A stretch of 64,000 bases of DNA from Nitrospirota bacterium. Lineage in GTDB: Bacteria > Nitrospirota > UBA9217. Below are positions 1-64,000 of the stretch, one piece after another (the stretch's first letter is position 1; each line of letters opens with the position of its first letter). The position numbers and the translations under genes are program-made. Under the pieces are notes generated by a model. It was not told the DNA's origin, ran no database searches, and saw only the letters and a program-made list of their open reading frames with translations. The DNA is taken from positions 509,022-573,021 of the forward strand of contig CAWIYV010000007.1 in NCBI GenBank assembly GCA_963840455.1. The letters are read 5' to 3'.

Positions 1-804
1 TTTGTTCTTGGATGTTTTTGCAGATTCAGTTAAGTACCTGTCGATCCCTTCATGAACATCACCAACAAAATCAACGGACCCATTCTTTAATAAGATGATC
101 CTCGAACAGAGATTGGAAATGGCGGTCATATTATGACTGACGAACAGGATCGTTCTGCCTTCCTTGCTAACGTCCTCCATTTTGCCGATGCATTTTTTCT
201 GGAACTGGGCATCTCCCACAGCCAGGACCTCGTCTACGACGAGTATTTCCGGTTCAAGGTGCGCAGCCACGGCGAAGGCAAGGCGTACGTACATGCCGGA
301 TGAATAGCGCTTGACCGGTGTATCAAGAAATTTTTCTATTTCTGCAAAATCGACAATTGCATCGAATTTGTTCTTGATCTCGGCTTTTGTCATGCCGAGA
401 ATGGCACCATTGAGAAACGTATTCTCTCGTCCGGTCAGTTCCGGATGAAAACCGGTTCCTACCTCCAGTAAACTGGCTACACGACCCTTGAGTGCTACAC
501 GGCCTTCCGTGGGCTCCGTAATCCGGCTGATGACCTTTAGCAGAGTTGACTTGCCGGCACCATTTCTGCCGATGATGCCAACGCGGTCTCCCTTCCTGAT
601 CTGAAAAGAGACGTCCTTCAGCGCCCAGAATTCCTCTCTCGTTGCATCGGGGATATGTGCAGATCTAAAAGGGTGCGAGATCCTTTTGCCCCACCTTTTT
701 GCCGACTCGGCAATGACATCACGCAAAGCGACATACCCTGCACTCTTCTGGTGTCTCAGGATATATTTTTTCCCGAGACTATCTACACGGATCACTGTAT
801 CCAT
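1..804 (-). CDS. wzt: O-antigen/polysaccharide ABC transporter ATP-binding subunit (runs off window)
   Basis: Manual translation from ATG 804: Walker A GRNGAGKSTLLK, EVGTGFHPELTGREN, YSSGMYVRLAF, DEVLAVGD; adjacent to wzm. Confidence 0.9.
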   Translation of the reverse strand, partial: MDTVIRVDSLGKKYILRHQKSAGYVALRDVIAESAKRWGKRISHPFRSAHIPDATREEFWALKDVSFQIRKGDRVGIIGRNGAGKSTLLKVISRITEPTEGRVALKGRVASLLEVGTGFHPELTGRENTFLNGAILGMTKAEIKNKFDAIVDFAEIEKFLDTPVKRYSSGMYVRLAFAVAAHLEPEILVVDEVLAVGDAQFQKKCIGKMEDVSKEGRTILFVSHNMTAISNLCSRIILLKNGSVDFVGDVHEGIDRYLTESAKTSKNK

Positions 805-808
805 TATC

Positions 809-1642
809 CTAAATTATGTCGGCAAACTTACGTTCTGTTCGCCGAAAATAACCGACTCCTACAATTAAAATAGCGACGTTCACCAGAAGGGAAATAACAA
901 ATCCCGGCACATAGACCTTCATGGCTTCACCGAGGATTGCCCAGCGGAAACCGTCTATGACCCCGACCATGGGGTTCAGAGAGTAAACGAGCCGCCACTT
1001 TTCAGGGACGATACTGCTGCTGAAACCCACCGGTGAAATATAAAGGCCGAACTGGACGATAAACGGTACGATGTATCGAAAATCCCTGTACTTAACGTTC
1101 AGAGCGGCAAGCAATAGTCCGAATCCCAGAGAAGCAAAGAGTGCAAGGCCCAGAAAAGGAAGTAACGCAAGAATGCGCCAGCCGGGCATGAGCTGGTACC
1201 AAATCATGAGCACAACAAGAATAATGAACGATATAAAGAAATCTACCAGACTGACAATGACCGCACTCGTCGGTACAATGAGCCGCGGGAAGTAGACCTT
1301 AGACAACATATTGGCGTTGGCAAGGAGAGAGTTGCTGCTCTCGGACAGAGAATTTGCAAAAAATTGCCACGGAAGCATCGCTGTAAAAACCATTATCGGA
1401 TAGGGAACGCCGTCCGATGGCAATTTGGCAATCTTACCAAATACAATGACGAACACGACCATGGTCAAAAGCGGTCTGACGATGCTCCAGGCTATACCTA
1501 TGACCGTTTGTTTATATCGAACGAGGATGTCTCGCCAGGAAAGAAAATAAAAAAGCTCCCGATAGCGCCATAAATCCTTCCAGTAATGAAGTTCCGTACG
1601 GCCCGACTCGATAATGAGAGTATATTCTGTTTGATCTTTCAT
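809..1642 (-). CDS. wzm: ABC-2 polysaccharide export permease
   Basis: LWRYRELFYFLSWRDILVRYKQT and LNPMVGVIDGFR motifs; multiple TM segments. Confidence 0.93.
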   Translation of the reverse strand: MKDQTEYTLIIESGRTELHYWKDLWRYRELFYFLSWRDILVRYKQTVIGIAWSIVRPLLTMVVFVIVFGKIAKLPSDGVPYPIMVFTAMLPWQFFANSLSESSNSLLANANMLSKVYFPRLIVPTSAVIVSLVDFFISFIILVVLMIWYQLMPGWRILALLPFLGLALFASLGFGLLLAALNVKYRDFRYIVPFIVQFGLYISPVGFSSSIVPEKWRLVYSLNPMVGVIDGFRWAILGEAMKVYVPGFVISLLVNVAILIVGVGYFRRTERKFADII

Positions 1643-1646
1643 ACGT

Positions 1647-2594
1647 TTAACTATGATTATCTGAAAGCTTCATAAAAGCGTTGTAGGTGAGCAGAATACC
1701 TTCTTCAAGCGTAACCCGTGCTTTCCACCCAAGGCTGTTAATTCGGGACACATCGAGCAACTTTTTGGGTGTCCCATCCGGCTTTGTCCGGTCATAGATA
1801 ACATCACCGCTGAAACCGATTATCTTTCTTACGAGCAGCGCAACATCGCGGATCATGATGTCCTTACCCGTGCCGATATTGATGAACTCGCCGATCTGTG
1901 GGTACGCGTACCGTTCCATCAGGAACAGGCATGCATCGGCCAGGTCATCGACGAACAGGAGCTCCCGGAAGGGGCTCCCGCTCCCCCAGACCGTGACGGA
2001 TGGACGGCCCGCGGCCTTCGCCTCGTGGAATTTCCGGAGCAGTGCCGGCACGACGTGCGATGTTTCGAGGTCAAAATTATCGCCCGGCCCGTAAACGTTG
2101 GTCGGCATGACAGAGATGAAGTTCGTGCCGTACTGTTCGTTGTAGTACCGGCACAATTTGATTGCCGCGATCTTTGCCACCGCATAGGGCTCGTTCGTTG
2201 GCTCGAGCGGGCCCGTCAGCAGATACTCCTCTTTCATGGGCTGGGGGGCGAACTTGGGATAGATGCACGATGAGCCGAGGTTGAGCAGTTTCTTGACGCC
2301 GGTGCGATAGGAAGCCTCGATCACGTTCGCCGCGATCATGATGTTGTTGTAGATGAACTCTGCCTTGAAGGTGCTGTTCGCGAGTATCCCGCCGACCTTT
2401 GCGGCCGCGAGGAAAACATAGTCCGGACGTTCCCGTGCAAAAAAAGCCTCAACATCGGCCTGCCGCCGAAGATCGAGCTCCTTGCTCGTCTTGAGGACGA
2501 GATTGGAATATCCTTCTTCCCGGAGGCGCTTCACCAGGGCGGAGCCGACCAGGCCCCGGTGTCCGGCCACGTAGATCTTCGACCCTTTATCCAT
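1647..2594 (-). CDS. fcl: GDP-L-fucose synthase
   Basis: [35 protein letters not shown] motifs; next to gmd. Confidence 0.96.
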
Positions 2595-3636
2595 GCGCCC
2601 GCTTCTCGCGTTCCGCTAGCTGCAGGTCCGCGTCGACCATCATATTGATAAGCACCTCGAACGTGACCTTGGGCTCCCATCCCAGCTTCTGCTTCGCCTT
2701 CGCCGGGTCTCCGAGGAGCAGGTCCACCTCGGTGGGGCGGAAGTACTTCGGATCGATCTCGATGATGATCTTACCGGTCTTCGTGCAGATCCCCTTCTCG
2801 TGCACGCCCGTCCCCTGCCAGGCGAGCTGCATGCCCAGGCGCGCGAAGGCCTTCTCCGCGAACTCGCGGACCGAGTGTGTCTCGCCGGTGGCAATGACGT
2901 AATCTTCCGGCTCCGGCTGCTGCAGTATGAGCCACATGAGCTCGACGTAATCGCCGGCATAGCCCCAGTCGCGCTTGGCGTCCAGGTTGCCGAGGTACAG
3001 GCAGGGCTGCATCCCGAGCTTGATCCGCGCAGCGGCGCGCGTGATCTTCCTGGTCACGAAGGTCTCGCCGCGGCGCGGGGACTCGTGGTTGAACAGGATG
3101 CCGTTGCAGGCGAAGAGGTTGTAGCTTTCCCGGTAGTTCACGGTGATATAGTAGGCGTAAGCCTTGGCGCAGGCATAGGGCGACCGCGGGTAGAACGGTG
3201 TGGTCTCTCGCTGCGGAGTCTCCACGACCTTGCCGAAGAGCTCCGAAGACGAGGCCTGATAGAACTTCGTGTTCAGGGCTGTTTCGCGGATGGCTTCCAG
3301 GATGCGCACCGTGCCGAGCGCGTCCACCTCGCCGGTGTACTCGGGTACGTCGAAGGACACGCGGACGTGGCTCTGGGCGCCCAGATTGTAGATCTCATCG
3401 GGCTTCACCTCGCGCAGCACCCGGTTCAGGGAGCTCGCGTCATTCAGATCCCCGTAATGAAGCAGCAGACGTACCCCTGTCTCGTGCGGATCGCGGTAGA
3501 TATGGTCGATCCGTCCCGTATTGAAGGACGAGGACCTGCGGATGAGACCGTGGACCTCATAGCCTTTTTTCATCAGCAGCTCGGCAAGGTAAGAACCGTC
3601 CTGGCCGGTTATTCCCGTGATAAATGCGCGCTTCAT
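2587..3636 (-). CDS. gmd: GDP-mannose 4,6-dehydratase
   Basis: [31 protein letters not shown]. Confidence 0.97.
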
Positions 3637-3678
3637 CGCCGTTAGTACTCCTCTTTGTGCTGAAAAATCAATCAGTTC

Positions 3679-3707
3679 AATATAAATTATCTCGAGGCAG
3701 GTGTCAA
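3679..3707 (-). promoter_or_regulatory. sigma70-type promoter for gmd
   Basis: TTGACA-17 nt-TATATT on minus strand upstream of gmd. Confidence 0.65.
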
Positions 3708-3711
3708 GGGA

Positions 3712-4986
3712 TTATCGGCTTGTCAGTGCGGATTTTACGCTTTCTCGCACACAAATGCCCATGATGAACGCGAAGGTGTACCGGAGCAGGAAGATGTTGA
3801 ACAGGGAATCGGTAAGACCGGCGACGAGATAGTGGACGGCCACGGCCGCGGCAAGGAACCGGAACTGCTTCTGACCGGGTTGGGCTTCTCTGAGCGGCAG
3901 GGAGAGGACCAGAACCCGTGAGAAGAGAAAAAGCAACGCTGCAAGGCCGAGGAGGCCATTCGTGGCCAGTGCGAAGAGGTACATGTTGTGCGGTTGGTTG
4001 AATCCCAGGATCCGCTCGGGCACGGTCCCGGCAGCGACATATTCACGCATGGTGGCCATATAATCGCCTGTACCCACCCCCATCAGGGGGTTTGAAAGGA
4101 ACATGCTGAACGCCGCCTTCCACATGACGAACCGGTCTCCCACGTTGGAGAAGGTCTCTCCGCGCGTGTAGAGCGCAATGTCGCTGAAGATGCTGTTGAC
4201 CCTGCTCTGGACAATGGCGCTGAACTGATAGGCCAGCAGGCATCCCGCGATCATGGTGGCAAGGGCGAGCAGGAACCACCGCTTTGTCCTCGCCAGCAGA
4301 TAGCTCAGCACGATGCCGGCGGCGAACAGGCCGAACCAGGCGGTCCGGGAGAGCGAAAAGAGGATGGAAAAGACCGCGAAGCCCAGGAAGACCGCGAGGA
4401 AGATCCGCAGAGCGCGGTTGCTCTTCACCATCCCGGAGAACAGGAACGATAGGGCCGCGTAGAGGCCCACGGCGTTCAGATTGGAGAACCAGATGTGATG
4501 GACATTCATCGGATACACCGGCAGCGTGAATTTCCTCTGGCCGATGATGCCGAGATAGGTAAGCGCCGCGATGCCGTCGAGGAGTAGCACCCCGGCGATG
4601 AACACCAGCAGGGCGGTCTCTGCAGTCCGGGAATCGCTGGGACCGCTGTCAGCAGCGTCGACCAGGACCGCGATCACCAGATAGGCAAGCGGCAGGGTAG
4701 CGAGCTTGTTCACGATACCAAGGCCGTCGGAGAGATGTTCCGTCAGGAAAAGGCCTGCGATCGCAACGCCGACGGGAAGAAGGACCGGAACAAGGAGCGG
4801 CTGGTCCAGGAAGTGTTTCAGCTCGGCACGGTATGCTCCTTTCGCGATAGCCAGCGAGAAGAGGTACAGCGCGGCAATGCCGACCAGGACCGTTACCGCG
4901 CTCTTGGAGAGCGGAAGGAAGAGCGCGAAGAGCAGCAGGATAACGGTCATCGGCTTTCGCTGGTCCAGGATGAGCGGTGCGATCAT
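3712..4986 (-). CDS. waaL: O-antigen ligase family (WaaL/Wzy_C) membrane protein
   Basis: Multi-TM; SLSRTAW, R-x3-W, P-x2-GVG-x-G, PHNMYL-x6-G motifs. Confidence 0.85.
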   Translation of the reverse strand: MIAPLILDQRKPMTVILLLFALFLPLSKSAVTVLVGIAALYLFSLAIAKGAYRAELKHFLDQPLLVPVLLPVGVAIAGLFLTEHLSDGLGIVNKLATLPLAYLVIAVLVDAADSGPSDSRTAETALLVFIAGVLLLDGIAALTYLGIIGQRKFTLPVYPMNVHHIWFSNLNAVGLYAALSFLFSGMVKSNRALRIFLAVFLGFAVFSILFSLSRTAWFGLFAAGIVLSYLLARTKRWFLLALATMIAGCLLAYQFSAIVQSRVNSIFSDIALYTRGETFSNVGDRFVMWKAAFSMFLSNPLMGVGTGDYMATMREYVAAGTVPERILGFNQPHNMYLFALATNGLLGLAALLFLFSRVLVLSLPLREAQPGQKQFRFLAAAVAVHYLVAGLTDSLFNIFLLRYTFAFIMGICVRESVKSALTSR

Positions 4987-6083
4987 CGGCCCCTCCCGGT
5001 GAGCAATGACCGGAAATACCGTTCATAGTCGTCGACCATGCGCTGGCGGTTGAACCGTTCGAGGATCCATCGGGACGCGGCACCGGACAGGGACCGGTCC
5101 TTTCCGGCATTCTCCATAAACCTGATGACCACATCTGCCATCTCCCGGGGCCCGCCGTCCACCGCGAAGCCCGCAGGGCTTCCCTCGACTGCGTCCCGGA
5201 TGCCGCCGGCATTGTAGACGACCATTGGCAGGCCCGTGGCCATGGCCTCGAGCGCCCAGATCCCAAAGCCCTCATTCCGGTGCGTACTGACAGCTACATC
5301 GATGTCGCCATAGAACGCCAGCATGTCGTCCTTGGAGAGGCGTCCTGTCCACAGCACTGCATCGGTCAGGCCGAGCGCTGCGGCGCGCGCCTTGAACGCC
5401 CTGACCGGGGAGGAACCGGTGTCTTCGGCCACGAGAACGAAGCGCGTCCCCGGCAGCGCGCGCCGGACCTCGACGAGGGCGTCAAGGAACTCTATCTGGT
5501 TCTTCCAAAGGTCGCCCACCGTGCCGATGATTCTGACATCCTGCGGCAGGCCGAAGCGGGTATGCAGCCATCCAGTTTTGGACCGAAAGGGCTTGAACGT
5601 ATCCAGGTCAATGCCGTAATAGATGACCGAGGTCCGGGGGGCGAGGGCCGGATCGAAGGTCGTGAGGCGGTCGCGGATATACCGGGAGATGGTTACGAGG
5701 GCGTGCATGCGCCGCAGGAGGAACCGTGACCGGATGAATTCAGGAACCTGCGGCGTATACAGGAGGACCGGTCTAGTGCCGGAGAGGCGGGCGCCCAGCC
5801 AGGACTGGATGATGTCATGCCCGCGCTGGATATCGATGATCTCATATCCACCCTTCCTGATTATTCCGGCGGTCTTAAAAATCGCACCTGCAGCATCGAT
5901 CCCCGAACGACTGACAGGATGAAGAATGATGTCGCTGTCCTTGAAAATTTCAATGAGCGGCGTATCGGGTCGGCAGATCAGCCCGACCGTCATGCCTTTG
6001 GCAGCCAGTCCCGGCAGGAGTTCGCGCAGGAACTCTTCTCCCCCGCCCCTCTTGCGGAAATTGTTGACAAATAGGATCTTCAT
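4983..6083 (-). CDS. GT4 family glycosyltransferase
   Basis: GGGE N-terminal motif; EGFGIWALEAMATG. Confidence 0.9.
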   Translation of the reverse strand: MKILFVNNFRKRGGGEEFLRELLPGLAAKGMTVGLICRPDTPLIEIFKDSDIILHPVSRSGIDAAGAIFKTAGIIRKGGYEIIDIQRGHDIIQSWLGARLSGTRPVLLYTPQVPEFIRSRFLLRRMHALVTISRYIRDRLTTFDPALAPRTSVIYYGIDLDTFKPFRSKTGWLHTRFGLPQDVRIIGTVGDLWKNQIEFLDALVEVRRALPGTRFVLVAEDTGSSPVRAFKARAAALGLTDAVLWTGRLSKDDMLAFYGDIDVAVSTHRNEGFGIWALEAMATGLPMVVYNAGGIRDAVEGSPAGFAVDGGPREMADVVIRFMENAGKDRSLSGAASRWILERFNRQRMVDDYERYFRSLLTGRGR

Positions 6084-6127
6084 CTGTTTCGGTGCTGAGA
6101 GACCTCTGACCTTAGGTTTTTTGCCGG

Positions 6128-6988
6128 TTACTGAAGCTTATGAATTCCATTTTTGCAATATGCTTCCTTGTTCTCGATCCTTCTTTTCTTGATCGCTGCG
6201 TTAAATTTAAATTTATCCGTTGTCATGTCCCACGTTCCGGGATGATACAGATGAAAAACAATTGCCAGGTTCCTGACCGACCTGATGAACCCGCCGTGAT
6301 TTATTACCCGTATGCCGAGATCGGCATCTTCATCACCGAATCCCAGAAAATCCTCATCGTAGCCGTTGATATCCATGAATAGTTTTTTATATAAGCTGCA
6401 ATTGCAGCCGATGACCGAGGTTTCGGGTTTTATGCGTTCCTTTTTCAGCAATATTCTCAGCAGACCATTGCGGATCACAAACGCCTCCTGGGCGTGGTGG
6501 GACCTATGAGCCAAGAAATCCATCAGTAATTCAAAATTGAGCTCATTGACAGCAGTTCCGTTCTCAAGGAATTTCTCGGTCAATTCTTTTCCTATCTGGA
6601 CGCGTTGCCCCGCAAGAATGGCGCGCGGATCGCTTCGCTCAAGGTGCGCCTGCAGGCAATGCCGGTGCACCGTGCAGTCACCGTCGGTGAAAAACAGGTA
6701 ATCGCCGGTTGACCGTCGAACCGCTTCATTTACGACCCGCTGCTTTCTGCAGCCTTCGTGCTCCTGCCTCACATGCACGATGGGAAAAACCTGCTTGAGG
6801 GATGCTTGCATCTCCGATACGGTATCAATCGTTTCCGCGGCGCTTCCGTCATCTGCGATCAGGACTTCAGAGGGAAGCACACTGGAAGCAGCAAGGCTCA
6901 TGATGCAGAGCCTGAGATGCCGCGGCCTGTTATACGTAGCTACGATGACCGACGTTTTCATAAGAAATGGGTCCTTTCTCAAAATCAT
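6128..6988 (-). CDS. GT2 family glycosyltransferase (start may be 6961)
   Basis: SVIVATYN, ADDGS, FTDGD, INGYDEDF.G.G.ED. Confidence 0.9.
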   Translation of the reverse strand: MILRKDPFLMKTSVIVATYNRPRHLRLCIMSLAASSVLPSEVLIADDGSAAETIDTVSEMQASLKQVFPIVHVRQEHEGCRKQRVVNEAVRRSTGDYLFFTDGDCTVHRHCLQAHLERSDPRAILAGQRVQIGKELTEKFLENGTAVNELNFELLMDFLAHRSHHAQEAFVIRNGLLRILLKKERIKPETSVIGCNCSLYKKLFMDINGYDEDFLGFGDEDADLGIRVINHGGFIRSVRNLAIVFHLYHPGTWDMTTDKFKFNAAIKKRRIENKEAYCKNGIHKLQ

Positions 6989-7047
6989 GTTTCATCATGC
7001 CTTTATTCTCGTGGCAATGCGCATAGAGCATCGGGCATGGAGCCTCC

Positions 7048-7821
7048 TTATGGTACTTTCTGCCCTCTGCTGTTGTGCTCCCACGCCTTTGCATATTTGG
7101 CGAACACGTAATAGGCGTGGAAAATATTCAGCACCAGTCCATGCTTGCCGTCCAGGAACCCGAGCCTGAAGATGTATTTAAAGACGAACGTAAAGAGCGG
7201 CCGCAGCAGGATATTGATCCATCCCGCCTTGAACGGAGGAATTCCTCGTTGTGACATTACCGTTACGGCAAGGGAAGAATACTTGTTGATGGATGCCATA
7301 TACAAGCCAAGGTCCGGGTAGGCGTAATGTTCGATGGCGTAGCCGGTCCTGCCGATCGTTCCCTGGACCTTGATCGATTCGTGTACCGCACGTTCTTCGA
7401 ACCGTCCCTTGCCCTTCCGGAACAGCCTCAGGTTATAGTCCGGATACCAGCCGCCGTGCTTGATCCATTTACCGAGAAAAAAGGTCTTCCTTGGGACCTG
7501 GTAGCCGTCGTTAGCGCCGGGGGATGCTATGATCTCTCGTATCTCGGCGGCAAGTTCCGGCTCCACCGGTTCGTCGGCGTCCAGGCTCAGGACCCAGTCT
7601 CCGGTCGCCTTGTCGATGGCCGCGTTCTTCTGCCTGCCGAAACCGAGCCAGTCCTGATGGTATACCTTGTCGGTGAACTCGCGGCAGATCTCCACGGTCC
7701 TGTCCGTGCTGCCTGAGTCGAGCACAATGATCTCGTCAGCCCATTGCACGCTCTCCAGCGTCCGTCTGATGTTGGCCTCTTCATTCAGCGTGATGATCGT
7801 TATGGATAATCTTGCGCTCAT
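7048..7821 (-). CDS. GT2 LPS core beta-1,4-glucosyltransferase (WaaE/KdtX-like)
   Basis: IITLNEE, LDSGSTD, LDADE, WYPD, VHE, GFLDG. Confidence 0.88.
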   Translation of the reverse strand: MSARLSITIITLNEEANIRRTLESVQWADEIIVLDSGSTDRTVEICREFTDKVYHQDWLGFGRQKNAAIDKATGDWVLSLDADEPVEPELAAEIREIIASPGANDGYQVPRKTFFLGKWIKHGGWYPDYNLRLFRKGKGRFEERAVHESIKVQGTIGRTGYAIEHYAYPDLGLYMASINKYSSLAVTVMSQRGIPPFKAGWINILLRPLFTFVFKYIFRLGFLDGKHGLVLNIFHAYYVFAKYAKAWEHNSRGQKVP

Positions 7822-7822
7822 A

Positions 7823-8887
7823 TCATGATCCCTGTCTCCGTGCAGAAACCGCTAGCAGTGACCTCTCCACCGCCTCAAGCGCCTCGGCCGTATTGATCCG
7901 GTCCATGCACTGGTGATCAACGCACTTGTGCGGTTTGCAGGGATGGCATGCGAGGTATTTCGAAACGATTGCATGACCGCTTCCCCAGGGGCCCCATTTA
8001 CGCTCGTCAGTCGGGCCGAACAGCGCCACGACCGGAACGCCCGCCGCTGCAGCCATGTGCATGGGCCCCGAGTCGACACCGAAGAAGAGATCGCAGGCGC
8101 GGTAGACCGCAATGTTCTCGCGCACCGACGTGATCCCGCAGAGATTAAGCCCGCCGAAGGGCCCCTGTTGCTCGATCTCCTCATAGAGACGGGAATCTCC
8201 TTTCGCGCCAGTATAGACGAACCGGGCCCGGTGTTTTTCCCTGAGCTCGCGCATGATCGTCGCGAACCGATCGAGAGGCCACTGCTTTGCCGCAAGGCTT
8301 GCGGCAGCATGAATGACGACCTTCAGGTCCCCCTGCTTCCAGCCGGCGCTTTCGAACAGCTCCGCAGCGCGTCGTTCCTGCTCCGGCGTTGTCCAGAGCT
8401 CAAGATCTGTTGATCCGATGGGAATATCGAGTGACCGCAGGCAGTCCAGGAAGTTCTCCACCTCGTGCTGGTCATGGCGATAGACCACCGGGTCGGTGAG
8501 CAGGAACTGCCGTCCTTCCGTGGCGAATCCGATCCTGCGCGGGACCCGGGCCGCCCAGACCAGGAGCGCGCTCGAGAGCGACCGTTTGAGCACGAACACC
8601 GCGTCGTACCGCTCCCTGCGGATCAGGGAACCGTAGTGGATGTACGCGCCAAGCCTGCCCCGGTCCGACCGGGTGCTGTATTTGTGGATGGTCTTCAGCT
8701 CGAAAGGAATGATGCGGTCAACATACGGACATCCCTCGATCACCTGACCGGAAAAAGGCTCGAGCATCAGATCGATCCGGGCATCGGGAAAAGCTGCCCG
8801 CAGATTTCTGAGGAACGGCACAGTGAGCACCGTGTCACCAATGAACCGGTAGCGCATGACCAGGATCTTCTTGGCTTCGAGCTTCAT
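7823..8887 (-). CDS. GT9 LPS heptosyltransferase (WaaF/WaaQ-like)
   Basis: IGDTVLTVP, KQWP, DSGPMHMAAA, LFGPT. Confidence 0.9.
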   Translation of the reverse strand: MKLEAKKILVMRYRFIGDTVLTVPFLRNLRAAFPDARIDLMLEPFSGQVIEGCPYVDRIIPFELKTIHKYSTRSDRGRLGAYIHYGSLIRRERYDAVFVLKRSLSSALLVWAARVPRRIGFATEGRQFLLTDPVVYRHDQHEVENFLDCLRSLDIPIGSTDLELWTTPEQERRAAELFESAGWKQGDLKVVIHAAASLAAKQWPLDRFATIMRELREKHRARFVYTGAKGDSRLYEEIEQQGPFGGLNLCGITSVRENIAVYRACDLFFGVDSGPMHMAAAAGVPVVALFGPTDERKWGPWGSGHAIVSKYLACHPCKPHKCVDHQCMDRINTAEALEAVERSLLAVSARRQGS

Positions 8888-9468
8888 GGCCGGTCCTGCC
8901 CTTTCTGCTCGATGATCCAGTCAGCAGCCTCAGCGAGGTCGTGGGCCGTGAAATCAGGGTCTTCCACGTGGGACGGCCGCCTGTTGCCTGCGTCATCGGG
9001 GGCGAACCCGCTCCTGACGAGGATGGACCGTGCGCCGGCCCGGTGTCCCAATTCAATGTCGCTCCACTTGTCGCCCACCATGAACGACTGTTTCAGATCG
9101 ATGTCCAGGTCCCGTGCAGCCCGGTCCATGAGTCCCGTGGCCGGCTTCCGGCAGTCGCACTGGATCGTGTGCTTCGAGTTGCCCGCCGTGGGATGGTGCG
9201 GGCAGTAATAGATCCCGTCGATCGTGGCGCCGTCCTTCCGGAGCGTGGCGGTCAGCAGTGCATGGGCCTCATGGACCAGGGACTCGGGGAAATAGCCCCG
9301 CGCCACGCCGGACTGGTTGGTGATGATCACCACCTTGAATCCCGCCGCGTTCAGCCGTCTGATGGCAGCAGCGGCGCCAGGAATGACCTTCAGCATGTCC
9401 AGGCTCTTCAGGTAGCCGACCTCTTCGTTGATCGTGCCGTCCCGGTCAAGAAATACCGCTCTATTCAT
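8884..9468 (-). CDS. gmhB: D-glycero-D-manno-heptose 1,7-bisphosphate phosphatase
   Basis: FLDRDGTIN, TNQSGVARG, CPHHP..CDCRKP, VGDK. Confidence 0.95.
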   Translation of the reverse strand: MNRAVFLDRDGTINEEVGYLKSLDMLKVIPGAAAAIRRLNAAGFKVVIITNQSGVARGYFPESLVHEAHALLTATLRKDGATIDGIYYCPHHPTAGNSKHTIQCDCRKPATGLMDRAARDLDIDLKQSFMVGDKWSDIELGHRAGARSILVRSGFAPDDAGNRRPSHVEDPDFTAHDLAEAADWIIEQKGQDRP

Positions 9469-9470
9469 AG

Positions 9471-10535
9471 TCAGCCTAATAGTACCTTTTCCCATGAGGC
9501 CTTTTCAAGGACCTCGAGGTCGATCCTGAGGGCCCACACGCTTTCAGGCTCCATGCCTTTGAGCCTGACGCTGTCCTTTTCGGTCGTCACCACCATCGTA
9601 GCCCTGCTGTCCGCAGCGCTCTGAAACACCCGGGCAAGTTCCGACTTCGTGTAAGGATGATGGTCCTGATACCAGGCAGTGCCTTTTACGACCGCTCCCA
9701 AGGACCCGAGGAGCGAGGCCAGGGATTCGGGCCGCGCTATCCCCGCAAAGGCGAAGACCGCGGCACCGTTCAGGGCCGTCAGCGGCCGGATCTCGCTTGA
9801 TGCAGCGTCAACGAGTTCCCGGGGAGCGTAGCGGGCGGTGAATATACGGGCGGTCGTGTGCCTCCTGATGGTCTCTTTGAGCGAGGCGACATCGCCTTCC
9901 CGCGCCTTCGTGATGACAATGACATCTGCCCGTTTAAGGGCGGAAAGCGGCTCCCGCAATATCCCGGCGGGGAACAGCATGCCCCTGCCGAAGGGGTCGC
10001 TGGCGTCGATCAGGGCTATGTTCAGGTCCCGCTCGAGGCGGATATGCTGGTACCCGTCGTCCAGGATGATGCAGCCGGGGTGAAAACGCCCGACAGCGAA
10101 GGTCCCTGCGCGAAACCGATCGCTTCCGACCACGACCGGGACACGCGCAAGCCGGTTCGCGATCAGGGACGGCTCATCTCCGCCCGCAGCCGTGTCCAGG
10201 AACAGTGAAGCGCCGTCCGATACCACGGTCGTTGCGGATTCGTCCTTCCTGCCGTAACCACGGCTTAACACCAGGGGCCGCCTGCCGTGCTGCTGCATCA
10301 GTCCGGCGATATTGATAACCGTCGGCGTCTTGCCGGTACCTCCCAGGGTGATGTTGCCGACCGAGATGACCCGGCAGGGAAGTCTTTTCGTCCGGAAGAG
10401 TCCTGCTGCATAGGCTCCTGTGCGGAGCCGTACGAGCACACCATAGACCAGGGACAGGAAAAAGAGAAGAGCCCCCAGAACATGGGAACTCTTCCTGCCG
10501 TACATGACATCTTCAATGTACTCTTTATTGAGCAA
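9471..10535 (-). CDS. lpxK: tetraacyldisaccharide 4'-kinase
   Basis: SVGNITLGGTGKTP, SRGYGR, LDDGYQH, TTEKD. Confidence 0.96.
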   Translation of the reverse strand: MLNKEYIEDVMYGRKSSHVLGALLFFLSLVYGVLVRLRTGAYAAGLFRTKRLPCRVISVGNITLGGTGKTPTVINIAGLMQQHGRRPLVLSRGYGRKDESATTVVSDGASLFLDTAAGGDEPSLIANRLARVPVVVGSDRFRAGTFAVGRFHPGCIILDDGYQHIRLERDLNIALIDASDPFGRGMLFPAGILREPLSALKRADVIVITKAREGDVASLKETIRRHTTARIFTARYAPRELVDAASSEIRPLTALNGAAVFAFAGIARPESLASLLGSLGAVVKGTAWYQDHHPYTKSELARVFQSAADSRATMVVTTEKDSVRLKGMEPESVWALRIDLEVLEKASWEKVLLG

Positions 10536-11787
10536 TGATCAGCCTATGTACCGCATCGATGGTTCGTACTGTGGCGCCGGAATTGGCCGCGATCACCTTG
10601 AATGCTTTCTCTCCCATAGTTGAGGAAAGTTGCTTGTCAGAGAGCAGGTTATCAAGTTTTATATAAAGTTCTTCCTTATCTTTGACCATGAGGCCGCCCC
10701 CGGCCTGGATCAAGGCTTCTGATATCTCTTTAAAGTTGAACATATAACGGCTGAAAATAACAGGTTTTTTCATCGCCGCAGGTTCAAGAAGATTATGTCC
10801 GCCGACCTTCACGAGGCTTCCGCCGACAAAAGCGATATCGCAGGCGCCGTAAAAGGCCCTGAGCTCACCGATGGTATCAAGAAGGACAACATCCCTGACC
10901 GGGCCCTTGAGGCGTGTCCTGCGCTGGCATTCATAGCCGGCACTGGTGATCAGGCCGCATACCTCGTCGAACCGCTCCGGATGGCGCGGTGCAATGATCA
11001 GGACGAGATCGGGATATTTCTTTCTGAGCCGGGAGAATATCTCGAGCAGGATGGCCTCTTCTCCCCGGTGCGTGCTCCCCGCCGTGATGACCCGTCGCCC
11101 GGCCGCAATAGCGACCGGACGCTGTTGTGCCGGGGAGATCTTCTGGTCGAACTTGAGGTTCCCCGTCACCATGACGCGGTCCGGAGGGGCCCCGATGTCC
11201 CTGATGCGCGCAGCATCCTCGTCGGACTGCATGCAGAAGAGCGTTACGCTCTTGAACACCTCGGTGAAGAAGCGCCTGAACCTGAGGTAATTACCGTACG
11301 ACCTCGGGGAGATCCTGCCATTGATCAGGGCCGAGGGTATCCCCTGCCGCTGGAGCTCCCGGAAGAAGTTCGGCCACAGCTCGGTCTCAGCGACCAGGAC
11401 GATTACTGGATTGATCTTCTGGATCACCCGGCGCACGATCCAGGGATAGTCGAAGGGAAAGTAGAATACCGCATCCGCCTCGGGGACGCGCTGCTTCGCC
11501 GTGAAGTTCCCCGTGACAGTCACCGTGGACAGGATGAGCTTCCGGCCGGGATATTTCTTCTTGAGCTCGCGGATGAGAGGATGCGCCGCCATGACCTCTC
11601 CCACGGACACAGCATGGACCCAGATGGGACGGGTGCCTCCGAGGACCTTCAAGACCCCTTTCCGCACCCTGCCGAGCTTCTGGGATATCCCTCCCCGGTA
11701 CTTGGGGACCGTAGCGAGCTTGAACAGAATGTAGGGCGACAGTATGATGGTGGCAAGAACGAGGATGAGGTTGTACAGGATATACAT
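10525..11787 (-). CDS. waaA: Kdo transferase
   Basis: WVHAVSVGE, ETELWPN, APRHPER, GGHNLLEPA. Confidence 0.96.
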   Translation of the reverse strand: MYILYNLILVLATIILSPYILFKLATVPKYRGGISQKLGRVRKGVLKVLGGTRPIWVHAVSVGEVMAAHPLIRELKKKYPGRKLILSTVTVTGNFTAKQRVPEADAVFYFPFDYPWIVRRVIQKINPVIVLVAETELWPNFFRELQRQGIPSALINGRISPRSYGNYLRFRRFFTEVFKSVTLFCMQSDEDAARIRDIGAPPDRVMVTGNLKFDQKISPAQQRPVAIAAGRRVITAGSTHRGEEAILLEIFSRLRKKYPDLVLIIAPRHPERFDEVCGLITSAGYECQRRTRLKGPVRDVVLLDTIGELRAFYGACDIAFVGGSLVKVGGHNLLEPAAMKKPVIFSRYMFNFKEISEALIQAGGGLMVKDKEELYIKLDNLLSDKQLSSTMGEKAFKVIAANSGATVRTIDAVHRLIIAQ

Positions 11788-11790
11788 GGT

Positions 11791-12453
11791 CTATTCACCT
11801 TTTACCGGGGCCGGCGGTCTGAAGATCGCGTCCGCCTTGGCCATGATCGCGTTCAGCGACGCTGTCAGCTCCTTCCGTTTGTTCTCGAGCTCTTCCTCGC
11901 CGGTCCCGTTCACGATGATCGGTCTGCCGTACAGGATGACGCATTCGGTAAAGGGCCAGGGCAACAGGTATTTGTCCCAGATCTTTTCGAGGACCCAGGA
12001 ACGCCGCGCGCTCACGACCACCGGCACGATGGGTTTATCGAGCTTTCCCGCGAGATAGGTCACCCCCTGTTTCACTTCGTAGATCGGTCCCCGCGGTCCG
12101 TCCACGGCAAGCGCGATGTTCTTGCCGTTCCGGAGAGCTTCCACGAGACCCAGAAGCGCCCGTTCTCCCTTGCGTTTGCTCGAACCGCGCACCACGCCGA
12201 ACCCGAAACGGGCGATGATGCCGGCCTGGATCTCTCCGTCGCGGCTTTCGCTTGCCGGGATGACAATGTTGGAATCCCGGTGTGTATGGAACAGGAGGAA
12301 CTGTCGCCCGTGCCAGAAGGCGTAGATGATATTCTTTCCCGCACTCTCCAGACCCCGGGGGATATCTTGGTCCACGAATCTGATCCGGAGCGTCTTGCTC
12401 CAGAGGGTGATCAGGAGCCAGCCGATGAACGATAGTATGCGCGCACGCTGCAT
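11791..12453 (-). CDS. DUF374 / lysophospholipid acyltransferase family (LpxJ-like)
   Basis: AFWHG, S.S.DGE, RGSS, DGPRGP, WD motifs; inside lipid A operon. Confidence 0.8.
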   Translation of the reverse strand: MQRARILSFIGWLLITLWSKTLRIRFVDQDIPRGLESAGKNIIYAFWHGRQFLLFHTHRDSNIVIPASESRDGEIQAGIIARFGFGVVRGSSKRKGERALLGLVEALRNGKNIALAVDGPRGPIYEVKQGVTYLAGKLDKPIVPVVVSARRSWVLEKIWDKYLLPWPFTECVILYGRPIIVNGTGEEELENKRKELTASLNAIMAKADAIFRPPAPVKGE

Positions 12454-14195
12454 CAGGTCCTTCCTGCCTGCTGTTCGTCCCTGAACTGCTGGTCATAGAG
12501 GTTCTTGTATTCCCCGCACAGCGCAAGAAGCTCCTCGTGTCTGCCCGCTTCCACGATCCTGCCGTCCTTCAGGACGATGATCCGGTCGGCGTTCATGATG
12601 GTGGAGAGACGATGGGCGATGACAAAGCTCGTCCTGCCCTGCATGAGCGTGTCGAGGGCGTTCTGGACCTCCCGTTCCGACTCGGTGTCGAGGGACGACG
12701 TTGCCTCGTCCAGGATGAGGATGGGCGCGTCCTTGAGCAGTGCCCGGGCGATCGCAATGCGCTGGCGCTGTCCGCCCGAGAGCTTCACCCCCGACTCTCC
12801 GATCACCGTATCGTATCCCTGGGGAAGCGAGCGGATAAAATCATCGGCATAGGCCGCTCTGGCCGCGCGGACGACATCATCGAACGACTTCTCCGCATGA
12901 CCATAGGCGATGTTGTTCCTGATCGTATCATTGAACAGGATCGTCTGCTGTGTCACGATCGCGGTGCAGGAGCGCAGGGATTCCAGGGTCGCGTTGCGGA
13001 TATCCGTGCCGTCGATCAGGATCGCGCCCCCCGTTACATCGTAGAACCGAGGCAGGAGGTTCACGAGCGTGGTCTTTCCTCCCCCGCTCCTGCCGACGAT
13101 GGCGATGGACTCTCCCGCCCTGACCGTGAGGTCGATGCCTTTGAGTACGGGGGTCTCCTCGTAGCGGAAGTTAATGCCTTTCAGCTCGATGGTCCTGAAA
13201 TCACGGGAGAGCCCGATCGCGCCTTCCTTGTTCCTGATCTCCGGCTCCGTATCGAGGACCTCGAATATGCGCTTTGCCGCAGCGATCCCGTCCTGCACGA
13301 CGTTGTTGATGCCGTTCAGGTCCTTGAGCGGCCGGTAGAAGAAGACAAGCGCGACGGTGAACGAAAAAAAGGCGCCCGGCGTCATGGTCTTGCTCAGGAT
13401 GATCGCATACAGGCCGTACAGGATGACGAATGCGGTACCGGTCATGGAGATGACCTCCATCACCGGATGAGAGAGCGCGCTCGTCTTGATGGACCGCATC
13501 AATGAATTGAAGAGACCTTTGTTGCGGCTGGCGAACCTCCTGCCCTCATACTGCTCCATACCGAAGGCCTTGACGATGCGGATCCCCGATATGGTCTCGT
13601 GCAGATGCGTCGTGAGCTCGCCGATCTGTTCCTGCATCTGCGTGCTCGTTTTCCGGAAGCGTCTGCTGAACTTGGAAAGCGCGAGGCCGGCGAAGGGCAG
13701 CACGACGAGGGAAAAGGCCGCCAGGCGCCAGTTCAGATAGAGGATATAGCACGTCAGGGCCAGCATGGTAAAGCCACCCTGCACCAGGCTGGACGGCACC
13801 CGGGTCAGGGCCCCCTGCACCAGGTTCACGTCATTGACGATCCGGGACATGATGACGCCCGTCGGTGTTCTGGTGAAATAGGAGAAGGACAGGTTCTGGA
13901 TGTGCGCGTAGAGCTGGTCGCGGATGTCGTTCACGACCTTCTGGCCCACATACCCCATGAAGTAGTCGCGCGCATACCAGGTGATCCCCTTCAGGATGCT
14001 GACGACGATAAGCGCCAGAGGCACCCAGCGCCCGAGCTCCCAGTCCATGCCGATGATGACCTTGTCGATCACCGGCTTGACGAGGTAGGTCTGTGCGGAG
14101 ATCATGGCGCTGGAGAGCAGCATGAAGACCGCTGCCCAGACCAGCCGCATGCGGTAGGGCTTCAAATAGATGAGGAGTCGCTTGTAGATTTCCAT
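12453..14195 (-). CDS. msbA: lipid A export ABC transporter
   Basis: TMD+NBD, GRSGGGKT, LSGGQRQR, DEATS; lies between lpxB and waaA. Confidence 0.92.
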   Translation of the reverse strand: MEIYKRLLIYLKPYRMRLVWAAVFMLLSSAMISAQTYLVKPVIDKVIIGMDWELGRWVPLALIVVSILKGITWYARDYFMGYVGQKVVNDIRDQLYAHIQNLSFSYFTRTPTGVIMSRIVNDVNLVQGALTRVPSSLVQGGFTMLALTCYILYLNWRLAAFSLVVLPFAGLALSKFSRRFRKTSTQMQEQIGELTTHLHETISGIRIVKAFGMEQYEGRRFASRNKGLFNSLMRSIKTSALSHPVMEVISMTGTAFVILYGLYAIILSKTMTPGAFFSFTVALVFFYRPLKDLNGINNVVQDGIAAAKRIFEVLDTEPEIRNKEGAIGLSRDFRTIELKGINFRYEETPVLKGIDLTVRAGESIAIVGRSGGGKTTLVNLLPRFYDVTGGAILIDGTDIRNATLESLRSCTAIVTQQTILFNDTIRNNIAYGHAEKSFDDVVRAARAAYADDFIRSLPQGYDTVIGESGVKLSGGQRQRIAIARALLKDAPILILDEATSSLDTESEREVQNALDTLMQGRTSFVIAHRLSTIMNADRIIVLKDGRIVEAGRHEELLALCGEYKNLYDQQFRDEQQAGRT

Positions 14196-14200
14196 ATCGA

Positions 14201-15340
14201 TTATGCCGCCTTGGCAAGCAGTTCGAGGACCACTGCGGCAGCGCGCCGGGATGCGCCGCCCTCGCCCAGCAGCGTTCGCACGCGCACAAGCTCTTCCGTC
14301 ATCGTGCGATGTTTTTCGGGATTGGCAAGGATCGCACCGATCTCCTCGGCGATCCGCTCCGGGGTCGCTTCATCCTGAAGGAGCTCCGGGACGACGGTCC
14401 TGCCTGCCACGATGTTCACCAGGCCGAAGTTCTTCACGCTCACAAGCAGCCTGCCAATCCAGTACGTAAGTCGGGACGCCCGGTAGACGATCACCATCGG
14501 GACCGCCATGAGACCCGTCTCGAGCGTAGCGGTTCCGGACGTAACCATCGCCGCGTCGGAGGCCCGCAGGACATCATAAACCTGACCGTCAACGATATGC
14601 ACCGGGACCCCGCTCGCATCCACGTATCCCGCGACAAGGCTGCGGTCGAGCGTTGGTGCGATCGGCAGGACGAACTGGACGTCCGGGAACCGCCGCTGCA
14701 GGACCTTCGCCGCTCCGAGCATATCCGGCAGTAAATAGGCGATCTCCTTCCTGCGGCTGCCCGGCAGGAGCGCGATCGTGCGCCGGTCCTGCGCGAGGCC
14801 CAGTTCTTTGCGAGCTTCGTCACGGGTATAAGGCGAATCCACCACGTCGGCAAGCGGATGTCCGACGAACCGGACGTCAACGCCGGTGGTACGGTAAAGT
14901 TCGACCTCGAAGGGAAAGACCACGAGGATGGCCTCGACAAGCTTCGCGATGGTCTTCACCCGTCCCTTGCGCCAGGCCCAGACCTGGGGGCTGATGTAAT
15001 AGAGCACCGGGATGCCGAGCTTTTTGGCCGCCTTACCGGTCAGGATATTGAAGTCCGGGAAATCGATCAGCACGAGCAGGTCGGGCCGTTCTTCCCGCAG
15101 GAACCGCTTCAACTTCGCGTAGACCCCGTAGATCGCGCCGATATGGGTCAGGACCTCAGTCGCGCCTACCACGGAGATCTCTGACGCATCGGCAAGCATG
15201 GTTACGCCGGCCTCGCGCATCCGCCGGCTGCCGACGCCGTAGACCTTCAGATGAGGTTCCTGCTCGTGGAGCGCCTTCACCAGATTGGAGCCGTGAAGGT
15301 CGCCCGATGCTTCACCGGCGATGATAAGGATCTTCTTCAT
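14201..15340 (-). CDS. lpxB: lipid-A-disaccharide synthase
   Basis: AGEASGDLHG, IDFPDFN, SPQVWAWR, LLPGSR, SGTATLE. Confidence 0.97.
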   Translation of the reverse strand: MKKILIIAGEASGDLHGSNLVKALHEQEPHLKVYGVGSRRMREAGVTMLADASEISVVGATEVLTHIGAIYGVYAKLKRFLREERPDLLVLIDFPDFNILTGKAAKKLGIPVLYYISPQVWAWRKGRVKTIAKLVEAILVVFPFEVELYRTTGVDVRFVGHPLADVVDSPYTRDEARKELGLAQDRRTIALLPGSRRKEIAYLLPDMLGAAKVLQRRFPDVQFVLPIAPTLDRSLVAGYVDASGVPVHIVDGQVYDVLRASDAAMVTSGTATLETGLMAVPMVIVYRASRLTYWIGRLLVSVKNFGLVNIVAGRTVVPELLQDEATPERIAEEIGAILANPEKHRTMTEELVRVRTLLGEGGASRRAAAVVLELLAKAA

Positions 15341-15358
15341 GCTTCTCGTACGTGCGGC

Positions 15359-16456
15359 CTAGAGCGCTTTTTTTACCGCTTCAGCGACCGTCCTGATCTG
15401 CTCTTCGGTCAGCTCCGGGTACATGGGGAGCGACAACACTTCCTGCGCGGCTTGCTCCGACACAGGCAGGCTGCCGGCCTTCATACCGAGGTCCTTATAT
15501 GCGGCCTGGAGGTGCAACGGCACCGGATAATAGATCATGGACGACATCTTCGCGTCGTCGAGCCGTTTTTTTACGGCATCTCGGTCCTTGACCCGTATCG
15601 TGTACTGGTGATACACGTGCTTGCTGTCCCCGCTTTCAACGGGGGTCTGGATCCCCGCTACGGCCAGGTACTTGTTGTACAGGGCGGCGTTCTTCCTGCG
15701 GTTCGCATTATAGGTGTCGATGCGTTTGAACTTGACGTTCAGGATGGCTGCCTGGACCTCGTCGAGCCTGCTGTTGTACCCGATCTCGTCGTGGTAATAG
15801 CGCACCTTGCTTCCGTGGTTCCTGAGGCTGTGCAGGCGCTCGGCGAACTTCGGGTCGTCCGTGATGACCATGCCGCCGTCGCCGTAGCAGCCCAGGTTCT
15901 TGCTCGGGAAGAAGCTGAAGCAGCCGAGATCGCCGAAAGCTCCCGTCTTCCTCCCCCGGTATTCAGCGCCGAAGGACTGCGCGCAGTCCTCGATGACTTT
16001 GAGCTTGTGCCGACCGGCGATCGCCATGAGCGCGTCCATGTCCGACGACTGGCCATAGAGGTGCACCGGCAGGACCGCTTTCGTCCGTTTCGTGATCCGC
16101 GACTCGATCTGCGACACGTCCATGTTGAACGTATCGGGCAGGATGTCCACGAACACCGGGACCGCGCCACAATACGAGATCGCCTCGGCCGTCGCGATGA
16201 ACGTGAAGGGCGTGGTGATGACCTCGTCTCCCGGGCCGATGTCCGCGGCGCGGAGCGCGAGATGCAGGGCATCGGTGCCTGAGGCAACGCCGACGGCGAA
16301 CTTCACGCCATGGTAGGCGGCAATGCCCTGTTCGAGGGCCTTTCCCTGGGGGCCGAGGATGAACGCAGTGCTCTGGATGACGCCCAGGACCGCGTTATTG
16401 ATCTCGTCCTTCATCAATTCATACTGGATCTTCAAGTCAACCATGGGAACTGACAT
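15359..16456 (-). CDS. gnnB: DegT/DnrJ/EryC1/StrS aminotransferase, probable GnnB
   Basis: SGTDALHL, EDCAQ, SFFPSKNLG; follows a Gfo/Idh/MocA gene between lpxA and lpxB. Confidence 0.8.
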   Translation of the reverse strand: MSVPMVDLKIQYELMKDEINNAVLGVIQSTAFILGPQGKALEQGIAAYHGVKFAVGVASGTDALHLALRAADIGPGDEVITTPFTFIATAEAISYCGAVPVFVDILPDTFNMDVSQIESRITKRTKAVLPVHLYGQSSDMDALMAIAGRHKLKVIEDCAQSFGAEYRGRKTGAFGDLGCFSFFPSKNLGCYGDGGMVITDDPKFAERLHSLRNHGSKVRYYHDEIGYNSRLDEVQAAILNVKFKRIDTYNANRRKNAALYNKYLAVAGIQTPVESGDSKHVYHQYTIRVKDRDAVKKRLDDAKMSSMIYYPVPLHLQAAYKDLGMKAGSLPVSEQAAQEVLSLPMYPELTEEQIRTVAEAVKKAL

Positions 16457-16478
16457 GCGGTGGTGCTCCTCTCTTCCG

Positions 16479-17429
16479 TTATGAGAACGGCACGAAATCG
16501 GTCGTGCCTTGTTCGATGCAGTGGGTGATCAGCCGGGCAAGCGCCAGGGCGTTCCTGCCCTCGGTCCCGCTGACCTGCGGCCGCTTCCCGCTCTCGATGC
16601 TGGCGATGAACGATCGGATCTCATCGAGGAGCGTGTCACGCCGCTCTGTCGGAAGTTCGATCGTGACGAGGTCGGGCACGGTCGCGGTTCCGCGGCGGGA
16701 GACGAAGGCTTTCTGCGTCTGGTAGTCCGCGGTATAGAGCGTATCGCCGTCGAAGATCCTGATGACCCGCTTTTTCTCGTCCGAGATCCTGCTCGCGACA
16801 ACGTCGGCGATGCAGCCGTTCTTGAAGACGATCCGGGCGATGACCGAGTCGATCTCGCGGGTGATGACCGACGCGCCCATGGCGCTCACCTTGTCGGGTT
16901 TCGATCCCGCGACATCGGCCACAATGTCCAGGTCATGGATCATGAGGTCCAGAACAACGTTCACATCGGTGCACCGCACCGTGAACGGAGCACTGCGTTC
17001 CGCCTGCACATAACGCGGTGCCGTCAGAAGCGGCTTGATCGCGGTTATGGCCGGATTAAATCGTTCTATGTGCCCGACCTGGAGGATGACCCGCTTCCTT
17101 TCCGCAAGGCTGATGAGCTCGTCAGCCTGCTCCAGCGTCACGGTGACCGGCTTCTCGAGCAGGACATGGACGCCTGCTTCGAGGAACTGCTTTGCCACCC
17201 GGTGATGCAGGACCGTTGGCACGACGATGCTGACGGCGTCCACGCTCCCCAGAAGCCGGGCAGGCTCGTCGAAGGCCCGTGTGTTCAGCTTGTCCGCGAT
17301 TTGACCGGCCCGGGCCCCGTCCTGATCCGCGACACCCACCAGCTCGACGTTCGGGAGGCCCGCGTACTTTTCTGCGTGGAACTGGCCGAGGTATCCGACC
17401 CCGATGACCCCTGTGCGTATCTTGTTCAT
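16479..17429 (-). CDS. gnnA: Gfo/Idh/MocA oxidoreductase, probable GnnA
   Basis: GVGYLG.FH, EKP, GHIERFNP, DLMIHDLD; lpx operon context. Confidence 0.8.
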   Translation of the reverse strand: MNKIRTGVIGVGYLGQFHAEKYAGLPNVELVGVADQDGARAGQIADKLNTRAFDEPARLLGSVDAVSIVVPTVLHHRVAKQFLEAGVHVLLEKPVTVTLEQADELISLAERKRVILQVGHIERFNPAITAIKPLLTAPRYVQAERSAPFTVRCTDVNVVLDLMIHDLDIVADVAGSKPDKVSAMGASVITREIDSVIARIVFKNGCIADVVASRISDEKKRVIRIFDGDTLYTADYQTQKAFVSRRGTATVPDLVTIELPTERRDTLLDEIRSFIASIESGKRPQVSGTEGRNALALARLITHCIEQGTTDFVPFS

Positions 17430-17447
17430 TCTGAAATCAACCTTGTC

Positions 17448-18272
17448 CTATGTTGGGATCGTTCCGTTCGCGTCAAGAGCGACGATTGCAATGCCCGCCT
17501 GGTCTGCCAGCGCAATAAGCGCTTCCTTCTGGATCATGATGGTCTTTCCCGCCTCGATCGCAAGGCAGGCGGCTTTGACCTCCTGCATGGCGGAGATCGT
17601 CAGGAGGCCGGTGGCCGGCAGGTCGAACCGCAGGTCCTGCTGGGGCTTGCAGATCTTCACGACCACGGCCCCCTCTTTGCATAACCTTCCGCCGCGGCGG
17701 ATCGCCTCATCCGTGCCCTCGATGGCCTCGACCGCCAGGATGGCGAGGTCCTTCACCACCACGGTCTGGCCGATATCGAGACGTCCGATCTCCTTTGCCA
17801 GCTGCCATCCGAACGCGATGTCCTTCCATTCGTTCTTGGACGGCTTTCGCCGGGTCAGGACACCGGCAGGCGCAAGGAGGTTGTCAAGGTAGAGCGTCGA
17901 TTCACGGACCGTGATGCCTTCGGACTCCAGCTCTTCGGCCACGGTGCGCAGGATAGAGTCGTCCTTTTTGGTTATCATCCGTGCCAGGACCGCTGCGCCC
18001 CGGAGGTCCGGCAGGGACCCGCTGAAGAAGCGCGTCTTCTTGATGCCGCCCGCCATGAGCACGTCATGGACGTCCTGGTCCTTGAAGAACTTGATGATCT
18101 TGCCGAGATGGCCTACCTTGACCCAGCAGATGGCATCACACCACTGCGCGAGCTCCGGAAGAGTTTCTCCCTCGTGCGCGGCAGCAAAGACCTTGAGGCC
18201 TTTCTGCTTGGCCGCCTTGGCGAACTCGATGGGGAAATCGCCATTCCCGGCAATGATCCCTATTTTTTGCAT
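17448..18272 (-). CDS. lpxI: UDP-2,3-diacylglucosamine pyrophosphatase (DUF1009)
   Basis: GIIAGNG, DIGQTVVV, AVEAIEGTD, KPQQDLRFDLP. Confidence 0.93.
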   Translation of the reverse strand: MQKIGIIAGNGDFPIEFAKAAKQKGLKVFAAAHEGETLPELAQWCDAICWVKVGHLGKIIKFFKDQDVHDVLMAGGIKKTRFFSGSLPDLRGAAVLARMITKKDDSILRTVAEELESEGITVRESTLYLDNLLAPAGVLTRRKPSKNEWKDIAFGWQLAKEIGRLDIGQTVVVKDLAILAVEAIEGTDEAIRRGGRLCKEGAVVVKICKPQQDLRFDLPATGLLTISAMQEVKAACLAIEAGKTIMIQKEALIALADQAGIAIVALDANGTIPT

Positions 18273-18324
18273 GGCAGCTTCATCCTGTTCTGCCGTCCGC
18301 GTTCCGACGGGGGATCGCTGTTTC

Positions 18325-19098
18325 TCACCTCGTCACTCCCCGCTTGGAGCTCTTCATGAACTTTACGAGGTGCATAGCTTCCCGCGAACCGCCGAACTCG
18401 CTCTCGACCCTCCGGAAGGATTCCTCCTGGGTGAGGCCTGAGCGGAAGATGATCTTGTACACCTTTTTCAGAGTGTTGATCGCATCCTCGCCGAAGCCGC
18501 GGCGCTTCAGACCGACCAGGTTCAGTCCGTAGAGCTGGGCTCGCGCTCCCGATGCGCTCACATAAGGCGGGATGTCCATGGGCACGCCGGACATGCCTCC
18601 TACGATGGAGTAAGCACCGATCCGAACGAACTGATGGACCGCCACGATGCCGCCCAGGATGGCATAGTCTTCGATGACGATATGGCCGCCCAGCGCCACG
18701 GAATTCGCCATGATGATGTGGTTCCCCAGCTTGCTGTCATGAGCAACGTGGGAATAGGCCATCAGGAAGTTGCCGTTCCCGATCTCTGTTTTCCGGTCCT
18801 CTTTGGTCGTGGCCCGGTGGATGGTGGCACATTCGCGGATCACGTTGTCGTTGCCGATGATGAGATAGGTCTCTTCGTTCTTGTACCCGATGTCCTGGGG
18901 AGGCGTGCCGACGCTCGAGAAGGACAGGATCTGGTTCCGCTCGCCGATGGTGGTCCAGCCTTCGATGAGCACGTGCGAGGAGATCCGGGTGCCCTTCCCG
19001 ATCGAGACATGCTCTCCGATCACCGTGTACGGGCCGATCTCTACGTCGTCGGCGATGCGGGCCCTTGGATGAATTATTGCCGTCGGATGGATGTTCAC
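18325..19098 (-). CDS. lpxA: UDP-GlcNAc acyltransferase
   Basis: IHPTAII, hexapeptide repeats, PQD, HVAHD, VHQF; likely GTG start at 19098 after GAGGAG. Confidence 0.96.
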
Positions 19099-19108
19099 GA
19101 ATATCTCC

Positions 19109-19561
19109 TCACGGTGTCTGTTTCGCACGGTCAACGATCATCGCCATCATTTCCGCCTCGGTCGTAACAGTGCCGTCAACGATGGCCTGGCCCTTGAAGC
19201 TCATGCTGTTCGAACGCATGCGCAGGACCTCCATCTCGAACCGTATCTGGTCGCCGGGGACGACCGGCTTGCGGAATTTTACCTTGTCGATGGTCATGAA
19301 GAAAATGACCTTGTTTTTGACCTGGTCGGGCGGAACCGTTTTGAGCGCCATTACGCCACATACCTGCGCCATGGCCTCGAGGATCAGGACACCTGGCATG
19401 ATCGGCATTCCGGGGAAATGTCCCTGAAAGAATGGTTCATTGATGGTGACATTCTTGATCCCGACGATCCGCTTTCCCATCTCCATCTCGACGATCTTGT
19501 CGACGAGAAGGAACGGATACCGGTGCGGAAGCGTGTTCATGATTTCCTGGATATCGATCAT
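19109..19561 (-). CDS. fabZ: 3-hydroxyacyl-ACP dehydratase
   Basis: [29 protein letters not shown]. Confidence 0.97.
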
Positions 19562-19592
19562 GCTGCATCTCCCTTGATAAAATAGGATTGTC

Positions 19593-20612
19593 TCAGGTTT
19601 TCTTTTCCAGTTCCTCGATACGGCGCAAGAGCTGGGTTACCAGCTTCTTAAGCTCCGGCAGCTTCGGGAACACGGTCTGCGCTTTGAGCCACTCGCGCAG
19701 CGGGATCGCGGGATATCCTGCGATGACCTGTCCCGCCTCCGTGTTCCTGGTCACTCCCGCCCCTCCGGCGATCGTGACCCGGTCACCCACGGTCGTGTGG
19801 TCGGAAATCCCGGCCTGACCGCCGATGACCACGTACTTGCCGAGGGTGCTGCTTCCGGCGATGCCGATCTGTCCGGCCAGCAGGCAATGTTCTCCGATCG
19901 TGACGTTATGGGCAACGTGGACCATGTTGTCCAGTTTCGTCCCCTGCTTGATGCGTGTCATGCCCAGCGCGGCCCGGTCAATGGCGCAATTCGCGCCGAT
20001 CTCAACATCGTCCTCGATAATGACGCCGCCGATCTGCGGGATCTTGTGATGACGGCCGCCTTCGGACACGAACCCGAACCCGTCGCTGCCGATCACCGTG
20101 CCGGAATGAATGATCACACGGCTGCCGATGGTCACGCCTTCGCGGATGCTCACGTTGGGATAGATGACCGTGTCGTCACCGATACAGGACCCGGCCCCCA
20201 CGAAAACGCCTGGATAGAGCGTGACCCTGCTGCCGATCTTCGCCCCGTCGGAGACCACGGCAAAGGCGTGGATGGTCGGTCCGGCGCCCAGGACCACGTC
20301 CTTGCCGATAACGGCGCGTTCGCTGATGCCTCCCGGAGCATACGGTCTCTCATGGAAAATCCGCAGCATCTGAGCGAAGGCGTACCGGGGATTCTTTACG
20401 GCGATCGACGGGATCGGAAGCTTCGGGGCGCCACGGGGAACGATCACCGCGGAGGCGCGGCACGCAACAAGGTCCTGAAGGCGTTTTTCATCAGTGACGA
20501 ACGTGATATCGCCGTCCTGAGCCTCGCCGATGCCAGCCACTCCGCGGATATCGATATCCCCGCGGCCGGTAAGTTCGCCGGCGACCTTCTCTGCCAGTTC
20601 AGTGAGCCTCAT
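19593..20612 (-). CDS. lpxD: UDP-3-O-acyl-glucosamine N-acyltransferase
   Basis: GSDGFGF, KIPQIG, EIGAN, KLDN.VHVAHNV. Confidence 0.97.
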   Translation of the reverse strand: MRLTELAEKVAGELTGRGDIDIRGVAGIGEAQDGDITFVTDEKRLQDLVACRASAVIVPRGAPKLPIPSIAVKNPRYAFAQMLRIFHERPYAPGGISERAVIGKDVVLGAGPTIHAFAVVSDGAKIGSRVTLYPGVFVGAGSCIGDDTVIYPNVSIREGVTIGSRVIIHSGTVIGSDGFGFVSEGGRHHKIPQIGGVIIEDDVEIGANCAIDRAALGMTRIKQGTKLDNMVHVAHNVTIGEHCLLAGQIGIAGSSTLGKYVVIGGQAGISDHTTVGDRVTIAGGAGVTRNTEAGQVIAGYPAIPLREWLKAQTVFPKLPELKKLVTQLLRRIEELEKKT

Positions 20613-20627
20613 GCGAAGTTCCTGCCG

Positions 20628-21173
20628 TTATTTCTTCGTATCGGACTTCTTGTCCAGTTCGACTATGACCTTTTCCGTCAGGTCCATATCTTCATCACCG
20701 TAGAGGACCGAGGGGACCTCGCCCTTGGACATGACGTTGATGGTCCGGTTCAGGACCAGGCCGATCTTGTCTTTTTTCGCCATGTCCTTGATGACAGCCG
20801 TCATTTCCTGGTTGAACTCGGCGGAGAGCTCCTCGTTCTTCTTGGCAAGCTCGTTGTTGAATTCACTCCGCTTCTTTTCGAACTCACTGATCTTCCTGCC
20901 GATGGTGTCCTCTTTTTCCTTGCGCACCTCCGGCTTCAGGACGGCGGACTGTTTTCCGTAGTCATCGCGCAATTTCTGTATCTCATCAGCATCGAGGTCG
21001 AGGATCTTTTTCCTGCTGTCGAAATACTCCTTGAGGATCCCCTGGTATTTCTTGCCGAGCTTGGTCTTGTCAAAGACCGTTTGCGTGTCCACGAATGCGA
21101 TCTTCCCGCCGGCGGCAAAAGCAGATGATGCAGCGATCAACGATACAACGATAAGCACCAGAACCTTTTTCAT
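20628..21173 (-). CDS. skp: OmpH/Skp periplasmic chaperone
   Basis: Signal peptide, KIAFVD, coiled coil, DLTEKVI; between bamA and lpxD. Confidence 0.9.
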   Translation of the reverse strand: MKKVLVLIVVSLIAASSAFAAGGKIAFVDTQTVFDKTKLGKKYQGILKEYFDSRKKILDLDADEIQKLRDDYGKQSAVLKPEVRKEKEDTIGRKISEFEKKRSEFNNELAKKNEELSAEFNQEMTAVIKDMAKKDKIGLVLNRTINVMSKGEVPSVLYGDEDMDLTEKVIVELDKKSDTKK

Positions 21174-21227
21174 GACAACCTCCTTCGTAATAGACAGATT
21201 GAGATTTTTTCACAGCCAGCCCGGACA

Positions 21228-23567
21228 TCAGAATTGCGTGCCAATCGAGAATTCGAAGGCGCTTCGCTGATCCGAGGGCTGTTGATGGATGATATAGCCC
21301 CATTCGAATCGGAGCGGACCCATAGGCGACAGCCACCAGAATCCCCAGCCGTAAGTGTGCCGCAGCTGTCCTATGCTGTAAGGCTCCGAATCAGCAAACC
21401 CCTTGCCCATATCATAGAACAAGAGTCCCTTGAGCCGCGCCGCGGGCACGATGGGGAACGTAAACTCGAAGTTGAAGATCAGTTCCTTGTCGCCGCCCAC
21501 CCGGACCAGTGTTCCATCGGGGGCGACTTCCATGGGGCCCGCGGTCCCGTACCGGAACCCGCGGACCGAGCCTGCACCGCCCACAAAGAACTTCTCTCCG
21601 GTCGGTATCGGGAGGTCGCTGAGCGTATAAGCATAGCCCATCCGGCCGCGGGTCATGAAGACCGTGTCCCAGAAGAGCGGGAAGTACCAGGCCGAGTCAA
21701 CAACGGACTTGATGAAATTGGGATCGCCGCCAAGAGGTCCGCCGGCATACTGCACGAATGCGGTGTTCTTCGAGCCTGTTTTGGGATCAAGATAGAAGTC
21801 ACGGGAGTCCCGGGTCAGGGTGCCCGTCAGCGAATTGGTCGCTACGACGCTCCCGTAGCTGTCAAGCTGTTTCTGCAGGGTGTACGAAGGCGATCTAGTG
21901 ATGTTGTAGACATCGGATTCGTCCATGCTGAAGCGAAGCGATGCGGACACATATTCCGAGTAGCTCTTGCCGACGCCGAGGCCGAACCCGTTGGTCTTGA
22001 TAAAGTAGCCGTCGTATTCCTGGTCCGTGTGATACAGGTCGACCCTGCCCCAGACCGGCCTGTCGAACAGGTAGGGTTCCATGAAGCTCACCTGGTACAG
22101 GCGCCGGACAGAGCCCCACTGGACCTTGAATTTGAGCAGCTGGCCCCGCCCCCCCAGGTTGCCCTGGGTGACCTCGGCCATGGCCATGAGCTTGTCCACG
22201 GAGCTGTATCCTCCGCCGACGCTCAGGTTGCCGGTCATTTTTTCCTTCACCTTCACGTTCAGGTCCATGACAGGCTCCTGCAGCCTGCGCTCGGGAACGA
22301 TGTCGACGGCTTCGAAGAAGTTCAGGTTGTTGATCCGTTCATAGCTCCGTTTGAGCGCCTTCTTGCTGTACAGGTCCCCTTCGTCCAGCCGCATCTCCCG
22401 CCGGATCACCTTGTCGCGGCTTTTGTTGTTCCCCGTGATGTCGATCCTGCCGATGCGCACTTCGCCGCCCTCCTGGATCTCGATCGTGAGAGCGACGGTC
22501 CTTTTCTCCTCATCGATGTTGAACAGCGGGACGACACTGGCAAAGGGGCGGGAGATGGCATCGTACCGGTCCATGATCCGGGCGACATCCTGCCGCAGGA
22601 CCTCCCTGCTGAAGATATCGCCCTGCTTGAGCTTGATCTCCCTCAGCAGCTCATCACTGCTGATGATGATGTTGCCTTTCATCGTCACGGAGCCTATGCG
22701 GAACTGGTTGCCCTCCTGGACATGGATGCGCAGAGCGACCTCGTTCGTGGTCGTGTAGGTCTCGATCTGGCTTGCGCTGAGCATGTAGGTATGCTCCGTG
22801 AATGGACGCTCTTCAATGATTGGGTCGTTCACCTGGACCTGGATGTATCCCCGGTTGTAGTAGAGGTTCTTTATGGATTCGACGTCTTCCTTGAGATCCT
22901 CCGATCGCAGCGTTCCGCTGTTCCCCAAAAAGGAGAAGATCCAGTGCTCCTGGTTCTTCATGACGTCCTTGATCTCGTCGGACGAGATGGCATGGTTGCC
23001 GGACAGGATGATTTCGCTTAAGGTGATGTTCTCGCCCTCTTCGATGTAATACACGATGTTCTTGTCGCCGCCCCGGAGCTCGACGATCACGGGCACGACA
23101 ACGGCGTGATAGTATCCCTTGTCCTGATACTTGGTGCGTATCTTCTGGGCGTTGTCCAGGACCAGCTGCTGGTTGAACGCCGTCCGTGGCAGCAGCGTAA
23201 CGATCTCCTTCAGCGTTTCCGCGGTAACTTCGGTGTTCCCTTCATAACTGATCTCCCGGATAAGCGGTTTTTCCTTGACCCAGATGATCACCTTGAGACC
23301 CTTTTCAAAGCCCTCGGTCTTCACCTGAACATCCTCGAAGTGGCCGAGCTGATAAAGGGTCCGGATGTCCTCTTTCACCTGCGCCGGGGAGAAAACCGAT
23401 CCTTCACGGGTCTTGATCTTTGCGAGGATCGTTGCCGTCTCGATCCGCCGGTTCCCCTGGACCTCGATCAGTGTGACAGTCACTTCTTCGGCAGGAGCAA
23501 TGACGGGGACCGACGCAAGAAGCACCAGGAATGCAAGCAGCCAGGCAGCCCTATGCGGATTGAACAA
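21228..23567 (-). CDS. bamA: outer membrane protein assembly factor
   Basis: POTRA repeats, VRGF motif, C-terminal F; probable TTG start 23567 after GGAGG (ORF open to 23639). Confidence 0.95.
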   Translation of the reverse strand: MFNPHRAAWLLAFLVLLASVPVIAPAEEVTVTLIEVQGNRRIETATILAKIKTREGSVFSPAQVKEDIRTLYQLGHFEDVQVKTEGFEKGLKVIIWVKEKPLIREISYEGNTEVTAETLKEIVTLLPRTAFNQQLVLDNAQKIRTKYQDKGYYHAVVVPVIVELRGGDKNIVYYIEEGENITLSEIILSGNHAISSDEIKDVMKNQEHWIFSFLGNSGTLRSEDLKEDVESIKNLYYNRGYIQVQVNDPIIEERPFTEHTYMLSASQIETYTTTNEVALRIHVQEGNQFRIGSVTMKGNIIISSDELLREIKLKQGDIFSREVLRQDVARIMDRYDAISRPFASVVPLFNIDEEKRTVALTIEIQEGGEVRIGRIDITGNNKSRDKVIRREMRLDEGDLYSKKALKRSYERINNLNFFEAVDIVPERRLQEPVMDLNVKVKEKMTGNLSVGGGYSSVDKLMAMAEVTQGNLGGRGQLLKFKVQWGSVRRLYQVSFMEPYLFDRPVWGRVDLYHTDQEYDGYFIKTNGFGLGVGKSYSEYVSASLRFSMDESDVYNITRSPSYTLQKQLDSYGSVVATNSLTGTLTRDSRDFYLDPKTGSKNTAFVQYAGGPLGGDPNFIKSVVDSAWYFPLFWDTVFMTRGRMGYAYTLSDLPIPTGEKFFVGGAGSVRGFRYGTAGPMEVAPDGTLVRVGGDKELIFNFEFTFPIVPAARLKGLLFYDMGKGFADSEPYSIGQLRHTYGWGFWWLSPMGPLRFEWGYIIHQQPSDQRSAFEFSIGTQF

Positions 23568-23642
23568 GATGATACGGTCCTCCCAGTTCCCTGAATAAAA
23601 ACAAACCAATATAGCATTAACTGGTGAAGCTGTAAACAAAAT

Positions 23643-24773
23643 TCATGGGAGGATGCTGGTTAGGGCCTCGTTGGAAAGCAGAAACCCCCGCATGGTAAGC
23701 GAGAGCCTGGTGTTCTCGATCTGGAAGAGTCCCGAGCCGCCAAGTTTCTCGATCTTCTTCCGGAGGTTGTTCGCCGCGTCCGGTCCGAACATCCGGTCAT
23801 AATGGTCCAGGTCGATGCCGGCTGTCCTGCGGAGCCCCAGGAACAGCGTCTCCGCTGCCGATTGGTCCCGGTTCAGCACTTCTCTGGTGTCGACCGCAGG
23901 AATGCCGCCCGTCGTGCGCGTGATGTACCCGTTGACATCTGCGATGGTCATCGAGCGCGTATTCCCGATGAAGGACCATGAACCAGGGCCCAGACCCAGG
24001 TACTCGCCGCGGTCCCAGTAATTGCAATTATGCCTGCATTCTCGGCCGGGGACGCAGAAGTTCGAGATCTCGTATTGACGCAATCCTGCTTCGCCAAGGG
24101 ACCGTATCGCCGAGCAATACATGCGCTCCACAATTTCATCATCGGGCAGCATGAACCTGCCTGCACGGGCTTCACGGCTCAACGGAGACCCTTCATCAAG
24201 GGACAGGCTATAAACGGAAAGATGGTCCGGTTCGAGGGAAAGTGCCGCTTCGATGGTTCTCTGCCATTGCTCTTCGGTCTGCTCCGGGACACCGTAGATC
24301 AGATCGATTCCAATGTTTTCGAACCCTGCTTCACGGGCAGCACGCACGGCGGCGAACGCTTTGCCGGCAGAATGGGTCCTGCCGAGCACTGCAAGGACCT
24401 GGTCGGAGAACGACTGAACCCCGATACTGAAACGGGTCACGCCGCGGTCCTTGAGCAGATCGAGCGTGCTTGCCGTGATCGTGCCGGGATTCGATTCGAC
24501 GGTGATCTCGGCATCCCCTGACAGGGGGAGATGCTCTTCCATGAGATCGAAGAGACGGGAGAACTGGCTCAGGGAAAGCGTTGTGGGAGTGCCCCCGCCG
24601 ATATAGATGCTGCTGAACAGTCTGTCCTGAAGATTGCGGGAACAGCTCTTCATTTCGATATCGAGGGCAGATAGAAAACGGTCTGCCAACGCAGTGTCGT
24701 AGTGTGTTGAATAAAAACCACAGTATGGGCATTTATTGACACAAAATGGAATATGAATATACGCAGATAACAT
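23643..24773 (-). CDS. hemW: radical SAM heme chaperone (HemN-like)
   Basis: YIHIPFC-x3-CPYC, GGGTP, YEISNF, HN.NYW. Confidence 0.9.
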   Translation of the reverse strand: MLSAYIHIPFCVNKCPYCGFYSTHYDTALADRFLSALDIEMKSCSRNLQDRLFSSIYIGGGTPTTLSLSQFSRLFDLMEEHLPLSGDAEITVESNPGTITASTLDLLKDRGVTRFSIGVQSFSDQVLAVLGRTHSAGKAFAAVRAAREAGFENIGIDLIYGVPEQTEEQWQRTIEAALSLEPDHLSVYSLSLDEGSPLSREARAGRFMLPDDEIVERMYCSAIRSLGEAGLRQYEISNFCVPGRECRHNCNYWDRGEYLGLGPGSWSFIGNTRSMTIADVNGYITRTTGGIPAVDTREVLNRDQSAAETLFLGLRRTAGIDLDHYDRMFGPDAANNLRKKIEKLGGSGLFQIENTRLSLTMRGFLLSNEALTSILP

Positions 24774-24869
24774 ATTGTTTTTTAACAGCAAAATAAACTC
24801 ATACGGCAGCAATTCTTGTTGCGCAGTTTCATATAAAGCAATAGGTGTGCCATTGGTATCCGTGCCAGG

Positions 24870-25328
24870 CTACTTCTGGGGCAAGGTGATGATCAGTGAA
24901 GACTCATCGCAGTTCGGGAACTTTACACAGTTGAGGCAGTCCGTCCAGATCTTGTGGGGGAGCTCTTTCTTGTCTATCGCTTCGAAGCCGAGCTTCCGAA
25001 AGAAGCCTTCCTGATAGGTGAGCACGAAGACCCGTGTCGCGCCGAGGTCGCCGGCCTCCCGGAGACATTCCTTGACGAGGCTGGAACCGATACCCTTTCC
25101 CGTCATCTCCTTCTGGACTGCGAGCGAGCGGATCTCGGCAAGACCGTCCCAGCTGATGTGGAGCGCGCAGACCCCTCCCATGAGGCCTTCGGTCTCATAG
25201 ACTGAGAAGTCTCGCAGGTCCTCATAGAGCTCATTCAGTGAGCGTGGCAGCATCTGTCCCTGGTCTGCGTACGCATTAACAAGGGCTTGGATGGACCTCA
25301 CGTCGCTGATCCGTGCCTTTCGAATCAT
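24870..25328 (-). CDS. GNAT N-acetyltransferase (short ArgA-like amino-acid acetyltransferase)
   Basis: MLPRS, AEIRSLAV, FVLTY, LPHKIW.DC..C.KFP.CDE. Confidence 0.88.
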   Translation of the reverse strand: MIRKARISDVRSIQALVNAYADQGQMLPRSLNELYEDLRDFSVYETEGLMGGVCALHISWDGLAEIRSLAVQKEMTGKGIGSSLVKECLREAGDLGATRVFVLTYQEGFFRKLGFEAIDKKELPHKIWTDCLNCVKFPNCDESSLIITLPQK

Positions 25329-25334
25329 GCAGCA

Positions 25335-25363
25335 AGAGTACCTTTTCGGCCGGCCCTTGTCAA
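25335..25363 (-). promoter_or_regulatory. sigma70 promoter, probably leaderless transcript
   Basis: TTGACA-17-TACTCT, 6 nt before the ATG; no SD. Confidence 0.6.
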
Positions 25364-25570
25364 TAGAGTTCCTCCCTGGGCATTCCTTCCTGATGATGGC
25401 TGTTCAAGGTCTTGAGATGGCTCACCAGAGTGCATTTCTTGCTGACTGCATCCCTCCTGAAGCGTCATGCGGCGGCCCTCCTGCCGTCTCCACGCGACCA
25501 ATTTCCCACAAAGGTTATCAGGGAATCTCATATGACCATTGCATCAGATAAGAGGAAAATCAACCAGCTA

Positions 25571-25600
25571 TTGACTTTAAAAGGTTGAATGGAGTATATT
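25571..25600 (+). promoter_or_regulatory. sigma70 promoter for clpC
   Basis: TTGACT-18-TATATT. Confidence 0.55.
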
Positions 25601-25645
25601 TTAACCAAAGGTCAACACATTCTTTTTTTGAAGGCGGTTGCCCGT

Positions 25646-28087
25646 ATGATGTTTGAGAAGTTCACTGAACGTGGAAGAAAAGTCATCGTCTATGCCCGCG
25701 AGGAGGCAGAACGCCTGCAGAACGATTACCTCGGGACGGAGCACATTCTGCTCGGCACGCTCCGCGAAGAGGACGGCATTCCTGTCGCGGTCCTGAGGAA
25801 GATGGGCATCGACATCGATCAGATCCGTGTCGAAGTGGAGCGCAATCTTCCTTCAAGCGGCAATACCCTGACGTTCGGCGACATCCCTTTCACGCCTCGC
25901 GCGAAGAAGGTCCTCGAGTATGCTGTCGAGGAGGCCCGGTTACTCGGGCACAACTACATCGGGAGCGAACACCTGCTGCTTGGCCTGATCCGTGAGGAGG
26001 AAGGCATCGGCGGAAAGATCCTCAGAAGCTTCGGCGTGAACCTTCTCGGTTCCCGTCAGCTGGTCATCAACTATCTTCGCCGTTCCGCGACCCAGATGAC
26101 GGCGAAGAAGAGCCCTACCCCCGCCCTCGATGAGTTCAGCAGGGACCTCACGCTCCTCGCGAAGAGCGGCAAGCTGGACCCGGTGATCGGACGTGATAAG
26201 GAGATCGACCGCGTCCTGCAGATACTTTCCCGCCGCACCAAGAACAATCCGGTTATCATCGGCGAGGCGGGCATCGGGAAAACCGCCATTGTGGAAGGCC
26301 TCGCGCAGCGAATCGTGAGTTCCGACGTGCCGGAGAACGTATTGAACCGCCGCGTGGTCTCATTGGACCTCGGTGCGCTTATCGCAGGCACCAAATATCG
26401 GGGCCAGTTCGAGGAGCGCCTTAAGATCGTGATGAAAGAGATCGTGCAGGCCGACAATATCATTCTTTTCATCGATGAGCTGCATACGCTGGTCGGCGCC
26501 GGTGCTGCCGAAGGCTCTATCGATGCGTCAAGCATGCTGAAGCCGGCCCTTGCCCGCGGCGAGATCCAATGCATCGGCGCGACGACCCTCGACGAGTTCC
26601 GCAAGCACATTGAGAAGGACGGCGCCCTGAAGCGGCGCTTCCAGCCGATCTACGTTCAGCCGCCAAGCGTCGAGGAGACCATCAATATCATCAAGGGGCT
26701 GCGTCCGAAATATGAAGCGCACCACAAGGTGAAGATCATCGACGAGGCGATCGTTGCCGCTGCACAGCTCTCCGACCGGTACATTACCGACCGTTTCCTG
26801 CCCGACAAGGCCATCGATGTCATCGACGAAGCAGGCGCCAAGGCCAAGCTCACCCGGAATACCTATCCCGTCGAGCTGAAGAACATCGAAAAAAAGCTGA
26901 AGAAGCTCGAACAGGAGAAGAACCTCTTCACCCGGATCAAGGACTATGTCCGCGTTGAATCGCTTCAGGAGGAGGAGGACAACCTGCGAGAGGCCCTTGA
27001 CGGGATCCACAAGGACTGGAAGGACTCACAGGAGAAGAACGTTCCGGTCATCGGTGAGGAGGAGATCGCCCTCATTGTGTCCAATAGCACAGGGATCCCC
27101 CTCGCGAAGCTTGAGGAAAAAGAGGTGTCGCGCCTGCTCAGGATGGAGGAGGAACTGCACAAGCGGGTCGTGGGACAGGACGAGGCCATTGTGGCCGTAT
27201 CACGCGCGATCCGGCGTTCACGGGTCGGGCTCAAGGCACGGAGACAGCCCATCGGCTCCTTTATCTTCCTGGGGCCCACCGGTGTCGGCAAGACGGAGCT
27301 GGCACGTTCGCTGGCGACCTTCCTCTTTGACAGCGAGGACGCCCTGATCCGTGTCGACATGTCGGAGTACATGGAAAAGTTCAGCTCCTCGCGTCTCGTC
27401 GGGTCCCCTCCTGGATACGTGGGATACGACGAAGGCGGCCAGCTCACGGAGAAGATCAGGAGGAGGCCGTATTCCGTCGTTCTCTTCGACGAGATCGAGA
27501 AGGCCCATCCCGATATTTTCAATATGCTCCTGCAGGTCCTTGATGACGGGTACCTGACCGACAGCGTCGGCAGGAAGGTTGATTTCAAAAACACCGTCGT
27601 CATCATGACGTCCAACCTGGGCGCACGGATGATCGACAAGGACACCACGCTCGGGTTCCGCCAGGACACTTCCAAGAGCCAGTACAGCAAGATGAAGGAG
27701 AATGTCATTTCCGAGCTGAAACGGTCATTCAATCCCGAGTTTCTCAACCGGATCGACGATATCGTCGTCTTCCATCCGCTGACGAACCCTCATCTCCTCC
27801 AGATCGTAGATATGCTGGTCAACGAGCTGAACATTCAGATGCTTCAGAGCCGCAATATCCATATCGAGGTCGCGCAGGAGGTCAAGGAATGGCTCATCCG
27901 GGAGAACTTCCAGCCGACCTACGGCGCCCGGCCGATGAGGCGCGCGATCCAGAAGCATATCACCGACCCGCTCTCCGAGGAGATGCTCCGAGGCAAGTTC
28001 AAGGACGCCCAGAAGGTCGTGGTAACGATGAAAAATGATATGATCGAGTTCCAGGAGGTAGAATCAGACGTGCTTGCAAAGGTTTGA
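25646..28087 (+). CDS. clpC: ATP-dependent Clp protease ATP-binding subunit
   Basis: MFEKFT start, two Clp-N repeats, two AAA+ modules ([17 protein letters not shown]), short middle coiled coil. Confidence 0.94.
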
Positions 28088-28123
28088 TGCCCTGAATCGG
28101 CGGTACGTTGCTGAATGCTCATG

Positions 28124-28157
28124 ACGCACGGGAGACAAGCTCTCACGTGCGTTTTTT
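28124..28157 (+). terminator. intrinsic terminator after clpC
   Basis: acgcacgggaga/tctcacgtgcgt stem followed by T-tract. Confidence 0.75.
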
Positions 28158-28473
28158 ATTGTCTGCGGAACATTACAGAGAACAGAGAGCTTCAACGTTG
28201 CCTGGTGCGCAAGGTAAACGACATTAGGAATGACGCCCAAGGCAGAGAATCAAGTTTCCGTGATGGGTAGTTCCACGATCAGAGTGTTTGCCACCGTATT
28301 GCTGACAGGACAGAGAAAGCATGGAGGTACGGAGCGGATTCAGACGCATGCACACGAGCAGAGGGAAGAGGAAGACACGAGCGTGAACACGATGGCGGAA
28401 ACACGGCCGCCAGGCGGTTAGATCCACCCCTGTCGAAAACCGTGGATTGGCTCCTTTCAGGATATTTTGATCA

Positions 28474-29691
28474 TCATCGAAGTTTATCAGCAACGCGCTG
28501 CCCCGCCTGCAGCGACTGGTGAAGCGCTCGGGACGAATCAGGCAATAGATAGAGATTATCTATCGAATTGGGAACAGGGAGTTTCACGGCGCTCAGCGGA
28601 TCAGGTAACGATACCGTAACCTCTTTCGGAAGAGCATACTCTCGCGCTTGATGGTCTTGCTCATCGGCTATGACGATAAAATCGGAAAGGAACGGAATTA
28701 CTGACTCAATATGCTCTCGGAGCCTTTCCCGTGATGCTCCCAGAACGGTAAGCGGCATCGTTCCTTCCGGAGCACCACTGTTGCTCCTGTCGTGCGGAAG
28801 TGCCAGGATCACCGTGTCTTCCGGCTTACCATAATCGGGCAGGTAGATCACCGTCGATGCCATGCCGACGGGAATGACCTCCTCCCGGACACTGATGAAC
28901 ATTGTATGCTCCTGCGGCTGCCAGGCGGTATTGATGACGATCGATCGCGGTTCGATGGCCCCCTGTGGCGTCTTGACAGCTGATATGCGGCGGCGCCGGA
29001 AGATCAGTTCAGGCCACGGCTCTCGCAGACGTAGGTCGCCCTGGTGCTCTCCAAGGGCGGAAAGCAGACGTTCGGCGATAGGGCCGAGACCTCCTGGGAA
29101 TGTCCGGGGCGGAGCGGTCAGCAACAAGACCAGAGAGGCTAGGGGTAAGTGCCGGATGCTCTGCCCGAAGAAGAAGCGTGATTGCACATCGAAGTAGGCG
29201 GTGAGCTCCCGGCTGAAACGGCAGGATCGAAGGTACGCATCGGCTGACCGATGTCCGAGAATATAGGAGGATAGAACACTCTTGGAGGCCTTTAGGGCAA
29301 GCCTGTTCGCATCATCGTAAAGCCATGAAAGCCTGTCGATCTCACGGGGGAACTCGCGGCGCAATTCAGCCAGCATCTCGTGGACGTTGGGCGAGACGGT
29401 AATACGCCGGTCGGGCAGGGCCACCTGGAACCGGGATGCTGCCGGGATCTGGTCCGGGGAGAGGCCGAGACCTGTGAAGAATGCCTGGGCAGGACTGCCG
29501 GCTTCAAAGCCGTAGCCAATGTTCGGACCGGCAATGAACCGGAACCGGTCTTTCACCCGTTCCGCTGCGGCTCCCCCTGCCTTTTCTCCCGGATCGACGA
29601 CAATGACCTTTTTGCCTGCCTTCGCCAGCAGGGCCGCTGCGTACAGACCGGAGATCCCGGCCCCGATGAACGCTACATCGTATTTCGGCAC
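28474..29691 (-). CDS. FAD/NAD(P)-dependent oxidoreductase (phytoene dehydrogenase-like)
   Basis: N-terminal IGAGISGL...GG Rossmann motif. Confidence 0.75.
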   Translation of the reverse strand: MPKYDVAFIGAGISGLYAAALLAKAGKKVIVVDPGEKAGGAAAERVKDRFRFIAGPNIGYGFEAGSPAQAFFTGLGLSPDQIPAASRFQVALPDRRITVSPNVHEMLAELRREFPREIDRLSWLYDDANRLALKASKSVLSSYILGHRSADAYLRSCRFSRELTAYFDVQSRFFFGQSIRHLPLASLVLLLTAPPRTFPGGLGPIAERLLSALGEHQGDLRLREPWPELIFRRRRISAVKTPQGAIEPRSIVINTAWQPQEHTMFISVREEVIPVGMASTVIYLPDYGKPEDTVILALPHDRSNSGAPEGTMPLTVLGASRERLREHIESVIPFLSDFIVIADEQDHQAREYALPKEVTVSLPDPLSAVKLPVPNSIDNLYLLPDSSRALHQSLQAGQRVADKLR

Positions 29692-29708
29692 ATCACCCTC
29701 CGCACAAC

Positions 29709-29749
29709 AAAAAAAGGAAACAGGACCGTTGTCGGAATCCTATTTCCTT
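29709..29749 (-). terminator. intrinsic terminator after pnp
   Basis: aaggaaatagga/tcctgtttcctt stem plus T-tract on minus strand. Confidence 0.75.
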
Positions 29750-29784
29750 GTCATCATGGGGTTTCTGCCCAGAGGCATCAGGTG

Positions 29785-31881
29785 CTATTTTGCTTTTCCC
29801 TGTTCCCGCATGGCTTCCTTCCGGGAGAGGCGGATCTTGCCCTGACGGTCGATCTCAAGCACCTTGACCAGCACTTCGTCGCCTTCTTTCAATTCATCGG
29901 TCACTTTTTCCAGGCGGTGCTCCGATATCTGCGAAATATGGAGGAGTCCGTCGGTGCCGGGGAATATCTCCACGAAAGCGCCGAAATCCATGATCTTCCG
30001 GACCTTGCCCATGTAGAGCTTGCCGACCTCGGCGTCCTGAACGATTCCCTTGATGATCTCCTTGGCCTTGTTGGCGGCGGCCTCATCGGAGGAGGCGATG
30101 TTGATGATACCGCTGTCCTCGATGTCGATCTTGGCGCCGGTCTGCTCGACGATGCTGCGGATCACCTTGCCGCCGCTGCCGATGACGTCCTTGATCTTGT
30201 CCGGATTGATCTGCATGGTTATGATGCGCGGAGCGTAGGGGTTCAGGTTCTTACGCGGCGCGGCAAGGGCCTCAAGCATTTTCCCGAGTATGTGCAGCCT
30301 TCCCTGCTTGGCCTGTTCAAGAGCGGTCCGCATAACGCTGATCGTGATGCCCTCGATCTTCATGTCCATCTGGAGAGCGGTGATACCCTTGCTGGTTCCG
30401 GTCACCTTGAAGTCCATGTCGCCGAGGTGGTCTTCGAGGCCGAGGATGTCGGAGAGCACGATGACCTTGTCGCCTTCCTTGATCAGCCCCATGGCGATGC
30501 CCGCCACGGGAGCCTTGATCGGAACGCCGGCATCCATGAGGGACAGGGTCCCGCCGCAGACCGTGGCCATCGACGATGAGCCATTGGACTCGAGGATGTC
30601 CGACACGATCCGGATGGTATAAGGAAATTCCAGTTTGGACGGGACCATGGCCTTCAGCGCACGCTCTGCAAGAGCGCCGTGGCCGACCTCCCGCCTTCCC
30701 GGCCCGCGAAGGGGTTTGGTCTCCCCTACGCTGAAGGGCGGGAAGTTGTAATGGAGCATGAAGGTCTTGAAATACTCGCCTTCCAGAGAATCGATACGCT
30801 GCTCGTCCTCGGACGTCCCGAGCGTGGTCACGACCAGCGCCTGTGTTTCGCCCCGGGTAAAGAGCGCCGATCCGTGCGTCCGGGGAAGTAGACCGACAAG
30901 AGACGTGATCGGCCTGATCTCGTCCGGCTTTCTGCCGTCTGCACGGGTGTTTTTTTCCAGGATGATCTTGCGGACCTCGTCCTTTTCGATATTGAAGAAG
31001 ATCGCCGCGATCTGACGTCCCCGCGTCGGATCATCCTCTTTCTTCAGTTTCTGTTTGATCTCATCGAGGAGGACATCGAGGGTCTTCTGCCGTTCCATCT
31101 TGTCAGGAATGATGATCGAGGTCTTGAGCCGGTCAATGGCAAGGGCTGCAACCTGTTTTTCCAGTTCCTTGTCTATTTCCACGACCTTGACGGACCGCTT
31201 GGCCTTGCCTACCTTCGCGACCAACTCCAGCTGGAGAGCGACGATCTTCTTGATCTCGCGGTGCGCTGTCTCGAGGGCTTCGAGCATCTGGTCCTCGGAG
31301 AGTTCGCTGGCTCCGCCTTCTACCATCATGATGGCGTCGGCAGTGCCCGCGACGACGAGATTCAGGGACGAGGCTGCGATCTCCTTGAAGCCCGGGTTGA
31401 TGCAGAACTTTCCGTCGATGTAGCCGACGCGTACCGCGCCCACCGGCCCGTTGAACGGGATATCGGAGATCGATACGGCCGATGATGACGCGATCATGCC
31501 CATAAGGTCCGAGGCGCTCTCGTCACCGAGGGACAGGACCGATGCAATGACCTGCGTGTCGAAATAATAACCGTCCGGGAAGAGCGGCCGGAGCGGGCGG
31601 TCGATGAGCCTCGAGGTGAGGATCTCCTTCTCGGTCTGCCTGCCTTCACGCTTGAAGAATCCGCCGGGAATCTTTCCCGCGGAGTAGGCCTTTTCCTGGT
31701 AATCAACGGTGAGAGGAAGGAAATCGACATTCTCCCGCTCAACCTTCGACGAAACGGCCGTCGACAGTACCACGGTATCCCCATACCGTGCCACGACCGC
31801 ACCGCCTGCCTGCTTTGCCATGACGCCTGTTTCCAGGATAAGACGCTTTCCGCCTATTTCAGTCTCTACTGTTGTTGCCAT
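29785..31881 (-). CDS. pnp: polyribonucleotide nucleotidyltransferase
   Basis: FLPLTVDYQE, RREVGHG, ESNGSSSMA, GDMDFKV, KH and S1 domains. Confidence 0.98.
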   Translation of the reverse strand: MATTVETEIGGKRLILETGVMAKQAGGAVVARYGDTVVLSTAVSSKVERENVDFLPLTVDYQEKAYSAGKIPGGFFKREGRQTEKEILTSRLIDRPLRPLFPDGYYFDTQVIASVLSLGDESASDLMGMIASSSAVSISDIPFNGPVGAVRVGYIDGKFCINPGFKEIAASSLNLVVAGTADAIMMVEGGASELSEDQMLEALETAHREIKKIVALQLELVAKVGKAKRSVKVVEIDKELEKQVAALAIDRLKTSIIIPDKMERQKTLDVLLDEIKQKLKKEDDPTRGRQIAAIFFNIEKDEVRKIILEKNTRADGRKPDEIRPITSLVGLLPRTHGSALFTRGETQALVVTTLGTSEDEQRIDSLEGEYFKTFMLHYNFPPFSVGETKPLRGPGRREVGHGALAERALKAMVPSKLEFPYTIRIVSDILESNGSSSMATVCGGTLSLMDAGVPIKAPVAGIAMGLIKEGDKVIVLSDILGLEDHLGDMDFKVTGTSKGITALQMDMKIEGITISVMRTALEQAKQGRLHILGKMLEALAAPRKNLNPYAPRIITMQINPDKIKDVIGSGGKVIRSIVEQTGAKIDIEDSGIINIASSDEAAANKAKEIIKGIVQDAEVGKLYMGKVRKIMDFGAFVEIFPGTDGLLHISQISEHRLEKVTDELKEGDEVLVKVLEIDRQGKIRLSRKEAMREQGKAK

Positions 31882-31922
31882 GCACCCTCATTTCCGTAAG
31901 TACATCGATAGTGTTCGCCCTA

Positions 31923-32186
31923 TTACTTCCGCAAGCCGAGCTTGTCAACGATCTGACGATACCGTTCCAGATCATTGACGCGCAGGTATTCCAGATGACG
32001 CCGGCGCTGGCCGACCATCTTGAGAAGGCCCCGCCGCGAATGGTGGTCCTGCTTGTGCGCCTGCAGATGTTCGGTCAGGTGGTTGATGCGCCCGCTCAGG
32101 AGCGCGATCTGAACCTCCGGGGAACCGGTATCCGAGGCGTGTCTGCGGTAGGTCGAGATCGTGTTCGTTTTCTTTTCCTTGTCCAT
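31923..32186 (-). CDS. rpsO: 30S ribosomal protein S15
   Basis: [20 protein letters not shown]. Confidence 0.98.
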
Positions 32187-32222
32187 CAGTCACCCCCCTT
32201 TCCATTAAGATTTAAGCATTGC

Positions 32223-32251
32223 AAAATATCATATTTACAAGTGCTTGTAAA
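32223..32251 (-). promoter_or_regulatory. rpsO promoter with overlapping palindrome
   Basis: TTTACA-17-TATTTT; inverted repeat tttacaag-tg-cttgtaaa at 32234-32251. Confidence 0.5.
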
Positions 32252-32276
32252 GCATTTTATGCGATATCGGGAAAAT

Positions 32277-33161
32277 TCATATCAGGACCACTTCCGGCCT
32301 GAGAGACCCTTCCCGGGCCCTTGCCACGGCAAGCAGCCGGCCATCATGGCCAAGCAGCCGTACCGGTGCCCGCGGATCCTCAGGAGCGAAACCGGGCGGA
32401 GCGGAAACAGCGTTCCCGTGAGCAATGCGCCGGACGTCAGCATCATCGACGGTCAAGGCGGGAAAACCGCCGACCGCTTCCCTGAGCGGGATCAGCGTCT
32501 GTTCCGCCTGGCCGGCAGCAGCCCGCTCCGCGACCTGTTCGAGGGTCAGCGCCTGTTCCAGCCGGAAACGGCCCGCCCGCGTCCGTATGAGGGAAATAAG
32601 ATGTGCGCCCATGCCCAGCCGTTCCCCGACATCAGCGCACAGGGTCCTGACGTAGGTTCCCTTGGAGCAGTGCACGGTGAAGCGTGCGATAGGGTCGGCA
32701 TACTCGACGAGCCTGACCGCGTGGACCGTAACCGGTCTTTTTTCGTGTTCCGAGAGGGTCCCTTTTCTTGCCAAGCGGTAGGACGGGACCCCGTTCACCT
32801 TCAGGGCTGAGAACGCCGGCGGCCGCTGTTGTATGCTCCCCTGGAAGGCGTTCAGCGCTTCCTGTAACTGCCCGATCGAAGGCGAAGAGTATGCCCTGGT
32901 CTCAAGGACCTTCCCGTCCGCGTCCTGGGTATCGGTCGTGCTGCCCAACTGCATTTCGGCGGTGTATTCCTTGTCGTCGGCCTCGAGGTAGCGTACGATC
33001 TTCGTTGCCTTGCCGACGCACAGGACGAGGACGCCGGTCGCCAGCGGGTCCAGAGTCCCGGTATGGCCGATCTGCTTCTCCTGCAGGATCCTGCGGGCCT
33101 TGTTCACGACATCGTGAGAGGTCCATCCCTGCGGCTTATTGATGATGAGAACGCCGTTCAT
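32277..33161 (-). CDS. truB: tRNA pseudouridine(55) synthase
   Basis: GHTGTLDPLATGVL, CSKGTYVRTL. Confidence 0.97.
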   Translation of the reverse strand: MNGVLIINKPQGWTSHDVVNKARRILQEKQIGHTGTLDPLATGVLVLCVGKATKIVRYLEADDKEYTAEMQLGSTTDTQDADGKVLETRAYSSPSIGQLQEALNAFQGSIQQRPPAFSALKVNGVPSYRLARKGTLSEHEKRPVTVHAVRLVEYADPIARFTVHCSKGTYVRTLCADVGERLGMGAHLISLIRTRAGRFRLEQALTLEQVAERAAAGQAEQTLIPLREAVGGFPALTVDDADVRRIAHGNAVSAPPGFAPEDPRAPVRLLGHDGRLLAVARAREGSLRPEVVLI

Positions 33162-34147
33162 GGGGCGGGAACGGTATTCTTGCCGAGCTGTGCGTCAAGC
33201 TCCTGTCCCACCGCGGCAATGACTTTGTCCCGGACCGCCGGAAAGGTACCGTCGAGTACGCCGCCCGCCGCGTTCTTGTGGCCTCCGCCGCCGAGGGTTA
33301 CGGCCAGTCCCGAGAGATCGACACGGCCCTTGGCACGCAGACTGATCTTGTACTGTTCTGTCCCGATCTGACGGAACAGGACCGCCACCTCCACACCCTT
33401 GATGGAACGCACGAAATTCACGAAATTATCGGTATCTTCCGCGGTGGTGCCGGTCAGGCGGTACAGCTCGTCCGTGACGAGCACCCACGCGATCCGTCCG
33501 TCCGGGCTCCGCTCGATCCCCGAGAGGACCTTGCCGAGCAGGTCGATCCTCTTATAGGAAAAGGACTCGTACACATTCTCGGTCACGAGCCAGGGGTCCG
33601 CGCCTGCCTCGATGAGCGTCGCGGCGATCCGCATGCTCTCCGGCGTGGTGTTGGAATAGCGGAAGGAGCCGGTGTCGGTGAAGATGGCCGTGTAGAGGCA
33701 CAGGGCCATGTCCTTGTCCATCGGGATCCCGAGATGGCTGACGAGACGGTAGACCATCTCGCCCGTTGCCGTGGCATCGGGATCGAGCCAGGTGATCGGC
33801 CACTCCGTGCGATTGGTCACATGATGGTCGATGTTGATCAGCGTCCGCGCCGGCCACGAGCCGTTAAAGAGACCGGTTCGAGGCGGGTCCGCGTCGAGGA
33901 CCAGGAAGGCGTCATAGGTGCCGTTCACCCGGGGACCCGAGGTGATGCGGCCGGACCCGGGCAGAAAGCGGTAGATCTCGGGTACCGGGTCGAGGTTGTG
34001 GGCGGAGACCTTCTTTCCGGCCTTTTCGAGCGCCAGCATCAGCCCCAGCTGGGATCCCAGCGCATCGCCGTCGGGATTCTTGTGGACCGAGATGAGGACG
34101 GTATGACAATCCTGCAAGGCCGAGATAATATCGGCCAGTTCATTCAT
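33158..34147 (-). CDS. nrnA: DHH family bifunctional oligoribonuclease/PAP phosphatase
   Basis: H..PDGDALGS, IDHH, DTGSF, GGGGH; likely start 34147. Confidence 0.92.
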   Translation of the reverse strand: MNELADIISALQDCHTVLISVHKNPDGDALGSQLGLMLALEKAGKKVSAHNLDPVPEIYRFLPGSGRITSGPRVNGTYDAFLVLDADPPRTGLFNGSWPARTLINIDHHVTNRTEWPITWLDPDATATGEMVYRLVSHLGIPMDKDMALCLYTAIFTDTGSFRYSNTTPESMRIAATLIEAGADPWLVTENVYESFSYKRIDLLGKVLSGIERSPDGRIAWVLVTDELYRLTGTTAEDTDNFVNFVRSIKGVEVAVLFRQIGTEQYKISLRAKGRVDLSGLAVTLGGGGHKNAAGGVLDGTFPAVRDKVIAAVGQELDAQLGKNTVPAP

Positions 34148-34514
34148 CGCCGGTCCCCTTCCCCCCATCCTTATCCTCGATGTCATGCAGAAGCTCCATG
34201 ATATGGGCCCCACGCTCCACGGAATCGTCGTAGCGGAACAGGAGTTCGGGGACGAACTTCATGCGCATGCGCTTGCCGAGCTCGGACCGGATGAAGGGCG
34301 ATGCGCTTTCAAGACCCTTGAGGGTCGACGCCTTATCGGCGCCGTACACGCTTACGAAGACCTTTGCGTTGCGCAGGTCATCAGCGACCTCGACGTCCGT
34401 CACGGTCACGAACCCGATCCGGGGGTCCTTGATCTTTCGCATCAGGATATCGGCGATCTCCTGCTTCATCTGATCGCTGACCCGCTCTGCTCTTTTATAG
34501 GTCGGTTTTGACAT
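34140..34514 (-). CDS. rbfA: ribosome-binding factor A
   Basis: KDPRIGFVTVT, PEL.F.YD; infB operon position. Confidence 0.96.
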   Translation of the reverse strand: MSKPTYKRAERVSDQMKQEIADILMRKIKDPRIGFVTVTDVEVADDLRNAKVFVSVYGADKASTLKGLESASPFIRSELGKRMRMKFVPELLFRYDDSVERGAHIMELLHDIEDKDGGKGTGDE

Positions 34515-34521
34515 GGATCGT

Positions 34522-34803
34522 TCAGAATATCTCGATGTGGTAGTCCAGCAGGCTCACGTCCGGCACGGAACGCACCAGGTTCAACACATGGTCCAGCGTC
34601 TGGTTGAGGTGGGACTTGTCATTGCTCACGGCGGCTACTGCAAGGGAGGCCTTCTGCCAGAGGTCATTGTCGTCCACTTCAGCTACGGAAACGTTGAACT
34701 TCGCCCGGATGCGGTCCTTCAGGCTTTTGAGCGAATGCCGTTTGGTCTTTAACGAACCGCTCTCCGGGATATGCATCTCGATCGTGCAGACGCCGATGAA
34801 CAT
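34522..34803 (-). CDS. DUF503 (YlxP) family protein
   Basis: SLK.KR, FNVSVAEV...DLWQ; between infB and rbfA. Confidence 0.92.
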   Translation of the reverse strand: MFIGVCTIEMHIPESGSLKTKRHSLKSLKDRIRAKFNVSVAEVDDNDLWQKASLAVAAVSNDKSHLNQTLDHVLNLVRSVPDVSLLDYHIEIF

Positions 34804-34809
34804 AAGGTA

Positions 34810-37353
34810 TTACAGCTTGGTTGCGATCTTTTCCACGACGAACGCTTCGATGATATCGCCGACCTTGATGTCATTGAAGTTCTCGATGCCCAGACCGCAT
34901 TCGTATCCCGACTGGACCTCGCGGACGTCGTCCTTGAAGCGCTTAAGCGAATGGAGCTTTCCCGTATAGATGACCACGTTGTCGCGAAGCACCCTGACCC
35001 CGTCGTTCTGGCGCGTCATCACGCCATCCAGAACGGAGCAGCCGGCAATGGTTCCGACCTTGGAAACATGGAACGTCTGGCGGACCTCGGCGTGGCCCAG
35101 GACCTTCTCCTTGAGCGTGGGCTCGAGGAGGCCTTCCATGGCAGCCTTGATATCGTCGATGATATTATAGATGATGTTGTACATCCTGATGTCGACGCCT
35201 TCGCGCTGGGCGATATCGGCGGCCTTGGCCTCAGGCCGGATATTAAAGCCAATGATGATCGCGTTGGATGCGGCAGCGAGCATCACGTCGGTCTCGTTGA
35301 CGGCTCCGACGGAACTATGGATGACCTTGAGCTTGACGGCAGGCGTGGACAGCTTTTCGAGGGCGTCAACGATGGCTCCCGCGGAGCCCTGCACGTCGGC
35401 CTTGAGCACGATATTGAGCTCCTTGACGGTCCCTTCCTGGATCTGGCTGTGCAGGTCTTCGAGGGTCACCTTCTTCATCGCCGCCATCTCGACGGTACGC
35501 TGCTTGGCTGTGCGGAATTCGGCCAAGGCACGGGCCTTTCGCTCCTCGTCAAGCACGATGAAGCGCTCGCCGGCGCTGGGGACACCCGAGAATCCGATCA
35601 CTTCGACCGGCACGGCGGGACCGGCGGATTCGACGCGTACAGCCTTATCATTGTTCAGCGCACGAACGCGTCCGAACATGGTGCCGGATACGAAGACATC
35701 GCCCGGATGGAGGGTGCCGGACTGCACCAGGACCGTTGCTACCGGGCCCCGGCCCTTGTCCAGCTTTGCCTCGATGATCGTGCCGCGGGCCATCTTGTCG
35801 GGATTCGCCTTCAGTTCGAGAACGTCCGCCTGAATGAGGATCATCTCGAGCAGGTGTTCGAGTCCTATGTGTTTCTTGGCAGACACCTCGCAGAAAATGG
35901 TCTGGCCGCCCCAGTCCTCGGGGACCAGTTCCAGGTCGGAGAGCTCCTGCTTGACGCGGTCCGGTTTGGAATCCGGCTTGTCGATCTTGTTGATGGCAAC
36001 AATGATGGGTACGCCGGCGGCCTTTGCGTGGTTCACGGCCTCGCGGGTCTGCGGCATGACGCCGTCGTCAGCGGCGACCACCAGAATCACGATGTCCGTG
36101 ACCTTGGCGCCGCGCGCGCGCATGGCGGTGAACGCCTCATGGCCCGGCGTGTCGAGGAACGTGATCTCCCGACCCTTCAGGCTCACCTGGTAGGCGCCGA
36201 TATGCTGGGTGATGCCGCCGGCCTCTTTGGCGACCACGTTGGCCTCGCGGAGCGCGTCCAAGAGCGAGGTCTTGCCGTGGTCTACGTGGCCCATGATGGT
36301 GACCACCGGCGGTCTCGGTATCTGCGATTCGGCGGTGTCCACCGCCTCCTCCAGCACGTCCTCGGCCGTTTCGATCGATGCCACTTCGGCCTTGACGCCG
36401 TATTCCTCGGCGATCAGGAGCGCTGCATCCATGTCCATGGTTTGGTTCTGCGTTGCCATGGTGCCCATCGTCATAAGCTTCTTGATGATGTCGCCGACCT
36501 TCTGCCCGAGGACCTCGGCAAACTCCTTGATCGTGCATCCTTCCTGGATCTTGACGACCTTTTTTCGCGGCTTCGTGATGTCGGTAATATCCGTATGGGG
36601 AACGAAACGCTCGTCCTTGCGGTGAATGCGCTTGCCGGAGGGAAGCGTCTTGAGGTCGGGCAACTTCTTGAACGAAGGCTTTTCGCGGAAATCCCGGTCA
36701 CCCTTTTCGTCGGTCTTCTTCTGCCATTTTTTCTTTGATGGTTTTCCGCCGGGAGCAGGAGCGGGCACCGGCACGGCCGGCGGAAACAGAGACGGTTCAA
36801 GGACCGGCGCGAACGGCTCTGCTCCCCTGCGGCCGGAGAAACCCGGACGCTGTGGGGTGAAGCGGCCCGCAGGAGCGGGACCGGCAGGACGTGCGACCGT
36901 CCTCGGTGCTGCTCCCGGTGACGGGGCGGCCCCCGCCATCTGAGCAGGCTGTGCAGCGCCGGCGGATAGCTCGACCGGCTTCTCCACGCCTACCGGTGCG
37001 ATGACCGGAGGCGCGGGCATGGACGGCTTGGGCGGAATGGGGGCCGGCTTGGGACGGGTTCCCGGTTTTTCCAGCGTCGAGGAGAACTTGCCGATAAGCG
37101 CGGCTGCTTTTTTCCGGCGTTCTTCAAGGGAAACGGCTACCTCGGCCTCGGTGGCGGCAGGCTTTTCCTTCTTGGTCTTTTCCTTTTCCTTCCGGACGGC
37201 CTTCAGCTTATCGATCAGGGACTTGGTCTCTTTGTCGTCCAGACCGCTCGTGGGGGTCTTCTCCTTGATCCCCATCTTGTCGAGGACGGCGATAAGGTCC
37301 TTGCTTTCGACCCCCATTTTTTTTGCCAGTTCATGAACCCTGATCACGGTCAT
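34810..37353 (-). CDS. infB: translation initiation factor IF-2
   Basis: [34 protein letters not shown]; likely start 37353. Confidence 0.98.
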
Positions 37354-37403
37354 AAAATCCAATACCCCCAACAATTTTGATGCATCGGTAGCGACATTTT
37401 ACT

Positions 37404-37991
37404 CTACAGATGCTTATTAAGCAAGCCTTTTAATCTTTCGACCTCGTTCCCGACCGCATCAGCAAAGCCTTTTTCGAGGATGCCGACAACGCCGACGAGC
37501 TCGCGTCCCACCATCTGCCCCATCTCGTCCCGCGTGAAGAGCGTTGCCTGCCGCGAAGGAAGCGAGCTGCCGGAACATAACTTTCCCCGCGTCCCTTCCG
37601 AGACATCGCTGGCAAAGATGAGCATCTCTACCCGTCCTTTTTGCAGGGCATCATCGACAGCGGACGCCCCGGCGGCGAGACTTCCCGCCTTGACCGCCAT
37701 GGTGAGCAAGGAGCGGATCTTTTCGGTGATGGACGCAGCGAGCTGCCCGACAAACGCTTCTGCATCAGGAGCAGCGGTCCTTTTCTGCAGTGCGCGGGAC
37801 AGATTCTCGCGGCTCAATGCCTTCTGGATGCAGTCGAACCGCGGGCAGACATAGGCGGCGCGGCCCGGAAGCTTTTCCCGGTAGTCGATGACAGCTCCGG
37901 TCGGCCCTGCCACGATCCGAACGACTTCGTCCTTGCCGAACACCTGACGGCATCCGATGCAGGTCCTCTGCGGCTGATGATGCCTGGGCAT
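37404..37991 (-). CDS. YlxR (DUF448) - L7Ae/YlxQ fusion protein
   Basis: N-terminal PQRTCIGCR...GRAAYVC; C-terminal L7Ae-like A.D.S and G..VG motifs. Confidence 0.82.
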   Translation of the reverse strand: MPRHHQPQRTCIGCRQVFGKDEVVRIVAGPTGAVIDYREKLPGRAAYVCPRFDCIQKALSRENLSRALQKRTAAPDAEAFVGQLAASITEKIRSLLTMAVKAGSLAAGASAVDDALQKGRVEMLIFASDVSEGTRGKLCSGSSLPSRQATLFTRDEMGQMVGRELVGVVGILEKGFADAVGNEVERLKGLLNKHL

Positions 37992-37994
37992 GGT

Positions 37995-39347
37995 TTACGA
38001 CTTGTTCAGCAGGGCCCGCGCCGAGAGGAGGATCTTTTGGGCGGTCTTCTCACCGATACCGGGCACCGCGAGGATATCCTCGTCGGACATGGAGGCGATC
38101 TTTTCGATGGTATCGTAGCCCGCCTGGCTGAGCTGTTCCGCGGTCTTCTGCCCCACCCCTTCGATGTTCGTGATGTCCGACGCGGCCTTGACCTCCGCCT
38201 CAGCTTCGGCGTGTTCCGCCTCCAGGGTCTCGGCCGCCTCGGTCTCCTCGGCCATCTTGCGGGTCTCTTCGGCGATGGCCGCTTCGATCTCCTGATCGCG
38301 CTCCTTCTGGCGCTCCTGCTCATACTCCGACTCGCTCAGGATATCGATCTTCCAGCCCGTCAGCTTTGCGGCAAGCCTGACGTTCTGGCCTTTTTTGCCG
38401 ATTGCCAGGGACAGCTGCGCGTCGGCGACCACCGCCAGGGCGGCACGGTCCTCTTCGGTCACGCCGACCTTTTCCACCACTGCCGGGCTGAGCGCCTTGG
38501 CGATGAAGATGCGCGGGTCCTCGGACCACGGGATGATGTCGATCTTTTCGCCGCGAAGTTCGCGCACCACGGCCTGGACCCGGGCGCCCTTCATCCCGAC
38601 GCAGGCCCCCACCGGGTCGACCTGGCTCTCCTTGGAAGCGACAGCGATCTTGGTGCGGTCCCCGGCCTCCCGGACGACGCCCTTGACCTCAACGATGTTC
38701 TCGTAGATCTCCGGGACCTCCATCTCGAAGAGCTTGGCCACGAAATCAGGATGGCTCCGCGACAGCACCACCTGGGGCCCCTTGGATGTGTCCTTCACTT
38801 CGAGCACGAAGGCCCTGAGGCGGTCGCCGCGCCGGTAGTTCTCCCGGGGCACCTGCTCCCGTGCCGGGAGGACCGCCTCGGTCTTGCCGAGGTCGATGAA
38901 ATAGGCGCCTTTTTCATGGCGAAGGACGATGCCGTTCACCAGCTGGCCGATCTTGTCGTTGAACTCCTTGAACACGACGTCCCGTTCCGCCTCACGGACC
39001 TTCTGCACGATGACCTGCCGCGCGGTCTGGGCGGCGATCCGCCCGAACCCTTCGAACTCGACCTGAAGGGGGACCTCGCCGTCCAGCTGCGCTTCCGGGA
39101 AAAGCGTCACCGCATCGTCCAACGTGATCTCCTCATCGGGATTGGTCACTTCGGGAACGACCTTCTTGTATGCGTACATGACGATGTCGCCCCGCTTCGG
39201 ATCGATCTGCACGGCGATCCGCTGCGCGCCATACTTCTTCTTGGCGGCGCTTACCAGCGCTGCCTCAACAGCTTCGATCACCATTTCCCGGGATATGCCT
39301 TTTTCCTTGCTGATCTGATCGATCACCTGTACCAGCTCTTGTCCCAT
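37995..39347 (-). CDS. nusA: transcription termination factor NusA
   Basis: FGRIAAQTA, EVPEI, DPVGACVG, SLAIGKKGQNVRLA; C-terminal HhH. Confidence 0.98.
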   Translation of the reverse strand: MGQELVQVIDQISKEKGISREMVIEAVEAALVSAAKKKYGAQRIAVQIDPKRGDIVMYAYKKVVPEVTNPDEEITLDDAVTLFPEAQLDGEVPLQVEFEGFGRIAAQTARQVIVQKVREAERDVVFKEFNDKIGQLVNGIVLRHEKGAYFIDLGKTEAVLPAREQVPRENYRRGDRLRAFVLEVKDTSKGPQVVLSRSHPDFVAKLFEMEVPEIYENIVEVKGVVREAGDRTKIAVASKESQVDPVGACVGMKGARVQAVVRELRGEKIDIIPWSEDPRIFIAKALSPAVVEKVGVTEEDRAALAVVADAQLSLAIGKKGQNVRLAAKLTGWKIDILSESEYEQERQKERDQEIEAAIAEETRKMAEETEAAETLEAEHAEAEAEVKAASDITNIEGVGQKTAEQLSQAGYDTIEKIASMSDEDILAVPGIGEKTAQKILLSARALLNKS

Positions 39348-39414
39348 GCTCTTCTGCCTCCTGAAGGTATATAAAGACTATGATAAGAGGAATTTAAATA
39401 ATATTACGGGACCG

Positions 39415-39876
39415 CTATATGACCACTTCCAGCGACGCCTTGGATACATTGTCGAGCGGGATCCGAAGCGTTTCTCCGCTGTCCTGTTCAAGGACCATCA
39501 CCAGGTCCTCGAGTCCGGCCAGCTTCCCCTTGAAGACCTTCACCCCGTTGATCGGCTGAAAGGTCTTGATCTTCACCAGACTTCCCCGGCATTTCCGGTA
39601 GTGCTCCGGCCGTGTCAGGGAACGGTCAAGCCCCGGTGAGGAAACCTCCAGTGTATAGGCGTGCGGAATGATATCCTCAACGTCCAGCACGGTCCCGAGG
39701 TCCCGGCTCACCGCTTCGCAGTCGCCCAGAGTGACCCCGCCCGTTTCGCGGTCGATGTAGATCCGCAGGAGCCACTGGGGGCCTTGTTTCCTGATTTCCA
39801 GGTCCCACAGCGTCAGGCCGAGGGAGCCCAGGATCGGGTCAAGCAGCCGTTGGATCTGTTCCTGAAGGTCGGTCAT
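39415..39876 (-). CDS. rimP: ribosome maturation factor RimP
   Basis: LRIYID, DC..VS, YTLEVSSPGLDR. Confidence 0.97.
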   Translation of the reverse strand: MTDLQEQIQRLLDPILGSLGLTLWDLEIRKQGPQWLLRIYIDRETGGVTLGDCEAVSRDLGTVLDVEDIIPHAYTLEVSSPGLDRSLTRPEHYRKCRGSLVKIKTFQPINGVKVFKGKLAGLEDLVMVLEQDSGETLRIPLDNVSKASLEVVI

Positions 39877-39887
39877 CGGCGCTCCAA

Positions 39888-39918
39888 ATAAAAAGAGTGG
39901 GCAAGTTGCTGCCCACTC
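39888..39918 (-). promoter_or_regulatory. rimP leader terminator hairpin (attenuator)
   Basis: gagtgggc-agcaactt-gcccactc-ttttt just upstream of rimP; matches the known rimP-leader type. Confidence 0.8.
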
Positions 39919-39946
39919 CCAGAAAGTTTCTCCAGAGTGATGGTGC

Positions 39947-39975
39947 TTTTTAACACACTACCTGACGAATTGCAA
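39947..39975 (-). promoter_or_regulatory. sigma70 promoter of rimP-nusA-infB operon
   Basis: TTGCAA-17-TAAAAA with upstream TG. Confidence 0.55.
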
Positions 39976-40149
39976 GCGTTTTTTCGGCCTGTTACTAAGG
40001 GTTGCTATGGAATGTGTGACCCTAAGGGTTGTGTGCCGAGTGATCGAGCACGGATAGGTGACTGATTCATGGTCCAGACGAGACCCTTGAGAAACGGTTT
40101 CAACAGGAGAACTGTGTTCTCACTTGAGAGCTTTTTCATAGGTGACTCC

Positions 40150-40206
40150 TTACACGGAAGAGTCTGTCATCTTCTGCGAGGTGGCGAGATGATCGTTGTG
40201 GATCAT
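40150..40206 (-). pseudogene. truncated orphan RHS core stub (MIHNDHLATSQKMTDSSV*)
   Basis: Homologous to HNDHLGTPQKMTDASG of the main RHS gene. Confidence 0.75.
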
Positions 40207-40331
40207 CGCGTATTTCAAGTTCCGTCAGCGGAAGAATTCCCCTGCAGACAAGAGAACTTCGAGGTTTCACCTACCGGTACGACACCCCAGCGATTTGGCC
40301 TCTTTTTTCAATGAACGTACGTGTAGTTGGA
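40189..40331. repeat. RHS-junction conserved element, copy B
   Basis: Ungapped ~80% identity (112/140 by manual count) to 44041-44180; begins with palindrome atgatc-gttgtg-gatcat. Confidence 0.85.
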
Positions 40332-40454
40332 CATTGTCCTAGCACTATGAGCAGATAAATGAATGCTGCTCTTATATTCTCCCCCGGATTTCCCACTAGT
40401 TATGTTGATATATTGGATAACCAGATAGTTTTGAAGAGCTTTTACTTCTACATC

Positions 40455-40509
40455 ACCGCCCTACAACCGCCCTACTAGTGCCCTCCTAGTACCCTCCTAG
40501 TTCCAGCCG
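40455..40509. repeat. degenerate 11-bp tandem repeat (5 units)
   Basis: accgccctaca accgccctact agtgccctcct agtaccctcct agttccagccg. Confidence 0.6.
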
Positions 40510-40519
40510 AATGTAACCG

Positions 40520-40851
40520 CTACGCCGCCTTTTTAATCTTCGCAGATCTCGCAGACCTTTTGGATGGCTCGATCGTCAGTTTCAGGCCCATGGAGTCCAA
40601 TAACGTAAAGATGCTTTTGATCTCGGGCTTCCCCTTCTTTGAAAGCATCCGGTACATGCTCTTTCTGTTCAATTGCGCCTCTGGGATACCGCTGACATAC
40701 CACCATGTGCTTCCGCGACATTCCTCAGCGCAAGGAGGAACAGAGCCCAGTCGCCATTCTCCATCGCTGCATTGAGATAGGCGACCGCTTCCCGGGGATC
40801 TTTCAGGGATTCAATGAGGTCTTCCTGATAGGTTGTCGTTTTCCTAGCCAT
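40520..40851 (-). pseudogene. addiction-module antidote (HI1420-like HTH), frameshifted
   Basis: YLNAA...LLALRNVAEAHGGM, frameshift near 40680, then AQLNRKSMYRMLSKKGKPEIKS...GLKL; no cognate toxin seen. Confidence 0.8.
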
Positions 40852-40911
40852 GGGGACTTCTCTTTCTGTGATTCACAGAACAGAGGTGTAATTGAAACTC
40901 CGTCATGTATC

Positions 40912-41289
40912 TCAGGCCGCTTCCTTGACTTTGCGGTAGGGTTGAATCAAGACTTCCGCCGGTATGCCTATCCCTTTATGCAGATTGCGAATCATCTCCA
41001 TCGTGAGCGCCCGCTTTCGATTAAGCACTTCCGAAACTCGCGCACGGCTTCCAAGATATTTTTCCAGGTCCCGACGAGTCAGCCCCCTACTCTCCATGTA
41101 ATACTGAATGGCATCGATGGGATTGGGAAGAGGTACGGCATGATGTTTTTCTTCATAGGCGCTTATCAGCACCGTCAGCACCTCAAGACGATCGCCATCA
41201 GCGGTGCCAGCTTTGGCATCAAAAAGGCGCTCGATTTCCTTTAGTGCAGTTTCGTAGTCTTTTTTTGTTTTTATGGGTTTGATCTCCAT
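40912..41289 (-). CDS. higA: HigA-family antitoxin (HTH)
   Basis: IKPIKT..DY, YEEKH, SEVLNRKRALT..MIR.LH. Confidence 0.9.
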   Translation of the reverse strand: MEIKPIKTKKDYETALKEIERLFDAKAGTADGDRLEVLTVLISAYEEKHHAVPLPNPIDAIQYYMESRGLTRRDLEKYLGSRARVSEVLNRKRALTMEMIRNLHKGIGIPAEVLIQPYRKVKEAA

Positions 41290-41300
41290 AATCCCTCCGT

Positions 41301-41594
41301 TTATACGTTTCTGGCGTCAATCGCATCGTAATCCTTATGCGTACCGACAAAGCGGATAAACACTATGCCAAAAGCATATTGAACTGCAGCTACAAGCCGG
41401 TATTTATTCCCCTTGATGTTGAATACTACCCTGTTTTGTGCAAGGAAACTAGCATTCCGATAAACCGCTTTGATATCTGCCGGACTCCTCCAGTTCGCAT
41501 GTCTGACGTCATGATACCATGCCTGCAGCGGCTGCGCAGCATCAGGATGTTTCTCCCAGAATTCTCTCAGTGTTTTTCGCGATATGATACGCAC
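41301..41594 (-). CDS. higB: HigB-family mRNA interferase toxin
   Basis: MRIISRKTLREFW, VVFNIKGNKYRL, FVGTH..YD. Confidence 0.93.
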   Translation of the reverse strand: MRIISRKTLREFWEKHPDAAQPLQAWYHDVRHANWRSPADIKAVYRNASFLAQNRVVFNIKGNKYRLVAAVQYAFGIVFIRFVGTHKDYDAIDARNV

Positions 41595-41599
41595 AGCAG

Positions 41600-41628
41600 A
41601 TTATACATCGCTCCCGCATTGGGAGCAA
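41600..41628 (-). promoter_or_regulatory. higBA promoter with palindromic operator
   Basis: TTGCTC-17-TATAAT, 5 nt before the GTG start; gctccc-N5-gggagc palindrome at 41610-41626. Confidence 0.7.
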
Positions 41629-41815
41629 GTAAAAAATAGGGTGAGGTGAGGGGCCAAAGACAACCGACCCTGGCGGCGGTTCAGCCGGGTGGAGCCTTCC
41701 GCCGCCGATGCGTGAGCAGATCGAGCGGATTCTCGATGCGTTCCCGGGAAGCGAGAAGGCGAAGAAGACGGGATAATAAAGAGCCTTCCGATTGCGCTAC
41801 TCGCAACAGCAGAGT

Positions 41816-42304
41816 TTATAAATTACTCATGTTAAACTTGTAGATGGTTTTTTCCCAGGCTTCATCTGGAAATTCTCCGTGACGAACCACGCGTTCACTT
41901 AAAAGATTGTTCCTAAACTCAAGCATGGCTGAGTACGAGGTGGCCGCATCCCCACCGGCAAGAATAACGACGAAGCTTTCCTTTTCCTTACGAGATTCAA
42001 TTTTTACTGTCCTCGGATTCCCAAGATCAGCGAAAGCGGAAAGTGGCACAAAAAGTGACTTGCCGAAAGCCTTAATCGTTACTGAACCAATAATGGTGCG
42101 AGGACAAGCGTTTTCAGCGCCCCATCGCCATGAAGATGCAGCATCGCAAGGTTGTGATTTCGGCAATGATTTAACAAAAACCTTTACGCTTACCTGACCC
42201 AATTCAGTGGAAATCTCTTTATCATAAACTGCAGCAGGCGCACTAAAGCTCGAAAAACTGCCCAATAAAATAATAGCAACAGAATATAGTATCATTTTTA
42301 GCAT
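41816..42304 (-). CDS. secreted protein, putative immunity protein of the Tlde1-like toxin
   Basis: Signal peptide; overlaps toxin stop codon; low GC. Confidence 0.7.
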   Translation of the reverse strand: MLKMILYSVAIILLGSFSSFSAPAAVYDKEISTELGQVSVKVFVKSLPKSQPCDAASSWRWGAENACPRTIIGSVTIKAFGKSLFVPLSAFADLGNPRTVKIESRKEKESFVVILAGGDAATSYSAMLEFRNNLLSERVVRHGEFPDEAWEKTIYKFNMSNL

Positions 42305-42720
42305 GTCACCACATCCACGGTTTCGCCAGCTGGAATTCGTGTTCTATTCGGCGGAAGAATTATACAGCCTTCGGAAGCGTCATTACGTGAATTGTTTCCA
42401 TGAGCTCGGAAACTGTCGCACTGACGTGGCATATCGTGACAATGATTCCCCTCCAAGGGAGTAAGAGGAATTGTGTTTCGACCAGTGTTAGGACTGTCAT
42501 ATGGAGAACCCCATTGCCAAGAGCCCTGCGGAATGGGTCCGGTATCTGGAACATCCTGCATATTGGGATTATTCCTGCCTTCACCAGTTCCGGAATAACC
42601 CTGCTCGTTATAATATTGTTCCCCCGTCTGATCGTTGACACAAGTCATTTGTCCCGTATTTTGGCAGTAGGTACACCGCAAACCGAGTAGATCTATATAC
42701 TTTAGTGGATTATTTAGCAC
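42298..42720 (-). pseudogene. 3' part of orphan RHS module with Tlde1/DUF2778-like toxin domain
   Basis: NNPLKYIDLLGL RHS end motif, then GYSG..GRNNP, GPIPQG.W, HG...ASEGC; separated from its 5' part by IS30. Confidence 0.82.
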
Positions 42721-43785
42721 CGCAAGTTCAATTGTGAAGTGCAACACTTGGGTAAGCAGGAAGGAATCTGCTATCCTAAGTGGCCATGTCAAAAACCTAT
42801 GTTCATCTTACCGAAACAGAGCGTGAGCTCATAGCATCAATGCATTGGGAGGGCAAAGGCCCTTCCGAGATTGCCCGGGTACTCAGCCGGGATAAGGGCA
42901 CGATCTCACGGGAGCTTATACGTAACGCTTCCCCGGAGTATAGCTGTTACACGCCCTGCCGGGCACAGAAACGATCAGATCAGAGGAAACTGACAGCCCG
43001 TCATGATAGGCCGCTGCTCAAGAGCAAAAAGATTCAGCAGTACGTCCGGCGAAAGCTTAAGATCAACTGGTCCCCGGAGATCATTGCTGGTTGTCTCAAG
43101 GAAGAGATTCCCGGCCTGTCGATCAGCCCTGAGGCGATCTACCAGTTTATCTATCACCGGGATACCCCAGATCGAGAGCACCTCATCTCCCAGCTCTGTC
43201 GCGCCTACCGGAAACGGCGCATCAAGGGAAAAGGGAGAAAAGTACGAAAAACCAAGATTCCCAATAGGGTTTCCATTGATGCCAGGCCAAAGTCGGTCGA
43301 TCAGCGAAAGCAATTTGGCCATTGGGAAAGCGATACGCTGGTCTCCCGCAAGAGTAAGTCTGCCTTGCACAGCATAATCGAGCGCAAGACCCGGATCCTC
43401 CGGCTTTCCAAGCTGGAACGCAAGACCGCTGCCGAAACCAATAAGGCGGTCGCTCGAGCGCTCAAGAAGTTGCCCGTGGAGGCAAAACGGACGCTTACCA
43501 TGGACAACGGCACTGAGAATGCCAGGCACGAGGAGTTGTCAGCTACGCTTGGCATCAAATGCTACTTTGCCCATCCCTATGCGGCATGGCAACGAGGATC
43601 GAATGAACAGATCAACGGCCTCATCCGACGCTACTTGCCAAAGGGTACTGACTTCAGTAAAATTGACAAAGAGCAAATAAAGAAAATCGAGAAGCTCATC
43701 AACAACCGACCCAGAAAGTGCCTAGGCTTCAAAACACCGTTGGAAGTTGCTCGCTCACTTGTTGCACTTCAGAGTTGAATGTGGC
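42721..43785 (+). mobile_element. IS30-family insertion sequence (1065 bp)
   Basis: 26-bp imperfect TIRs sharing ttcaa.t.tgaagtgcaaca; 3-bp target duplication CAC at 42718-42720 and 43786-43788. Confidence 0.92.
42786..43778 (+). CDS. IS30-family transposase
   Basis: HTH (TISREL.RN), WSPE, GHWESDT, DNG.E, WQRGSNE..NGLIRRYLPKGT, RPRKCLGF.TP. Confidence 0.95.
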   Translation: MSKTYVHLTETERELIASMHWEGKGPSEIARVLSRDKGTISRELIRNASPEYSCYTPCRAQKRSDQRKLTARHDRPLLKSKKIQQYVRRKLKINWSPEIIAGCLKEEIPGLSISPEAIYQFIYHRDTPDREHLISQLCRAYRKRRIKGKGRKVRKTKIPNRVSIDARPKSVDQRKQFGHWESDTLVSRKSKSALHSIIERKTRILRLSKLERKTAAETNKAVARALKKLPVEAKRTLTMDNGTENARHEELSATLGIKCYFAHPYAAWQRGSNEQINGLIRRYLPKGTDFSKIDKEQIKKIEKLINNRPRKCLGFKTPLEVARSLVALQS

Positions 43786-44055
43786 CACGTAAATATATAG
43801 GTGATTCTTTCCTTTCCTAATTCCTATCGGATCGGCCTCGATGTACCGGCCTCTCGCAGGATTATAGTCTCTTCGATAGTTATAATGCAGCCCCGTCTCC
43901 GCATCATAGTACTGTCCGGGGAAACGGAAATTGTTCGTGATCGTTGATACGGTGACAGTCGCTTCCCCGAACGGTTTATAGTCCGCAGCCCACACGACGG
44001 CCCCTGAAGCATCCGTCATCTTCTGCGGTGCCCCTAAATGATCGTTGTGGATCAT
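43786..44055 (-). pseudogene. 5' part of orphan RHS module (RHS-associated core)
   Basis: MIHNDHLGAPQ...RFPGQYYDAETGLHYNY.RDYNP..GRY...DPIG...LYIYV; joins 42717 in frame if the IS is removed. Confidence 0.88.
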
Positions 44056-44180
44056 CGCGTATTTCGAGTTCGTTCAGCGGAAGAAATTCCCAGCAGCGAC
44101 GAGCACTTCAAGGCTGCACCTGCTGGTACGACTCCTCGACGATTTGGCACCTTTTTTCAAAGAGCATAGGCGTACTTGAA
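44038..44180. repeat. RHS-junction conserved element, copy A
   Basis: Homologous to 40189-40331; same palindromic core at 44038-44055. Confidence 0.85.
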
Positions 44181-44338
44181 ACTCTCCCCGCCGTCAGGAG
44201 ATGACGCGGTGGAAGGCTCCGGCGGACTCGATGCCGGCTAGCGCGGCATAGAGCGATGATAGACTACAGATTTAAGTCTGCCCCTAAAGGTCTCTCGTTT
44301 CTTAGGTGACTCCAGCCTTTACCTAAGATGTCTTTCCC

Positions 44339-44638
44339 CTAGAGTTTCCCAATTAATAGAAAATAAGAATATATTCCAATCAATATTATAAAAACGATTG
44401 CAAACAACAAGAATCCTAGCGGTGAAAAAATATTTAGAATTCTTGATGCCTTTGATTTAAATTCATTGCCACACTTCGGACATTTAACTACATTGAAGTT
44501 CTTCAGCTCTTTCATCATATTATCTAGTGCGGGCATAGGCCACATCTGTTCTTCCCGGGGAAGCTTAGAAAAAACAAACGCCCGATTTTTTTCAGGATCA
44601 AAGGTATTGTTACAATTAGCACAGGATATTCTTTTCAC
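44339..44638 (-). CDS. putative immunity protein: two CxxC (zinc ribbon) plus C-terminal TM helix
   Basis: CANC, CPKC, hydrophobic C-terminus; starts 2 nt after the RHS stop; low GC. Confidence 0.7.
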   Translation of the reverse strand: MKRISCANCNNTFDPEKNRAFVFSKLPREEQMWPMPALDNMMKELKNFNVVKCPKCGNEFKSKASRILNIFSPLGFLLFAIVFIILIGIYSYFLLIGKL

Positions 44639-44640
44639 GC

Positions 44641-47600
44641 CTAATACCTCCTTTTACAATATCCGCCTCCACCCGATGCCTCGATTCCAGCACCTGGTAT
44701 TGCACCAGCCGCAGTAAGACTACCACTTCCGCTTAATCCTAAACCGAGACCGGGTTCAGGCAATTGAAAAGGATTCGGATAGATAGCGCCATACCATGAC
44801 CAACCAAGTATTGCATCTTCTGCTGCTCGATTATTGCATCCGAAAGCCAAGCCAACGGGAGTACCTATACTTCCTCCAAGCCCTCCGCCTATATACGTAC
44901 ATGTCATCGTAATTGTGAACGATACGTTTGGCTTTCCAATACATGTTACTCTCAGAGTAGAACTCTTGACGCCTATCACAAAAAAGAATCCACCGTACTC
45001 TACACCTTCATAATGATATTTGCCCGAAGGACACTGGTCGCAATCGGTACATAAGCCCCGCAAATCATATTTACTAGTTGGCGCATTAGCAGAGTATGTA
45101 TATATATTGATACCGCCATACAATCCTATAGGATCGGCCTCGATATACTTTCCGATGATTGGATTATAGTCTCTATAGTAATTGTGATTCAGATTAGTCT
45201 CAGCATCGAAGTACTGCCCTGGGAATCTCATGTTATTGGAGAGGGTATTAGTGGTGATGTTGACTTCACCGAAAGGTTTATAATCCGCTGCCCATACTAC
45301 TACACCGGAAGCATCCGTCATCTTCTGCGGGGTACCTAAATGATCGTTGTGGTAATAGTATGTGCTTGCCCCCTCCATCTTCGCCAGCGGCTGGCCATTC
45401 AAGTATACATATTCCGCGGTGACAGTTCCAGCGCTAGTCGACTCTGCAATGATCTGTCCGTTAAGGCTGTAATGGAAGATCGTCACCGTGCCGTTCACAT
45501 TCTTCTTCACCCGCTGGCCGTTGCCGTTGTATGAGTAGTTCGCGGTCATCGCTCCGTCTGCTACCTGGATCAGCCGCTGGTTCTGATTGTACGTATAGAT
45601 CCGTGCGCTTTGTGTCGTGGTGTTGCCGTTGTTGTCATAGCCAAATGAGATGCCGTTCGCGCTCGTGAGCTTGTTCGTATTCGGCGCGTAGGTGTAGGAA
45701 TTCCCATTCTCCGTCAGCCTGCTCCCTACCCCGTCATAGGTCCATCCCAGGCTGCCCCATATCCCGGAAGCAGTCCCTGTCGAGAGCCGGTCGAGAGCAT
45801 CGTAGGTGAACGACTTGTTCTTCGCGGGATCGAGCAGGTCCTGGATGGCCTGGATGTTGCCGTTGTTGTCATACGTTAGATAGCTCAGGCTCATGACAGC
45901 ACCGGCGGTGATGCCGGTGATGCGGTACTGGCTGTCGTAGCCTACCGTGCTGGAAAGGCCGTTGCCGTACGTGACGGTCGACATACCGCCGAAGGGCTTG
46001 TAAGCTATGTTCGTGGCCAGGTTGGCGGCGCCATTCAAGACTGATACTGCTCGGTCGTTGGTGTAGTTATAGGTGATGACCTTTCCCGACGGATAGGTCA
46101 TGGTCTTCATGTTGCCGTTCTGGTCGTAAGTGTACTGATTGATGTACGTATGGCTGTCGATGATCTTGGTTTCCTTTTTCACCTGGCCCTTGGGGGAGTA
46201 TTCGTAGCTCGTCGTGCCCGAGGCGTCGGCCATGCTGCAAAGCCGGCCCTTGCCGTTTACGCAGGTGTCGTAGGTGTAAATAGTATCAGTATCCCCCGGG
46301 AAGTCGATCTTCGTCAGCCGATTGAGCGCATCATAGACGTAAGAGATCGTGACACCCTTCGCATCGGTCTTGGTGATGAGGTTACCTGCCGGGTCGTAGG
46401 CATAGGTGGTCGTTCCGGTGTCCGGTGAGATGACCTGGTAGACCCTTCCCTTGTCGTCATAGACGTACGTAGTAGTATTGAGTATTCGCATCAGTGACCG
46501 AGGTCAAGTTGTTGTTTGAATTGTATCCGTAGCCGGTATTGATACTCCCCGGCTGGCTGACCGCGGTGAGCCTGTTCAACGCATCATAGGCGTAGTTCGT
46601 CGTGTTTCCCTTCGGGTCCTTGGCACTCTTCCTACTCCCCGATGCATAATAGGAGTATTCCGTATAGTTCGAATCAGGGTTCGTGATGTGATACAGCCGG
46701 TTCAAGGCGTCATAGCTAAAGCTTAGGCTCTTCTCGAGGCTGCCGGAGCTGTCCTTGATCTGCTCGGTGAGCTTGTTCCCTTCGGAGTCATAGGTGTAGT
46801 TGATCGTGTTGCCAAGGCTGTCGCTGATGGAGGTCAGGTTGCCCATACCATCGTCATAGTGGTAGGTGATCGTGTTTCCCTCCGGCAGGGTGATATGGTC
46901 GATCTTGCCATTACCGGTGCAGGAGGAGCCGCAGCTTCCTGCGACGTAGAAGTACTGCGTTGCGTTTATATCGCCCGGGGCTTTGACCGTGGCGACCCGG
47001 CCGTTCGTATCATACGTATATGTCGTGCTGTTCCCGTTCGGGTCGGTCACGGTCTGGGGATTGCCGAGGTTGTCGAAGTTCGAGTAGGTCGTCGCGCCGA
47101 TAAGCGGCTGGGTCATGGTCAAGAGGTAACCGGTCGCTGCATCGTAATTGTACGTGGTTACATCGGAGACGTCGGTCCGGGGGCCGTCCACAGTCGCGAG
47201 TTTGCCGTTGGCTCCGTATGTATAGGTGGTCGTGTAGGTGTAGGGGTTGCCGTTACCGAGAAGCCCGGTCTCGGTGGTTGTCAGAAGGTTTCCCTTTACA
47301 TCGTCGTAGGTGTTGGTGATGACGCGGTCCTCGGCCGGGTTTACGACACTCTGGACCGTCTCGAGTAAGGACGCCGTTGAAGACCGGATGATACGTATAG
47401 GTCGTGGTCTTTTCTACTACCGTTCCAAGGGCCTCGGTCTTGGTGAGCATATTGCCTTTGCCGTCGTAGGCGTAGGCCGTGGTCGTCGTGACGCCGGTCA
47501 CGATGTCCCTATGACCTTCCGCAAGTATCCAGGCATTGCCGTCCCTTATGTAGGTCGTAACATTCCCGAAGGTGTCGGTGACCTTGGCTGGCTGACCGAG

Positions 47601-48702
47601 GGTGTCGAATTCCACGGTCCGGGTCTGGGTCAGGGGGCCGTTCGGGCCGCCGACGATCGCTGTCGTCATTACGGTCTTCTTGTATTGGGTGACGTAATCG
47701 AAGGTGATGGTGCCGCTGCCGTGGGTCTGGCGGATCACCCGGCCCTGATGAGTCATAGGCATTGACGTACGCGCCGTTGCCTTCGTCGATGCTGGTGAGG
47801 AGATGTTTGTTGTTTGAGTCGGTGTAGTCATAGATTGAGTTCGTGCTCGGGCCGGCTGCAGATTTGAGATTACCGATGCCGTCGTGGGTGTAAGCTACCG
47901 TCCGGCCGGCGCTGTCTACGATGTCGGTGAGTCTGCCGGTTGAGCTATCGTAATGAAATAGGACGTAATGGTTAGTCAAGTTGCCTGCAGCGTCCTTTTC
48001 CTCTATCCTGCTCAGTCGGTAGTCATAGGCGACGATGAGCGGGGTGGTCTGGCTAATATTCGCCGGAAGAATGCCCCAGAGGGGGGAGCGGCTGTCGAGC
48101 TCATAGTACAGGGCAAGGGAGTTGCCATTGGTGTCTATCCGGGAGATCAGGCGCCCCCGGGTGTCATAGTAGTCCTTCTCACCGCTCTTATAGGCATAGG
48201 TAAGGCTGCCGTCTGCGTTCTGGACGAGGGTGCCGGTCTCGCCGATGGGGGTGATATAGTTGCCGCCGGCAACGGTAAAGCGACGCTTCCAGCCGCATTC
48301 TTTCCGAAGGGTGACGGAGCCATCCGGATAGGTGTAGATACGGCGATCATAGTTGATGGCCCAGCCGAAGCCCACCGGGCTGTCGTAGGCAGTACGGCTG
48401 TCGTAGCGTCGGCTGACGGAGATCGGGAAGAGGCTGCCGATGGTGAGATCGGTGTGCACATAGTTCTCGGCGCCAACAAAAAGGCTTATGGGCTTGCCAC
48501 CGATACCCGGGTTATTGCCGTGCATGTCAGGCGATGGGGCATCTGCGCAGGCACCAACGTCATCAGTCAAAAGACTCACGCCAGGACGCTGTACGCCACC
48601 CGAGCTATGCTGCGCATCGGATGGTGCAGCATCGGTGCGTGAAAGCTGCAACGCACCTAGAAGTAGGAATGAAATCGATGTAATTCTTATCAACCTGCGC
48701 AT
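44641..48702 (-). CDS. RHS/YD-repeat polymorphic toxin with signal peptide and DUF6531-like domain; three apparent +1 frameshifts
   Basis: ORF pieces 47509-48702, 47253-47831, 46457-47191 and 44641-46491 join after removing single bases near 47748, 47363 and 46483; YD repeats, RFPGQY, DLRGL cleavage motif. Confidence 0.88.
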
Positions 48703-48753
48703 GAAAGCCTCCGTCGGCTGTACTTGGGCAAATGTATCATTTTTGTTAGCTGC

Positions 48754-49491
48754 TCACTGCAGCGAAAACAGAGAAATACCGTAAGAACTACTGCTGAACC
48801 CCGGCCCAGATACGCCGCAGCTCCCTTGTCCGCAGGTAGGATCACCGCAGCAAAGATCGCCGCAGCAAGGATCGTCAGCACGACAATTGGATACAACATA
48901 TGTATCCACAAAAGAATCGCTAGAAGTACAGTTATTCACAATATTATGGCCATAAAGTCCACAGCCAGCCTCCGTGAGCAGATCAGGATTATGTTTATAT
49001 ACATACACTTCAGTACGGCCATCACAATAAATATCAACTACCTTGTGAAATCCCTCGTATAATGCACCACCACAATTAGCCGCCACGGGGTAATTTGTTA
49101 GATCGCATTTATTACAGGTGGAGCAAGTAGGACATGGAGCGGTCATTACATATGCGCCAGCGAGATAATACCTGTCTTGATACCTTTTTAATGTTTTGTC
49201 ATCACACTTCTTGCGGACCTCCACGGTAGTCGTTAAAGTATTCTGCAATATTATATTCTTGTAGCAAGAGCACGATTGGCCCGGCGGTGGCGCCTCGGCA
49301 TTGCATGCCGCCAAACGCTCGTTCACCTCATCCCAGGTGGAAGCGTGCGCGCTATTTACTGAAATGACGAAGAACAATGCCAGCATCGCCCCTGCAAAGA
49401 CAATCCGTCCGACGGTCTTCAGATTGTCCTCGCAAAGATTCCACGCCTGCTGCCCGAACAGCAATGATCCATCATGCTTACACCTCGCCAA
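48754..49491 (-). CDS. Cys-rich secreted hypothetical protein (start uncertain)
   Basis: Signal-like LALFFVISVNSAHA; about 20 Cys including DPCCGDLCCGDPTCG. Confidence 0.65.
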   Translation of the reverse strand: MARCKHDGSLLFGQQAWNLCEDNLKTVGRIVFAGAMLALFFVISVNSAHASTWDEVNERLAACNAEAPPPGQSCSCYKNIILQNTLTTTVEVRKKCDDKTLKRYQDRYYLAGAYVMTAPCPTCSTCNKCDLTNYPVAANCGGALYEGFHKVVDIYCDGRTEVYVYKHNPDLLTEAGCGLYGHNIVNNCTSSDSFVDTYVVSNCRADDPCCGDLCCGDPTCGQGSCGVSGPGFSSSSYGISLFSLQ

Positions 49492-49694
49492 GGAGAAGAT
49501 GCGCAGCTAGAACACCTGTCAATCCATCATCCGGCCAGCAGTTGTTCTCTCGTTCCACTAGCCGCCTTATTGATGATGATTGTGCGTTAACCTTTATCTT
49601 CCTATCCACCCGCAGTTCGCTGGCATATTGCATTGACCGCCGGCATTGCTGCAATTCGTTCGCAAAGACGTCCGGAGCACGTTCCGCAGGTCCG

Positions 49695-50321
49695 TCAATA
49701 GCTGACGTACACCAGACCCCGCCGTATTGCCTGTTTATTGTTGGCGTCCACGGCCCTGATCTTCACCGTATGATAGCCTTCTTCTCTCATCAGCAACGTC
49801 TTGCTTGTCGGATCGGAGCTGTCCAAACCCTTCCACTCCACTTCCTGCTGGACGTTGGCCTGCCGCATTGGATCGCCCTGCTGATCGGCGAACACCGTCG
49901 TTTCGACGCCGGAAGGAGAGGTGACCGTTACGGTCACCCGGTGCTCCTTCGATACGGTGTATCGGATACGAGCAGGCTGTCCGTATGACAGATGCATGGC
50001 ACGCGGGTCGATCTCGAGCTGGGTGATCTGGGGAGCATCGCCCGTTACAATGATGACATTGTCGTTCATGAGCCGCGCTGCCGAGCACCTGACAGAGCCG
50101 CCGCTCGAAAGGAACGCACCATTAGGCAGCCATCCATCCCAGGTGTACTGGTATGTTCCCGCGGCATAGGCTTTCTCGCTCACGATCGTTTGATACACAT
50201 TGTCTGAAGGCCCCGCAGAGACCGCGAAAAGATCGACCCGTACCGGTCGTGCAAGGGTAAGCGTCACGACCATGGGGTCGTTCGAGTAGGGATCAAACAG
50301 ATCGTTCAGGCAGCTGCTCAC
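49695..50321 (-). CDS. FlgD-Ig-like domain segment, probably the frameshifted C-terminus of the upstream surface protein
   Basis: AGTYQYTWDG and VEWKG...EGYHTV motifs; overlaps upstream ORF end. Confidence 0.65.
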   Translation of the reverse strand: MSSCLNDLFDPYSNDPMVVTLTLARPVRVDLFAVSAGPSDNVYQTIVSEKAYAAGTYQYTWDGWLPNGAFLSSGGSVRCSAARLMNDNVIIVTGDAPQITQLEIDPRAMHLSYGQPARIRYTVSKEHRVTVTVTSPSGVETTVFADQQGDPMRQANVQQEVEWKGLDSSDPTSKTLLMREEGYHTVKIRAVDANNKQAIRRGLVYVSY

Positions 50322-53197
50322 AGTGGCCGTTTGATTGATCGGGAACGGAGGGCTATAGGATGTTGCTCGTGCCTCCGGGAAACAGCATCCAGCTTATAAA
50401 GATAGCCGTCATCTGGTAAGAAGGCGCCGCTGCTGTTCCTGCCGTCCCAAGAAAATACTCCTGGTCCGGCTGCGTCCTGCGTTGCGGTCTGCGTAAATAC
50501 AGGCGATCCCGAAGGGCCGTACTGGTCCTGGTAGATCTTGAGCGTCATGGTGGCGGGGCCGTTTATCGTGTAAAAAATGTTCGTTGAATCTGAATTAGCT
50601 GTATTGATCGTCTCAGTGCTGGCACCGACGCCGGAAATCGTCAGGGGGGCGTTCGTATTAACGGCAAAATTGGTTTCAGCGAAACCGACATTTCCCGCAG
50701 CGTCCGTTGCTTCTACACGAATGACATGGGACGCATTGGTCAGTGCATCGAGGCTGTTTCCCGAAACTTTCGACACGGGGTTCCCATCGACCTTCACCTG
50801 CACGGAAGTGATCGTTCCGGCATCGGCTGTCGTATATGTCAGCAGCGGCGTATTGTCTCTGGTCGTTATATTCGTGGGGGAAGTGATTATAACCATCGGA
50901 GCAGTCGTATCGACAGTGAAGCTCGTCTCGGCAAAACCGGTATTCCCCGCGCTATCCGTTGCCTCTACTCTTACGGTATGTGTGCCCTGGGATACCAACC
51001 CAAGAGTGTCCCCCGAAATCTTGGCAACAACCGTCCCATCTACCATCACCACGACTGTACCCTCGGAGGCTGTATAGTTAAGAAGCCGCACCGCACTGTA
51101 TGTTGCTCCCGACACAGGCGATGAGATCGTGACTACGGGCAAAGACGAGTCGAGCGAAATCGCGCTGCTGCAGGGCACCGGCATCCAGTTACCCTCATTG
51201 TCCATGAATCTTGCGGAAACCGTTTTTGTCCCCTCGCCTGCGCTTAATGTCCAGCTTTTCGATGTTGCATAGGGCTCCGCGGTCAACCATGTCGATCCGT
51301 CGTTGCTGAACTGCATCTGGGCCACTCCGCTGCCGAAATCCGTAGCAGTAAGGCTCAATGTCACGACAGCATTGTTCGTTGCAGCCGCCCCGCCGTTGAT
51401 CACGACCGAACCCGTCGGCGGTGTTATATCGGCAAAGCTCGCGTTTATCGTATGGTTCGCGGTCACATTGCTGAATGTGTAGCTCGTAATGGCCCCGACT
51501 GATGCTCCATCGACAATCACATCGGAGATCGAATAGCCGGTGTTCGGCGTTATCGTAAAAGTCTGGCTTGAAGCAAAGTCAACGGATATCGTACCTGACG
51601 GCGACAGCGTCCCTCCGGCAGTCGCCGATCCGCCTATGGAATACGTATCGACTGAGAAGCTCGCATTGATTGTATGGTTCGTGGTTACGTTCGTAAAGGC
51701 ATAGGTGCTCACGGCCCCAACAGAGGCGCCGTCGACCTGCACGTCGGAGACATGATAGCCGGCATTGGGCGTGATCGTGAACGTCGTCGTGGCCCCGGAA
51801 TTGAGGATCACGGTACCCAGGGGAGATATTGTGCCGTTCGCGCCGGCTGTGGCGGTAACGGAGTATGTGTTGATCGCAAAACTCGTGATGATCGTGTGGG
51901 GTCCAGTCACATTCGAAAACGTGTAGGAGGTCACCGCTCCGACCGATGCCCCGTCAACTAGCACGTCGCTGACATGATAACCTTCATTCGGGGTGATCGT
52001 GAAGGTCTGGTTCATGCCCTGTGTTGCGTTGACCGTCCCTGAAGGGGCAATAGAACCATTCGCATTTGCCGTGGCCGTGATGACATAGATATTTGAAAAG
52101 CTTGCTGATATCGTGTGGGGCCCAGTCACATTCGAAAACGTGTAGGTGGTCACCGCTCCGACCGATGCGCCGTCAACAAGCACGTCGCTGACATGATAGC
52201 CGGCATTGGGCGTGATCGTGAAGGTCTGGTTGGCACCCACGGTGACAGCGACAGCGCCGTTCGGCGATATCGCTCCGTTCGCTCCGGCACTTGCCGTAAT
52301 GGTGACGGTGTTGACGGAAAAGGTTGCGGAGATCGTGTGGTTTGCAGTGATATTATTGAACGTGTACGAGGTGACTGCCCCGGCGGATGTACCGTCCACC
52401 GTCACATTCCCCACCTTGTATCCGGCGTTCGGGGTCATGGTGAACGTCTGATTTGCTCCGTTCGCTACGGCGACGGTGCCGTTCGGGGAGATCGAGCCGT
52501 TCGCTCCTGTTGATGCGGCGACCGTGCGAATGGTCTGGTTGGCAACGCTGGAATAGGCGGAATAGTTTTTGCCGTCGTACGCCCGCGCTCGATAGTAGTA
52601 CGCGGTGCCAACGGTAAGGCCGGTGTTGGAATACACCGTCACATTCGCGCCAAGTGTGGCGATCACCGTCCAGGAACTGGACCCGTTCGGGGATCGCTCA
52701 ACGTAGTAATTGCTCTCATAGGCCGTGTTGTCCGTCCAGGAGAGGTTGATCTGCGACGATGATGCCACGCTTGCGGTCAACGCGGTGGGTGCGGCAAGCG
52801 TGGCCGTTGTGGCATTGGCCGTGTTCGAGTAGCTGGAATAGGTACTTCCGGCCTTGCAGCGTACCCTGTAGTAGTATCTCGTGTTCTGCGTCAGGCCGGT
52901 GTTCTGGTAACTGGTGATGTTCGCACCAAGGGTGGCGACGACCGTCCAGGAGCTCGACCCATTCGGCGAACGCTCGACGTAGTAGTTAGCCTCGTTCGTG
53001 GCGTTGTCCGTCCAGGCGAGGTTGATCTGCTTTGACGATGCCATGGTTGCGGTCAGGTTCGTTGGCGCGGGAGGCGCAGCTGCCCAAGCCGGTTCGGTCA
53101 AAAACAGGCCAAGTAGGGCGAAGGCAATGAAGAGTGACGGAACCAATGAACGGAGTAAGATAAATACAGTGGTTCCCGAAACAGGATGTTCACGCAT
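50318..53197 (-). CDS. large secreted surface protein: 2x FN3, 5x InlB B-repeat-like, Ig-like and FlgD-Ig domains
   Basis: Signal peptide AWA; P.NL.A..INL.W.D...YYYRV repeats; G.I.P.G...TFTITPN.GY.V.DV.VDG repeats; WDGRN. Confidence 0.85.
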   Translation of the reverse strand: MREHPVSGTTVFILLRSLVPSLFIAFALLGLFLTEPAWAAAPPAPTNLTATMASSKQINLAWTDNATNEANYYVERSPNGSSSWTVVATLGANITSYQNTGLTQNTRYYYRVRCKAGSTYSSYSNTANATTATLAAPTALTASVASSSQINLSWTDNTAYESNYYVERSPNGSSSWTVIATLGANVTVYSNTGLTVGTAYYYRARAYDGKNYSAYSSVANQTIRTVAASTGANGSISPNGTVAVANGANQTFTMTPNAGYKVGNVTVDGTSAGAVTSYTFNNITANHTISATFSVNTVTITASAGANGAISPNGAVAVTVGANQTFTITPNAGYHVSDVLVDGASVGAVTTYTFSNVTGPHTISASFSNIYVITATANANGSIAPSGTVNATQGMNQTFTITPNEGYHVSDVLVDGASVGAVTSYTFSNVTGPHTIITSFAINTYSVTATAGANGTISPLGTVILNSGATTTFTITPNAGYHVSDVQVDGASVGAVSTYAFTNVTTNHTINASFSVDTYSIGGSATAGGTLSPSGTISVDFASSQTFTITPNTGYSISDVIVDGASVGAITSYTFSNVTANHTINASFADITPPTGSVVINGGAAATNNAVVTLSLTATDFGSGVAQMQFSNDGSTWLTAEPYATSKSWTLSAGEGTKTVSARFMDNEGNWMPVPCSSAISLDSSLPVVTISSPVSGATYSAVRLLNYTASEGTVVVMVDGTVVAKISGDTLGLVSQGTHTVRVEATDSAGNTGFAETSFTVDTTAPMVIITSPTNITTRDNTPLLTYTTADAGTITSVQVKVDGNPVSKVSGNSLDALTNASHVIRVEATDAAGNVGFAETNFAVNTNAPLTISGVGASTETINTANSDSTNIFYTINGPATMTLKIYQDQYGPSGSPVFTQTATQDAAGPGVFSWDGRNSSGAFLPDDGYLYKLDAVSRRHEQHPIALRSRSIKRPL

Positions 53198-53635
53198 CTG
53201 TGCCTCCGGTGTCCAACCCTTTAAACGAGTCGTATTGACGAAAAGATTCCTGAATGACTAGCAACCACGCATTTTAGCAGACAGTCTTTGCTCGGATAAT
53301 CCTTTGTACGATACATGCAGCACCACTATCAGAACAGGATACTGATCATTCTATAAACGATTCTTCAGTTGTCTTTCGGGTCATGATCTGCTGCGGAAGG
53401 AATAGCGAGAAAACATCGCGAAATTATCATATCGCATCTTCGAAGTCAAAAGAAAAACAGGGTATTTTCGGGGTATTCAAAATTGGAACTTTATTCGTAC
53501 ATTATCTTGCAGAGCCTGCAGCACGGAGCCTATCGGTTTCCTTGGAGCATCCTCAGGTTCTGACAGGAAAACGGGATAAGATCGAATAGATCCCTGATCG
53601 TTCTTTGTATTTTGATTCTTTCCGGAACATTCCCA

Positions 53636-53664
53636 TGGACAAAAGTAGCCGGGTCATTTAGGAT
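53636..53664 (+). promoter_or_regulatory. sigma70 promoter of prmA, probably leaderless
   Basis: TGGACA-17-TAGGAT, 7 nt before ATG 53672. Confidence 0.5.
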
Positions 53665-53671
53665 ACCGGGC

Positions 53672-54514
53672 ATGTCCTATCACCAGTTTCTGATAACCCT
53701 CCCTGATCAGGTCCGCGAGATCATGGTCGACCGGCTTATGGCGCTTGGATCGCTCGGTGTCATCGAGGGGGACGGAGCGCTGACCGCTTATTTTCCAGCC
53801 GCCTCCTCCCCGGGTTCCATCGTTCGAGAGCTTGAGATCAGCCAAGAGCTCCTTTCCCAAGCCGGTCATCGCTTCGCTCTGAAGATCGAGCATACCGTTC
53901 TTGCTGATGCAGACTGGAACGAGTCATGGAAGAAGACCTTTAAACCAATCGACGTCGGGGCCCGGTTCACGATCCTCCCGCCCTGGGAGCACATGGCCGG
54001 AGACCGCATCCCGCTTGTCATCGAACCAGGAATGGCCTTCGGCACCGGCCACCATCAGACGACCCGGTCCTGCCTTGTCCTGATGGAAAAGCTTGCGGCG
54101 TCAGTAAAGAACGAACGATTTCTCGACATCGGGACCGGCACCGGTCTTCTCGCAATTGCCGCCCGCCTGTTGGGCTTCAAACAGGTGGTCGGCGTGGACA
54201 CTGACCTTCTTGCCATGGAAGCTGCTCGAACGAATATCGGATTGAACCGGCTGGAAGGGATCGAACTGCACGAAGGAGACATCGGCTGCGCTGCAGGGAC
54301 CTATGATATGATCGCAGCAAACCTGATATCGGGAACGTTGGTGGAGCTTGCAGAAGAGATTGCTTCGCGTCTGGGATCATCAGGGGTGGTGATCATGTCC
54401 GGGATCCTTAAGGGGCAGGACGACGAAGTGACGGCTGCTGCGGGAAAGGCTGGATTACGCCGTGTTGAACGTCTTCAGGACGGGAAATGGGTGACGCTTG
54501 CGTTCAGGCGTTAG
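53672..54514 (+). CDS. prmA: 50S ribosomal protein L11 methyltransferase
   Basis: DWNESWK, PGMAFGTGHH.TT, LDIGTGTG.LAI, ANL, SGIL. Confidence 0.95.
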   Translation: MSYHQFLITLPDQVREIMVDRLMALGSLGVIEGDGALTAYFPAASSPGSIVRELEISQELLSQAGHRFALKIEHTVLADADWNESWKKTFKPIDVGARFTILPPWEHMAGDRIPLVIEPGMAFGTGHHQTTRSCLVLMEKLAASVKNERFLDIGTGTGLLAIAARLLGFKQVVGVDTDLLAMEAARTNIGLNRLEGIELHEGDIGCAAGTYDMIAANLISGTLVELAEEIASRLGSSGVVIMSGILKGQDDEVTAAAGKAGLRRVERLQDGKWVTLAFRR

Positions 54515-55182
54515 CTCTCGAGGGTAAGGGTTCCTTCAGCCATCCTGAAAACGCGGTCTGCCTGGCGGGCGAGGTGGTCATTGTGCGTCACGATGATGAA
54601 GGTGATCCCCTTTTCCCGGTTCAGCTTCTTCAGGAGCTCGTGGACCGCCTCGCCGGTATGGGTATCGAGGTTGCCCGTCGGCTCGTCGGCAAGGACCACA
54701 TCGGGCCGCAGCACCAGTGCGCGGGCAACGGCGACGCGCTGCTGCTCTCCTCCTGACAGCTCGCCGGGCCGGTGGTGTATGCGCTCACCGAGGCCTACTT
54801 CGCCGAGGAGGGACGCGGCGAGGCCCATCGCCTGTTCCCGGTCCATGTTCCTTATGAGGCCGGGCAGCATGACGTTCTCCAGGGCAGAGAACTCGGGGAG
54901 CAGGTGGTGGAACTGGAACACGAAGCCCACCCGTTCGTTGCGAAATTTCGCGACCCGGTCCGAAGGCAGCGAGTAGACGTCGAGTTCCCCGTACCTGACG
55001 CTCCCTGACGTCGGCTTCTCGAGACCGCCGACGATGTGCAGGAAGGTGCTCTTGCCCACGCCCGAAGCGCCCACGATGGCGAGCATCTCGCCCTTCCCTA
55101 CCTGCAGGTCGATCCCGGTCAGGATATGGAGTGTCTCATCGCCGCTCCGGAAGTTCTTCCGGAGCTGCTGTATGTCGATCAA
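54511..55182 (-). CDS. lolD: lipoprotein-releasing ABC transporter ATP-binding protein
   Basis: [41 protein letters not shown]; probable TTG start 55182. Confidence 0.92.
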
Positions 55183-55190
55183 TGCAGTGC

Positions 55191-55442
55191 TTATTTCTTG
55201 TCTCCTTTCTTTTCTCCCGGCTTCACCGCTTCGATCCCCTTCTCCACCTTTTTTTCCAGGGTCGCCGCTTTTTCCTCGACGTTCTGCTTGATGGTATCGG
55301 CCTGTTTGCCGGCCCCTTCCAGCTTCTTCCCTGCGGACTTCAACATCTTGCCTCCGCCCAGCAGAATGAACACGACAGCGACCAGCGCCAGCAGGATGAT
55401 CGTCATGATGATCTTTCTCAAGGTAACGCCCTTCTGTGCCAT
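55191..55442 (-). CDS. small single-TM Lys-rich hypothetical protein (83 aa)
   Basis: GAGGAGG SD before ATG 55442; N-terminal TM plus amphipathic helix. Confidence 0.7.
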   Translation of the reverse strand: MAQKGVTLRKIIMTIILLALVAVVFILLGGGKMLKSAGKKLEGAGKQADTIKQNVEEKAATLEKKVEKGIEAVKPGEKKGDKK

Positions 55443-55512
55443 TGCAGCCTCCTCGAAATAATATTGGGTCTTCGCCCATCTGAGTGGGTTATATAATGAT
55501 TTATATGCTCTT

Positions 55513-55862
55513 GTCACCTTTCTTGCGTGCCCAAGAAAGGTGACCCAAAGAAGGGCACCCGGCGAAAATCCTTTACGGCATGCTCGGTTGTCCTCGGTAC
55601 ATTTCGGAAACTCGCCCTGCGGGCTCAGACATCCGAAATGCTTCACCCTCGGACTCGGTCGCCTGCCTAGATTTTCGCATGGGTTTAACCCCCAACCCCG
55701 CACGTCCCGGGAGCGGCCCTATGAAATTTCTGGGCACCCGTCTTGGCCTAAGGCAGCGTCCCGCAGGGCGAACGCGCATGTCTGAGGCCATAGGCCGAGT
55801 TTGCGCGGGCGAGCGGACGCGGCCTTAGACGGGTCAGAAATTTCATTCAGGACGCGAACGGG
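55513..55862. repeat. multi-hairpin palindromic intergenic element (REP/MITE-like)
   Basis: Perfect 13-bp hairpin 55513-55544; two long stems each capped by AACTCG-hairpin-CTCAGACA in opposite orientation. Confidence 0.65.
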
Positions 55863-55968
55863 ATGTGCAAAAATCCACAAGTAACCAGGCAAAATAACTT
55901 GAATCGTACTGTTTTGGTTGATATCAACCAGCTTTTCGCTTTTAAAATACAAATTTCATAACACCGAT

Positions 55969-57204
55969 TTATTCATATCGCAGCACTTCCACCGGGTCCT
56001 GACGTGCCGCCTGCCATGCGGGGTAGATCGTCGCGAGGAAGCTTATACCCAGCGCCATGAGGGAAATGAACAAGATATCATAACCCGTGATGGACAGCGG
56101 CAGGTGGCTTACCTGGTAGACGTCCTTGGGCAGGGTGATGACCCCGCTCTTCGCGATGATGACCACGGCGCTGTACCCGATGGCTGATCCCAGGACCGTC
56201 CCCACGGCGCCGATGATCAGACCGCTCGTCATGAAGATCCTCATGATGCTCCGCTCGGCTGCCCCCATGGATTTCAGGATGGCTATCTCCCGGCTCTTCT
56301 CCATGACGATCATGGTGAGCGTGCCGATGATATTGAAGGAAGCGACAATGATGATGACCACCAGGATGAGGGACATTCCGATCTTTTCAAGCTTCAAGGC
56401 GGAGAAGAAGTTCTTGTTCATCTCGATCCAGTTCCGTGTGTAGTAAGGAAAGCCAACAGCGGTCTGGATCGATTCGGCGATCGCCGCGGCGTTATAGATA
56501 TCGTCGACGCGGACCTGGATGCCGCTGATCCGCTCCGGCATGTTGAAGAACTTCTGGGCCTCGGGGATGGATATGTACGCAAAGGTCGTGTTGTAATCGT
56601 ACATGCCCGCGTCAAAGATACCCACCAGGTCGAACTTCCGCATCTTCGGCACCATGCCCATGGCGCTTTCCTCGCCGATGGGATTCACCATCGTGATGGT
56701 ATCGCCGATCGTCGCTCCGAACTTCTTGGCGAGGTCCTCTCCGATCACGATCCCCGGGCGGTCCTTTCCGGGGCGCTCGAGGCCCCGGAGAGAACCCTGG
56801 CGCATGTTCTTCTCCAGGTCCGTTACCGTTCCCTCGGTGCGCGGGTCGATGCCCCGTACGACGACCCCCTGGACTCGCTCACGTGCGGCCAGCATGACCT
56901 GGCTGATGATGAAGGGCGTGGTCGCTGTCACATGAGGCACCCGGGCGACCTTTTCCTGGAGCTCTTTCTCATCCCGGACCCCCTTGCCGGCGTATTCCAT
57001 CACCACCACGTGGGAGATCGCCGAGAGGATCTTGTCGCGGAAATAGCCCTGGAATCCGGTCATGACCGACAGGGTCATGATGGACGTGGCAACGCCGATC
57101 ACGACACCAGCAATGGAGATGAAGGTGTTGAGCGAGACCGTCCGGTAGCGTCTCTTGCTTCTCAGGTAGCGGAGACTGATGAAGAGTTCGAAAGGAAGTT
57201 TCAT
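55969..57204 (-). CDS. lolE: lipoprotein-releasing ABC transporter permease (LolC/E)
   Basis: F.SLRYLRSK, SVMTGF, ALKLEK, EIAILKSMGA, YPAWQAA..DPVEVLRYE; start 57204. Confidence 0.92.
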   Translation of the reverse strand: MKLPFELFISLRYLRSKRRYRTVSLNTFISIAGVVIGVATSIMTLSVMTGFQGYFRDKILSAISHVVVMEYAGKGVRDEKELQEKVARVPHVTATTPFIISQVMLAARERVQGVVVRGIDPRTEGTVTDLEKNMRQGSLRGLERPGKDRPGIVIGEDLAKKFGATIGDTITMVNPIGEESAMGMVPKMRKFDLVGIFDAGMYDYNTTFAYISIPEAQKFFNMPERISGIQVRVDDIYNAAAIAESIQTAVGFPYYTRNWIEMNKNFFSALKLEKIGMSLILVVIIIVASFNIIGTLTMIVMEKSREIAILKSMGAAERSIMRIFMTSGLIIGAVGTVLGSAIGYSAVVIIAKSGVITLPKDVYQVSHLPLSITGYDILFISLMALGISFLATIYPAWQAARQDPVEVLRYE

Positions 57205-57220
57205 AGGACGTATAATTCCG

Positions 57221-57354
57221 CCACGGAGGCACGGAGACACAGAGGAAGTCCTAAACGATGAAGGCGGCACACAGAGAACTGGCGAATGAGAGCATCCAGC
57301 CTTCGGAATAATCGAACCTTCATTTTTCTTCGTGACCTCTGTGCCTCTGTAGTG
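57221..57354. repeat. dyad-symmetric octamer-repeat element
   Basis: Left arm cacggagg/cacggaga/cacagagg; inverted arm cctctgtg/cctctgta. Confidence 0.6.
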
Positions 57355-57408
57355 AAGGACGTGTTTGTTACTGGAGAATAAAATTCTACTCAAAATGGCA
57401 AGAAATAT

Positions 57409-57524
57409 TGAAGCCCCCTGCAGCAAGCTGCAGGGAATCTTCGATCCTCAAGGTAATACTATTTATTCTAATCGCTCGCTAACCCCGCAGCAAGCTACGG
57501 GGAATGCGCTCGCTCCTGGATTCA
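57409..57524. mobile_element. non-autonomous IS200/IS605-like palindromic MITE (116 bp)
   Basis: Two similar hairpins ccctgcagcaagctgcaggg and ccccgcagcaagctacgggg, each followed by aat; tgaa...ttca ends. Confidence 0.6.
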
Positions 57525-57648
57525 CCGCGAAGACGCGAAGGACGCAAAGGACGTCAAAACAAAAGGGATTTTTTTGTAATTCAAGTTCTCCTCGCGACCT
57601 TTGCGCCTTGGCGGTTCCAAGGTTTTGTTCCGGCTTGTCCGGGTTAGG
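57523..57648. repeat. dyad-symmetric 8/9-mer element plus gttccggcttgtccgggttagg motif overlapping the lysS stop
   Basis: accgcgaagacgcgaaggacgcaaag versus inverted ctcgcgacctttgcgccttggcggt. Confidence 0.55.
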
Positions 57649-59125
57649 GTTTTTCCTTTTTCATCTGCGGGAACAGGATGACATCCCTGATGGACGGTGA
57701 TCCGGTGAGGAGCATGACGAGACGGTCGATCCCGATGCCTTCGCCGGCGGCCGGCGGCATGCCGTATTCCAGCGCGCGGATGAAGTCCTCGTCCATCTGG
57801 TGGGCCTCTTCATCGCCTGCTTCCCGCTCCGTGACCTGCTTCAGGAACCGCTCCTTCTGGTCGACGGGGTCGTTGAGCTCCGAGAACGCGTTCGCCATTT
57901 CCCGTCCTACAACGAAGAGCTCGAACCGCTCGACGAAGTTCGGATCATCCTCTCGTTTCTTCGAGAGCGGAGAGATGTCGGTCGGGTAATCGGTGATAAA
58001 CGTCGGCTGGATGAGGTTGGGCTCCACCAGCGCCTCGAAGATTTCGTTCCAGAGCTTTCCGAGGGGCTCTCCGCCTTTTACCTGGGCTCCCAGCTTTTTT
58101 GCGTACTCCCGGGCCTTGTCGACATCTGACAGCACGTCGTCGGGCACACCCGCCTCTTTCAGCGATTCCAGGAAGGTCATCTTTTTCCAGGGCGGAGCGA
58201 GGTTGACGGCCTGTCCTTCGTAGGTGATGCTGGTCGTGCCGAGGACCTCGCCGGCCACGGTGCTGATCATCTGTTCGGTCATCTCGATCAGGTCCCGGTA
58301 ATCGGCGTAGGCCTGGTAGAATTCAAGCATGGTGAACTCCGGATTATGGCGCGTCGAGATGCCTTCGTTCCGGAAATTCCTGTTGATCTCATAGACCCGC
58401 TCGAATCCCCCGACGAGAAGGCGCTTCAGGTAGAGCTCGGGTGCGATGCGCAGAAAAAGGTCCATGTCCAGCGCGTTGTGATGGGTCTTGAACGGTCTGG
58501 CTGTCGCACCACCGGGGATTGTCTGCATCATGGGGGTCTCTACTTCGAGGAAACCGCGGGCGTTCAGGAACGACCGGATGGACTGGATGATCTTCGTGCG
58601 AAGAAGAAAGACCGCCTTGACCTCGGGGTTCACGATCAGATCGACATACCGCTGCCGGTAGCGGATCTCGACATCCGTCAGCCCATGCCATTTTTCCGGC
58701 AGCGGCCGAAGTGACTTGGCGAGGAGCGTGAAGTCTTCCATATCGATCGTGAGCTCGTTCGTTTTGGTCCGGAACAGAAAACCCTTCACGCCGATGAAAT
58801 CGCCGATATCAAGCTTTTTGAAAAATGCATACTGTTCTTCACCGAGCGTGTTCTTCTGGAAATAGACCTGAATCCTGCCCGTTCCGTCCTGGATATGGCC
58901 AAAACCGGCCTTGCCGAAGCTCCGGAGCGCGACGATCCTGCCTGCCAGCGTGACCTCGACCCGAGTTTGCTCCAACGTTTCCTTCGATGTGTTTATGTTG
59001 GCGTCAAGCAGCGCCTTCGCTGATGTCGAGACATCAAACCTGCCTGCGTAGGGCCGTTTCCCCATCGCGCTGATCTCAGCGAGCTTCTTGAACCGCTGCT
59101 GGATCAGATCGTTGTAGTCTTCCAT
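57644..59125 (-). CDS. lysS: lysine--tRNA ligase (class II)
   Basis: RYRQRY.DL, GGA.ARPF.T, LRIAPELYLK, FRNEG, GIGIDRL; likely ATG 59125. Confidence 0.98.
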   Translation of the reverse strand: MEDYNDLIQQRFKKLAEISAMGKRPYAGRFDVSTSAKALLDANINTSKETLEQTRVEVTLAGRIVALRSFGKAGFGHIQDGTGRIQVYFQKNTLGEEQYAFFKKLDIGDFIGVKGFLFRTKTNELTIDMEDFTLLAKSLRPLPEKWHGLTDVEIRYRQRYVDLIVNPEVKAVFLLRTKIIQSIRSFLNARGFLEVETPMMQTIPGGATARPFKTHHNALDMDLFLRIAPELYLKRLLVGGFERVYEINRNFRNEGISTRHNPEFTMLEFYQAYADYRDLIEMTEQMISTVAGEVLGTTSITYEGQAVNLAPPWKKMTFLESLKEAGVPDDVLSDVDKAREYAKKLGAQVKGGEPLGKLWNEIFEALVEPNLIQPTFITDYPTDISPLSKKREDDPNFVERFELFVVGREMANAFSELNDPVDQKERFLKQVTEREAGDEEAHQMDEDFIRALEYGMPPAAGEGIGIDRLVMLLTGSPSIRDVILFPQMKKEKP

Positions 59126-59157
59126 GAAGATTCCTTTCAACAGCGCAGTGAGCGCTG

Positions 59158-59185
59158 ATTATACCCGTCCTGGCTGCCCTGTCAA
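59158..59185 (-). promoter_or_regulatory. consensus sigma70 promoter of lysS
   Basis: TTGACA-16-TATAAT. Confidence 0.75.
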
Positions 59186-59621
59186 GGAGAAACACGTTAG
59201 TCCCTGAGGAGTCAATTTCCTCTTCAGTGGGACCAAAACGATCTCAAAACTTTTTTGATGGGATATCAGGGTCGACCGGATGTGCGGGTTCTAAATCCGA
59301 GTTGTCATCCTGCCTGTGTCCCGCGGCCATGATCCCGTCGAAGACTACGAGCTCCTGTTCAGGATGTGAGTTATTGTGCGTGGAATCGTCAAGAACAAAC
59401 GGGCTCTTCAGACATCATTGTTTCGGATTGTGCAGAGGAGGGTATTTCATGGGCGGTATTTATCACGATGGGTGGGCGTTGAACGCGAAGAATGTGTACC
59501 CGCCGATGTTGCGTCGAAGGGAATGCAAGGGTTGGAGTGTGGACTACTCTTCCAATAAAGACCGCATTAATCCATTTCGGTCACTACGGCTAGTACCTTC
59601 TCTTCGAGAGCAAATATCAAA

Positions 59622-60000
59622 TTACAGATGCGACCTATACAATTCCCCATTTTTCTCCAATATTCTACAGACGTCATTATCAAATCCAAAGAATTTCTTT
59701 GCCTCTTCGTTAGGGGCTGATGCAAACAACGCGGTGACGTATTCACGCAATTCAGCTTCTGGCGTGCTTCTGTCTATCTTTGTTGTAAAGTTCGCCAACA
59801 TTGTATTTGACTTTAATATACTTGATCTGGCCATCAATATATTTCTCAATTGTATGCTTCAAGTTTATAGCTTTCTGTAATTCGGCACCTTGGCTTTCAA
59901 TAATCTCGTTGAGGATATTCAGCGAATCCTGCAGGACATCGATCCTACCATGCTGCTGATAAGAATCAAAAAGCGTTCTAGCCTGATCAAAATCGTTCAT
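59622..60000 (-). CDS. hypothetical helical protein (~125 aa) with one apparent frameshift
   Basis: AGGAG SD before ATG 60000; overlapping ORFs 59752-60000 and 59622-59849; low GC. Confidence 0.5.
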
Positions 60001-60027
60001 ATATTTGCTCCTAAGATATGCTGACCT

Positions 60028-63000
60028 TTACACCGCCCACTCCGGGGCAAGCAGCTCCGCCTGCTGTAGTACGGTCAGGGTCGCCCGTTCCTGTCTGTCT
60101 GGTGGATAGCCATACTTGCGAAGAATACGCTTCACGATCACCCGCAGCTTTGCTTTGACCGATTCCTTCACCGTCCAATCGATGGACGTATTCTTGCGCA
60201 CAGTCTCTACCAGCTCACGGGCTATCGATTTAAGCGTCTCGTCCCCGAGAACCTTCACAGCGCTTTCATTCACTTCCAGGGCCTCGTAGAATGCAACCTC
60301 GTCGTCGTTAAGCCCGAGGTCCTCGCCGTCGCTTCTCAGCCTCTCGCATGTCCTTGGCGATGCCGATCAATTCCTCGATGATCTGGGCTGTCTCGATGGC
60401 ACGGTTCTGGTAGCGCCGGATCGTCTCTTCCAGCATTTGGCCGAATGACCGCGCCTGTACCAGGTGCCGCTTGGCCCGTGTCTTGATCTCGTTGTTCAGA
60501 AGTTTCCGTAAGAGTTCTACAGCCAGGTTCTTCTGCGGCAGACCCCGGACCTCGGCAAGGAACTCGTCGGAGAGGATCGAGATGTCCGGCTTCTTGAGAC
60601 CCGCTGCCGCGAAGATGTCGATCACCTCGCCGGGAGCAATGGCGTGCGAGACGATCTGCTGGATGGCAAAGTTCATCTCCTTCTTTCGGTCTTTCCACCG
60701 GTCGGCTCGCTCTTGACCAGTGCGGCCTTCACTGCCTGGAAGAAGGCGACGTCATCACGGATACGAAGGGCATCCTCGTGCGGTACTGACAGGGCGAACG
60801 CCTTCGACAGGTCAATCACTGCCTTCACAATCCTCGTCTTCCCGTCCTCCTGCTTAAGAATATGTTCCTGTGCCGAAGGAAGGACCGAAAGCTGGGCAGC
60901 AGCCTTACCGGTCTTCCAAGCTGACCAGTCGAAGCCATGGAACATCCCGAGGCACTCCGTACTTTTTGAGCATCAGCGCCACGGCCTCTGCCTGGTCGAT
61001 GGCTGTCTCTCCTGTGCCGCCGCTCTCTGTATACGCTGCCAGAGCATTCCTGAGTTGGTCGGCCAAACCCAGATAATCCACGACCAGTCCGCCGGGCTTG
61101 TCCCGGAACACGCGGTTGACCCGCGCGATAGCCTGCATCAGGCCGTGGCCGCGCATGGGTTTGTCTACATGGTATGCAAACAGGGCACGTCGAATCCGGT
61201 CAGCCACATGTCGCGCACCAGTACGATCTTGAAGGGGTCTTTCGGGAGCTTGAACCTATTGGCCAGGACTTCCCTTCTGGGCTTGTTCCTGATGTGCTGC
61301 TGCCAGTAGGGGATCGGATGCCGAGCCGGTCATCACGACCTTGATCGCGCCTTTGTCATCATCCTCGGAATGCCACTCAGGCCGGAGCTTCACGATAGCC
61401 TGATACAGGTCCACGCAGATGCGCCTGCTCATGCAGACCACCATTGCCTTGCCGACTATGGCCTCCTGCCGCTTCTCGAAGTGCTCCACGAGATCGCGGG
61501 CGATCACGCTCACGCGCTTCTCCGTGCCAACGACTGCCTCAAGGGCGGCCCACTTGGTCTTGAGCTTCTCCTTGCGCTCGACCTCTTCCCCTTCTGTTGC
61601 CTCGTCGAACTCCGGGTCAACCTTCGGCTTCGGCGTCCTTCAGGTCCAGCTTCGCGTACCTGCTCTCGTAGTAGATCGGCACGGTCGCGCCGTCCAGCAC
61701 AGCTCGCTGGATGTCGTAGATGCTGAGCTGAAATCACCGAAAACCGCCCGGGTGTTCTTATCCGTCAGTTCGATCGGCGTTCCGGTGAATCCGATGAATG
61801 AGGCATTCGGCAGAGCATCGCGCATGTGACGTGCATAGCCATCAATGAAATCGTAGTTGCTGCGGTGGGCTTCGTCAGCGATCACGACGATATTCCTGCG
61901 GTCTGAGAGCATGGGGATGTATCGCCTTTTTCCTCGGGGAAGAACTTCTGGATAGTGGTGAACACCACACCGCCTGACGCTACCTGTAACAGTTCGCGGA
62001 GATGCTTTCGGTCTGCGGCTTGACAGGTGCCTGCCGTAGAAGCTCATGACAGCGCGAGAAGGTGCCGAAGAGCCGGTCGTCCAGGTCGTTTCGATCCGTC
62101 AAGACGACAAGCGTCTGGTTTTCCATTGCAGAGGACGGAGGACCACTTTCCCGGCATAGAACGCCATTGTCAGGCTCTTTCCCGATCCCTGCGTGTGCCA
62201 TACCACGCCCACGCGCTTATCACCCAAATCTCGCTTCTCTTTCGCTCCTCCGCTTATCAGCTCGGGAGTAATAGACACCAAGTTCCTCGGCACTCTTCAC
62301 CCTACTTATCCGCCGCTCGGAGTGTTTCTTCCAAAGCCCGCGTTCACGGCATGATATTGATGGTAGCCTGCCATCTTCTTTACAAGCTGACCGCCGCCTT
62401 CATCCTCGAACACGATGAAATGCCGGATCAGGTCAAGAAACCGGCGTTTGTCAAAAATCCCGAGCAGCAATACCTCAATCTGAGGCATTTGAGTAGGCGC
62501 AAGTGTCTCGCCCTCGATGGTCCGCCAGGGGAATACATGAACCGCTCCCGATCAGCCGTGAGCGTGCCGATTCTGGCTTCGAGCCCGTCGGAGATAATGA
62601 GCGCGGGATCGTAAAGGAAGAGCGAGGGGATCTGCTGTTTGTAGGTCTGGAGTTGGTTGAGGCTGACCAGTCGCAGCGTTCTCGTCAGCAGGGTTCTTGA
62701 GTTCAATCACACCGAGCGGCAGCCATTCACGAAGATAACGATATCAGGGCGACGGTTATACTTGCCTTCGATCACCGCGAACTGGTTGACGACAAGCCAG
62801 TCGTTTTTCTCAGGATTCTCGAAGTCAATCACCCGGACCGTCACCCCATGCCCGCCGTCAGGCCGGACGATGTCGATGGGCACGCCGTTTACGAGATAGT
62901 TGTGGGTAGTGTGGTTGTTTCGGATCAAGGAAACTTGGGCGGGATGCAGAAGTCTACGGATCGCCTCGTCGATAACAGATACATCAAAGGAAGGATTCAG

Positions 63001-63164
63001 CCGGGCTAGGCATCAGTCAGCCGCGCTTTCAGAACGACTTCGCCGAACTCAGACCGCTCGGCAAGAAGCTCGCCTGGGGCGATGCTTGGGCCGGAAAGGA
63101 CAGTACAGCCAAGCCCATTCAGCCAGGAAAGCACGGTTTGTTCAAGGTCGTTCTCGTTTAGCAT
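60028..63164 (-). pseudogene. hsdR: type I restriction endonuclease subunit R, many frameshifts (decay or read errors)
   Basis: Fragments [56 protein letters not shown] (DUF3387-type end); ATG 63164. Confidence 0.9.
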
Positions 63165-63185
63165 CAATTATGCTCAGCGGGCAAA

Positions 63186-64000
63186 TTAAAACAATCGCTC
63201 CGATAGTGAAACCACACAATACCGAGTTGGCTTCTTTAAGCTTTTCAAGTGTGCCCTCTTTAACCAGCCGCTCCAGCCACTCCTTTGCCTGGCTCTTGGA
63301 AACCCCTAGCATTTGAGCAACATCCACATCTGTATGAGGAATATTCAGGTTTCGAAGAAGTTCCGGTTTATCGAACAATTCTATCGGCAGGCTTTGCAAC
63401 AGCGTCAGGATTCTGATTCGAGGACACTTGCACACTCTGGGGAGCAAGCGGTTCTATCAATGGGTTAATTTGCCCTTCCCGCACCGCGAATGATAGTTCG
63501 TCTGTCCAGGCGCACTCTGTTCAGGGTAACTTTTTGCTGCCATAGCTTCTACAAGTGCTTCCGGCGTTTCGGGATTTGGCCAAGGCAAAGCGCCATTTCT
63601 CCGAAGCGCATCAAGTCCGCTATTCGTTTCTCCCGTGGTCCTGACATAGATCGGACAAAGTGCAGCTTTTTTAGCTGCTCGATTGCCGCTCACGTCCGCC
63701 CTTTTCTACGTCGGAATTGACAACAAGCGCCGCGTCTGAAAAGCGTAAATCAGTTTATTGCGCTGCATAGCGTGCCCGACGTTAAATCCCGCTGACGGAT
63801 CATAAGACGATATCAGAACCAGTCGGCCTTCCATCTAGAAACTCGCGATGCTCGCGAACAAGCGCCATCCGTTCAAGACTGTCTGACAGCACGCCAATAA
63901 CCCGTCCGCCTTCCGTTAAGCGCCCTTCATCGCAGCTCTATCCATCCCACGCGCGCCTCCCGAAACAATCGTTTTCTGCGCCCCTGCTGCCAGCCTACCG
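63186..64000 (-). pseudogene. DprA/Smf-like protein with C-terminal wHTH, frameshifted, 5' end outside window
   Basis: Fragments [55 protein letters not shown]. Confidence 0.78.

Follow-up and report, generated by a model that had tools for sequence, protein, structure and literature searches.

Orphan RHS tips in one Nitrospirota family are preceded by a constrained non-coding element of about 130 nt, the arm, which meets the tip at one invariant in-frame junction. Rhs and other polymorphic toxins diversify by tip swapping, and tip swapping with continued expression of the displaced immunity genes has so far been explained mostly by unspecific homologous recombination. Here, a bacterial family carries a discrete element of this kind at the 3' end of each cassette. 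We give an even chance to the reading that the arm is an adaptor providing promoter, leader and start codon, and that cassettes are shuffled by homologous recombination, mainly at the invariant block around the junction.

[quoted passage not shown] All coordinates of the initial annotation were reproduced, and the locus is organized as follows.

44641..48573, minus strand: full-length rhs gene, its reading frame in at least four pieces (Pfam RHS_repeat and RHS)
44641-46491, minus strand: last rhs piece, with RHS repeats, PF03527 core end and current toxin tip
45340..45357, minus strand: main-gene junction, TAT TAC / CAC AAC GAT CAT, encoding Y Y / H N D H
44339..44638, minus strand: putative main-tip immunity gene, 99 aa, starting 2 nt past the rhs stop
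44050..44185, minus strand: arm A, non-coding conserved element ending in ATGATC (nhmmer E=6e-22 and alignment)
44038..44055, no strand assigned: junction palindrome A, ATGATC-GTTGTG-GATCAT
43786..44055, minus strand: orphan A, 5' part, MIHNDHL... to DPIG, PF03527 core end
42721..43785, plus strand: IS30-family insertion sequence splitting orphan A (Pfam HTH_38 and rve)
42298..42720, minus strand: orphan A, 3' part, Tlde1-family toxin domain (Pfam PF10908, E=2.8e-9)
41816..42304, minus strand: putative orphan A immunity gene, 162 aa, N-terminus hydrophobic, start codon overlapping the stop of the toxin
41656..41779, minus strand: conserved post-immunity spacer, the blastn-matched stretch within query 41640-41815
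40520..41594, minus strand: toxin-antitoxin genes between spacer and arm B (Pfam), namely the next three
41301-41594, minus strand: HigB
40912-41289, minus strand: HigA-like HTH
40520-40851, minus strand: addiction-module antidote in two frames
40201..40335, minus strand: arm B, second arm copy (nhmmer E=4e-19; 78% identity to arm A)
40189..40206, no strand assigned: junction palindrome B, ATGATC-GTTGTG-GATCAT, reaching 9 of 10 palindromic bases
40150..40206, minus strand: orphan B, 17-codon RHS core-end remnant (MIHNDHLATSQKMTDSSV), then stop

Comparison by tblastn with an intact 1440-aa homologue placed the frame changes of rhs near 47745, 47361 and 46480. The putative immunity protein of the main tip gave weak, sub-threshold zinc-ribbon matches, and CxxC pairs are visible in it. 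In orphan A the PF03527 match has an E-value of 1.8e-13. The transposase of the IS30-family element occupies 42780-43778, and contigs from other runs terminate at 42721 and 43785, the limits of this element. The 162-aa protein encoded after the Tlde1 tip has no Pfam match, and its immunity function is putative. Beyond the stop of orphan B the sequence is unrelated. The window copy of the system is decayed: rhs has frameshifts, an IS interrupts orphan A, only a stub is left of orphan B, and neither arm has the upstream promoter motif described below.

Alignment showed that both window orphans depart from the main gene at the same base, immediately 5' of CAC, where their homology to the main gene begins. 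The shared breakpoint of the initial annotation is thus confirmed. Positions 45340-45357 of the main gene are ATGATC-GTTGTG-GTAATA on the plus strand; on the minus strand junctions A and B both read ATG ATC CAC AAC GAT CAT, within the codons for MIHNDHL. The perfect palindrome that had been noted there is exact at both window orphans, which are the only two occurrences of ATGATC-N6-GATCAT in the window's genome. Since arms A and B are homologous copies, it counts as one observation and not two. The 5-bp version, TGATC-N6-GATCA, occurs seven times in this genome, where GATC is about twice as frequent as expected and simple dif-like patterns found no match. The palindrome is less complete in relatives: only TGATC/GATCA is conserved, 5 bp on each side of the 6-bp spacer, the sixth base being A, T or C. 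Its left half consists of the start codon and an Ile codon. Its right half, GATCAT, is an Asp-His codon pair that 21 of 23 arm-less tips from this RHS subfamily have as well. The junction was also said to supply an in-frame ATG, and it does so in both window copies; over 49 copies the codon is ATG (27), TTG (19), CTG (2) or ACA (1), so that 48 have an in-frame ATG, TTG or CTG. The following codon is ATC or ATT in all 49, and the single copy with the synonymous ATT breaks the palindrome.

The arms themselves are 78% identical over 123 nt without gaps (BLASTN, own genome), in agreement with the gapless conserved arm of about 130 bp described initially, and no third copy was found by BLASTN in the 4.03 Mb of this genome. 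The two copies might still have been one old duplication occurring nowhere else, but the arm was found in other genomes and in metagenomes. In four other genomes, all from one Nitrospirota family, at least 15 orphan RHS tips have arm and junction, NTGATC/CAC-AAC-GAT-CAT, directly in front. Among 38 tips surveyed in this family, the arm-type ones share the same-base breakpoint in 15 of 15 cases; on metagenome contigs the arm is present in 37 of 41 RHS-type matches, always at the same base. Every full-length match of an arm-only nhmmer profile likewise precedes this junction. The expectation that the arm always abuts HNDHL-coding rhs at one base therefore held for these sets and failed at G016:C6, where the arm is joined in frame to a different rhs position and the palindrome is absent. 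Only this family yielded the arm, which eight of its 63 other genomes have. Three chance-level matches were obtained among 337 other Nitrospirota genomes, and in a search of 185,579 species genomes the RHS matches were the Nitrospirota ones only. Ten arm-less orphans of the same family have variable breakpoints and keep 8-199 core codons, which shows that ordinary displacement is also at work. The G021 array comprises six cassettes, the nearest full-length rhs gene being on another contig.

The stretch that follows the immunity gene of orphan A is also conserved. The spacer at 41656-41779 is 80-87% identical over 74-123 nt to the pre-arm spacers of G059, G016, G021, L071 and L103, with one weaker match (76% over 68 nt). 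It lies directly upstream of the arm in other genomes, and no arm follows the window copy.

The arm is under selective constraint: it is length-invariant, with indels nearly absent across 42 aligned copies, and its conservation exceeds that of four-fold synonymous sites next to it (mean entropy 0.89 bit against 1.54, and against 1.23 just upstream of the arm). This constraint, together with the retention of a junction start codon in 48/49 copies, makes it very unlikely that the arm is functionless DNA of one old fusion, merely copied along with cassette duplication, even though all copies are homologous, those in the window have decayed and divergence within one genome resembles that between genomes (67% and 64% identity, respectively). 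The arm neither codes for protein nor forms a conserved fold. By codon position, column entropies of 0.86/0.97/0.77 were obtained for the arm and of 0.41/0.30/1.10 for the core end beside it, and the distal arm shows no three-base periodicity. RNAalifold on 42 arms recovered only the invariant 5-bp TGATC/GATCA hairpin, with no covariation and no attC-like fold, and Rfam gave no match to the arm.

GAAAAA, CATAA-AGTATG and GGAAG form conserved blocks within the arm, and a TATG at -118 is at least 90% conserved. A 13-codon ORF with the consensus M-I/T-L/F-x-K-N/S-V-E-K-R-x-x-S is intact in 23/49 copies. These features and the overall constraint would suit a cis-regulatory leader, a short uORF or a protein- or sRNA-binding region, that gates the displaced toxin-immunity pairs, its position at the junction being incidental to recombination. 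We consider this improbable, as 26/49 copies, both window copies among them, have an interrupted or changed small ORF, and neither periodicity in the distal arm nor a conserved structure or Rfam family accompanies it.

Signals that could drive expression of the tip were found around the arm. A sigma-70-like motif, TTGAC[AT]-N17-T..[AG]AT, usually TG-extended, was found in 28/49 non-redundant copies compared with 31/2000 control windows. Its spacer is always 17 nt, within the 16-18 nt of sigma-70 promoters, and its end lies 130-136 nt upstream of the junction in all 28 motif-bearing copies. This arm-upstream motif is a candidate promoter by its sequence, and the junction NTG may be used as a start codon. 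The start of the immunity gene overlaps the toxin stop in 7/13 cassettes, and also in window orphan A.

In the preferred adaptor reading, the cassette would consist of the HNDHL core end, toxin, immunity gene, promoter where present, leader of about 130 nt and NTG ATC, the arm being a non-coding inter-cassette adaptor kept by selection at the 3' end. An incoming cassette would become the rhs tip and shift the previous tip downstream, directly behind the arm, which would supply it with promoter, leader and in-frame start codon. The displaced toxin frame, and above all the often translationally coupled immunity gene, would thereby stay expressed. Several observations run against this reading. 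A simple leader leaves the 130-nt length invariance and the constraint without a fold unexplained. The -10 hexamer is TTTAAT or TTAAAT in 25/28 motif copies, with no A at position 2. A promoter scan of L109 did not list the upstream motif among its sites and gave instead a TTGAAA-17-TAGTAT site within the arm. By eye, no convincing Shine-Dalgarno sequence precedes the junction NTG, and both window arms are devoid of the upstream motif. The clustering of tract ends at the junction, the near-invariant synonymous sites of the junction block and the divergence among arms, all presented below, are further difficulties.

Contigs were compared for signs of cassette exchange. In all three informative contig pairs (L073/74 vs L089, L076 vs L082 and L095 vs L112) the tip downstream of the arm differs, whereas the arm goes with the immunity side upstream of it, which supports the mobile unit as it was first drawn, [HNDHL-toxin-immunity-arm]. 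The ends of near-identity tracts between contigs cluster at the junction: 7/10 lie within -11..+12 and 0/10 inside the arm, nearer to the junction than expected from uniform crossing-over within the 240-nt homology. Arms are only 67% alike in one genome, and 73-87% on one contig, so crossovers hidden in identical arms are not the whole story. Synonymous variation is nearly absent from the 12 nt CACAACGATCAT in orphans and in main genes, including those of arm-less genomes, and more distant RHS genes vary freely at these positions. The second codon of this block is lineage-specific and mostly common to main gene and orphans: G059 has CACACA in the main gene and all four orphans, and G056 has CACCCC in the main gene and CACACC or CACCCC in the orphans.

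These data bear on the site-specific exchange proposed initially, in which a recombinase supplied in trans would act at NTGATC-CACAAC-GATCAT, with strand exchange at or in the CACAAC spacer, and circular [tip-immunity-arm] cassettes would integrate at the HNDHL codons in an integron-like manner. The fixed junction of arm-type copies, the tract ends, the arm's association with the upstream cassette and both properties of the 12-nt block agree with it, and length-invariant constraint without coding or fold is what would be expected of protein-binding DNA. We nevertheless judge this exchange to be unlikely. All arms are homologous, so that one ancestral fusion followed by unit duplication or homologous exchange suffices for the fixed junction and repeated independent cuts at one base need not be invoked. 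The conserved inverted repeat is just 5 bp, is accounted for by Asp-His codons and start/Ile codons and is broken in the ATT copy. No attC-like structure was detected, the G016:C6 arm sits at another rhs position without the core, and arm-less orphans with variable breakpoints coexist. A PF00589 search of five genomes agreed with the earlier statement that no recombinase is encoded in the window. The co-occurring tyrosine recombinase that had been envisaged was not found: the window's genome, 100% complete, has only two intact ones, both Xer-like and common to all five genomes, and lacks serine recombinases. The array neighbourhoods have no recombinase in common; those beside the arrays of G016 and G059 are part of mobile elements, multi-copy or inserted, and these recombinases are absent from the window's genome. 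The att site worked by a tyrosine recombinase is thus not upheld. It also seems rather doubtful that the invariant sequence at the meeting point of arm and HNDHL, approximately G.G.TGATC/CACAACGATCAT, is a true recombination site used in trans by a host enzyme, e.g. the Xer pair or an unrecognised enzyme, which would excise whole [tip-immunity-arm] cassettes and insert them in frame into rhs genes.

Recombination probably proceeds through a general pathway. Under the adaptor reading, the identical junction of all copies would be inherited from one ancestral fusion and would have spread by unit duplication and homologous, RecA-type exchange. The substrates would be the rhs core on the left and, on the right, the arm with the conserved core end of about 240 nt, and crossovers would fall mainly within the perfectly identical block that surrounds the junction.

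In this model, the displaced module would receive its promoter, leader and start codon from the incoming cassette, and the cell would thereby keep immunity to a toxin still made by its kin. The junction is a short defined sequence at which recombination can be measured, so that site-specific and general exchange become directly testable. A dedicated mechanism, if true, would represent a new kind of cassette system for toxin tips, integrase-less, in-frame and integron-like, in which the expression signals for a displaced tip arrive with the incoming cassette.

Integrons combine the tyrosine recombinase IntI, an attI site and folded attC sites, with cassettes in arrays. The RHS arrays resemble them in their tandem cassettes with uniform boundaries at a short core sequence, in the entry of the new cassette at the head while older ones are pushed back, and in the conserved element at the 3' end of each cassette. 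They differ in having no integrase at the array and no attC-type folded site, in cassettes that appear to carry their own promoters, and in an insertion that is in frame within a coding sequence. Tyrosine-recombinase core sites such as dif, lox and attB have inverted binding arms of some 9-13 bp flanking a spacer of 6-8 bp, whereas only 5 bp are conserved here on each side of a 6-bp spacer.

In Enterobacteria, Rhs orphan modules are reportedly formed by C-terminal displacement (Jackson et al. 2009). Orphan A has the usual traits of an Rhs orphan, a start in the core end with its HxDHLG...DPxGL signature, a toxin with a putative immunity gene and a same-strand downstream position, but arm-type tips lack variable breakpoints. 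Enterobacterial orphans (PMC3150448, PMC3967940) are reportedly likewise same-strand fragments behind a full-length rhs gene, which begin in the PF03527 core end, carry a different toxin and immunity gene each and exchange with the main gene by recombination in the common core end. Compared with these, arm-type orphans keep no core codons upstream of HNDHL, break at a single base and have a conserved, constrained non-coding element of about 130 nt in front.

In Salmonella Typhimurium (PMC7043789), internal P2 promoters and a CTG start express Rhs-CT/immunity pairs as TA-like modules; a conserved promoter that precedes the toxin serves displaced as well as main tips, whose transcription and translation do not depend on the shell gene. 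The expression of tips apart from the shell gene and the non-ATG starts that are proposed here are similar. In Salmonella the promoter is within the coding sequence of rhs, immediately ahead of PxxxxDPxGL, whereas the candidate promoter and leader form here a separate non-coding element fused upstream of HNDHL. In T6SS clusters of Vibrio cholerae, sequential displacement leaves arrays of old immunity genes, and the report on them (PMC5361080) notes their likeness to integrons, finds no integrase and invokes homologous recombination without specific sites. Displacement arrays without an integrase are common to both systems; the Nitrospirota arrays have in addition one specific junction that does not vary and, between cassettes, a conserved element, with tract ends mapping to that junction.

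Direct inspection and alignment of the sequence bore out the initial annotation in its coordinates, in its palindromes and in the observation that both RHS tips displaced behind the main rhs gene (orphans A and B) depart from that gene at the same base. The junction reads NTGATC/CAC-AAC-GAT-CAT, the slash marking position zero and the last four codons belonging to HNDHL; positions into the tip are counted as positive. Directly 5' of each tip lies a non-coding element of about 130 nt, the arm. Arms A and B align gap-free over 123 nt at 78% identity, and BLAST found just these two copies in the 4.03-Mb genome. The 6-6-6 palindrome likewise occurs in this genome at the two arm junctions only, and its 5-bp version at seven places. 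Since the copies are homologous, the two junctions count as one observation. GATC itself is present 30,975 times in the genome, about twice the expectation from base composition.

Features of the rhs locus and its orphan tips
44641-46491, minus strand: main rhs gene, last reading-frame piece, with RHS repeats and PF03527 core end
44339-44638: putative immunity gene of 99 aa, downstream of rhs
44050-44185: arm A, after the 99-aa putative immunity gene
44055 downwards, minus strand: orphan A, 5' part, from ATG ATC CAC AAC GAT CAT through DPIG
42721-43785: IS30-family element splitting orphan A after its DPIG core end and ahead of its Tlde1 toxin
42298-42720: orphan A, 3' part, a Tlde1-type toxin
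41816-42304: ORF of 162 aa after the orphan A toxin, its start overlapping the toxin stop
within 41640-41815: conserved spacer after the 162-aa ORF
40520-41594: HigB/HigA and a further antidote gene, between the spacer and arm B
40201-40335: arm B
40150-40206: orphan B, a 17-codon stub, followed by the rimP-nusA operon

The locus is a decayed instance of an arm-type cassette array. An intact 1440-aa homologue aligned by tblastn over about 48573-45121, with frame changes near 47745, 47361 and 46480. At three or more points, therefore, the rhs gene is either broken (a pseudogene) or mis-assembled (indel errors of the assembly). The antidote gene at 40520-40851, near rhs, is likewise in two frames. 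Parts of the stretch are shared by 11 sequencing runs, each share being at most 0.14, with no RNA run listed among them. Contigs were examined from four runs of soil, sediment and wetland origin. They contain chiefly the IS element and short pieces of rhs, and no joints; the IS30-family element is covered far above the rest of the stretch, which marks it as a widespread multi-copy IS. The spacer is 80-87% identical to pre-arm spacers in three other genomes of the family (G059, G016 and G021) and in two metagenome contigs, with one weaker match of 76%; in the window, HigBA and another antidote gene come next instead, as if TA modules had been inserted between spacer and arm B. Upstream of rhs, a 959-aa protein (50318-53197) with fibronectin-III, InlB B-repeat-like and Ig-like domains is probably a surface protein.

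A junction motif search over 64 genomes of the family, with BLAST of the junction region in relatives, revealed six tandem orphans in G021, two in G016 and three in G056. Every one of them carries [ATC]TGATC/CAC..GATCAT and an alignable arm. The six cassettes of G021 stand in tandem on one contig (L028) with no adjoining full-length rhs and with TA and mglA-like genes upstream; the sole full-length rhs of this subfamily found in G021 is on a different contig. When one genome per species was searched for the junction pattern (185,579 species), 36 stretches matched; RHS genes were present in the Nitrospirota ones only, the others being chance matches in unrelated genes. A second pattern, which included no arm bases beyond TGATC, gave 48 matches in metagenome contigs, 41 of them RHS-type, and in 37 of these 41 a match to the arm profile ended at most 12 nt from CAC. 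Of the remaining four, two shared the last 20-40 nt only, one offered no more than 25 nt upstream of the junction and one had a rearranged arm (L103). In L103 (3600-3730) the proximal 75 nt or so of the arm are inverted in place beside an intact ATGATC/CAC junction, which may be real or an assembly artefact.

As these searches were conditioned on the junction, the arm alone was also searched for by BLAST in 401 Nitrospirota genomes. It matched 8 of the 63 other family members and, outside the family, gave merely three matches at chance level. The new full-length arms (in G059 and later in L133, a contig of that genome) again lay next to [ATC]TGATC/CACACAGATCAT, one arm copy had the variant junction TTGATT/CAC, and two decayed copies kept the register (ACAATC/TTTAAC and ATGATC/TACACC). 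Three arms were truncated. One arm in G016 (L141, 3164-3864) has no palindrome or TGATC core. It joins, in frame, a fragment of the rhs core that begins ..TFDDKGRVYQVISPD.. (..TFDDKGRVYQ..), some 375 codons ahead of HNDHL, and an ATG within this arm opens a 196-aa frame. The junction observation generalises: arms abut HNDHL-coding tips in relatives and in metagenome contigs.

Tips of the RHS subfamily were also surveyed across the family by tblastn, conditioned on neither arm nor junction. This yielded 38 distinct tips: 15 of arm type, all with one breakpoint base, 13 with long upstream frames and 10 arm-less orphans. The latter kept 8, 10, 50, 61, 67, 103, 123, 144, 165 and 199 core codons, showing that classical displacement with variable breakpoints coexists with the fixed-junction type. 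Literature searches on Rhs orphans and polymorphic toxins listed no paper on a conserved element between cassettes, nor on a junction that is fixed.

Several identities of the arm were considered and set aside. Read as an N-terminal extension, its frame is open to 'MLCAEDRIDTGFFPYEPGSPDAM' in many copies. Column entropy is however flat across codon positions (0.86/0.97/0.77 in the arm and 1.11/0.98/0.91 in its distal part, versus 0.41/0.30/1.10 in the adjoining core end), there is no three-base periodicity and stops occur in about one third of copies; the arm is not coding. Descent from decayed RHS core, suggested by a distal 'YTYDL*' reading, was unsupported: the arm profile had no match in main-gene sequence upstream of HNDHL or in main-gene 5' regions, so that no derivation from the main gene is visible within reach of profile searches. 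Nor is the arm a known or structured RNA: an Rfam search of 39900-45500 returned one chance-level sRNA match elsewhere in the region, and RNAalifold on 42 copies returned only the invariant 5-bp TGATC/GATCA stem, without covariation.

Judged from these alignments, the arm sequence is constrained. Its mean column entropy is 0.89 bit, compared with 1.54 at four-fold sites of the first 31 neighbouring codons and 1.23 in the region just upstream, and indels are nearly absent from the 42-copy alignment. In 28 of 49 non-redundant copies, the promoter-like motif TTGAC[AT]-N17-T..[AG]AT ends 130-136 nt upstream of the junction (controls, 31 of 2000 windows), with TG two bases before the second hexamer in most copies. 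In 25 of these 28 copies the hexamer reads TTTAAT or TTAAAT, and in the other 3 it reads TACAAT or TAGAAT, which is why a stricter promoter scan omits the motif; that scan lists TTGAAA-17-TAGTAT within the arm, over its most conserved blocks. A small ORF of 13 codons at about -118 to -79 (about 44129-44167 in arm A; e.g. MILRKNVEKRVES) is intact in 23 of the 49 arms, and its TATG is at least 90% conserved. The putative start codon at the junction is ATG in 27 of the 49 copies, TTG in 19 and CTG in 2, followed by ATC in 48 and ATT in 1. Both window arms are without the upstream motif and without the small-ORF start or stop pattern; L072 and L090, the copies most closely related to them, do have the motif. 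In 7 of 13 cassettes, and in orphan A as well, the start of the following ORF lies across the toxin stop, so translation of the displaced frame would aid expression of immunity. In an arm-less orphan of G016 (L030, about 8700-8745), only ..PYYY is kept before HNDHL; judged by eye, it is preceded by TTGACA-N17-TACTAT, in which the Tyr codons make up the -10-like hexamer.

The simplest account of this anatomy, to which we give an even chance, is that each cassette carries the arm at its 3' end as an adaptor, which would supply a promoter, a leader and a start codon to any tip displaced behind it. The junction would then be inherited rather than re-made.

To examine exchange, all junction-anchored loci were compared pairwise and tract ends were located by anchored ungapped scans. 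Three comparisons (L073/L074 with L089, L076 with L082 and L095 with L112) are identical from 466 to 887 nt upstream, through immunity gene and arm, to +11, and break at +12, where the two alleles of the core end (CTC GCC and TTA GGT) first differ. L092 with L113 and the group L094/L101/L109 repeat this pattern over shorter stretches, while the group L085/L091/L096/L104 breaks at +20 to +48. Two cassettes on one 28-kb contig (L086 and L097) have -5 to +142 in common and unlike arms from -6 on, and a 202-nt contig from sequencing run X2 is identical to orphan A over 43903-44060, beyond which it carries an arm of another type. With contig ends excluded, ten tract ends fall within -200 to +250, from comparisons that are partly non-independent and drawn from metagenome assemblies: seven at -11 to +12, one group at +36 to +48, and two at +142 and +243. 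The arm itself contains no tract end. Arms are 73-87% identical on one contig and 67% on average within one genome, so chimeric joins, or crossovers concealed where arms are identical, cannot account for every case. In all three pairs with enough upstream sequence the arm stays with the upstream side, which identifies the moving unit as [core end-toxin-immunity-arm].

The initial annotation had proposed that circular cassettes are exchanged site-specifically at an att-like palindrome by a tyrosine recombinase acting in trans. This is partly supported: the tracts agree with its cassette unit and with exchange focused on the junction, whereas the att site and the tyrosine recombinase are unsupported. 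The window encodes no PF00589 (tyrosine recombinase) gene. The complete genome (100%) encodes two intact ones, Xer-like as judged by close counterparts in all five genomes searched, plus four fragments, and no PF00239 (serine recombinase) gene. Tyrosine recombinases adjoin the G016 array but belong to a family that is multi-copy in that genome. Two adjacent ones also lie in an element interrupting the G059 orphan array (L133, 9467-17086), together with a DnaG/Toprim primase-like 863-aa protein, an IS21-like pair and a PIN gene. A recombinase common to the arrays was not found among the genomes searched, which speaks against such an enzyme working the junction. Three loose dif patterns had no match in the own genome, and a likeness of GGTGTCATAA..TATGTT to dif arms, judged by eye alone, was dropped. 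The junction of a cassette circle would look the same as a tandem junction.

Site-specific exchange is unlikely, yet we retain it because the adaptor account leaves three features unexplained: the tight clustering of tract ends, the strict constraint on length and sequence of a fold-less leader, and the synonymous invariance, in main genes, of the 12-nt block CACAACGATCAT. Arm-less tips likewise show almost no synonymous variation in this block (21 of 23 have GATCAT), while the preceding Tyr codons and the following Leu codon vary. At other places in the core end, roughly three in four Asp codons are GAC, and more distant RHS genes of the same family have GATCAT in only 3 of 13. Under the adaptor account, cassettes would be exchanged by homologous recombination, crossovers being funnelled into the longest perfectly identical block, the one that spans the junction.

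For Vibrio T6SS clusters, an integron analogy has been raised, and no integrase is reported to have been found (PMC5361080); the arm arrays resemble these clusters in that displacement is sequential in both. The adaptor would also work like the Rhs-CT/immunity modules of Salmonella, which are expressed internally (PMC7043789).
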